Virus record (IMG/VR): IMGVR_UViG_3300038379_000519
Location: 1-27,131 of that record
Length of the DNA stretch: 27,131 bases
Reading direction: 5' to 3' (one strand)
Source: a virus
Taxonomy: Duplodnaviria; Caudoviricetes
In this document: in pieces, positions 1 to 27,131 of the stretch
How positions within the stretch are numbered: position 1 is the first letter of the stretch
Layout of the letters: each line of letters starts with the position of its first letter
The notes under the pieces: generated by a model
The model's database searches: none
What the model saw: the letters and a program-made list of their open reading frames with translations, nothing else
Told to the model about the DNA's origin: nothing
Translations under genes and position numbers: made by a program

Positions 1-8
1 ACTAGGGC

Positions 9-437
9 GGTGGGCGCGACATGAGTTGGGGAGCAAGGTGCAAGCCGTGATGGTGAAGTAGCGCCCGCGGTGGGGTGGGCGCGACATGAGTTGGGGAGCA
101 AGGTGCAAGAACGGCAAGAGCACGCTACTGGGCACGCTGGTGGGCGCGACATGAGTTGGGGAGCAAGGTGCAAGTGGGCTTGTGGTTTGCCGCAAGCCAC
201 AGGGGTGGGCGCGACATGAGTTGGGGAGCAAGGTGCAAGTGCTGGCCACGAACCACCGGCCGCGGGTGCGGTGGGCGCGACATGAGTTGGGGAGCAAGGT
301 GCAAGCGGGCCGTGGCCGAACCGCCGCGGCGTTCGGGTGGGCGCGACATGAGTTGGGGAGCAAGGTGCAAGTGCGGACGTGAAGCTCGCGGTCCGCGGAC
401 AGGTGGGCGCGACATGAGTTGGGGAGCAAGGTGCAAC
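9..437 (+). CRISPR. CRISPR array A: 7 x 36-nt repeat GGTGGGCGCGACATGAGTTGGGGAGCAAGGTGCAAG, 6 complete spacers of 29-30 nt; probably truncated by the left window edge
   Basis: Repeats at 9, 74, 139, 204, 270, 336, 402. Six are identical and the last ends in C instead of G (trailer-like, suggests + orientation). Unique spacers 45-73, 110-138, 175-203, 240-269, 306-335, 372-401. Confidence 0.95.
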
Positions 438-751
438 TGGAACTACCATGTCTGATTTGCCACGAGCCCGTCGCCTTATCGCGGCGGCGGTTCCTGGCAT
501 TGGTTCGCGCCGGCCGGCGGCCGGTCTGCCGCCGCAACGGCTGTCACCGCTACGCCCGCGAGCGGCGGGGTGCGGCGGAAGACGCGGGGACCGCTCGCGG
601 GTCGGTAGTGCAAGCGCCGACGCACGTTGCGCGCGTGGTGCTGGTGGGCGAGCAGCGTCCGGACAACTGGCCCCACGGATCGCTCGCAAAGGCCCGCGTT
701 CGGCGAATCGTGGCAGGGGGTTGCGGAGACGGGGTCGCAGGGGATGGGTGA
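431..751 (+). CDS. Possible small Cys-containing protein (MQLELPCLICHEPV...VCRRNGCH), starting inside the last repeat of array A
   Basis: GTG at 431 preceded by GGGGAG (421-426) from the repeat. CxxC and CxxxxC pairs in the first 40 codons. The 3' half overlaps the leader of array B, so it may be a remnant. Confidence 0.3.
   Translation: MQLELPCLICHEPVALSRRRFLALVRAGRRPVCRRNGCHRYARERRGAAEDAGTARGSVVQAPTHVARVVLVGEQRPDNWPHGSLAKARVRRIVAGGCGDGVAGDG
555..733 (+). promoter_or_regulatory. Leader of CRISPR array B with tripartite inverted/direct motif
   Basis: Perfect 11-bp inverted repeat CCCGCGAGCGG (555-565) / CCGCTCGCGGG (591-601), plus a third core copy CGCTCGC (681-687) 46 nt before the first repeat. 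Resembles the tripartite motif layout of Cas4-associated (I-C/I-G/V-B-like) leaders. Confidence 0.6.
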
Positions 752-985
752 ACGGGAACGAGGTGCAAGGAGATGACCACGGATGCTGAAGGCAGACCCC
801 GGCCCGAGTCGCAGGGGATGGGTGAACGGGAACGAGGTGCAAGCGTAGCGGCAATGGGTGCGTGACGCTCAACGGCCACGTCGCAGGGGATGGGTGAACG
901 GGAACGAGGTGCAAGAACCGCCAGACGTATGGGCGGATGGAACTGTCGCGGCGCAACGGGTGAATGACTGGGAACGAGGTGCAAG
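734..985 (+). CRISPR. CRISPR array B: 3 identical 36-nt repeats GTCGCAGGGGATGGGTGAACGGGAACGAGGTGCAAG + 1 degenerate terminal repeat; spacers 38, 36, 34 nt
   Basis: Repeats at 734, 808, 880. Degenerate copy at 950-985 has 8 mismatches, all in the first 20 nt, and its last 16 nt are identical. Spacers 770-807, 844-879, 916-949. Confidence 0.9.
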
Positions 986-1031
986 GATAGGGCGTGCTAC
1001 GACGCGAATCCGCCGGAGGGCGATCGACGTG

Positions 1032-1070
1032 AACAAGGCGATGGCCCATCAGGGGCGCCGTCGCTGTTTG
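1032..1070 (+). terminator. Hairpin downstream of array B, possible weak terminator or RNA element
   Basis: GCGATGGC (1038-1045) pairs with GCCGTCGC (1057-1064), extendable by AACA/TGTT, followed by TGTTTG. The U-tract is poor. Confidence 0.25.
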
Positions 1071-1086
1071 ACGGGAAGGACGATTG

Positions 1087-2163
1087 ATGTGGCTCCACTT
1101 GCCGCCGTCTCTTTGTGCAGCGGAACCGGGGGCGTCGACCTCGGAATTGAGTTGGCCTGCGGCCAGGCGATTCGCCCGGTTTTGTACGTGGAAAGGGAAG
1201 CCTACGCGACGGCGGTTCTGGCGCGCCGCATGGAAGAAGGAGCCCTGGCTGCGGCGCCTGTCTGGTCCGACGTCAAGACGCTCTGCTCGCCAGCAGTCCG
1301 CGATTACCTGCGCGTCGCATGTGGCGGAGTCGTGGACCTCGTGTACGGCGGCTACCCTTGCCAGCCGTTCAGCTTCGCCGGCAAGCGCGCTGGCGGCGAC
1401 GATCCACGCCACCTATGGCCCTGGATTGCTCGCGCGGTTGCGGAGTGGCGGCCGGCACTTTGCTTTTTCGAGAACGTGTCGGGACACCTTTCTCTGGGGT
1501 TCCGAGAGGTCGTCGAGGAGCTGGAGTCGCTGGGTTACGAAGTTGCGGCGGGCCTGTTTACGGCGGCGGAAATGGGCGCTCCGCACCGCCGCGAGCGGCT
1601 GTTCATCCTGGCCAGGTCCGTACGGCTTCCAGGCGGGGAACGGGCCGGACGGGAACGAGTTCTCAAAGGAAGCACGCCAGTGGTGCAGCCCGGGGGCGAT
1701 GGGCGGCGGGAGCACGAGCCGGGGTCACGACCGGATCGGCGAACCGTTGCTGAGCGGGCAGGCGTCCCAGTGGCAGACTTCGGCGGCGGCGCAATTCCGC
1801 CATCGACGGCAGGTCGGACAGGAGACGCGGAGCGAGCCGCTTTTGCCGGCGCAGGCCCAGTGGGCGACGCGGAATGGCGGGGCGAGCCTGTCGCACCAGA
1901 CACAGACGGGCCAGATGACGCACTCGCCCTCTATCCGCCAGGACCAGCAGACGCCGCCGGCTGGCGGGCCGTGCTCGGCCGACGCCCCGAAGTTAAACCC
2001 GCTGTTTGTGTCGTGGCTGATGGGCCTGCCGCCGGGCTGGAACACCGTAACCATGCCCTGCGGGCCGCCGGGAACGGGGTCGTCCCGCAGTGTGTGGCGG
2101 CTGCTTTCCTCAGTCTGTTTGCGGCGTTGGTTGAACCTGATAACGAGTGAGCAACACGCATGA
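1087..2163 (+). CDS. Overlapping alternative-frame polypeptide carrying C5-MTase motif IX / target-recognition-like repeats (beta polypeptide)
   Basis: Frame open for 358 codons over the whole MTase gene. Contains W-x-[ST]-x repeats (WCSPGA, WQTSAA, WATRNG) and KLNPLFVSWLMGLPPGW (motif IX), which the alpha frame lacks. True start may be internal. Confidence 0.7.
   Translation: MWLHLPPSLCAAEPGASTSELSWPAARRFARFCTWKGKPTRRRFWRAAWKKEPWLRRLSGPTSRRSARQQSAITCASHVAESWTSCTAATLASRSASPASALAATIHATYGPGLLARLRSGGRHFAFSRTCRDTFLWGSERSSRSWSRWVTKLRRACLRRRKWALRTAASGCSSWPGPYGFQAGNGPDGNEFSKEARQWCSPGAMGGGSTSRGHDRIGEPLLSGQASQWQTSAAAQFRHRRQVGQETRSEPLLPAQAQWATRNGGASLSHQTQTGQMTHSPSIRQDQQTPPAGGPCSADAPKLNPLFVSWLMGLPPGWNTVTMPCGPPGTGSSRSVWRLLSSVCLRRWLNLITSEQHA
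1089..2150 (+). CDS. dcm: DNA (cytosine-5) methyltransferase, catalytic (alpha) polypeptide
   Basis: Motif I SLCSGTGG, motif IV GGYPCQPFS, motif VI FENV, motif VIII HRRERLFILA, motif X LRAAGNGVVP. GTG start at 1089 after SD GGAAGGA. The ORF-track start at 858 runs through array B and is not credible. Confidence 0.9.
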   Translation: MAPLAAVSLCSGTGGVDLGIELACGQAIRPVLYVEREAYATAVLARRMEEGALAAAPVWSDVKTLCSPAVRDYLRVACGGVVDLVYGGYPCQPFSFAGKRAGGDDPRHLWPWIARAVAEWRPALCFFENVSGHLSLGFREVVEELESLGYEVAAGLFTAAEMGAPHRRERLFILARSVRLPGGERAGRERVLKGSTPVVQPGGDGRREHEPGSRPDRRTVAERAGVPVADFGGGAIPPSTAGRTGDAERAAFAGAGPVGDAEWRGEPVAPDTDGPDDALALYPPGPADAAGWRAVLGRRPEVKPAVCVVADGPAAGLEHRNHALRAAGNGVVPQCVAAAFLSLFAALVEPDNE

Positions 2164-2189
2164 GCAACACGCATGAGCAACACGCATGA
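2148..2189 (+). repeat. 13-bp tandem repeat TGAGCAACACGCA x3 + TGA
   Basis: Units at 2148, 2161, 2174. They supply the stop codons of both MTase frames and the ATG of the next gene. Confidence 0.95.
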
Positions 2190-2404
2190 CCGACTTCAAC
2201 GCAATCGAACTATCCCGCCTGACCCAGACCGCGTTCATCGACATTGTCGAGTCGCGGTCCAAGTATCTGCGCCAACTGGAGCAGATCGAGGCGTTGTGCC
2301 GCCGCCACGCCCATCCGGGCTGCAACAGCGGGGCGCATGAACTGGCGATCAAGGTGCTGCGGATTATCCGGGGCGAGAAAGAGAGCGACCATCATGGCGA
2401 TTGA
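2186..2404 (+). CDS. Hypothetical phage protein (72 aa)
   Basis: ATG start, GC3-rich codons, helical-looking sequence. Confidence 0.65.
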   Translation: MTDFNAIELSRLTQTAFIDIVESRSKYLRQLEQIEALCRRHAHPGCNSGAHELAIKVLRIIRGEKESDHHGD

Positions 2405-2479
2405 AGTGACGGAATGATGGCCCACGAAGGTGCAGTGCCTGCGCAGGGGCTTTGTTTCTGCGACCGCCCGCAGCGACAA

Positions 2480-2521
2480 CTACCCTGGTAGCCTTGACTC
2501 TGCGGCCGAAATCCGCATACT
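2480..2521 (+). promoter_or_regulatory. Candidate sigma70-type promoter with upstream palindrome
   Basis: TTGACT (2494-2499)-N16-CATACT (2516-2521) in an intergenic gap. Palindrome CTACC-CT-GGTAG at 2480-2491. Confidence 0.35.
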
Positions 2522-2589
2522 AGGGGCAGCGGGCCGCACGACGCGGCGCCGCGGGGTAGCCGCCAGGGCCGGCGGCATGAGGGCGACGG

Positions 2590-2823
2590 ATGCCTCGGCC
2601 TGCCCGTGTTGACCCACTCTGGGGCCTCGCGGTCCTGCTCCCACTGGTCACGGTGGTAGCGGCCGGGCTCTCTTTTTGGGCCGCCTCGCAGGCCCGCCAG
2701 GCGGCGTCCGCCGCCCTGTCCGCCGCGTCCCGGTGTGCCGACGCGGCCTACCGCCTGCCCCATGAATGCGGCTGCCGGCCCGTCTGCCAGTGCTGCCAGT
2801 GCAGCGACCGGAGGGCCGACTGA
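2590..2823 (+). CDS. Small membrane protein with Cys-rich C-terminus
   Basis: One hydrophobic segment (LWGLAVLLPLVTVVAAGLSFWAA) and the tail ECGCRPVCQCCQC. Stop overlaps the next ATG. Confidence 0.6.
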   Translation: MPRPARVDPLWGLAVLLPLVTVVAAGLSFWAASQARQAASAALSAASRCADAAYRLPHECGCRPVCQCCQCSDRRAD

Positions 2824-3026
2824 TGCGATTCACGGCCCTCTGTCCGACGTGCCGTGGCCGCGGCCACGGCGACTTTCGCGGGGCCGGCGACATGGACCCC
2901 GGTCTCTGCCACACCTGTGAAGGCAGCGGGGCGGTCATCGCGGACGTGGTGGGACCGGCGGCCCAGTTGACGCCCGCGTTGCTGCCGGTGGCCCAACCGA
3001 TCATTGCCACGGCGGAGACCTACTGA
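2823..3026 (+). CDS. Small zinc-finger protein (two DnaJ-like CxxCxGxG motifs)
   Basis: CPTCRGRG and CHTCEGSG. TGATG coupling at both ends. Confidence 0.7.
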   Translation: MRFTALCPTCRGRGHGDFRGAGDMDPGLCHTCEGSGAVIADVVGPAAQLTPALLPVAQPIIATAETY

Positions 3027-4222
3027 TGTCTGCGATGGACCGGTGCACACTGGGACTGATCCTGTGGCTGGGTCTCACGGCGCAAACCCAAGCCCAACTG
3101 GCCTCTCCCGAGGCGGACCGCCTCTACCGGCAGTCGCTGCCGGCCACCGACGATCCGCGGTGGGAGAAAATCTTCCGCGACCCGGCCACGCTGTTTTACA
3201 CGGACGCGGAAATGCCGCCGGCCTACCAGAAGTGGGACGGCGACCTGCGGGGCGTGCATTCGCCGGCCTACAACATCAGCGCCGACGCCAACGAGCAGGC
3301 CAAGGGGCCGGGCCGCGGCGGCAACGGCAACATCGAATTCCCCTGGCGAGCGCCGGGTGGCACGGATGCGGCCCGGAACGTCGCCACCGTCCGCTTCATG
3401 CGGCTGCCGGACCGCGAGGCCGGCGGCGTGTGGCCGGTGGTCTGGTGGCGGGAGCGGATGCGGGGGGCGAATATCGGCGAAGAGCCGGTCTATCGCTGGC
3501 TGTTCCCGCGCGGGACCGTGTTCGGCGAGGTGCTGACGCTGGCCGATTCCAGCGGCGTGCAGCATACGTTCGAGGTGCGGCTGAGAGTCCGCGAGGCGGA
3601 CTACTGGGATGTGCAGATTCTGCGGCCGTTCCCGACGCGGGCTTCGCTCGCCGCACGCCTGCGGGAATTGCAGGTCGAAAATCACGAGGCGTGGATTGCC
3701 AGCCTGGAGCGGCAGCCCGTGGCCCGGCAGACGCTGCGGGACCGCCTGCATCCGATGAGCGCGTTCGCTGAGCGGGCCGGGTCGCAGGCCCTGCCGCCGA
3801 TGAGCGAACGGTTGGCCGCGGAGCTGCTGGACAGCACGCCGTTTGTGAGCAGCGTCGGCGCGGAATGGGGCGAGCCGGACCAGGACGTGTTTGCGCCGAC
3901 CACGGACCAGACGTTCCACCTCGTCCCGCACGGCTATCAGGCCACGTTTTTGGGCACGGACACCGAGAGTTGCCAGGAGTGCCACAAGCACACGCTGCGG
4001 CACGTGGATACCTTCGACGGCCGGCGGGATTGGTATGGCCGGGTCCGCGGCAGCGACGGCATCTTCACGTTCCACCCGTTCGCCCGCGAGAGCATCAGTC
4101 GCAACGGCTCGCCCTTGACCGTGCGGATGAATGCGCGGCTGGAAGCGGCGGGCATCATCGAGCGGTTCGCGGCGGCCCGGCATCCGGCCGACGTCTACCG
4201 CAGGAGAATCGTGCCACAATGA
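3026..4222 (+). CDS. Secreted protein with single CxxCH (c-type haem-binding) motif
   Basis: Signal peptide (LGLILWLGLTAQTQA), CQECH near the C-terminus, 398 aa, strong coding bias. Confidence 0.75.
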   Translation: MSAMDRCTLGLILWLGLTAQTQAQLASPEADRLYRQSLPATDDPRWEKIFRDPATLFYTDAEMPPAYQKWDGDLRGVHSPAYNISADANEQAKGPGRGGNGNIEFPWRAPGGTDAARNVATVRFMRLPDREAGGVWPVVWWRERMRGANIGEEPVYRWLFPRGTVFGEVLTLADSSGVQHTFEVRLRVREADYWDVQILRPFPTRASLAARLRELQVENHEAWIASLERQPVARQTLRDRLHPMSAFAERAGSQALPPMSERLAAELLDSTPFVSSVGAEWGEPDQDVFAPTTDQTFHLVPHGYQATFLGTDTESCQECHKHTLRHVDTFDGRRDWYGRVRGSDGIFTFHPFARESISRNGSPLTVRMNARLEAAGIIERFAAARHPADVYRRRIVPQ

Positions 4223-4872
4223 GAGTCGCTGCATTAGCCGCCATGTTCCTGTCGCTGGCAGGCACACTCCGGGCTCAGGACTGCGGCTCGTGAGGGACCG
4301 CGGCCCGTCGTCCGGCCGTGCGCCGGCAACTGCCTCAGCGACTCCCCGGCCCGGAGCCGTGGGCGCCGGCCCCGGGCGTGCTGAACTCGCAGCGTCTGAC
4401 CGCTGTGCAGCGGTGGAATCCCGCCCCGCGGAGCGATTGCCTGCCGGGTCATGACGGTCCGGTGGATCTGCCCGAGCCCAGCGTGCCGCAACCGCCCCAG
4501 GCGAGCGACCGGGACGAGACCGACCCGCGGGCCACGCCGCGAATCGACGCCCTGGAAGCACGGTTGGCCTCGCTCTTGTCCGCGGTGGAGAAGCTGGCCG
4601 AAATGAAAAGCACCCCTGGCCCGGCGGGAGCCGTGGGGGATGTCGGTCCCCGCGGCCCCGCTGGGTTGCCAGGTCCGCCGGGCAAGGACGGCCGCGACGG
4701 CGAAATACCAGCGGCCTGGGAGACGCGGATTGCGGCTCTGGAGGGGCTGATTGCCCAGGGCATCGACTTCGAGTTGTACGATCCGCAGGGCCTCATGATC
4801 GACCGGGAGAAGATTCCCCTCGGCGGCACGTTGCGATTGCGGCTGTACCCGCAGACCCAAGCGAGTGAGTAG
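4219..4872 (+). CDS. Signal-peptide, Pro-rich, collagen-repeat protein with an in-frame UGA at 4291-4293 (readthrough/Sec or nonsense)
   Basis: ATG 4219 overlaps the previous stop. MRVAALAAMFLSLAGTLRA-QDCGS-UGA, then the same frame continues to 4872 with coiled-coil (RIDALEARL) and Gly-X-Y repeats (GPAGAVGDVGPRGPAGLPGPPGKDGRDG). Confidence 0.7.
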
Positions 4873-4877
4873 AATCA

Positions 4878-5162
4878 ATGCCCGACCCGGTGAATGTTCC
4901 CGGCGACGGGGCGATTGATATTCCCGTTTCTGTTCCCGTGGAGGATAGCGGTATGGACCTGTCGCCGAGTTTCGGAACGCTTCTGCACAACCAGTTGGCG
5001 CAGAGCGGCGTGATCGCGCAGAACAACTTCATCACCGTCGGCAAGGCCCAGGACTACGATTACCTGGAAGGCAAGCGGATGGTGACGTTGGAGGAGGCCA
5101 TCGGCGTGCGTGAGGTGTCGAGTACGCAAGTGCCGGCCGGCCCCACCCCGCGGACGACCTAG
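4878..5162 (+). CDS. Hypothetical phage protein (94 aa)
   Basis: ATG 6 nt after the previous stop, typical codon usage. Confidence 0.75.
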   Translation: MPDPVNVPGDGAIDIPVSVPVEDSGMDLSPSFGTLLHNQLAQSGVIAQNNFITVGKAQDYDYLEGKRMVTLEEAIGVREVSSTQVPAGPTPRTT

Positions 5163-5204
5163 TATCGGGCGCGTCTCTCCGCCATCTCCGCATCGGGTGT
5201 TTGC

Positions 5205-5522
5205 GTGGAACCGCTCGACGAGTCGGACGCCATGAAACACCTGATGCGGCTGATGGTGGAAAGCCAGGAGCAGTTCTTGGCGGACAACGCCGGCCTCGAC
5301 AAGGCGCTCCGCGCGGGCCAGGTCGAGGCGTGGATCGCAGAGCACAACCCCAAAAGTGCGGCCGATGGAAGCAGTGCCCCCGCAGATGCCGCAACCGGCG
5401 GACCCGCGGTATTGGAAAAGCCAGGCCAAGCGGCGGCGGCTGGGCCTGATGCTGGCGGACCGGGCCGCGGGCCTGTTGAACCTGCAACGGAACCAGGAAG
5501 CAACCCGCCGCCTGGTGCGTAA
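5205..5522 (+). CDS. Hypothetical protein; low-complexity tail overlaps next gene
   Basis: First about 50 codons are globular-looking with GC3 bias. Start could be GTG 5205 or ATG 5232. Confidence 0.55.
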   Translation: MEPLDESDAMKHLMRLMVESQEQFLADNAGLDKALRAGQVEAWIAEHNPKSAADGSSAPADAATGGPAVLEKPGQAAAAGPDAGGPGRGPVEPATEPGSNPPPGA

Positions 5523-5844
5523 GATGCAAGACGGCACGTTGGGACAACCGGACGCGAACGGCGAGGCCACGGAGGCCGGAGACGTGGACGGGATTCGCGT
5601 CGGTGACGAGTACCACTGGCACAACCAGCCGCAGACCACGAACACGGAGAACCGGCCCACGCCGCCGGCCCGCGACACGCTGACGCGACTGCTGACGGCG
5701 GCCCTGGCCGGGGCGGGACTGGCCGGCGGTGCGGCGTACGTCGCGGACAAACTGAGCGGCGACAAGGAACCGCCGCCCGCGGCCGTGCAGCCGGCGGACG
5801 GCGACCTGCGATACGGCCTGGAAATCGTGAGACCCGAGGAATAG
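5365..5844 (+). CDS. Hypothetical protein with C-terminal membrane segment
   Basis: Hydrophobic LLTAALAGAGLAGGAAYVA. Stop is 2 nt before the next ATG. Confidence 0.65.
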   Translation: MEAVPPQMPQPADPRYWKSQAKRRRLGLMLADRAAGLLNLQRNQEATRRLVRKMQDGTLGQPDANGEATEAGDVDGIRVGDEYHWHNQPQTTNTENRPTPPARDTLTRLLTAALAGAGLAGGAAYVADKLSGDKEPPPAAVQPADGDLRYGLEIVRPEE

Positions 5845-5846
5845 CC

Positions 5847-6047
5847 ATGCTTCGCAAACTGATCCTGCTGGGGGCGCTCTTGCTGCCCAGCGTGGCCGTG
5901 GCCGGCGAGCAGCGGCCCACGACGTACGTGGTCAAGGGTCCGCTGGGGAACGTCCGCCAGGTGTGGACGGCGCCGGGGCCCGGCGGGACCGTCGTGTACC
6001 GCTGGAAGTACGGCTGGCATCGGTCGCTCGTGAGGCAATATCCGTGA
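5847..6047 (+). CDS. Small secreted protein (66 aa)
   Basis: SD GAGGA, signal peptide MLRKLILLGALLLPSVAVA. Confidence 0.7.
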   Translation: MLRKLILLGALLLPSVAVAGEQRPTTYVVKGPLGNVRQVWTAPGPGGTVVYRWKYGWHRSLVRQYP

Positions 6048-6529
6048 CGTTGGCCCTGCTGCTCCTGGCGTTCGCCGCTCCCGACGAGGCGGACATTGTA
6101 CGGGGCCGCGTGATCGCGGTCATCGACGGCGACACGCTCGACCTCGAGGCCCCGGGGCGGACCGTGCGGGTGCGGCTCGCGGAGATCGACGCCCCCGAGA
6201 AGTCGCAGCCGTGGGGCAGGGAGGCCCACAAGCATCTGGAGCGGCTGGTGAAGGGCGAGTGGCTGCGGCTGGTGGTAACCCAGGCCAACGAGCGTTGGGG
6301 CCGGCTGGTGGGCCACGTGTACCTAGAAAAGAAAGAGGGCCGGCCCAAGGAAGTGTGGGTCAATCTGGAACTGGTCAAGCAAGGGTCGGCAGTCTGGGCG
6401 ATTGACTGGTCAAACGATGTGCGGTTGGCGAGGGCCGAGCGGATGGCATGGATCGAAAGGAAAGGACTCTGGGCTGAAGACCGGCCAACAATGCCGTGGG
6501 AGTTCCGTCGCAAGAAAACGGCAGAGTGA
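6044..6529 (+). CDS. Thermonuclease (staphylococcal nuclease-like) with N-terminal hydrophobic segment
   Basis: VIDGDTL, VRLAEIDAPE..QPWG.EA, RWGRLVGHV, VNLELVKQG, KGLW...PWEFR. GTG overlaps the previous stop. Confidence 0.92.
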   Translation: MTLALLLLAFAAPDEADIVRGRVIAVIDGDTLDLEAPGRTVRVRLAEIDAPEKSQPWGREAHKHLERLVKGEWLRLVVTQANERWGRLVGHVYLEKKEGRPKEVWVNLELVKQGSAVWAIDWSNDVRLARAERMAWIERKGLWAEDRPTMPWEFRRKKTAE

Positions 6530-6711
6530 AATGCCCACGCGCAGTTGTAGCTGCCGTGGGCGCGGTCAACCCTATCTTGGAGGGCCAACGGCGAGCGTTG
6601 ACTGGACGGGGTTGGTGTAGGAAGTGCGAAACGCCGGAATGTCGCCGTACGGGAGAACGCTGCACGTGGAGGCCGGGGCATGGACGAATACCGGGTCAAG
6701 CCGCGGCATAA
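6526..6711 (+). CDS. Small Cys-containing hypothetical protein
   Basis: GTGA overlap with the nuclease stop, CRKC-x4-C-x6-C. Atypical codon usage. Confidence 0.4.
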   Translation: MKCPRAVVAAVGAVNPILEGQRRALTGRGWCRKCETPECRRTGERCTWRPGHGRIPGQAAA

Positions 6712-6877
6712 CCGGTGGGTCATCACGGACGAGGAGGGCTACCCGGCCTTGGCCCGCGACCTGTTTGACGAGTTCCACGCCCGGCAGATCGCGGAGTTGC
6801 TGAACCGCGACCTGGCGCGGGAACTGAATCATGGTCAGGCCATCTTGGATCGAATGCGGCGGGCGGACCATAGCTGA
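6680..6877 (+). CDS. Hypothetical protein (65 aa)
   Basis: SD GGAGG upstream of ATG, good codon bias. Confidence 0.65.
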   Translation: MDEYRVKPRHNRWVITDEEGYPALARDLFDEFHARQIAELLNRDLARELNHGQAILDRMRRADHS

Positions 6878-6886
6878 GTGAGACGC

Positions 6887-7324
6887 ATGAAACTCCTGCT
6901 CGTGGAAGATAGCCAGGTTTCGCAGGCCGCGTTCAGCGCGGCCCTGGAGGAGTTCTACCACTCGCAATACCCCACCGTGGAAATTGCCGGCACGCTGGCC
7001 GATGCACACGCGATGGTCCACGCCGCCGACGTGCTGGTGTTGGACCTGACCCTACCGGACGCCGACGCGGACGAGATGATGGCCTTTGCCCGCAAGTGGA
7101 TTCACTTGAAGCCGGTCATCATCATCAGCGGCACGGAGGAGGACCGGTACATTATCGAGGCCGGCGCAATTGGGGCGGGCTTTCTCCGCAAGACGTGCGT
7201 CAGTTGCCAGCAAGCCGAAATGCTGCGGATCGAATTACTGCGGGCGCAAGGGGCGCTCCAAGCCAAACGGGAGAAACGCGAGCTGGTCCACGATTTCATC
7301 CGCGTGCTGGGGAGCCACACTTGA
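6887..7324 (+). CDS. Stand-alone response-regulator receiver (CheY-like) protein
   Basis: KLLLVEDS, DVLVLDLTLPD (phospho-acceptor Asp), PVIIISG, GFLRK. Short helical tail, no output domain. Confidence 0.88.
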   Translation: MKLLLVEDSQVSQAAFSAALEEFYHSQYPTVEIAGTLADAHAMVHAADVLVLDLTLPDADADEMMAFARKWIHLKPVIIISGTEEDRYIIEAGAIGAGFLRKTCVSCQQAEMLRIELLRAQGALQAKREKRELVHDFIRVLGSHT

Positions 7325-7518
7325 GTACAAGCGAATGGTTCACGCTCATTGGCTTTGGGATCGGCGTGGCGGGGGCTCTGCTGGGGTGGATTCTTTCGTT
7401 GCATGGTCGCCTATCGCGGGCGGAATCCAAGATCGAATCGATTGATTCGCTGCGCGGCGACGTGATGAAACTCCTGATGCACCTGGTAGACGAATGGCCC
7501 GGCAGGGACAAACCATGA
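7321..7518 (+). CDS. Single-TM + coiled-coil small protein (holin/lysis-accessory-like)
   Basis: TTG start overlapping the previous stop, WFTLIGFGIGVAGALLGWIL then RLSRAESKIE. Confidence 0.55.
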   Translation: MSTSEWFTLIGFGIGVAGALLGWILSLHGRLSRAESKIESIDSLRGDVMKLLMHLVDEWPGRDKP

Positions 7519-7733
7519 AACTCCCGCTCTCCGATCCCCGTCACCCCGCGTGGTCGTTTGGCCGCACGCTGATCGTGCTGGCCATCTTCGGCGGGCTGGT
7601 GTTCGCCCAAGCGCAGAAGCCCGACTGGACCGAGGGCCGGCTGATGCTCCAGGCGGTGCTGGCCTTCCTGCTGGCGCAGGCCGGGCACGAGTACGCGAAA
7701 GCCAGGGTGAGCAAGCAGGAGACAGACCAGTGA
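7515..7733 (+). CDS. Two-TM small protein, putative holin
   Basis: SD AGGGA, two hydrophobic helices, charged C-terminus (KARVSKQETDQ). Confidence 0.55.
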   Translation: MKLPLSDPRHPAWSFGRTLIVLAIFGGLVFAQAQKPDWTEGRLMLQAVLAFLLAQAGHEYAKARVSKQETDQ

Positions 7734-7874
7734 AACACGGCATGGCCGCCGTTAGGGGGCACGGACGCCCCCGACCTGCCAAGCGCAGGCAACCCCTGTG
7801 CGACGGCGCGACACCTGCGCCGGGGACAACAAGTGGTGTGACGGCCCGGAGAGACGGGCTTGTGTGAGGTGACC

Positions 7875-8318
7875 ATGATCCGCGTGCGGAAGAGAACACG
7901 CACCGAGGTGGCGGCGAACCACGAGGCCCTGCTGACGGCCAGTGTGGCGGAGCTGCGCCTGCCCCAGCGGATCGTGAACTACCTGGAGGAGGCGGGCTAC
8001 CACACCGTGGGCCAGTGCCTGGCGGCCACGCCGGATCAACTGCTGGCGATCCCACTGTTTGGCCGCGGCCTGCTGAGGCAGCTCCAGGAGTGCATCCGCG
8101 AGGTGCTGCGGACCGGCCGGCTGCCCGAGGCCGGGGAGGACGAACCGAGCCGCGCGCCGGCCCCGACGCCGGAGGAAATCCGCGACCGCTGCCGAGCGAT
8201 CCGAGCAGGGTGGCCGGTGAACGACCCCCGGCAACGCAAGGGCGTGGTGCCGCTCGTGCCGCGGCCGGTGCGGATCGCGTTTGACGAACCGCGGCAACAG
8301 GGAGGCCGGCTGCGATGA
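7875..8318 (+). CDS. RNA polymerase alpha-subunit C-terminal domain-like protein
   Basis: VAELRLPQRIVNYLEEAGYHTVGQCLAATPDQLLAIPLFGRGLL aligns without gaps to the alpha-CTD consensus (VDDLELTVRSANCLK...IGDLV...LLKTPNLGKKSL). SD GAGGT. Confidence 0.8.
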   Translation: MIRVRKRTRTEVAANHEALLTASVAELRLPQRIVNYLEEAGYHTVGQCLAATPDQLLAIPLFGRGLLRQLQECIREVLRTGRLPEAGEDEPSRAPAPTPEEIRDRCRAIRAGWPVNDPRQRKGVVPLVPRPVRIAFDEPRQQGGRLR

Positions 8319-8665
8319 GCCGTCCGCTGAGATTGTTCGCGCCGCCAGGCGGCACTGGGGCGGCATGGCGCGGCGAATCGAGCGGCGGCTGCGGGTCGTG
8401 CTGGGCTGCGAGCGGGCGGCCGACCAGGTGGCGGAGTCGAGGTGCTGGGCTGCGAGCGGGCGGCCGACCAGGTGGCGGAGTCGAGGTGCTGGGCGGCCTG
8501 ACCAAGGTGGAGGCCGGGGCGCTGCTGATCGCCGCGGCAATGGCCTCTGCACGCACGGTGGCGAGCCCCGCGGCGTGGCAGGAGATCCCGCACCGGGCGG
8601 CTGCGCTCGCCTGGGAGACGCTGTGCGCCTGCGAGCAGGCCCAGCGGGAGCGGGCAGGGACGTGA
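8315..8665 (+). CDS. Hypothetical protein containing a 44-bp tandem duplication
   Basis: ATGA overlap. The C-terminal half (GLTKVEAGALLIAAAMA...) looks protein-like and the middle does not. Confidence 0.4.
   Translation: MSRPLRLFAPPGGTGAAWRGESSGGCGSCWAASGRPTRWRSRGAGLRAGGRPGGGVEVLGGLTKVEAGALLIAAAMASARTVASPAAWQEIPHRAAALAWETLCACEQAQRERAGT
8398..8494 (+). repeat. Exact 44-bp tandem duplication (2.2 copies)
   Basis: GTGCTGGGCTGCGAGCGGGCGGCCGACCAGGTGGCGGAGTCGAG at 8398 and 8442, partial at 8486. Confidence 0.95.
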
Positions 8666-8671
8666 GCGGGA

Positions 8672-8748
8672 CTGCCAAGTTGGCAGACTTTAGAAAACGG
8701 TTTGGGTCCTTCCGGCAGTCTGCGACGGCTGGGGGCTTCGGGAACAGC
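8672..8748 (+). other. Candidate cos site (cosQ + cosN) with upstream palindrome
   Basis: GGGTCCT (8704-8710), identical to lambda cosQ, is followed after 17 bp by the symmetric element GCTG-N13-CAGC (8728-8748). Palindrome CTGCCAA-G-TTGGCAG at 8672-8686. Intergenic, upstream of the packaging operon. Confidence 0.6.
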
Positions 8749-8774
8749 AGGAAATCACACACAGATAGCGTGAC

Positions 8775-10043
8775 ATGCTGATCCGCGACCGAATCCGAGA
8801 ACTGCGCCGCGTACGCGCCTGCGACCTGCGACCCAACTCGAAGAACTGGCGGACGCACCCGCAGGCGCAGCAGGACGCCCTGCGTGGCGTGCTGGCCGAG
8901 ATCGGCTACGCGGACGCCTTGATTGTCAGAGAGCTGCCAGACGGTACGCTCCAGTTGCTCGACGGTCATCTGCGGGCCGAGACGACGCCCGAGGCTGACG
9001 TGCCGGTTCTGGTGGTGGACCTGACCGAAGCCGAGGCGGACAAGGTGCTGGCCACGCTCGACCCGCTGGCGGCGATGGCCGAGGCGGACAAGGGAAAGCT
9101 CGACGCCCTGCTGCGCGATGTGCAGACGGGCAGCGAGGCGCTGGCGGGGATGCTCGCGGACCTGGCGAAGGACAGCGGGATACTTGCTGTGCCCGTCGAG
9201 GATGAAGCGACGGATCCGCCGGTGAATCCGATATCGCTGCCTGGCGATATGTGGCTACTCGGCGATCATCGTTTGTTCTGCGGAGACAGCACGAACCGCG
9301 AAACAGTCTTGAGGCTGCTGGATGGCCGCCGGCCTCAGTTGATGATCGTGGACCCGCCGTTCGACCTTGCGTATTCGCAGTGGGACATCCCGGATTCTTG
9401 CGACGTGCTTGTTGTCTGGGGCAGGGGAGATGAGCGGTTGAAATGGGAGGCGCAGAATCTATGCGGAAAGTACGGCGTGCATGAACTCGTTTACACGGGC
9501 GGTGTGCGTGGGCACGCACGGCCGAGCCTTCCGTGCTGCCTGCATGACGTGGTGCATGTCTGGCGGCGGAAGTGGTGGAAGCAAGAGCAAGAGCAAGAGG
9601 CAATAGACGGCAAGGTGATCCGCGAATGCGGCTGCGCGAAAACAGAGGACGACCGGCCATTTAGCGTGCAAGAACACTGCGGCGGAGTGCTGACTGGCGC
9701 CGGAGCAATGTCGTGGGGCAAGCCGGTTCTGGCGATGGCAATTGCGACGGCGTACGTGCCAGCCGGCTCGCTGATCTACGATCCTTGCGCCGGCAGCGGA
9801 TCGAGTCTCGTAGCCGCACAGCGGCACGGCCGCCGCTGGATCGGCTGCGAGCTACAGCCGCAGTGGGCAGACCTGTGCGTAGCCAGGTGGGAGAAGGAGT
9901 CTGGCCTTCCGGCCACAGTGACCAGGGGCGGCAAGGTCTGGCAAGCACAGGACTTGCGAGATAAAATGACGGCCGCGACGGGTGCGGAAACACCCGTGCG
10001 GCCTGAACACGAGCAAGCTGAAAAGGAGCCTGCCCATGTCTGA
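8775..10043 (+). CDS. ParB-like N-terminal domain + amino (N4/N6) DNA methyltransferase
   Basis: LRPNSKNWRTH...LLDGHLR (ParB/Srx), PGDMWLLGDHRLFCGDST, DPPF catalytic motif, YDPCAGSGSSL SAM motif (beta order). Confidence 0.9.
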   Translation: MLIRDRIRELRRVRACDLRPNSKNWRTHPQAQQDALRGVLAEIGYADALIVRELPDGTLQLLDGHLRAETTPEADVPVLVVDLTEAEADKVLATLDPLAAMAEADKGKLDALLRDVQTGSEALAGMLADLAKDSGILAVPVEDEATDPPVNPISLPGDMWLLGDHRLFCGDSTNRETVLRLLDGRRPQLMIVDPPFDLAYSQWDIPDSCDVLVVWGRGDERLKWEAQNLCGKYGVHELVYTGGVRGHARPSLPCCLHDVVHVWRRKWWKQEQEQEAIDGKVIRECGCAKTEDDRPFSVQEHCGGVLTGAGAMSWGKPVLAMAIATAYVPAGSLIYDPCAGSGSSLVAAQRHGRRWIGCELQPQWADLCVARWEKESGLPATVTRGGKVWQAQDLRDKMTAATGAETPVRPEHEQAEKEPAHV

Positions 10044-10788
10044 GTCTACGATCATTGCCTGGACGGACCACACATTCAACCCCTGGATGGGCTGCGAGAA
10101 GGTGTCCGCCGGGTGCGCACACTGCTATGCGGAAACGCTGACGCGCAACCGCATGGGGCTGCACCTGTGGGGGCCTGGCGGCCGACGGCAGGTCACGAGC
10201 GACGGCAACTGGCGGAAACCGGTCGCGTGGAATCGCGACGCGGAGGAAGCGGGCGAGCCGGCCCGCGTGTTCTGCGCCTCACTGTGCGACGTGTTCGAGG
10301 ATCATCCGACCGCGGAGGCCACCCGCCCGCGGCTCTGGAATCTGATCCGGCAGACTCCGTGGCTGCATTGGCAGTTGCTCTCGAAGCGACCGCAGCGGAT
10401 CGCCGAATGCCTCCCGCGCGACTGGGCGGACGGCTGGCCGAATGTCTGGCTCGGCACGAGCATCGAGGACATGCGGGTCGCTGATCGGGCCGATTGGCTC
10501 CGGGAGATTCCTGCCGTCGTGCGGTTCGTCAGCTACGAGCCGGCTCTTGGTCCACTCAACGCGCTGGACCTTGACGGAATCGACTGGGTGATCCAGGGCG
10601 GCGAGAGCGGGCCAGGATACCGGATGATGGACCTGGATTGGGCGCGGGGGATGCGCGACCGATGCCGCGCCGCCGGCGTTGCCTACTTTTTTAAGCAGTC
10701 CGCTGCGTGGCGGACTGAACTGGGAATCGAATTGGATGGCGAGATCGTCCGCGAGTACCCGACTCCGCGGGCGGTAGTACACGCATAA
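10036..10788 (+). CDS. Phage Gp37/Gp68 family (DUF5131, radical-SAM-like) protein
   Basis: IAWTDHTFNPWMGCEKVSAGCAHCYAE, VFCASLCDVF, RFVSYEPALG, DWVIQGGESG, FFKQ. SD AAGGAG. Confidence 0.93.
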   Translation: MSESTIIAWTDHTFNPWMGCEKVSAGCAHCYAETLTRNRMGLHLWGPGGRRQVTSDGNWRKPVAWNRDAEEAGEPARVFCASLCDVFEDHPTAEATRPRLWNLIRQTPWLHWQLLSKRPQRIAECLPRDWADGWPNVWLGTSIEDMRVADRADWLREIPAVVRFVSYEPALGPLNALDLDGIDWVIQGGESGPGYRMMDLDWARGMRDRCRAAGVAYFFKQSAAWRTELGIELDGEIVREYPTPRAVVHA

Positions 10789-10795
10789 GTAGCTC

Positions 10796-12976
10796 GTGCC
10801 GACATTAGACGACATCCGCAAGGCGAAACGCGAGCTGGACCGCAAGGTCCGCGAGGCCGAGCGGCTGGCCGGCGTCAAGACGTCCTACCGCGACCGGCAA
10901 TCCGACATCCTGACGGCCAAGCGGCGGGCCGAGCGGATCGTCATGGTCCCGGCCTGTGCGGACCCCGAGCGCCGGGCGCGACTGGAGGCCGACGACATCG
11001 CTTGGCTGATGTGGTACTTTGCGCCGGAGAGCGGCTGCGAGACGCCGTTCACTTACGATTTCACGTTTCAGCAGCGGGAGATGATCGCGGCGATTCGCCA
11101 TGCCATCGAGTACGGCGGCGACCAGTCGCTGGCCGCGTCACGCGGCGAAGGCAAAACCACGCTCTTCGAGCGGATGCTGCTCAAGTACACGCTCACGGGC
11201 CGGATCAAGTTCTCCGTGCTGCTCCAGGCAACCGGGGCCGCAGCGGCCGATTCCCTGGAGGCGATCAAGTGGGAGTGCGAAACAAACGACCGGCTACACG
11301 CGGACTATCCCGAGGTGTGCGTGCCGGTCCGGGCGCTGGAAAACACGCCGCAGCGGGCACACACGCAGCTTGCCAGCGGTAATCGACCGGACAACGGGCA
11401 AGCCTTCGAGGCGGCGACAACAAAGTTCTTATGGTGTGGGCAGGAGATTACCTTTCCCAAGGTTCCCGGCTCGCTGTCAGCCGGGGCCATTATCGCAACG
11501 CGCGGCCTCGATTCCGCGATTCGCGGGATCAAGAAGCGTGGCCGGCGGCCGGACGTGGTCGGCATTGACGATCCCGACACGGAGGAAACGGCCCGCAGCC
11601 AGGAGCAGTCCCAAAAGCTTGAAGACCGCATCGACAGAACCATCGCGGCGCTAGGCGGCCAGAAACGGCGGGTGGCTCGCGTGATGCTGACGACGCTCCA
11701 GAATCGCACCTGTGTCAGCTATCGGTTCACGGATTCGCAGGCCAAGCCGTCGTGGCATCCGCGGCGGTTCAAGTTTCTCGTTCGCCGGCCGGACCGGATG
11801 GACTTGTGGGGCCGGTACGTGGAGCTGCGGAAGGAGGACTGGCGGAACGTGAGCGCGGGTGTGCCAACGGCTGCGGCCCACGAGTTCTACGTGCTGCACC
11901 GAGAGGAAATGGACGCCGGCGCCGAGGTCGCCAATCCGAACCGCTACACGCAGGGCGAGCTATCGGCGCTCCAGTTCTACTTCGACGAGGTTGCGCGGAT
12001 CGGCCAAGAGGCAGTCGCCACCGAGTACGATAACGACCCGCCGGACGTGGTGGAGTTGTCGGAGATGCTCTCGGCCTCCCAAATCGCCGCCAAGCTCAAC
12101 GGATATCCGCGCGGCCTGGTCCCGAGCGACGCCACACACGTCACGGCATTCATCGACGTTCAGCAGCGGTTGCTGTACTACGCGGTGTGCGCGTGGCGGC
12201 AGGACTTCACGGGCTACGTGATCGAGTACGGCGCCTGGCCGAAACAGGACCGCAGCTATTTCACCCTGGGTGATGCTGCGCCCGCGATTCCAGATGTCTG
12301 CCGCGGTGGGCTGGAGGCGGGAATTCACGCGGCACTGGACTCCCTAACGTCGGACATCTGCGGGCGGCCGTGGCCCGTGGACGGTGGCGGCGAGCAAAAG
12401 ATCAGTCGCTGTCTGATCGACGCTAACTGGGGCCAGAGCACCAGTACGGTTTACGCGTTCGTGCGGCAGTCGCTGCATGCCGCAGTGTTGCTTCCGACGC
12501 ATGGCCGCGGCGTCAGGGCCTCGCAATCGCCGATCATGCTGTGGCAGAAAAAGCAGGGCGAGCAAGTCGGACTGAATTGGCGGGTGCGGCGCACCACCGA
12601 GAGCCGAGCTCCGGTGCGGCATGGAATTTACGATACGAATTTCTGGAAGAGCTTTCTGCATCAACGGCTCTACGTGCCGCTGGGTGGTTCGGGCTGCCTG
12701 TCGCTGTTCAAGGCGGAGCCTGCGGCGCATCGCATGCTGGCCGATCACCTGCATGCAGAGTACCCAGTTTCTGTCGAAAGCCTCGGTCGCAAGGTCAGCG
12801 AGTGGCAGGTACGGCCGAATCACCCGGATAACCACTGGTTCGACTGCCTGGTGGGCTGCGCCGTGGCGGCTTCTATCGAGGGTTGTTCCCTGAAAGAGTC
12901 CGCCGAGGTCCGCGAGCCGCGGCGGGAACGCAAGACGCTGGCGGAAATGGCGGCACAAGCGAGGGCTGGTCGATGA
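10796..12976 (+). CDS. Terminase large subunit (GpA-type nuclease domain)
   Basis: Walker A ASRGEGKTT, Walker B VGIDDPDT, nuclease FIDVQ, LIDANWG, DNHWFDCLV. Position upstream of portal. Confidence 0.9.
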   Translation: MPTLDDIRKAKRELDRKVREAERLAGVKTSYRDRQSDILTAKRRAERIVMVPACADPERRARLEADDIAWLMWYFAPESGCETPFTYDFTFQQREMIAAIRHAIEYGGDQSLAASRGEGKTTLFERMLLKYTLTGRIKFSVLLQATGAAAADSLEAIKWECETNDRLHADYPEVCVPVRALENTPQRAHTQLASGNRPDNGQAFEAATTKFLWCGQEITFPKVPGSLSAGAIIATRGLDSAIRGIKKRGRRPDVVGIDDPDTEETARSQEQSQKLEDRIDRTIAALGGQKRRVARVMLTTLQNRTCVSYRFTDSQAKPSWHPRRFKFLVRRPDRMDLWGRYVELRKEDWRNVSAGVPTAAAHEFYVLHREEMDAGAEVANPNRYTQGELSALQFYFDEVARIGQEAVATEYDNDPPDVVELSEMLSASQIAAKLNGYPRGLVPSDATHVTAFIDVQQRLLYYAVCAWRQDFTGYVIEYGAWPKQDRSYFTLGDAAPAIPDVCRGGLEAGIHAALDSLTSDICGRPWPVDGGGEQKISRCLIDANWGQSTSTVYAFVRQSLHAAVLLPTHGRGVRASQSPIMLWQKKQGEQVGLNWRVRRTTESRAPVRHGIYDTNFWKSFLHQRLYVPLGGSGCLSLFKAEPAAHRMLADHLHAEYPVSVESLGRKVSEWQVRPNHPDNHWFDCLVGCAVAASIEGCSLKESAEVREPRRERKTLAEMAAQARAGR

Positions 12977-13269
12977 GCGGCAAGGAGGCCAAGACGTTGG
13001 CCGAGCTGGCGGCGATTGCCGCGGGCCGGCAGCCGCAGCAGATCGCGGGCAAGCCGGCGGACGTTTGTCCCTACTGCGGCTGCGCGATGTTCGCCCACGG
13101 CACGCGGCAGGGCGAGCAGATGACGTTCCGCTACGTCCATTGCCGGAATCCGCAGTGCGGCCGGCGGTTCATGTCGAAGCAACCTCCGGCCACGCTGGTG
13201 CGTGAAATCTCCGAACTACCGTCCAGTTCTGGACAGTCCGCCTTACAGGTGTTCCGCGGGTCCGCCTAA
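12973..13269 (+). CDS. Ogr/Delta-like zinc-ribbon protein
   Basis: CPYCG...RYVHCRNPQCGRRF. ATGA overlap. Confidence 0.7.
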   Translation: MSGKEAKTLAELAAIAAGRQPQQIAGKPADVCPYCGCAMFAHGTRQGEQMTFRYVHCRNPQCGRRFMSKQPPATLVREISELPSSSGQSALQVFRGSA

Positions 13270-13278
13270 CGTGCGGGC

Positions 13279-13482
13279 ATGCCCGACGCGGACGACATTG
13301 CGGACGCCATTGCGGACGCCGCCACCACGCCCAAAAGCGCGACGGTCGACGGCAATAACGTCACTGCGCGCAGCGTGGACGAACTGGCGCAGGCTCAGGC
13401 GCTCGCCTCGCAGCGGGCACTCACCAGCGTGGCCCAGTTGTTCGGCCACCGCACGCGGCTCGTGGCGGGGCCGCGGCAATGA
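13279..13482 (+). CDS. gpW-like head completion protein
   Basis: 67 aa between terminase and portal, helix-hairpin (SATVDGNNVT)-helix pattern. Confidence 0.7.
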   Translation: MPDADDIADAIADAATTPKSATVDGNNVTARSVDELAQAQALASQRALTSVAQLFGHRTRLVAGPRQ

Positions 13483-15056
13483 GCAAGTCCCGCCCGGCCA
13501 TCCTCGACTCCAGCGGCAAGCCGTTTCCGGCTGCGAGTCGCCGCCGCGAGATGGCCGACATGGGCCGCGGCCGTCGCCCGCGAATCCGCGGCAGCTACGA
13601 CGCCGCGCAGGACCTGCAAGACACCTCGAATCACTGGGCTAGTGCAGACAGCCACGACGCCGACTCGGCGAACAGCCGCGCGGTCCGCGCGAAGCTGGTC
13701 CCCCGCGCTCGCTACGAAATCCAGAACAACGGATACAGCGACGGCATCGCCACGACCTATGCCGACGACCTGGTGGGGATCGGCCCGCAACTGCGGATGC
13801 AGACCAGTTCGGACGCCTTCAATCGCCTGGTCGAGCAGCAATGGTTCCTGTGGACCAAGGCCGTGCAGTTCCGCCGCAAGCTGTGGTGCGCGGCGCACGC
13901 GAAGCATAGCGACGGCGAGTCCATCGGCGTGATCCGCCGCAACCCCGGCGTCACGCATCCCGTGCCGCTGGACTGGTGCCTCTACGAAACGGAGCAGTGT
14001 CAGACGCCGTTCCTGCCGTTCGGCGAGCGTGGCTACATCGACGGGATCAAGTTCGACCAGTTCGGCAACGCCGTCTGGTACGACATCCTCGAAGAACACC
14101 CCGGCAGTAACCACCGGGCCAACTACAACCTCACGCCCGAGCGCGTGCCGGCCGAGTTCGTGACGCATTGGTTCAAGCTGCGGCGCCCCGGACAGCACCG
14201 CGGCATCCCCGAGACGACGAGCACGCTCAATCTTGGCGCGGCCTCCCGTCGCTGGCGTGAATCGACGCTCGCGCACGCGGAGATGATCGCCAAGCTGACG
14301 GTCCTGCTCAAGTCGCTGATGGAGCCGGCGGCAGAGGACGCCGACCCCGTGACGGCGATGAGCCAGTTGGAGTTGTTGGCCGGCACGATGATCGCGTTGC
14401 CGAACACGGTAGAGCCCGTGCAACTGGACGCGAAGCAGCCGGCGGCCACCTACTCGATGTTCCACAAGGCGCTGGTGAACGAGCAGGCCCGGCCGAAGTC
14501 GATGCCCTACAACAAGGCCGCTTGCGACAGCAGCGAATACAACTACGCCTCCGGCCGGCTCGACCACCAGACCTACAACAAGACGCTGGACGTCGAGCGG
14601 GCCGACTGCGACGAGTTGGTGTTGGACAAGGTGTTCGCGCAGTGGTTCATGTTCGCGGTCCGCCGCTTCCAGTGGCTGGGCGGTGAGCCTACTTCACTGG
14701 CCAACGTGATGCGGCTGCACGCCTGGGATTGGCCCAAGCATGGCGTGGTGGACATCGAGGCCGAGGCCAACGCGAACCAGACCAAATTGCAAAGCGGGCA
14801 GGTGTTCCTGCACGCGATCTACACCGACGCGGGGCAGGACTTCGAGGATGAGCTGGAGAAGGCCGCCATCAGCTACGGCGTCACGCCGGACGTGCTGCGC
14901 AAGCGGTTGCTGGATGTGATCCTCCCGCCCGTGCAACAGGCCGCGCCGCCGCCTGCGCCGAAGTCGCCGACCAACGGCGATGCGGCGGTGGACGGGTTCG
15001 CCGCGACGCTGCGCTGCAACGGACACGCCAACGGAGTGCATGTCAATGGCGGCTAA
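13479..15056 (+). CDS. Portal protein, lambda family
   Basis: YDAA, RARYEIQNNGY, DGIKFDQFG, RPGQHRGIP, YNYASGR. 525 aa. Confidence 0.92.
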   Translation: MSKSRPAILDSSGKPFPAASRRREMADMGRGRRPRIRGSYDAAQDLQDTSNHWASADSHDADSANSRAVRAKLVPRARYEIQNNGYSDGIATTYADDLVGIGPQLRMQTSSDAFNRLVEQQWFLWTKAVQFRRKLWCAAHAKHSDGESIGVIRRNPGVTHPVPLDWCLYETEQCQTPFLPFGERGYIDGIKFDQFGNAVWYDILEEHPGSNHRANYNLTPERVPAEFVTHWFKLRRPGQHRGIPETTSTLNLGAASRRWRESTLAHAEMIAKLTVLLKSLMEPAAEDADPVTAMSQLELLAGTMIALPNTVEPVQLDAKQPAATYSMFHKALVNEQARPKSMPYNKAACDSSEYNYASGRLDHQTYNKTLDVERADCDELVLDKVFAQWFMFAVRRFQWLGGEPTSLANVMRLHAWDWPKHGVVDIEAEANANQTKLQSGQVFLHAIYTDAGQDFEDELEKAAISYGVTPDVLRKRLLDVILPPVQQAAPPPAPKSPTNGDAAVDGFAATLRCNGHANGVHVNGG

Positions 15057-17109
15057 AAAGCAACAGCTGATTGCGATGTCGGCGCCGTGCTCCGTGGTCG
15101 CCGCCGAGGGCGACGGCAAGGGGCCGCGGCGATTTACCGCCGAGTTCTACACGGGCGGCCTCCTGCGACTCGACGGCTGGGATTTGCCGGTCGTGGTGGA
15201 CCTGGACGGGCTCAAGGAGAGCAACGTCCTGGTGGCCAACCTGGACCACGACCGGACAAAGCGGGTCGGCAATTTCGCGGTGGCGAACGACAAGCGGCGG
15301 CTGGTGGCCAGCGGCACGGCGACGGCGCGGACCGCGGCCCGCGATGAGGTCGTGGGGAGCGCCGAAGACGGCTACCAGTGGCAGGCCAGCCTGGAAGTCC
15401 AGCCGGAGAAGGTTGAGGCCGTCAAGGCCGGCAAGACGGTCGAGGTCAACGGCCAATCTTTCACGGGGCCGCTGTACGTGGCCCGCGTCGGGACGCTCAA
15501 GGGACTGGCGTTCGTCTCGCACGGTGCGGACGACAACACGACCGTTTCGATTGCGGCCGCGGCCGCTTCTTACAAGGGACAAAAGATGGACCCGAAGATT
15601 CAGGCGTGGGCCGAAGAAATGGGCGTGGACGTGGCCAACGCTTCGCCCGAACAACTCGCCAACATCGAGGCCAACTACGCCGGCCGCAACGGCTCGAAGC
15701 CTGCCGCGGCCAAGCCGTCCAATCCTTTCGAGGCCCGCAAGATCGAGGCCAAGCGACGGCAGGGTATCCGCGACGTCGCGGATAAGTGGCTCGATGGCCG
15801 CGAAAACGATCTGGAGTTTATCCAGGGAATAGAGAAGCTCTGCGATCACGCCGTCGAGGCCGGAATGAGCGTCTCGGACTTCCGCGCGGAGTTGCTAGAA
15901 GCGATGGTTCCGGAGAGCCGGACCGTGCCGGCCCCCCGCGTCCGCAACAACGGCCTGACGCCGCGGCTGCTGGAGGCGGCGCTGTGCCAGACGGGCCGGC
16001 TGGCCGACCTGGAAAAGCACTTCACCGACCAGGAATTACAGGCTGCGCACACCCGCTTCCGCGACGGGCTGAGCCTGAATCAGTTCCTGCTGTTGACCGC
16101 CGAGGCCAACGGCTACCGCGGCGACTCCGCGTCCCGCGTGACGATCGAGGTGCAGCGGGCCGCGTTCGGCCTGACGCCGAACTACCGCGCGATCCACGCG
16201 GCCGGCGGCGGTTTCTCGACCATCGACGTCGCCAACATCGTGGCGGCCACGGCCAACAAGTTCCTGCACGAAGGATGGATGGCGATTGACCAGACGCCGC
16301 TGCGAATCGCGGCGATCCGGCCGGTCTCCAACTTCCAGCAGGTCACGACCGTGAGCCTCACGGGCGCCCTCCAGTTCGAGAAGCTGGGCGCGGCCGGCGA
16401 GATCAAGCACGGCACGCTCGACGACATGACCTACACGAACCAGGCCGACACTTACGCGGCGATGCTCGCCATCACGCGCAAGGACATCATCAACGACAAC
16501 CTGGGCGCGTTGACCGCCGTGCCGCGGCGGCTGGGTCGCGGCGGTGCGCTCAAGCTGAATGACATCTTCTGGACCGAGTTCCTCGGTCTGGTGTCGGCCA
16601 GTTTCTTCGCCTCGGGCAACAGCAACATCAACACGGGCGTGGCGGACATGACGCTCGGAGGCCTGGCGGCCACCGAGACGATCTTCATGGAACAGACGGA
16701 CCCGGACGGGAAGCCTCTGGGCATCTCGCCCGCGATCATCCTGGTGCCGCCGGCCCTGAAGGCCACGGCCGTGGCCTTGATGGATCCGCAGGGCCTGTTG
16801 ATTACCGGGGCCTCGGCGACGATCCCCAACGCCAACGTGTTCCGCGGGCGGTTCCGCGTGGAGTCCTCGCCGTACATCAGCAACAGCAGCTACACCGGCT
16901 ACACCTCGGTGGGCTGGTGGATGCTGGCCGATCCCAACGACGTGCCGGTGATCGAGATCGCGGCGCTCAATGGCCGCGTGGAGCCGGTGGTGGAAACGGC
17001 GGACGCCGACTTCAACGTGCTGGGCGTGCAGATGCGCGGGTACAGCGACATCGGCGTGAACGAGCAAGAGTACCGCGGCGGCGTGTACGCCGACGGCGGC
17101 GCGTCCTAA
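15046..17109 (+). CDS. Prohead protease-scaffold-major capsid fusion protein
   Basis: N-terminal protease-like region (FYTGG, LDHD, WQASLE, AFVSHGADDNT). C-terminal capsid (GEIKHGT, ITRKDIINDNLGA, DPDGKPLGISP). Internal SD AAGGGA + ATG at 15586. Confidence 0.88.
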   Translation: MAAKKQQLIAMSAPCSVVAAEGDGKGPRRFTAEFYTGGLLRLDGWDLPVVVDLDGLKESNVLVANLDHDRTKRVGNFAVANDKRRLVASGTATARTAARDEVVGSAEDGYQWQASLEVQPEKVEAVKAGKTVEVNGQSFTGPLYVARVGTLKGLAFVSHGADDNTTVSIAAAAASYKGQKMDPKIQAWAEEMGVDVANASPEQLANIEANYAGRNGSKPAAAKPSNPFEARKIEAKRRQGIRDVADKWLDGRENDLEFIQGIEKLCDHAVEAGMSVSDFRAELLEAMVPESRTVPAPRVRNNGLTPRLLEAALCQTGRLADLEKHFTDQELQAAHTRFRDGLSLNQFLLLTAEANGYRGDSASRVTIEVQRAAFGLTPNYRAIHAAGGGFSTIDVANIVAATANKFLHEGWMAIDQTPLRIAAIRPVSNFQQVTTVSLTGALQFEKLGAAGEIKHGTLDDMTYTNQADTYAAMLAITRKDIINDNLGALTAVPRRLGRGGALKLNDIFWTEFLGLVSASFFASGNSNINTGVADMTLGGLAATETIFMEQTDPDGKPLGISPAIILVPPALKATAVALMDPQGLLITGASATIPNANVFRGRFRVESSPYISNSSYTGYTSVGWWMLADPNDVPVIEIAALNGRVEPVVETADADFNVLGVQMRGYSDIGVNEQEYRGGVYADGGAS

Positions 17110-17121
17110 CGGAGCGAACGA

Positions 17122-17370
17122 ATGAAAGTGCGGTTTCGCGTGAATCTCGGCAGCAGCGACGGCGCGGCGTTGCGACTGGACAACTGGCAGGACTGCCGCG
17201 TGGGTGCGGAGGTAGATCTGCCCGACGCGGCGGCCGGCGTGCTGGTAGCTCGCGGCGTAGCGGAGCCGGTCGCAGTCGATGTGCGCGGCGTGGCGAAACA
17301 GCCCGAGTTGACGGCCCCGGCTCCGGCGGCCGAAGCGAATCTACCCGCCAAGGCCAAGGCCAAGGCATAA
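17122..17370 (+). CDS. Small capsid-associated hypothetical protein
   Basis: SD GGAG, GAEVDLPD..A..LVARGVAEPV pattern, directly after capsid gene. Confidence 0.7.
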   Translation: MKVRFRVNLGSSDGAALRLDNWQDCRVGAEVDLPDAAAGVLVARGVAEPVAVDVRGVAKQPELTAPAPAAEANLPAKAKAKA

Positions 17371-17388
17371 CCAGCGAGGAACTCGACC

Positions 17389-18336
17389 ATGCCGGAAGCA
17401 ACCTACCGTCAGCCGGGATTGTTGATCGACTACACGCCGCTGGCCGCGGTGGTCGCGGGGCAGGTGCTGCAACTCCCAGACGGTCGCGCGGCCTTTGCCC
17501 CGACGGCGATTGCCGCGGGCGCCCTGGGAGCCGTGCAAGTCGAGGGCGTCTGCACGCTCACGAAGACGACCTCGATGGTCGTATTGCAGGGCTCGCGGAT
17601 TTTCTGGGACCACTCGGCCAACGCCGCCCACCTGCTGCACCGCAACGACAAGGATTTCTTTGTTGGCACGGCGCTGGAGGATGCGACGAGCGCCGGGACC
17701 ACAGTCAAGGTGGCCCTGAACGTCAAGCCGGTCTTCACCGTGGGCCTCGACAGCGGCTGGGTCGGCGTGCAGGTGCAGACGGCCGGCTTTGTCGCCGCGG
17801 CTGGCAGCGGCGAGGGTGTGAACCTCCGCTTCTCCGCGACGGCCGAAGCACAGAAGGTGGACGCCCTCTCGCACCGCGGGATGGCGGTCGCGGAAATCGG
17901 CGTCGTCCATGCTCTGATTTGCGTCAACGACGGCGGCGATGCCGCGGCGCTGGACTGCAATATCGGCCTGGCGAACGGCACGCACGCGACCGACGCGGAC
18001 GCGATTACCGAATCGCTCTTCTGCCACCTGGATGGCAACAGCGTGAACATCAACCTGGAGTCGGACGACGGGACCACGGAAGTGGCTGCGACCGATACCA
18101 CGGTCGATTACACGGCTGGCACGCCGTTCCTGGTGCAGTTTGACCTCCGCGACCTGACCGACATCCAGGCGTACATCGACGGCGTGAACGTGCTGCCGTC
18201 CAGCGTGTTCAAGCTCAACGCCGCCACCGGCCCGCTCAAGTTCCTGGCGCACCTGGAGAAGACCTCCGATGACACGCCGGGGAACGTGACGGTCCTGTAC
18301 GGCGGCGTGACCCAGTTCGAGGCCCTCAACTCCTAA
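17389..18336 (+). CDS. DUF2190-like capsid cement/decoration protein with C-terminal beta-rich extension
   Basis: IDYTP.AAVVAGQV, IAAGALGAVQVEGV, GSRIFWD, VGTALEDA, TVKVALN, plus about 200 extra residues. Confidence 0.8.
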   Translation: MPEATYRQPGLLIDYTPLAAVVAGQVLQLPDGRAAFAPTAIAAGALGAVQVEGVCTLTKTTSMVVLQGSRIFWDHSANAAHLLHRNDKDFFVGTALEDATSAGTTVKVALNVKPVFTVGLDSGWVGVQVQTAGFVAAAGSGEGVNLRFSATAEAQKVDALSHRGMAVAEIGVVHALICVNDGGDAAALDCNIGLANGTHATDADAITESLFCHLDGNSVNINLESDDGTTEVAATDTTVDYTAGTPFLVQFDLRDLTDIQAYIDGVNVLPSSVFKLNAATGPLKFLAHLEKTSDDTPGNVTVLYGGVTQFEALNS

Positions 18337-18710
18337 TGGCCGACCTACTCGCCACCGCTGCCGATTGGCTGGCCGATCAGTTGATCGAGCACGTCAGCCA
18401 GGCTGTGACCTACACGCGATACACGCGCGTCGGCAGCACGGTCACGGCGGCGAGCGTGAGCGTGTCGGCCACGATTGGCCGCAGCGAATTTGAGCAGGCC
18501 GACGGCGAGGTGCTGACCAGGTTTCGCAGCGTTGATTTCCTGATTCGCCCGGCCGATCTGGTTCTGTCCGGCAGCGAGATCACGCCGGCCCGCGGCGACA
18601 GGATCGACTGGAACGGCGCCACGTATGAGGTGATGGACGACAGCGGGCGTCCGGCGGACCGCGACGAACACGGCAAGCTGTGGAGGGTCCACACCAAACA
18701 AGTGAGTTAA
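18336..18710 (+). CDS. Head-tail joining (gpFII-like) protein
   Basis: DFLI..ADL, P.RGDRI, YEV, WRVHTK. Synteny. Confidence 0.75.
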   Translation: MADLLATAADWLADQLIEHVSQAVTYTRYTRVGSTVTAASVSVSATIGRSEFEQADGEVLTRFRSVDFLIRPADLVLSGSEITPARGDRIDWNGATYEVMDDSGRPADRDEHGKLWRVHTKQVS

Positions 18711-18714
18711 CCCG

Positions 18715-19161
18715 ATGGCGGCGCGACTCGTTACGGCGGCCGACGCGGTGGTAACCCGGATCAACGATGGGAGCCCTTACACGATCGGGGCCGTGGCGGC
18801 CACGCGGAAGTACGTGCCGCGTTACGAGCGGACATCCGCGGGCACATTGCAAGTCGTGGTGCTGCCGCGTGGCGATGTCCGCGACCCGGCGAGCCGCGCG
18901 GGCTGGCGGGAGGACTTTTACTGCGACGTCGGAGTTTACAAGTCCGTCACCGTAAACAATGAAGTTTCAGACGTCGACGATCTGTTGCTGCTGGTGGAGG
19001 AGTTGAAGGACCGGGTGCAATTCCAGACCTACGGCGATAACACCTGGCTCAGGACTGAGGGCGTGCCGGCGGACGACCCGGCCTGGCACGACGCGGATTT
19101 GAAAGACCTGCACGTACTCCTGGTGACATTCCGGCTCGTGCTGCGAGCCTTCCGCCGATAA
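18715..19161 (+). CDS. Putative tail terminator protein
   Basis: 148 aa just upstream of tail tube. Synteny only. Confidence 0.6.
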   Translation: MAARLVTAADAVVTRINDGSPYTIGAVAATRKYVPRYERTSAGTLQVVVLPRGDVRDPASRAGWREDFYCDVGVYKSVTVNNEVSDVDDLLLLVEELKDRVQFQTYGDNTWLRTEGVPADDPAWHDADLKDLHVLLVTFRLVLRAFRR

Positions 19162-19178
19162 CCGATGAGGGGTGAAGC

Positions 19179-19640
19179 ATGGCAGCTTCCAGCGTAGTCG
19201 GCCGCAGCGCGAAGCTCTATTACAACAGCGCCACGCACGCGACGCCGACGTGGGTGCTGATCGACCAGGCCATCGATGTCAGCGTACCCATGAGCAAGGG
19301 TAAGGCGGACGTGAGTTGCCGGGCCAGCTCGTACCGCAAGTACGGCGCGGGCCTCAAGGAAATCCGCCTGGAGTTCGGCTACCTGCACCAGAACGGCGCA
19401 GACACCGTGTTCGACGCCCTGCTGGCGAGTTATATCAGCGACACGCCGATTCAGCTGGCGGCGATGGACGTGGCGATTGCCACGAGCGGCGCGCAGGGTT
19501 TGCGGGCTTACTTCTTCGCCGCCGACATGAGCCAGGGGCAGGAGATGGAGGACGGCGTAAAATTCAACTTCGTGTTCGAGCACGCGCGGTTCATCGAGAG
19601 TTCCGCCGTGATTGACCCGAGCTGGTACGAGGTGGCGTGA
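19179..19640 (+). CDS. Putative major tail tube protein
   Basis: GRSAKLYYN, beta-rich 153 aa, SD GAGGGG. Position before chaperone and tape measure. Confidence 0.75.
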   Translation: MAASSVVGRSAKLYYNSATHATPTWVLIDQAIDVSVPMSKGKADVSCRASSYRKYGAGLKEIRLEFGYLHQNGADTVFDALLASYISDTPIQLAAMDVAIATSGAQGLRAYFFAADMSQGQEMEDGVKFNFVFEHARFIESSAVIDPSWYEVA

Positions 19641-19918
19641 TGGCGGTCAAGGATGTCAAGGAGGCCCGCGCCCGGATCGAGGAGGCGCTGGCGGACGTGC
19701 CGGTGGGGAGCGCCCGGCCGGTGGAGGTGCTGGCCGCGGACGTGGCGGCGGTGTGCGGCGCGCTGTCCGACGCGGTGGCCACGGCCCTGTACGGTGGGGC
19801 CGTCGCGGTCCTATCACCGCTGGTGCGCGAGGTGTGCGTCCAAGAGGACCAACTGCGGCACGTGCTGCGATTGTCTGCCGCGCCGAAGCCGGCGGAGGGG
19901 CCACGTGCTGACGTTTAA
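19640..19918 (+). CDS. Hypothetical protein
   Basis: TGATG coupling, good codon bias. Confidence 0.6.
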   Translation: MAVKDVKEARARIEEALADVPVGSARPVEVLAADVAAVCGALSDAVATALYGGAVAVLSPLVREVCVQEDQLRHVLRLSAAPKPAEGPRADV

Positions 19919-20381
19919 GGACGCCACGGGACACGAATGGACGCTGGCGATTACCTTCGGCTCGCTCAAGCGTGTCCGCGACCTGGCGGGCCTCGACCTG
20001 TTGGGCGCGGACCTGTCGAAGGCCCCCGGCCTGGCCGGCGACCCGTTCACTTTCTTCGCCTGCCTGTATGCGGCGATCAAGCCCGCGTGCGACGCGGACG
20101 GCCTGAGCAGCGAGGATTTCTCCGACCGATTGGACGGCGCGGCTTATCGCGCGGCGGTCGAAGCCTGGACGGAGGAACTGACGCGTTTTTTCCGCGAGGC
20201 CGGTCAACCGGCCGTGGCCGCGGCGCTGGCGAAGGGGCTGGCGGTGTCCGGCCTGGCGCAGGCCCGCGCGGAAGCGGAGCTGTCGGACCCGGCGACCGAC
20301 GCGGCGATCGCGGCGCAACTGGACCAGGCGGCGGAGACGTTCCGCAGCCGGCTGAACGGGACGACTCCGGCGGCAGCGTAG
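19905..20381 (+). CDS. Tail assembly chaperone (gpG-like)
   Basis: SD GGAGGGG + GTG, TFKDATGHEWTLAIT...ELTRFF. Contains slippery T TTT TTC at 20186-20192. Confidence 0.75.
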   Translation: MLTFKDATGHEWTLAITFGSLKRVRDLAGLDLLGADLSKAPGLAGDPFTFFACLYAAIKPACDADGLSSEDFSDRLDGAAYRAAVEAWTEELTRFFREAGQPAVAAALAKGLAVSGLAQARAEAELSDPATDAAIAAQLDQAAETFRSRLNGTTPAAA

Positions 20382-20719
20382 AGCAGCAGGATCCCTGGGA
20401 GCGGGTCTACGAACTGGCCGGTTCGGTCGGCGTGGACCCCGACCCGCTGACGCTGGCCGAATTGCTGGCGATGGCCCGCGGGGCGTGGGACCAGAACGCC
20501 ACGCTGTGCGCCGTACTGGCCAACTGCCACCGGGGCAAGGGGCAGCGGGCGTACGCCATGCAGGACTTCCACCCGTTCCGCCGCGGAGAGGGGGGCGGGT
20601 CGGCGGGCATTCGCCTCACGCCGGCCACCATCGGCGTGCTCAAGGCGTGCCTCTCGGACAAACAGCTGGCCGAGTTGGAGAAGCGGCGACGGCAGAAAGC
20701 GCAGGCCGCCAATGGTTAG
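20192..20719 (+). CDS. gpT-like -1 frameshift extension of the tail chaperone
   Basis: -1 frame is open from the slippery site to 20719 and encodes LAGSVGVDPDPLTLAELLAM...ANCHR...DFHPF. Confidence 0.65.
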   Translation, partial: PRGRSTGRGRGAGEGAGGVRPGAGPRGSGAVGPGDRRGDRGATGPGGGDVPQPAERDDSGGSVEQQDPWERVYELAGSVGVDPDPLTLAELLAMARGAWDQNATLCAVLANCHRGKGQRAYAMQDFHPFRRGEGGGSAGIRLTPATIGVLKACLSDKQLAELEKRRRQKAQAANG

Positions 20720-21248
20720 CCGTGGCTTCACCGTTTCGATGCGACTCAAGGATGTCTTTTTCGACCGGCCGGCGGTTCGCAACGCGCTCAAGGCCCCCAC
20801 GAAGAAGGCGCTCAGCAAGGCGGGCGCGTTCATCCAGCGGCGGGCTCGCAGCAGCATGCGGCGGAAGAGCGCTGCCATTCGCCGCAAGGGCAAGATCGTC
20901 GGGTTCCGTGAGCGGACACCCAGCCCCGCGGGCTCGCCCCCCTTCGCCTGGAGCCGCGACAAATTCGCCACGTTGAAAAACATCCTCTTCGGCTACGACG
21001 AGAACCGCGAGAGCGTGATCGTGGGTCCGGTCGGGTTCGGCCGCAAGGAGGTTCCGGCCCTGCATGAGTTCGGCGGCACGGCCAAGCGGACCCGGATCAA
21101 GTTCCGCCGCCGCGGCGGGCGCAACGTGCCGATCAAGGAGCACTACACGGCCCGCTATCCAGCCCGGCCGTTTATGGGTCCGGCCCTGGCGGCCGAGGCC
21201 CCGAAGCTGCCGCCGTTGTTCCGCGGCGTACTGGGGAGGGGTGGCTGA
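20712..21248 (+). CDS. Basic tail-completion/neck protein (HK97 gp10/virion morphogenesis-like)
   Basis: Arg/Lys rich, LHEFGG and YPARPFMGPAL motifs. Confidence 0.75.
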   Translation: MVSRGFTVSMRLKDVFFDRPAVRNALKAPTKKALSKAGAFIQRRARSSMRRKSAAIRRKGKIVGFRERTPSPAGSPPFAWSRDKFATLKNILFGYDENRESVIVGPVGFGRKEVPALHEFGGTAKRTRIKFRRRGGRNVPIKEHYTARYPARPFMGPALAAEAPKLPPLFRGVLGRGG

Positions 21249-22918
21249 TGGCGCTGGGCGACATCAAGGCCGGGCGGGCGTTCGTCGAGCTGTTCGCAAA
21301 GGACAACCTCGACCCGGGCCTCAAGTCCGCGCTGGCCAAGCTGCGCTCTTTCGGCACGGCGTTGCAAGGCGCGGGCGCCACGCTGTTCGGAATCGGGGCC
21401 GGCATCACGGCGGCCCTGGGGGGGGCGGTGGCCGTGTTCGCCTCGACCGGCGATGCCATCGACGAGATGAGCCAGCGGACCGGGTTCTCCGCGGAGGCGC
21501 TATCCGAGCTGGGCCACGCCGCGGCCCTCTCGGGCGGGAGCATGGAGGACTTGGAGATCGCGATCAAGCAGATGCAAAAGCAGATCGGCAACGCGAGCAA
21601 GGGGAGCGAGCAGGCGACCAAGACGCTGGCGGCACTGGGCGTGCCGATTGAACAGCTTGCCGGCCTCGAGCCGGAAAAGCAGTTCGCCCTGATCGCCGAC
21701 GGGATCGCGGCCATCGAAGACCCGACGTTGCGGGCGGCGGCCGCGCTCTCCGTGTTCGGCAGAAGCGGCATGAAGATGCTGCCGCTGATCGGCGGCGGGG
21801 CGGCGGGACTGGCCCAGTTGCGGCAGCAGGCCGCCGCGGCCGGGGCCACGATCTCCACGACCAGCGCCCAGCAGGCGGGCCGCCTGTCCGACGCCCTGGA
21901 CAGCCTGCGGGGCACGCTCAAGCAGATCACGTTCGCAATTGGCGAGGCCCTTGTGAAGCCCGCGCAGGCCGCGGTGGACTGGCTGCGGAATGCTGCCGTC
22001 GCGGTGCTCGCGTTCGCCAAGGCGAATGCCGGCCTGGTGCAGATCGTGGCCGTGGGGGCGCTGGCTCTGGCCGGCCTGGGGGCGGCGCTCTTCGCGGCCG
22101 GGACCGCGGCCATCCTGATTAACAGCGTGATTACCCTGGGGGCCACGCTGTTCGCCGCCTTTATGGCCACGATTGCGGCCCTGCCCGCGATCCTGGCGTT
22201 TGCCGCGGCCAACTTCGGTCTGATCGCCGCTGCGGTGGGGGCGGCCACGGCCGGCCTTGCGATTCTGATCGCCTACGTCGATCAACTCTGGGAGGCCCTG
22301 AAAAACGCCAGCGACGCGATCATCGCCGGCGACTGGTCGCTGGCCCTCCAGACGTTCGCGGCCACACTGAAACTCGGCTTCATGCGGGCGATCGCGCCGC
22401 TCGAAGCGCTCTGGCTCGGCTTCCGGGAAGTGGTGCTGAACATCCTGGACGAGATTGCGGTGGCCGCCGCCAACAACGCGGCGGCCATTCCGCTGCTGGG
22501 CAAGTTGGTGCCCGGCGACGAGGCGAGCCGCAACGCGGCCCTTGCCCAGCGGCAGGAGGCGCGGCGCAACCGCACGGGCGACGACCTGGCGGCCATCGAG
22601 AAAAACCTGCGCGACGAGGAAAAGGCGCTCGCGGAACTGATGCGGCAGGGGGCCGAGGCGCGGGCCGAAGCGGAGGAAGGATTCCGCAAGAAATTCGAGG
22701 GCATCGCGACCGAGCCGAAACCCGGCTTGCAACCCGGCGCGGCCGGCCTGGCCGCCTTCGGCGTCGGGGCGTTTTCCAGTTTCGCGGCGGGGCTGCTGGG
22801 TCGGCAGGGCGGGCAGCAGACGCTGCTGGAGCAACTCACGAAGGAGGTGGCGGACGCGGCCGAGGAGGAGGTCGCGATTCTGCGGCGGATCGAAACCAAC
22901 GGGGCGGTGTTGGTGTAG
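21248..22918 (+). CDS. Tail tape measure protein (556 aa)
   Basis: AGRAFVEL start, MSQRTG.S.E.LSEL, AAALSVFGRSG, Ala/Leu-rich helical and hydrophobic middle. Confidence 0.9.
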   Translation: MALGDIKAGRAFVELFAKDNLDPGLKSALAKLRSFGTALQGAGATLFGIGAGITAALGGAVAVFASTGDAIDEMSQRTGFSAEALSELGHAAALSGGSMEDLEIAIKQMQKQIGNASKGSEQATKTLAALGVPIEQLAGLEPEKQFALIADGIAAIEDPTLRAAAALSVFGRSGMKMLPLIGGGAAGLAQLRQQAAAAGATISTTSAQQAGRLSDALDSLRGTLKQITFAIGEALVKPAQAAVDWLRNAAVAVLAFAKANAGLVQIVAVGALALAGLGAALFAAGTAAILINSVITLGATLFAAFMATIAALPAILAFAAANFGLIAAAVGAATAGLAILIAYVDQLWEALKNASDAIIAGDWSLALQTFAATLKLGFMRAIAPLEALWLGFREVVLNILDEIAVAAANNAAAIPLLGKLVPGDEASRNAALAQRQEARRNRTGDDLAAIEKNLRDEEKALAELMRQGAEARAEAEEGFRKKFEGIATEPKPGLQPGAAGLAAFGVGAFSSFAAGLLGRQGGQQTLLEQLTKEVADAAEEEVAILRRIETNGAVLV

Positions 22919-22921
22919 CCG

Positions 22922-23776
22922 ATGACGACGATTTACGAGAAATACGCCGAGCGGTCTGGTGAGGCGCAGGAAGAGGCCTCGCGGCAGGAGCTGGTGTACA
23001 TCGTCACGGACACGGACAGCGACCTGGCGGTATACCAGGCGGCCTTGGCCCACAGCCCGTTCCAGCGGGTGGACCCTGTCAGCACGAGTTTGCTCGACCG
23101 AGACAGCGTGCAGGTCCGCCAGGTCGAGGGCGAAATCTGGGAGGCCACCGTCCGCTACGTCCACCCGGGCAAAAAGAAAAAGCCGGAGCCGGAGACGGGC
23201 GAGATCACAATCGAGTGGTCCACCACCGGCGGGACGGGGCACGTCAAGCAGAGCAAGCGGACGATCCAGAAAAAGGCCGGGCCGGCGCTCGACTCGATCA
23301 CGCCCGATTTCCGGCAGGCGATCAACGTGCGGACGGACGGCAGCGGGCGTGTCGACGTCGATGGCACGGACATCGTGATCCCGCAACTCAATTTCTCCAT
23401 CACCAAGTACCAGCCCGCCGACTTCGTGGACCTGGCGTACGTCAAGAAAATCGCCCAGGCCACCGGCAAGATGAACGGGGACGATTTTTACGGCTTCGCG
23501 CCGGGTGAACTCTTGTTCCTGGGCGGGAGCGGGTCGCAGCGGAACCGCGGCGATTGGCAGGTGCGGTACGAGTTCGCCTACAGCGAGAATCTTTCCAGCG
23601 TGCCGATCGCGCCGATGGAGGGCCTGGTCCTGTCGCAGAAAAAGGGCTGGGACTACGCCTGGGTGTATTACCTGCCGGCGAGCGACGACGACGCCAAGGT
23701 GCTGATCGCCAAGCCGGCCGCGGCGTTCATCGAGCGGATTTACGACGAGGCGCAGTTTAGCGAGTTGGGAATTTAG
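22922..23776 (+). CDS. Putative distal tail/baseplate protein
   Basis: 284 aa immediately after tape measure, GKMN.DDFYGF.PGELLFLG. Confidence 0.65.
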   Translation: MTTIYEKYAERSGEAQEEASRQELVYIVTDTDSDLAVYQAALAHSPFQRVDPVSTSLLDRDSVQVRQVEGEIWEATVRYVHPGKKKKPEPETGEITIEWSTTGGTGHVKQSKRTIQKKAGPALDSITPDFRQAINVRTDGSGRVDVDGTDIVIPQLNFSITKYQPADFVDLAYVKKIAQATGKMNGDDFYGFAPGELLFLGGSGSQRNRGDWQVRYEFAYSENLSSVPIAPMEGLVLSQKKGWDYAWVYYLPASDDDAKVLIAKPAAAFIERIYDEAQFSELGI

Positions 23777-23777
23777 C

Positions 23778-23795
23778 CGCGGGACTTGTCCCGCG
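23778..23795. repeat. REP-like intergenic palindrome CGCGGGAC-TT-GTCCCGCG
   Basis: Perfect 8-bp arms in a 33-nt intergenic gap, no U-tract. Confidence 0.55.
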
Positions 23796-23809
23796 CGGGA
23801 GCGCATCGC

Positions 23810-24649
23810 ATGGCCAACGTGTATTGGATCGCGACGACCGCCGGCAGTTGGGCCACGGCCGCCAACTGGTCGGGCGGAGCGGTCCCGGTCAACGGCGACA
23901 ACGTACGGCTGCCGGCCGGCACGGCCAGCATCAACGCGGGCCTCGACCAGTCTGCCGTGACGCTCGCGAATTTCATCATCGACGAAGGCTACGCCGGCGC
24001 CATCGGCACGCCGCTGGATTCGGGCACGCTGGCGTATCTGCAAATCGGCTGCACGCGGTTCGAGTTCGCCGGCACGGGCGAGAGTCTGATCAATCTGGGC
24101 AGCAGCAACATCCCCGTGCAAATCTTCGACACCGCGATTCCCGAGACGGGGGAATTCGGCCTGCTGCTCAAGGGCAGCAACTTGACGGTCGCGGATATCG
24201 AGGGCGGGTACGTCGGCTTCGCCACGATCCACGGCGAGACGGCGACGATCGCCACGCTGCGGGTCAAGGGCGCGGCGGCCCGCGTCTGGGCCGGCTCCGG
24301 CTGCACGCTCACCACCGTGGAGAACTACGCCGGCGAACTGGAGCTGCGGGCGGCCTGCACCACGTTGTCGCACTTCAAGGGCCGCACGCGGACCAGCGAG
24401 GTAGGCGCCATCACCACGCTCAACGTGTGGGGCGGCACGATGCTGCCGGAGAGCACGGGCACGATTACCACGGCCAACCTGTACGGCGGCACGACCAACT
24501 TTACCGGTAGCGGCGAGGCCCGCACCGTGACCACGCTCAAGCAGAACGTGGGCAGCACGCTGCTGTACGATCCGAACGTGCTGACGATCACGACCCGCGC
24601 GGCCCCGGAGTTCACCGTGCCCATCAAGCTCGTGGCCACGCCAGCATAG
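23810..24649 (+). CDS. Putative beta-helix tail protein
   Basis: GSWATAANWSGGAVP start and periodic (I/V)TT(L/A)N..GG repeats. SD GGGAG. Confidence 0.7.
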   Translation: MANVYWIATTAGSWATAANWSGGAVPVNGDNVRLPAGTASINAGLDQSAVTLANFIIDEGYAGAIGTPLDSGTLAYLQIGCTRFEFAGTGESLINLGSSNIPVQIFDTAIPETGEFGLLLKGSNLTVADIEGGYVGFATIHGETATIATLRVKGAAARVWAGSGCTLTTVENYAGELELRAACTTLSHFKGRTRTSEVGAITTLNVWGGTMLPESTGTITTANLYGGTTNFTGSGEARTVTTLKQNVGSTLLYDPNVLTITTRAAPEFTVPIKLVATPA

Positions 24650-24662
24650 GTAGGCCGCCGCG

Positions 24663-25430
24663 ATGGGACTTAAACAAGCCGGCCCCGATGACCGCGTCAT
24701 CCTCTCCGGCCGCACCTGGAACACGGTGGCTGGAGCGGTGGACTACGTCCGCGGCCGGATGGCCGGTGTCGGGGGCGGCGGCCTGGGCGGGGCCGGCGAC
24801 CACGGCATCATCCTGATCCGCAACGACGGCGAGGACGACGTCCCGCGGTTCGGGGTGCTGGGCCTGGACGCGCCGCTGATCCTGCCGGACGACAATCTCT
24901 TGAGCTTCCAGGCGGCGATTGCCTTTGGCGGCAGCACGCCGGAGAGCGGCACGCACGATGGCAAGTTTGCGATCGTCCTGGAGCCCTGCCCGGCGGGCCG
25001 CGTGGCCCACGCGCTGTTGAGCGGCGTGACGCCGGCGCTGGTGAACTTCGCCACCGACAGCGACACGCACGCGGACATCCGCGACGGCAACGTGGAGACG
25101 CTGGCCGGCGGGGGCGGGGCGGCGCAGGTGCTGTGGAAGCCCAGCGGCACGGGCGAATTGTGGGCGCTGATGCGGCTGGGTCAGAGCACGACGCTGGTCA
25201 AGGAGGGCACGCTCGATAGCGATCTGGTGTACGGCGGCACGGCGCAAATGTCGGTCCACACGGGTGCGGCGGGCAGCGAGGTGGACAGCGGCGAGGGCGT
25301 ACTGGTGAGCGACAGCCACCTGTGTCCGGACGAGAGCCACGCGGCCGGCACGTGGGTCACGGTGGCCCTGATCGCCGGCCACTGGAAGGTGATCGCGGCG
25401 CAGTGCCCGTGCAACGAGGCGGGGAGTTAG
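24663..25430 (+). CDS. Putative tail tip/fibre-associated protein
   Basis: IRND.EDDVPRFGVLG, beta-rich. Synteny. Confidence 0.65.
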   Translation: MGLKQAGPDDRVILSGRTWNTVAGAVDYVRGRMAGVGGGGLGGAGDHGIILIRNDGEDDVPRFGVLGLDAPLILPDDNLLSFQAAIAFGGSTPESGTHDGKFAIVLEPCPAGRVAHALLSGVTPALVNFATDSDTHADIRDGNVETLAGGGGAAQVLWKPSGTGELWALMRLGQSTTLVKEGTLDSDLVYGGTAQMSVHTGAAGSEVDSGEGVLVSDSHLCPDESHAAGTWVTVALIAGHWKVIAAQCPCNEAGS

Positions 25431-25435
25431 CCGCA

Positions 25436-26395
25436 GTGGCCCACAAATACTCCCAGTACAACTGCCGCCGAAACTGCACGCCCTGCGCGCCGGCCTGCGG
25501 CTGCGGCGAGTCCGCCACCAACTGGTCGGTCGCCCTCCCCTGGGGCCTGACGCTCACCCTCTCCTTCACCGGCTACAGCACGGACCCCGAGGGCTGCGAG
25601 TGGATTTCTACCCCCATCACTTACTCGTGCAACGGGAGCACGTACACCGACGGCGAGATCAAGCTCAACTTCACGGTGCAGGCGGACGGCGAGGTGCGGG
25701 TCCGCCTGCACATCTACCGCCGCATCGACCCGGAGACCACCGCCGGCCCGAACCGCATCTGGGCCCTGGATTTTCCCGGCCGGTTCGACTGCGGCGTGGG
25801 CTACACCCTCGAAGAACAATCCGCCGGCTGCGACCTGGTGGGCGACGCCACGATCAGTCCCACCGGCACGTGCTGCAAGTGCAGCTGCGGCGAGGGCTCC
25901 AGCAGCACGGCGGCGTGCCTGGTCCACTGCCGCGACCTGTACCACCCGCAGGCCTTGCAGCTGGACTTCTCCGGGTTCGTGGCGGGCAGCTGCCCCGGGG
26001 GGCTCTCTACGCCGGCGTGCGACGGCACCGTGTTAAACGGGACGTGGATTCTACCGTTCGATCACGAGCGCCTAGAGTCGCCGTGCGCCGAGGCCCTCCA
26101 GGGCTGCTGCATCTACGGCTACTACAGCCCGATCAGCGACGAGATCCCCCGCCTGGAGGCATGCGTCCAGGTGTACCCGGGCGGCGGCACTCTGTGGTGG
26201 CGGAAGATTCTCCTCTCCAGCAACTTCTTCGACCCCTACGGCTGCATCGACGCCTGGTATCTGGACCCGATCATCGCCACTCCCACCTCCGCCGGGATCG
26301 CCTGCGGGCCGTTCGACGTTCCTCTGTCGCATCCCTATTGCTTCGGCGCGTGCACCGGAGGCGGCACGACCATCCGCTGCCGCAGCCTACCATGA
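25436..26395 (+). CDS. Cysteine-rich putative tail/receptor-binding protein
   Basis: SD GGGGAG + GTG 25436, 26 Cys in 319 aa, no signal peptide. Confidence 0.7.
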   Translation: MAHKYSQYNCRRNCTPCAPACGCGESATNWSVALPWGLTLTLSFTGYSTDPEGCEWISTPITYSCNGSTYTDGEIKLNFTVQADGEVRVRLHIYRRIDPETTAGPNRIWALDFPGRFDCGVGYTLEEQSAGCDLVGDATISPTGTCCKCSCGEGSSSTAACLVHCRDLYHPQALQLDFSGFVAGSCPGGLSTPACDGTVLNGTWILPFDHERLESPCAEALQGCCIYGYYSPISDEIPRLEACVQVYPGGGTLWWRKILLSSNFFDPYGCIDAWYLDPIIATPTSAGIACGPFDVPLSHPYCFGACTGGGTTIRCRSLP

Positions 26396-26416
26396 ACGAA
26401 CACGAGCGCAGAGACC

Positions 26417-26586
26417 TCACGCAGAGCGGCAGAGCGCGCGGACGGAGGAGAGGAGCCGCGGATTTACGCGGATCGCCGCGGATGGCAGAGATGGAGTACC
26501 GCGGCCCGCCGCCCTTCCGATCCGCGTTTCTCCGCGACAATCCGCGGCCGCTCTTTTCTGCTCCGCTCCTCCGCGGCCCCGCGTGA
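26417..26586. repeat. Nested long inverted repeat with 10-nt periodic arms (MITE-like)
   Basis: CGCGGA at 26457, 26467, 26477 mirrored by TCCGCG at 26521, 26531, 26541. Outer arms TCACGC.../...GCGTGA, purine-rich left and pyrimidine-rich right. Confidence 0.75.
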
Positions 26587-26601
26587 AACTCCGCCTCCGC
26601 T

Positions 26602-26637
26602 ACTCGTCACATAACTCGTTACAGCACTCGTTACAGA
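26602..26637 (+). repeat. 12-bp imperfect direct repeat x3 (ACTCGTyACAnn)
   Basis: ACTCGTCACATA, ACTCGTTACAGC, ACTCGTTACAGA, ending 4 nt before ATG 26642. Confidence 0.8.
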
Positions 26638-26641
26638 GCCC

Positions 26642-27131
26642 ATGCCCTGCGAACCGCGTTTCGAGCCCGTCAGCGATACGCACCTGGCGTGCGTCTGCTG
26701 CGGCCTGACGATCCACCGCGACGTGCCGGACCCGGGCCGGATCGGGCACCCCTGCCTGGCCGCGCCGCGGCCGGCCCAGGCCGTCGTGCCGCCGCAGGGG
26801 GGCAAGTGCTGTGGGGGAAAGGGGCGAGGGACGAGGGACGAGGGGCAAGGGGCGGTTGCGCCGCCGAGTCGCCCCCTCGCCCCTAGCCCCTTGCCCCCGG
26901 CCCCTTCCGCCGAGCCGGAACTGCCGGGCCTGCTGACGATGGCCGGCAACCTGGCGGGCACGCTGGCCCGGAGCGCCGTGGCGGCCGCGGCCGGCGGCAA
27001 GGTTTTTCTCTCGGCCGAGCAAGCTGCCGCCCGCGTGGCCATGTGCGAGACGTGCGACCGGTTCCGCGCGCGCGACCGCCGCTGCGCCGCCTGCGGCTGC
27101 TACGTGGACGAGGCTGCCAAGTACGCCGAGA
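26642..27131 (+). CDS. Cys-rich metal-binding phage protein, truncated by window end (absent from ORF track)
   Basis: Manual translation MPCEPRFEPVSDTHLACVCCG...RVAMCETCDRFRARDRRCAACGCYVDEAAKYAE, with no stop before the edge. Confidence 0.75.
   Translation, partial: MPCEPRFEPVSDTHLACVCCGLTIHRDVPDPGRIGHPCLAAPRPAQAVVPPQGGKCCGGKGRGTRDEGQGAVAPPSRPLAPSPLPPAPSAEPELPGLLTMAGNLAGTLARSAVAAAAGGKVFLSAEQAAARVAMCETCDRFRARDRRCAACGCYVDEAAKYAE
26820..26898. repeat. Inverted heptamer arrays (AGGGRCR)5 / (CCCCTNG)3-4 inside CDS
   Basis: AGGGGCG AGGGACG AGGGACG AGGGGCA AGGGGCG followed by CCCCTCG CCCCTAG CCCCTTG CCCC. Confidence 0.8.

Follow-up and report, generated by a model that had tools for sequence, protein, structure and literature searches.

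Viral mini-CRISPR arrays without cas genes are known from the portogloboviruses SPV1 and SPV2, in which, according to the excerpts of the report that we draw on, they are directed against sibling viruses and against one pRN1-like integrated plasmid (Medvedeva et al. 2019, PMC6858448). In the Lalka phages of Thermus, a Cas12r-CRISPR has spacers that match integrative elements, and every one of these elements encodes both a helicase and an archaeo-eukaryotic primase-polymerase; the authors of the preprint interpret this as mobile elements competing with one another, with satellites as possible targets (bioRxiv 10.64898/2026.04.20.719267). The introduction of the same preprint also recounts that the type I-F CRISPR-Cas of the vibriophage ICP1 acts against PLE satellites (bioRxiv 10.64898/2026.04.20.719267).

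Here we describe what may be a further case of this known strategy, the use of CRISPR guides in conflicts between mobile elements. The case concerns array A, a CRISPR array at the left end of a virus record of 27,131 bp, the whole of which was analysed and is referred to below as the window. As far as the excerpts of the SPV1 and SPV2 report describe those viruses (PMC6858448), our locus resembles theirs in that an array, as assembled, lies in viral sequence without cas genes and is preceded by non-coding sequence, in the presumed use of host Cas proteins and in spacers that would be aimed at other mobile elements; spacer content varies between closely related genomes of SPV1 and SPV2, as that of array A may. 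It differs in scale, with one or two spacers there (PMC6858448) and at least six and three in the arrays described here. It differs further in having two arrays with different repeats, a bacterial host and no host array with the same repeat found, and in that the targets are known at the amino-acid level only, with at least four spacers on one gene family.

With the Lalka phages the locus shares phage array spacers that bear on elements with a primase-polymerase and a helicase (bioRxiv 10.64898/2026.04.20.719267). In those phages, however, the effector gene adjoins the array and both protospacers and a PAM were found, whereas here neither a cas gene nor a protospacer was found; their protospacers are also spread over the elements and, in the passages of the preprint used here, are not reported as concentrated in the replicase (bioRxiv 10.64898/2026.04.20.719267). 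ICP1, as that preprint's introduction presents it, would be alike in having a phage-borne CRISPR with two arrays directed against a rival mobile element, but in our case 27 kb of sequence contain no cas genes and no satellite match was found.

Two CRISPR arrays and the adjoining phage genes

Array A (positions 9–437, + strand) consists of seven 36-nt repeats, from a first copy at 9–44 to a last copy at 402–437, with six spacers of 29–30 nt between them, and is truncated by the 5' end of the contig. Six of the repeats are identical and the terminal one has a single change, its final base being C, not G. The last two spacers, A5 (306–335) and A6 (372–401), are 30 nt each, with one repeat between them, and are not assigned to a strand. 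Array A then gives way to 296 non-coding bases (438–733, + strand), made up of its trailer and of what is presumed to be the leader of array B. Array B (734–985, + strand) has four 36-nt repeats, three of them identical and the fourth degenerate at 78% identity, and spacers of 38, 36 and 34 nt. In both arrays, near-identical direct repeats of constant length alternate with unique spacers of similar length, as is expected of CRISPR.

The repeats of the two arrays differ and have a common 3' end, GGGA.C.AGGTGCAAG, which suggests that one processing or effector system serves both repeat families. The common part is limited to the last ~16 nt, and the spacers of array B are longer and more variable (34–38 nt). 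We infer that both arrays are transcribed from left to right, since their degenerate repeats lie at their right ends and all genes of the window are on the + strand. A promoter and terminator scan of positions 1–3100 returned none near the arrays. The repeats are essentially unstructured, a tracrRNA-like anti-repeat is absent from the window, and Rfam gave no match in the window.

Beyond the arrays the contig is tailed-phage sequence, of which it represents a fragment, as a packaging and head module at 10796–17106 (+ strand) shows; this module encodes a GpA-type large terminase, a lambda-type portal and a protease-capsid fusion. A C-5 cytosine DNA methyltransferase is the product of the first gene that follows the arrays (858–2147, + strand), and this gene has their orientation; further products include a nuclease, a receiver-domain protein, a ParB-methylase, a DUF5131 protein and a tape measure protein. 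GC content is uniform along the window, at 0.67–0.68. The replication genes of the carrier phage itself, including its replicase, are not on the contig, and there is no primase in the window. The idea that the spacers of array A control the carrier's own primase was considered and, for this reason, set aside.

Some other features of the contig are recorded here in their own right. A 13-bp unit (ACGCATGAGCAAC-like) is present in about four tandem copies at 2143–2194, where the methylase gene ends and shortly ahead of a small ORF (2187–2406). A perfect 44-bp tandem duplication at 8398–8485 lies within the ORF at 8281–8778; as 44 is not a multiple of three, the frame would shift if both copies were translated. 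A stand-alone response-regulator receiver domain and a protein like the C-terminal domain of RNA polymerase alpha are encoded at 6878–7321 and 7860–8315, and it is possible that they are tools to redirect host transcription. The DUF5131 protein (9982–10785), between the ParB-methylase and the terminase, matches PDC-M41B and PDC-M30B in PADLOC, which are candidate defence-system models. The ORF at 3026–4219 has no relatives in viral_contigs.

Within the window, upstream of which the array runs off the contig, no Cas family was recognized among 40 ORFs compared with Pfam and PHROGs or among 16 ORFs compared with PADLOC and NCBIfam. Exact copies of repeats A and B had no match in viral_contigs. 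A pattern of three copies of the common 3' repeat end returned 124 loci in genome_contigs, which holds species-representative genomes, and 42 in viral_contigs; we rejected these as relatives of repeats A and B, as they were mostly coding tandem repeats or other array families. None of the 124 genome loci was like repeat A or B, the best of them agreeing at 26/36 nt in a sequence that is not an array, and 401 Planctomycetota genomes contained no array with this repeat end. The genomes searched, which are a sample and do not prove absence, showed no host array with a repeat or leader like those of array A or B. Large CRISPR arrays with 30-nt repeats were seen in Ruminococcus and Oscillospiraceae genomes (L001, L014, L023, L054, L071 and L078), their repeats ending in GGTGCAAG on one strand and ATTGAAAC on the other. 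We also set aside the Ruminococcus arrays that have the motif opposite ATTGAAAC-type repeats, as the 8-mer that they have in common with the window repeats is probably coincidental.

One public run contains this phage, the freshwater metagenome X1, with 87% of the sampled words of positions 1–3000; no RNA run is listed. Its contigs cover positions 402–763 and spacer B2 at 100% identity, and phage sequence of 402–3000 is present. Spacers A1–A6 are uncovered in these contigs, for which ~77% of the run was read and from which low-depth words are dropped. Repeat A occurs in a single X1 contig, of 2145 nt, once in full and with the same trailer after it. Preceding this repeat are 1755 nt without further repeats, bounded by a 22-nt repeat-like end with one mismatch, a segment that may represent either a gene, conceivably a cas gene, or an element that has inserted here. 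Two readings present themselves. Sister genomes may differ at this locus, one having the array and the other a different segment in its stead; or the join between array A and the phage in the window may be an assembly artefact that runs through the 36-nt repeat. The first-pass annotation had taken the array to be phage-borne. What stands of this is that array A is contiguous with phage genes in the window, a link that consists of one assembly and passes through a repeat, but the lack of cas genes and the X1 phage sequence without A1–A6 tell against it.

Spacers A1–A4 and the primase-helicase family

The first four spacers read as conserved peptides of replication proteins. Spacer A1 (45–73, − strand, 29 nt) gives HRGRYFTIT, corresponding to the E-x-Y-x-x-G-R-Y-F-T-I-T-G motif of NrS-1-type AEP primase-polymerases, and A2 (110–138, + strand, 29 nt) gives NGKSTLLGT(L), the Walker A loop of D5/P4-type SF3 helicases. 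A3 (175–203, − strand, 29 nt) reads LWLAANHKP, which is SF3 helicase motif C, and A4 (240–269, + strand, 30 nt) reads LATNHRPRV, a second allele of the same motif. In their frames, A1–A4 have G or C in the third position of 33 of 36 codons (9/9, 8/9, 7/9 and 9/9, read directly), which fits coding DNA from a high-GC source.

We scored the spacers against position-specific profiles of two sets, 120 homologues of a D5_N+DUF5906 primase-helicase and 120 NrS-1-type primases, with 3000 random 29/30-mers from positions 1100–27131 of the window, translated in six frames, as controls. With the D5_N+DUF5906 profile, A2, A3 and A4 reached 31.3, 31.8 and 25.3 bits against a control maximum of 17.5 (0/3000 as high). 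The NrS-1-type profile gave A1, A2 and A3 22.3, 20.3 and 25.2 bits, again with 0/3000 controls as high and a control maximum of 18.45; A4 scored 17.5 bits, with 2/3000 controls as high. Spacers A5, A6, B1, B2 and B3 score like controls in both profile sets, and blastn of positions 1–1000 of the window gave them no INPHARED or PLSDB match above chance level. Direct BLOSUM 9-mer matching against 239 homologues ranked the spacers as the profiles did, with poorer separation. Some of the peptides occur exactly in members of the NrS-1-type set: RGRYFTIT of A1 in P0139, with GRYFTIT in 15 of the 120 homologues, and LATNHRP of A4 in P0129.

As an independent check, nucleotide patterns of the spacers with the wobble positions masked matched 12 loci, 11 of which are primase genes matched in frame. 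All five viral loci that match the A1 pattern do so on the motif E-x-Y-x-R-G-R-Y-F/L-T-M/I-T-G, in proteins with Prim-Pol, PriCT_2+AAA_25 or DUF3987 domains. The A2 pattern fell on the Walker A loop of D5_N+DUF5906 proteins at three of four loci, the fourth (L168) being an unrelated glycosyltransferase on a contig with 30% GC, and that of A3 fell on THKLWLAANHKPII of primase-helicases at three of three (L170–L172). The A4 pattern matched no locus in viral_contigs; the best match of this spacer in L166 and L169 (22/30 nt) is at motif C, ~271 nt downstream of the A2 match.

One natural protein, P0088 (845 aa), with NrS-1 HBD, D5_N, DUF5906 and Pox_D5 domains, carries DAGRYFTITG, RNGKSTF and WMAANHKP together. 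Its primase domain aligns with the NrS-1 primase (PDB 6a9w) and with chain 7ola, which the alignment labels only 'DNA primase' and which we take to be the primase-helicase of a staphylococcal pathogenicity island. The target family is therefore best described as one that joins an NrS-1-type primase-polymerase to a D5_N/DUF5906 SF3 helicase (6a9w, 7ola; PF22763, PF08706, PF19263, PF03288), the three motifs of which are matched by the A1–A4 peptides, although the AEP motif of A1 is not confined to this architecture. At the amino-acid level, these comparisons show A1–A4 to derive from a predicted NrS-1-type AEP primase fused to a D5_N/SF3 helicase.

Much of what the first-pass annotation had proposed for these spacers is borne out. 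Its translations are right (A1 in frame 2 of the reverse complement, A2 in the sense direction, A3 in the reverse complement and A4 in the sense direction), as is its naming of the three motifs, with GRYFTITG aligning with 6a9w and 7ola and all three present in P0088. Its assignment of four spacers to one gene family withstands the comparison with random 29/30-mers, of which 0–2 in 3000 score as high as A1–A4, and agrees with the 11 of 12 wobble loci in primase genes. It had described four consecutive spacers of the array; these are there, but six spacers are visible and the array runs off the 5' end of the contig.

The spacers need not all come from one gene. A2 taken alone is a generic P-loop, its closest PLSDB matches being Walker A sites of ABC transporters (25/27 nt, E 0.3–3). 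Helicases of other types (AAA_25, DUF3987) likewise occur as fusions with the AEP motif of A1, so A1 need not share a source gene with A2–A4. A3 and A4 are indeed, as had been claimed, two alleles of a single motif, motif C, read from opposite strands, and agree at 14/21 nt over their seven common codons (read directly), so that at least two different genes must have been sampled. Judged by their sequence, A1–A4 apparently originate in the primase-helicase genes of two or more different mobile elements with a high GC content. The mixture of strands had also been taken to mean a DNA target. This argument is sound if all four guides are functional: because two of the A1–A4 guides are mRNA-sense whichever way the array is transcribed, DNA and not RNA would be targeted.

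No protospacer with fewer than three mismatches was found in viral_contigs (wobble patterns of A1–A4), metagenome_contigs (A2 only), INPHARED, PLSDB or 30 Planctomycetota primase loci. The best matches in the fetched viral and metagenome loci were 24/29 for A1, 26/29 for A2, 24/29 for A3 and 22/30 for A4, and those in the 30 Planctomycetota primase loci were 25/29, 23/29, 22/29 and 23/30, respectively. At the nucleotide level, blastn of positions 1–1000 of the window against 50,697 INPHARED phage records and 72,556 PLSDB plasmid records returned matches at chance level only (best E 0.08), and the direct-repeat families of the window show no match to a spacer outside the arrays. The broad targeting that had been attributed to the spacers is not supported, as no known homologue matches better than 26/29 nt and motif C needs two separate spacers.

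Host, rival elements and the origin of array A

The phage host is likely a member of the Planctomycetota. All three named relatives of the terminase are from Pirellulales or Anatilimnocola (44–48% identity), and a terminase homologue is present in 42 of 401 sampled Planctomycetota genomes; the protein atlas labels the terminase 'Viruses' only. Homologues of the primase-helicase occur in 49 of 251 sampled Planctomycetota genomes. Five of the seven primase-helicase loci examined (G002, L223, L224, L227 and L228) are prophage-like, with a terminase nearby, and the usual order in these prophages (for example in G002, L223, L224 and L227) is primase-helicase, then HNH and/or methylase, then terminase. 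In G002 (G002:C1:1231071-1239449), the primase, a ParB-methylase and a terminase homologous to that of the window all lie within 8 kb. The window has other small genes at the place that the primase takes in the Planctomycetota prophages. The remaining two loci (L225 and L226) are small islands with a gene for a recombinase or an excisionase-like protein; the 10 kb to each side are devoid of structural genes. In L223 (14218–17097, Planctomycetota genome G065), the large terminase of the prophage has an inserted Hom_end/LAGLIDADG segment and, from its domain content, probably contains an intein.

We infer that the rivals against which the guides would act are mostly related temperate phages, which are likelier than satellites because the replicase usually lies just upstream of the methylase-terminase block in similarly built prophages. 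On the explanation that we prefer, to which we give about even credence, array A is a real array on a cas-less tailed-phage fragment, likely of a Planctomycetota phage, and supplies guides to a DNA-targeting effector against the replicase gene of rivals. A Cas effector encoded by the host or beyond the end of the contig would use the guides of array A and would cut or block the replication gene of rival elements; by this means the phage, or else its host, would likely cut rival phages.

It is somewhat unlikely, in our estimate, that we are instead looking at ordinary host immunity and an assembly join, with array A coming from a bacterial chromosome or other element, its spacers a memory of phages with this replicase, and the two pieces of sequence connected via the solitary phage repeat at 402–437. 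Such a join would agree with the X1 contig, in which a single copy of repeat A stands between 1755 nt of other sequence and the same trailer, and with the lack of cover of A1–A6 in that run, as well as with a window that begins inside array A and has no cas genes. Primed adaptation in type I systems leads to several spacers clustered in one gene, on both strands, and the spacers here are clustered in this manner, within ~1.4 kb of one gene. The assembly, however, is unbroken from A6 via the terminal repeat into the trailer, that repeat is degenerate at its 3' end as the last repeat of a genuine array typically is, and GC content does not change along the window. Array B and the solitary repeat would in any case be CRISPR elements of the same repeat family at the phage locus, and none of the 401 Planctomycetota genomes has such an array. 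The gap in X1 also counts for less given that only ~77% of the run was read and that low-depth words were dropped from its contigs.

The first-pass annotation had favoured an anti-satellite role, in which the guides are set against satellites or small integrative elements that have a P4/D5-type primase-helicase and parasitise this phage. The two small islands without structural genes among the seven Planctomycetota loci (L225 and L226) are of the kind that this would call for, and the primase domain of P0088 matches 7ola, presumably a pathogenicity-island enzyme. ICP1 against PLE and the Lalka phages against integrative elements with a primase-polymerase and a helicase are precedents, to the extent that the preprint passages describe them. 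We nevertheless think this quite unlikely: neither a protospacer nor a satellite was found in the searches made, five of the seven loci are prophage-like with a terminase, and full phages and plasmids use replicases of this family equally. That the repeats are RNA decoys that soak up host Cas proteins, with the spacers as functionless passengers, seems to us highly improbable. Phage-borne solitary repeat units that act as anti-CRISPR RNAs have been described, and arrays without cas genes, together with the solitary repeat in the X1 variant, would suit such a role. A decoy would nevertheless not be expected to have six unique spacers that are uniform in length and of which four derive from one gene family, and the genomes searched yielded no host array whose repeats match.

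Spacer position within the gene and its significance

The focus of array A on a gene is strong, with four of six spacers on one family. Its focus on motifs within that gene is weaker than it appears and is in part ascertainment. In a leave-one-out test with 20 family members, ~25% of 9-residue windows scored above the control maximum, and the probability that at least four of six spacers placed at random in such a gene would be recognisable is ~0.04, or 0.13 for the most conserved member. In conservation, the window matched by A1 ranks in the top 3%, those of A2 and A3 at ~5.5% and that of A4 at 13%. The earlier claims on this point survive in part. That each spacer is centred on an invariant motif agrees with windows in the top 3–13% of conservation, but recognition of about a quarter of all windows makes this partly a matter of ascertainment; that the array was selected for motifs draws on a P of ~0.04, which is suggestive but not decisive. 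The fall of A3 and A4 on one motif in two alleles is an additional oddity that lies outside the P ~0.04 estimate.

Selection for constrained sites is plausible but unproven, and primed adaptation together with ascertainment is a fair alternative to it. Under such selection, spacers on constrained codons would persist longer, with escape restricted to synonymous changes. We also put forward, as a speculation that we consider unlikely, a more specific scheme in which array A would be a hard-wired, multi-allele guide set against the least mutable codons of the replicase, namely the primase active-site motif, Walker A and two alleles of motif C. Escape would then require a change that the replicase cannot afford, selection would act on the position of a spacer within the gene and not only on the element targeted, and the 1.75-kb segment in the sister genome could encode the missing effector. 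In the literature we found no description of spacers stacked on replicase motifs, which is weak evidence that the pattern is unpublished.

What the finding means depends on the origin of the array. If a host array was joined to the phage by the assembler, the finding is one of ordinary immunity. In-frame profile scoring, as this case shows, can place a spacer in a gene family even when its nucleotide sequence has no match. Should the array truly be phage-borne, a Planctomycetota-type phage would join the few viruses known to carry guides against other mobile elements, and would provide an exceptionally clear instance of several guides converging on an essential gene, with two alleles of one motif among their targets. 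The idea would then also become testable that, where there is no adaptation module, guides may be retained preferentially at sites where escape is costly.

Follow-up and report, generated by a model that had tools for sequence, protein, structure and literature searches.

Two CRISPR arrays with a common repeat end on a cas-less tailed-phage contig and their possible tie to TnpB-sized type V nucleases

Which nuclease, if any, might be served by two CRISPR arrays whose repeats have only their 3' ends in common and which lie on a phage contig without a cas gene? The question is posed by IMG/VR record IMGVR_UViG_3300038379_000519, a linear record of 27,131 bp which CheckV estimates to be 59% complete; the whole of it was analysed and is referred to here as the window. 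It was identified as a tailed phage by terminase, portal, protease-capsid and tape measure genes found in Pfam and PHROGs scans of its 36 ORFs, and all of its likely genes are carried on the + strand.

Two arrays and their shared repeat end

The features on which the argument depends, each with its basis in brackets, are as follows.

1..8, + strand: tail of a spacer, clipped by the contig end (repeat analysis)
9..437, + strand: CRISPR array A, seven 36-nt repeats and six spacers of 29-30 nt (repeat analysis)
402..437, + strand: last repeat of array A, with C and not G as its final base (repeat analysis; public contig continuing to 763)
431..751, + strand: ORF of 106 aa with a CxxC...CxxxxC start (ORF list, domain scans, database search)
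438..733, + strand: inter-array stretch of 296 nt, the presumed leader of array B
734..985, + strand: CRISPR array B, three identical 36-nt repeats plus one degenerate repeat, three spacers (repeat analysis)
950..985, + strand: degenerate terminal repeat of array B (first 20 nt diverged, last 16 nt intact)
986..1083, + strand: flank between array B and the DNA methyltransferase gene (no anti-repeat beyond chance)
1084-2163, + strand: DNA methyltransferase gene (Pfam/PHROGs)
3026-4222: secreted CxxCH protein (language-model cluster)
10796-12976: large terminase, lambda GpA-type (Pfam/PHROGs)
Other window ORFs: staphylococcal-type nuclease, ParB-methylase and DUF5131 (Pfam/PHROGs)
Other window ORFs: portal, protease-capsid fusion, decoration protein, head-tail joining protein and tape measure (Pfam/PHROGs)

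Array A is built from copies of GGTGGGCGCGACATGAGTTGGGGAGCAAGGTGCAAG which start at 9, 74, 139, 204, 270, 336 and 402, with successive spacers of 29, 29, 29, 30, 30 and 30 nt and a period of 65-66. Array B is built from GTCGCAGGGGATGGGTGAACGGGAACGAGGTGCAAG, with identical copies starting at 734, 808 and 880, spacers of 38, 36 and 34 nt and a period of 70-74; its terminal copy retains 78% identity to repeat B. The nine spacers of the two arrays are all different. Each array thus consists, as a CRISPR array should, of at least three near-identical direct repeats within the size range of 23-55 nt, regularly spaced and separated by unique spacers of similar length, and both are genuine, non-random CRISPR arrays. 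As bases 1-8 are the tail of a spacer, array A is truncated by the contig end and continues leftward. Contigs from one public DNA run span positions 402-763 and 814-909 with zero differences, the former of which provides independent confirmation of the junction between the arrays. That DNA run was the only one recorded as containing the window, and no RNA data set was recorded as containing it.

All 11 repeats bear the shared end GGGARCRAGGTGCAAG, with the substitution of C in the last A copy. Over their first 20 positions repeats A and B agree at 8 of 20, after which the common 16-nt end begins, and the two differences between A and B within it are both purine-for-purine. The 16-mer, written as GGGARCRAGGTGCAAS, has 11 exact sites in the window, every one of them on the + strand at the end of a repeat; elsewhere in the window, with up to three mismatches allowed, there are only three sites, each with three mismatches, where shuffled sequences predict 2.44. 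Folding of repeats A and B was no better than that of shuffles on either strand (z from -0.77 to +1.44). These results bear out the description given by the first-pass annotation, which had reported two repeats with a shared 3' 16-mer, two purine-for-purine swaps within it, a degenerate B copy that keeps exactly those 16 nt, repeats that are not palindromic, and spacers that differ in length between the arrays (29-30 nt in A, 34-38 nt in B).

The same annotation had described the contig as cas-less, and this also held. Pfam and PHROGs scans detected a cas or TnpB domain in none of the 36 ORFs, and six-frame searches of the record gave no match to Cas9 (TIGR01865), to guided_TnpB (for which a control was positive in 11 of 14 genomes) or to the nuclease family of the related locus L329, which is described below. 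No TnpB/Cas12f-like gene combining RuvC with a TNB zinc ribbon lies beside the arrays within these 27 kb of a record that is 59% complete and from whose end array A runs off.

Transcription of the arrays is likely to be rightward, which fits both with the likely genes all being on the + strand and with the degenerate repeat being at the right end of array B. The inter-array stretch contained no promoter-like site, no structure beyond shuffles (z = +0.31) and no anti-repeat, and Rfam searches yielded no match, whether at the gathering score or at E<=1. For the 106-aa ORF which overlaps this stretch, the sole database match is an identical sequence on a contig of 2,145 nt. The GC pattern over the codon positions of this ORF is not typical of the genome and, as no relatives were found, its coding status is doubtful.

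The nearest language-model cluster to the CxxCH protein is mainly from Planctomycetota, and that phylum may be taken as a lead only to the identity of the host. No phage relatives were found via the methyltransferase gene. Among 53 terminase relatives a mini-array was present only in L181, with a repeat unrelated to A or B; a further locus flagged by the array script, L013, was outside the inspected set.

Phage loci with the same repeat end beside a TnpB-like nuclease

IMG/VR was scanned for three spaced copies of GGTGCAAG, which returned 75 stretches, and the five most array-like of these were inspected. Only one, L329, proved to be a CRISPR array. Three others (L344, L382 and L328) were rejected as tandem repeats with periods of 31-33 nt, and L366 was rejected because, at periods of 66-75 nt, its 'spacers' were themselves repeated. 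The array of L329, on contig IMGVR_UViG_3300037317_000025, is comprised of eight copies of a 37-nt repeat with a period of 71-75; on the strand of the adjoining nuclease gene the repeat reads GTTGCAATGGTCAATGCGCGGTTGAGCAGGGTGCAAG, with the start GTTGCAATGG and the end GAGCAGGGTGCAAG. (The same contig, oriented with the nuclease gene on the + strand, is referred to as L402.) Of the last 14 nt of the L329 repeat, 13 are identical to those of repeat A, a figure to be read in the knowledge that L329 was found via a search for the very repeat end being compared; of the six bases which precede the imposed 8-mer, five match repeat A, for which the chance expectation is about 0.005. When the last 13 nt (ARCRRGGTGCAAG in its 13-mer form) of repeats A, B and L329 are aligned, three columns differ and all are purine-for-purine. 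Such a pattern fits a U-containing pairing partner, as had been proposed for the window repeats, but it could equally be the product of ordinary transition bias.

Directly upstream of the L329 array, on the same strand, is an ORF of 597 aa, the true start of which is probably about 100 codons in. The encoded nuclease matches the Pfam domains Cas12f1-like_TNB (2e-21) and OrfB_IS605 (1e-15) and the NCBIfam model guided_TnpB (3e-60, above the cut-off), and it falls below the curated cut-offs for Cas12f2 (65 vs 450 bits) and C2c8 (112 vs 350 bits). Its family is made up of 31 protein clusters among 5.8 billion, all members having E <= 1.5e-64 and the next match having 1e-37. Within the family D308 and E408 are invariant and D506 nearly so, and these residues would form the RuvC triad. 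The family profile matches ISDra2 TnpB (8h1j) at 7e-37 over its full length and 9j09 about equally well (7.6e-37), with weak matches, of E 1e-15 or worse, to solved Cas12f chains. The structure 9j09 is the one named as Cas12n in the accessible text of bioRxiv 10.64898/2026.03.27.714800.

A second locus, L403 (IMGVR_UViG_3300037317_000075), was reached through protein homology (35% identity) and hence independently of the repeat. Its nuclease, of 478 aa, has the same domains as that of L329, and approximately 540 bases downstream of the gene lies an array of five 37-nt repeats, GTTGCAGCGGTATCTGGTGAGGCAATGCGGGTGCAAC, with the start GTTGCAGCGG and the end GCGGGTGCAAC; the final C of this repeat is the base found in the last A repeat of the window. 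Among 80 TnpB-like loci, eight were flagged by script, of which L402, L403, L414, L436 and L437 were inspected and L439, L477 and L481 were outside the inspection. In viral contigs L329 and L403 are the only other arrays found with GGTGCAA[G/C] repeat ends, and the form ...RGGTGCAA[G/C] next to the spacer is present in all 11 repeats of the window. L329 and L403 derive from a single sample series. Their phages, with T4-type terminases, are unrelated to that of the window, whose terminase is of the lambda GpA-type.

The orientation of these loci can be read from their signals. In L402 a promoter-like site (10/12, with a TG extension) lies ahead of the real start codon of the nuclease gene, and in both L402 and L403 predicted hairpin-plus-T-run terminators follow the last, degenerate repeat on the nuclease strand; ...GGTGCAAS is thus placed at the 3' end of the repeat, next to the spacer, as it is in type V guides.

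In several respects the window resembles these loci: repeats of 36-37 nt that are unstructured by eye, the GGTGCAA[G/C] end, a distal degenerate repeat, and a tailed phage of 60-67% GC. Array B is the closer of the two arrays, as its 5' start, GTCGCAGGGG, agrees with GTTGCAGCGG of L403 at 8 of 10 positions, the start GTYGCAG being common to both, and its spacers of 34-38 nt fall within the same range as those of L402 (34-38 nt) and L403 (35-37 nt). Array A is without the GTYGCAG start, differs from L329 and L403 in the 5' 20 nt of its repeat, and has spacers of 29-30 nt unlike those of L402 and L403. Furthermore, L329 has its nuclease directly upstream of the array, as has L403 together with scaffold-like small RNAs, whereas the window has neither; and L329 and L403 have one array each where the window has two, with a third likely further left. 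The link between the window and the L329/L403 family is made through the repeat ends only, over 13-16 nt.

Type V-F is a family of compact RuvC nucleases which take their guide handle from the 3' end of the repeat, and its repeats are unstructured, of about 36-37 nt, with GTTGCA-like starts and ...TGCAAC-like ends. The first-pass annotation had regarded the window arrays as type V-like and had likened their repeats to those of type V-F. The type V-like part of that claim, and the + strand that goes with it, gain support from L329 and L403, in which the same 3' end occurs with a TnpB/Cas12f-like nuclease; an assignment to V-F proper is not supported, as the nucleases with this repeat end fall far below the NCBIfam Cas12f2 cut-off and also below that for C2c8. 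A further comparison is with the TranC/Cas12n intermediates, which in the accessible text of bioRxiv 10.64898/2026.03.27.714800 are TnpB-sized nucleases with short arrays and no adaptation genes nearby, the arrays having 3-20 copies of repeats of 32-38 nt and some being located on Caudoviricetes. The likeness has its limits, in that the L329 family could be placed in no named TranC clade and the window offers only arrays for the comparison.

Taken together, these comparisons favour, if by a narrow margin over its denial (a probability of about 0.55), a reading in which both arrays supply guides to a single TnpB-derived nuclease of type V, small and Cas12f/Cas12n/TranC-like, with no gene in the window. 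The window arrays would belong to the L329/L403 repeat family, and their rightward transcripts are predicted to be cut into guide RNAs with the shared repeat end as the 5' handle. The guides would then be loaded by a single nuclease supplied from outside the window and would direct the cutting of DNA in rival mobile elements or in host genes. Both arrays could serve one effector if, as the repeats suggest, only the 3' handle of 13-16 nt matters for loading.

The orientation bears directly on a different proposal, that the arrays are of type II and read from the - strand, so that the 16-mer is the 5' part of the repeat, pairs with a host tracrRNA and serves a host Cas9. In type II systems the tracrRNA does pair with the spacer-adjacent portion of the repeat, which would again be the shared 16-mer; the repeats are unstructured, and array A has the classic geometry of a 36-nt repeat and a 30-nt spacer. 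Spacers of 34-38 nt, as in array B, are however unusual for type II. The degenerate repeat would fall at the start of transcription, all neighbouring genes would run in the opposite direction, and the window has neither Cas9 nor an anti-repeat on either strand. L329 and L403, besides, give the opposite orientation to arrays with this repeat end. We regard a type II origin as very improbable.

Partner RNA, targets and the whereabouts of the effector

The first-pass annotation had proposed that the arrays depend on a tracrRNA and load one effector, encoded just left of the window or borrowed from the host. If the small nuclease that we favour used such a partner RNA, traces of it might be sought in the window and in the related loci. 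In the window there was no antisense copy of the repeat end within three mismatches, no match outside the arrays to an anti-repeat pattern tolerant of G-U pairs, and no duplex with the repeats above the genome background or, in the flanks, beyond shuffles. The situation in L403 is richer. An element of approximately 120 nt occurs there twice, the copies being 84% identical and each lying behind a TATAAT-like or TACAAT-like box. Copy 1 ends in a terminator hairpin; in copy 2 the hairpin is preserved by a compensatory change, and the sequence continues into a stretch which can pair with repeat positions 1-34. This duplex has a predicted energy of -37.2 kcal/mol, equalled by 8 of 300 shuffles, and the stretch is a weak candidate for an anti-repeat.

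A scaffold core conserved within this element, GCGCAGGGAGG...GTCTGCT...GAACTGCGAA, is found in L402 and twice in L403. In L402 it lies inside the 3' end of the nuclease ORF, an arrangement like that of the guide-RNA scaffold of TnpB. A scan with the scaffold motif matched only the contig of L329, the gap limits of the pattern having excluded L403, and the combination of core elements is absent from the window. No convincing anti-repeat was found in L402; a 13-nt match, complete when G-U pairs are counted, lies upstream of its nuclease start within a divergent promoter/ribosome-binding region and is probably due to chance.

The nuclease might instead be recognised through the arrays of a host. 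Exact copies of the 16-mer in viral contigs amounted to 24 single, chance-like matches and no arrays, and a full scan of JGI metagenome contigs for two spaced copies of its first 15 bases gave no matches; with no paired-16-mer array in either collection, no host system was seen. Looser patterns were applied to parts of the collections. With three copies of GGTGCAAS in genome contigs (5/64 parts, a loose pattern) the yield was mostly GTTGCACC...ATTGAAAC arrays on the opposite strand and included nothing like A or B. Three copies of AGGTGCAAG in metagenomes (21/64 parts) led to satellites and collagen-like repeats and, as the one array, to the class 1-like L239. From three copies of GGTGCAAC in viral contigs (7/64 parts) the filter kept L567, which is the contig of L403, and the three-copy L555, which was outside the inspection. 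A Bifidobacterium locus (L113) whose repeat ends in GGTGCAAC was set aside as not being CRISPR, the repeat being self-matching on both strands and the genome having no A1-family gene. A search of the literature by repeat words, with supplements outside its scope, recovered primers and unrelated sequences only.

These scans are of consequence for the proposal that a class 1 (type I or III) system in the host is the one which the arrays serve. There Cas6 would cleave each repeat 8 nt short of its end, so that GGUGCAAG became the 5' handle, and the phage would borrow the multi-subunit effector of the host. Just such an arrangement is documented for cas-less virus arrays served by host systems, according to the accessible text of PMC6858448. 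The orientation would likewise be on the + strand, and both unstructured repeats and spacers of 34-38 nt occur in class 1. Many of the scanned arrays, L239 being one example, start on the other strand with GTTGCACC or CTTGCACC and end with ATTGAAAC, and since class 1-like arrays such as this share the 8-mer, the 8-mer alone is not type-specific. The window repeats, however, lack on either strand the ATTGAAAS-type end of the class 1-like arrays. The shared block of 16 nt is moreover twice the length of a class 1 handle, and A and B diverge in just those parts that Cas6 would bind. Apart from the window, a matching 13-14-nt end was found only in arrays that adjoin TnpB-like nucleases. A class 1 host system thus appears distinctly unlikely.

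Targets of the spacers might have distinguished between uses of the arrays. None beyond chance was found in the window, in the 53 terminase-relative loci or in the other loci collected, nor in GenBank phages or PLSDB plasmids; as near-exact matches were required and the collections were limited, the missing targets are weak evidence. Spacer A2, translated in frame, reads NGKSTLLGT and matches ABC-type ATPase genes, at the level of chance, in their Walker A region, so that the spacer was probably derived from a gene of this kind in a GC-rich genome.

The want of a target would suit arrays that do not cut at all, in which the transcripts serve as decoy or regulatory RNAs (Racr-like or crRNA-like), protecting the phage by sequestering an effector of the host or by diverting it. 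That host Cas proteins may be inhibited or hijacked by the repeat units and mini-arrays of phages has been described, as far as the accessible texts go, in PMC10651486 and bioRxiv 10.1101/2024.10.29.618823, and the conservation of the handle in an otherwise degenerate last repeat would also be in keeping with such a role. Set against this are at least nine unique spacers of regular length, in two arrays of which A extends past the contig end, a picture which resembles real spacer acquisition and exceeds what a decoy would require, and the small weight of missing targets given near-exact searches. We therefore consider a decoy or regulatory role quite improbable.

Where, then, could the nuclease of the favoured reading be encoded? 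The contig of 2,145 nt mentioned above provides a partial view of what lies to the left. Its letters 7-27/28 correspond, but for one difference, to the 3' part of an A-type repeat, the next 1,755 letters match nowhere in the window, and positions 402-763 then follow exactly; no other piece of it was aligned to a repeat. We infer that array A was collapsed by the assembler and that the 1,755 bases flank it on its upstream side, in which case the diverged repeat ahead of them is probably the end of a third array. The 1,755 bases could accommodate a gene as long as about 580 codons. Since the 106-aa ORF is recorded on this contig, the proteins of the contig are within the searched database, and for none of the 31 clusters of the L329 family is 2,145 nt given as the length of the longest contig, in data that cover only cluster representatives and their longest contigs. 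The argument which this provides against an L329-type gene immediately upstream of array A is for that reason a weak one. Proteins whose C-terminal peptide would run into the repeat numbered 0 of 123. The effector may belong to another family, may have its gene in some other part of the ~40% of the phage that is missing, or may come from the host; as to source, the missing part of the phage and the host stand at roughly even odds.

A common handle and what it may mean

Arrays without cas genes on viruses are already known, for the most part in connection with class 1 systems in archaeal and bacterial hosts, and cas-less phage arrays as such are therefore of an already known kind. In the virus-borne mini-arrays of Medvedeva et al. 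(2019; PMC6858448) and PMC11656645 the effector is presumed to act in trans, and in the accessible text of both the repeats correspond to class 1 arrays of the host and the spacers to related viruses. The window differs from these in that neither a host array nor a target was found, in that its repeat end is type V-like, and in that its arrays share the handle only. What is new is the occurrence of two repeat types with only the handle in common. Also new, as judged from sequence comparison, is that the repeat end probably ties these arrays to TnpB-sized type V nucleases and not to class 1.

The observations invite a bolder proposal, which goes well beyond the favoured reading and which we hold to be rather unlikely. 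The phage would carry a battery of at least two, and probably three, arrays for a TnpB-sized nuclease that reads only the handle of 13-16 nt, be it via a wobble-tolerant, U-rich partner RNA or via purine-specific protein contacts, and guides from different arrays would be pooled for one effector, whether borrowed or self-encoded. Some of these guides may be aimed at cellular genes, for which the Walker A reading of spacer A2 can be compared.

TnpB-like type V nucleases are the smallest of their type and are now discussed in terms of the transition from transposon to CRISPR. If the proposed explanation is confirmed, the two arrays would define, in nature, the minimum that such a nuclease requires of a repeat, which would be useful for guide design, and phages would be seen to stock guides for miniature effectors. 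The effector-bearing phage loci L329 and L403 offer concrete material with which to test this.

Compact CRISPR modules on other phages

The phage contig IMGVR_UViG_3300037317_000025, which carries the L329 nuclease, and the phage locus L403 (IMGVR_UViG_3300037317_000075) each contain a nuclease with its own array:

L402:5269-7346 (contig of L329; nuclease gene on the + strand), compact phage CRISPR module
L403:4998-7406, module in which a TnpB-like nuclease of 478 aa is paired with an array of five repeats
L403 6423-6544 and 6770-6891, scaffold-like RNA copies of ~120 nt

The first of these modules contains a promoter-like site, the gene for a TnpB-like nuclease whose real start lies near 5305, eight repeats, the first of which overlaps the final codons of the nuclease ORF, and a terminator; it is adjoined by a T4-type terminase gene in divergent orientation, and the scanned ORFs showed neither cas1 nor cas2. 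In L403 the inserted nuclease and array are flanked by the terminase and portal genes. The two scaffold-like RNA copies are 84% identical to each other, with a compensatory change between them in the terminal hairpin, and the conserved core of the RNA recurs in L402, where it falls within the 3' end of the nuclease ORF.

Other phage and metagenomic arrays

Arrays of 6-8 repeats each were also found on AT-richer phage contigs, just downstream of generic TnpB-like genes which are 24-28% identical to the L329 nuclease:

L414:6928-7425, phage array
L436:1304-1777, phage array
L437:6276-6637, phage array

The ends of their repeats differ (...ATACAAAC, ...GTACTAAAG). The terminase of phage L181 shares 43% identity with that of the window, and in this phage a 4-repeat mini-array (12929-13186) lies ~830 bases downstream of that gene; its repeat of ~36 nt, whose CCCGCAG...CTGCGGG ends are palindromic, has no relationship to the window's repeats A or B. 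On the metagenome contig L239, an array at 10001-11286 interleaves two different 32-nt repeats, CTTGCACCTTACTCGTGTGTGAGAATTGAAAC and CTTTTGTCTTACCCGTGTTCGGGAATTGAAAC, in one run, the only part common to both being the GAATTGAAAC end; this is another mixed-repeat case with a common handle, in class 1 style.

Spacer A2 and genes of the window

Window 110-138, spacer A2, with the in-frame reading NGKSTLLGT, a Walker A motif
Window 3026-4222, protein of 398 aa whose start resembles a signal peptide and which contains a heme-binding-like motif, CQECH
Window 6878-7324, stand-alone response-regulator receiver domain protein (2e-08)
Window 7860-8318, protein carrying the C-terminal domain of RNA polymerase alpha (2.3e-08)

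Spacer A2 probably derives from an ABC-type ATPase gene; its matches to such genes (88-93% over 29-35 nt), which lie on replicons of Cupriavidus, Pseudoroseomonas and Rhodobacter, are at chance level (E 0.08-0.9). The 398-aa protein, for which Pfam and PHROG gave no match, has a nearest language-model and structure cluster that is mostly Planctomycetota, and is possibly a host-derived gene and a lead to the host. The receiver-domain and RNA polymerase alpha C-terminal domain proteins of the phage are unusual regulatory cargo.

C-termini of the L329-family nucleases

Inspection by eye of the L329 family of TnpB-like nucleases (P0004-P0034 and the L402 nuclease) found a motif of the type Q-[LIE]-x-[LFM]-[FD] at the end of 12 of the 32 members, as in ...QLSLDL, ...QLSLFDDI and ...YQLHMFDE. 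Such termini resemble the bacterial sliding-clamp-binding motif, a likeness which suggests that these nucleases might dock on the replication clamp.
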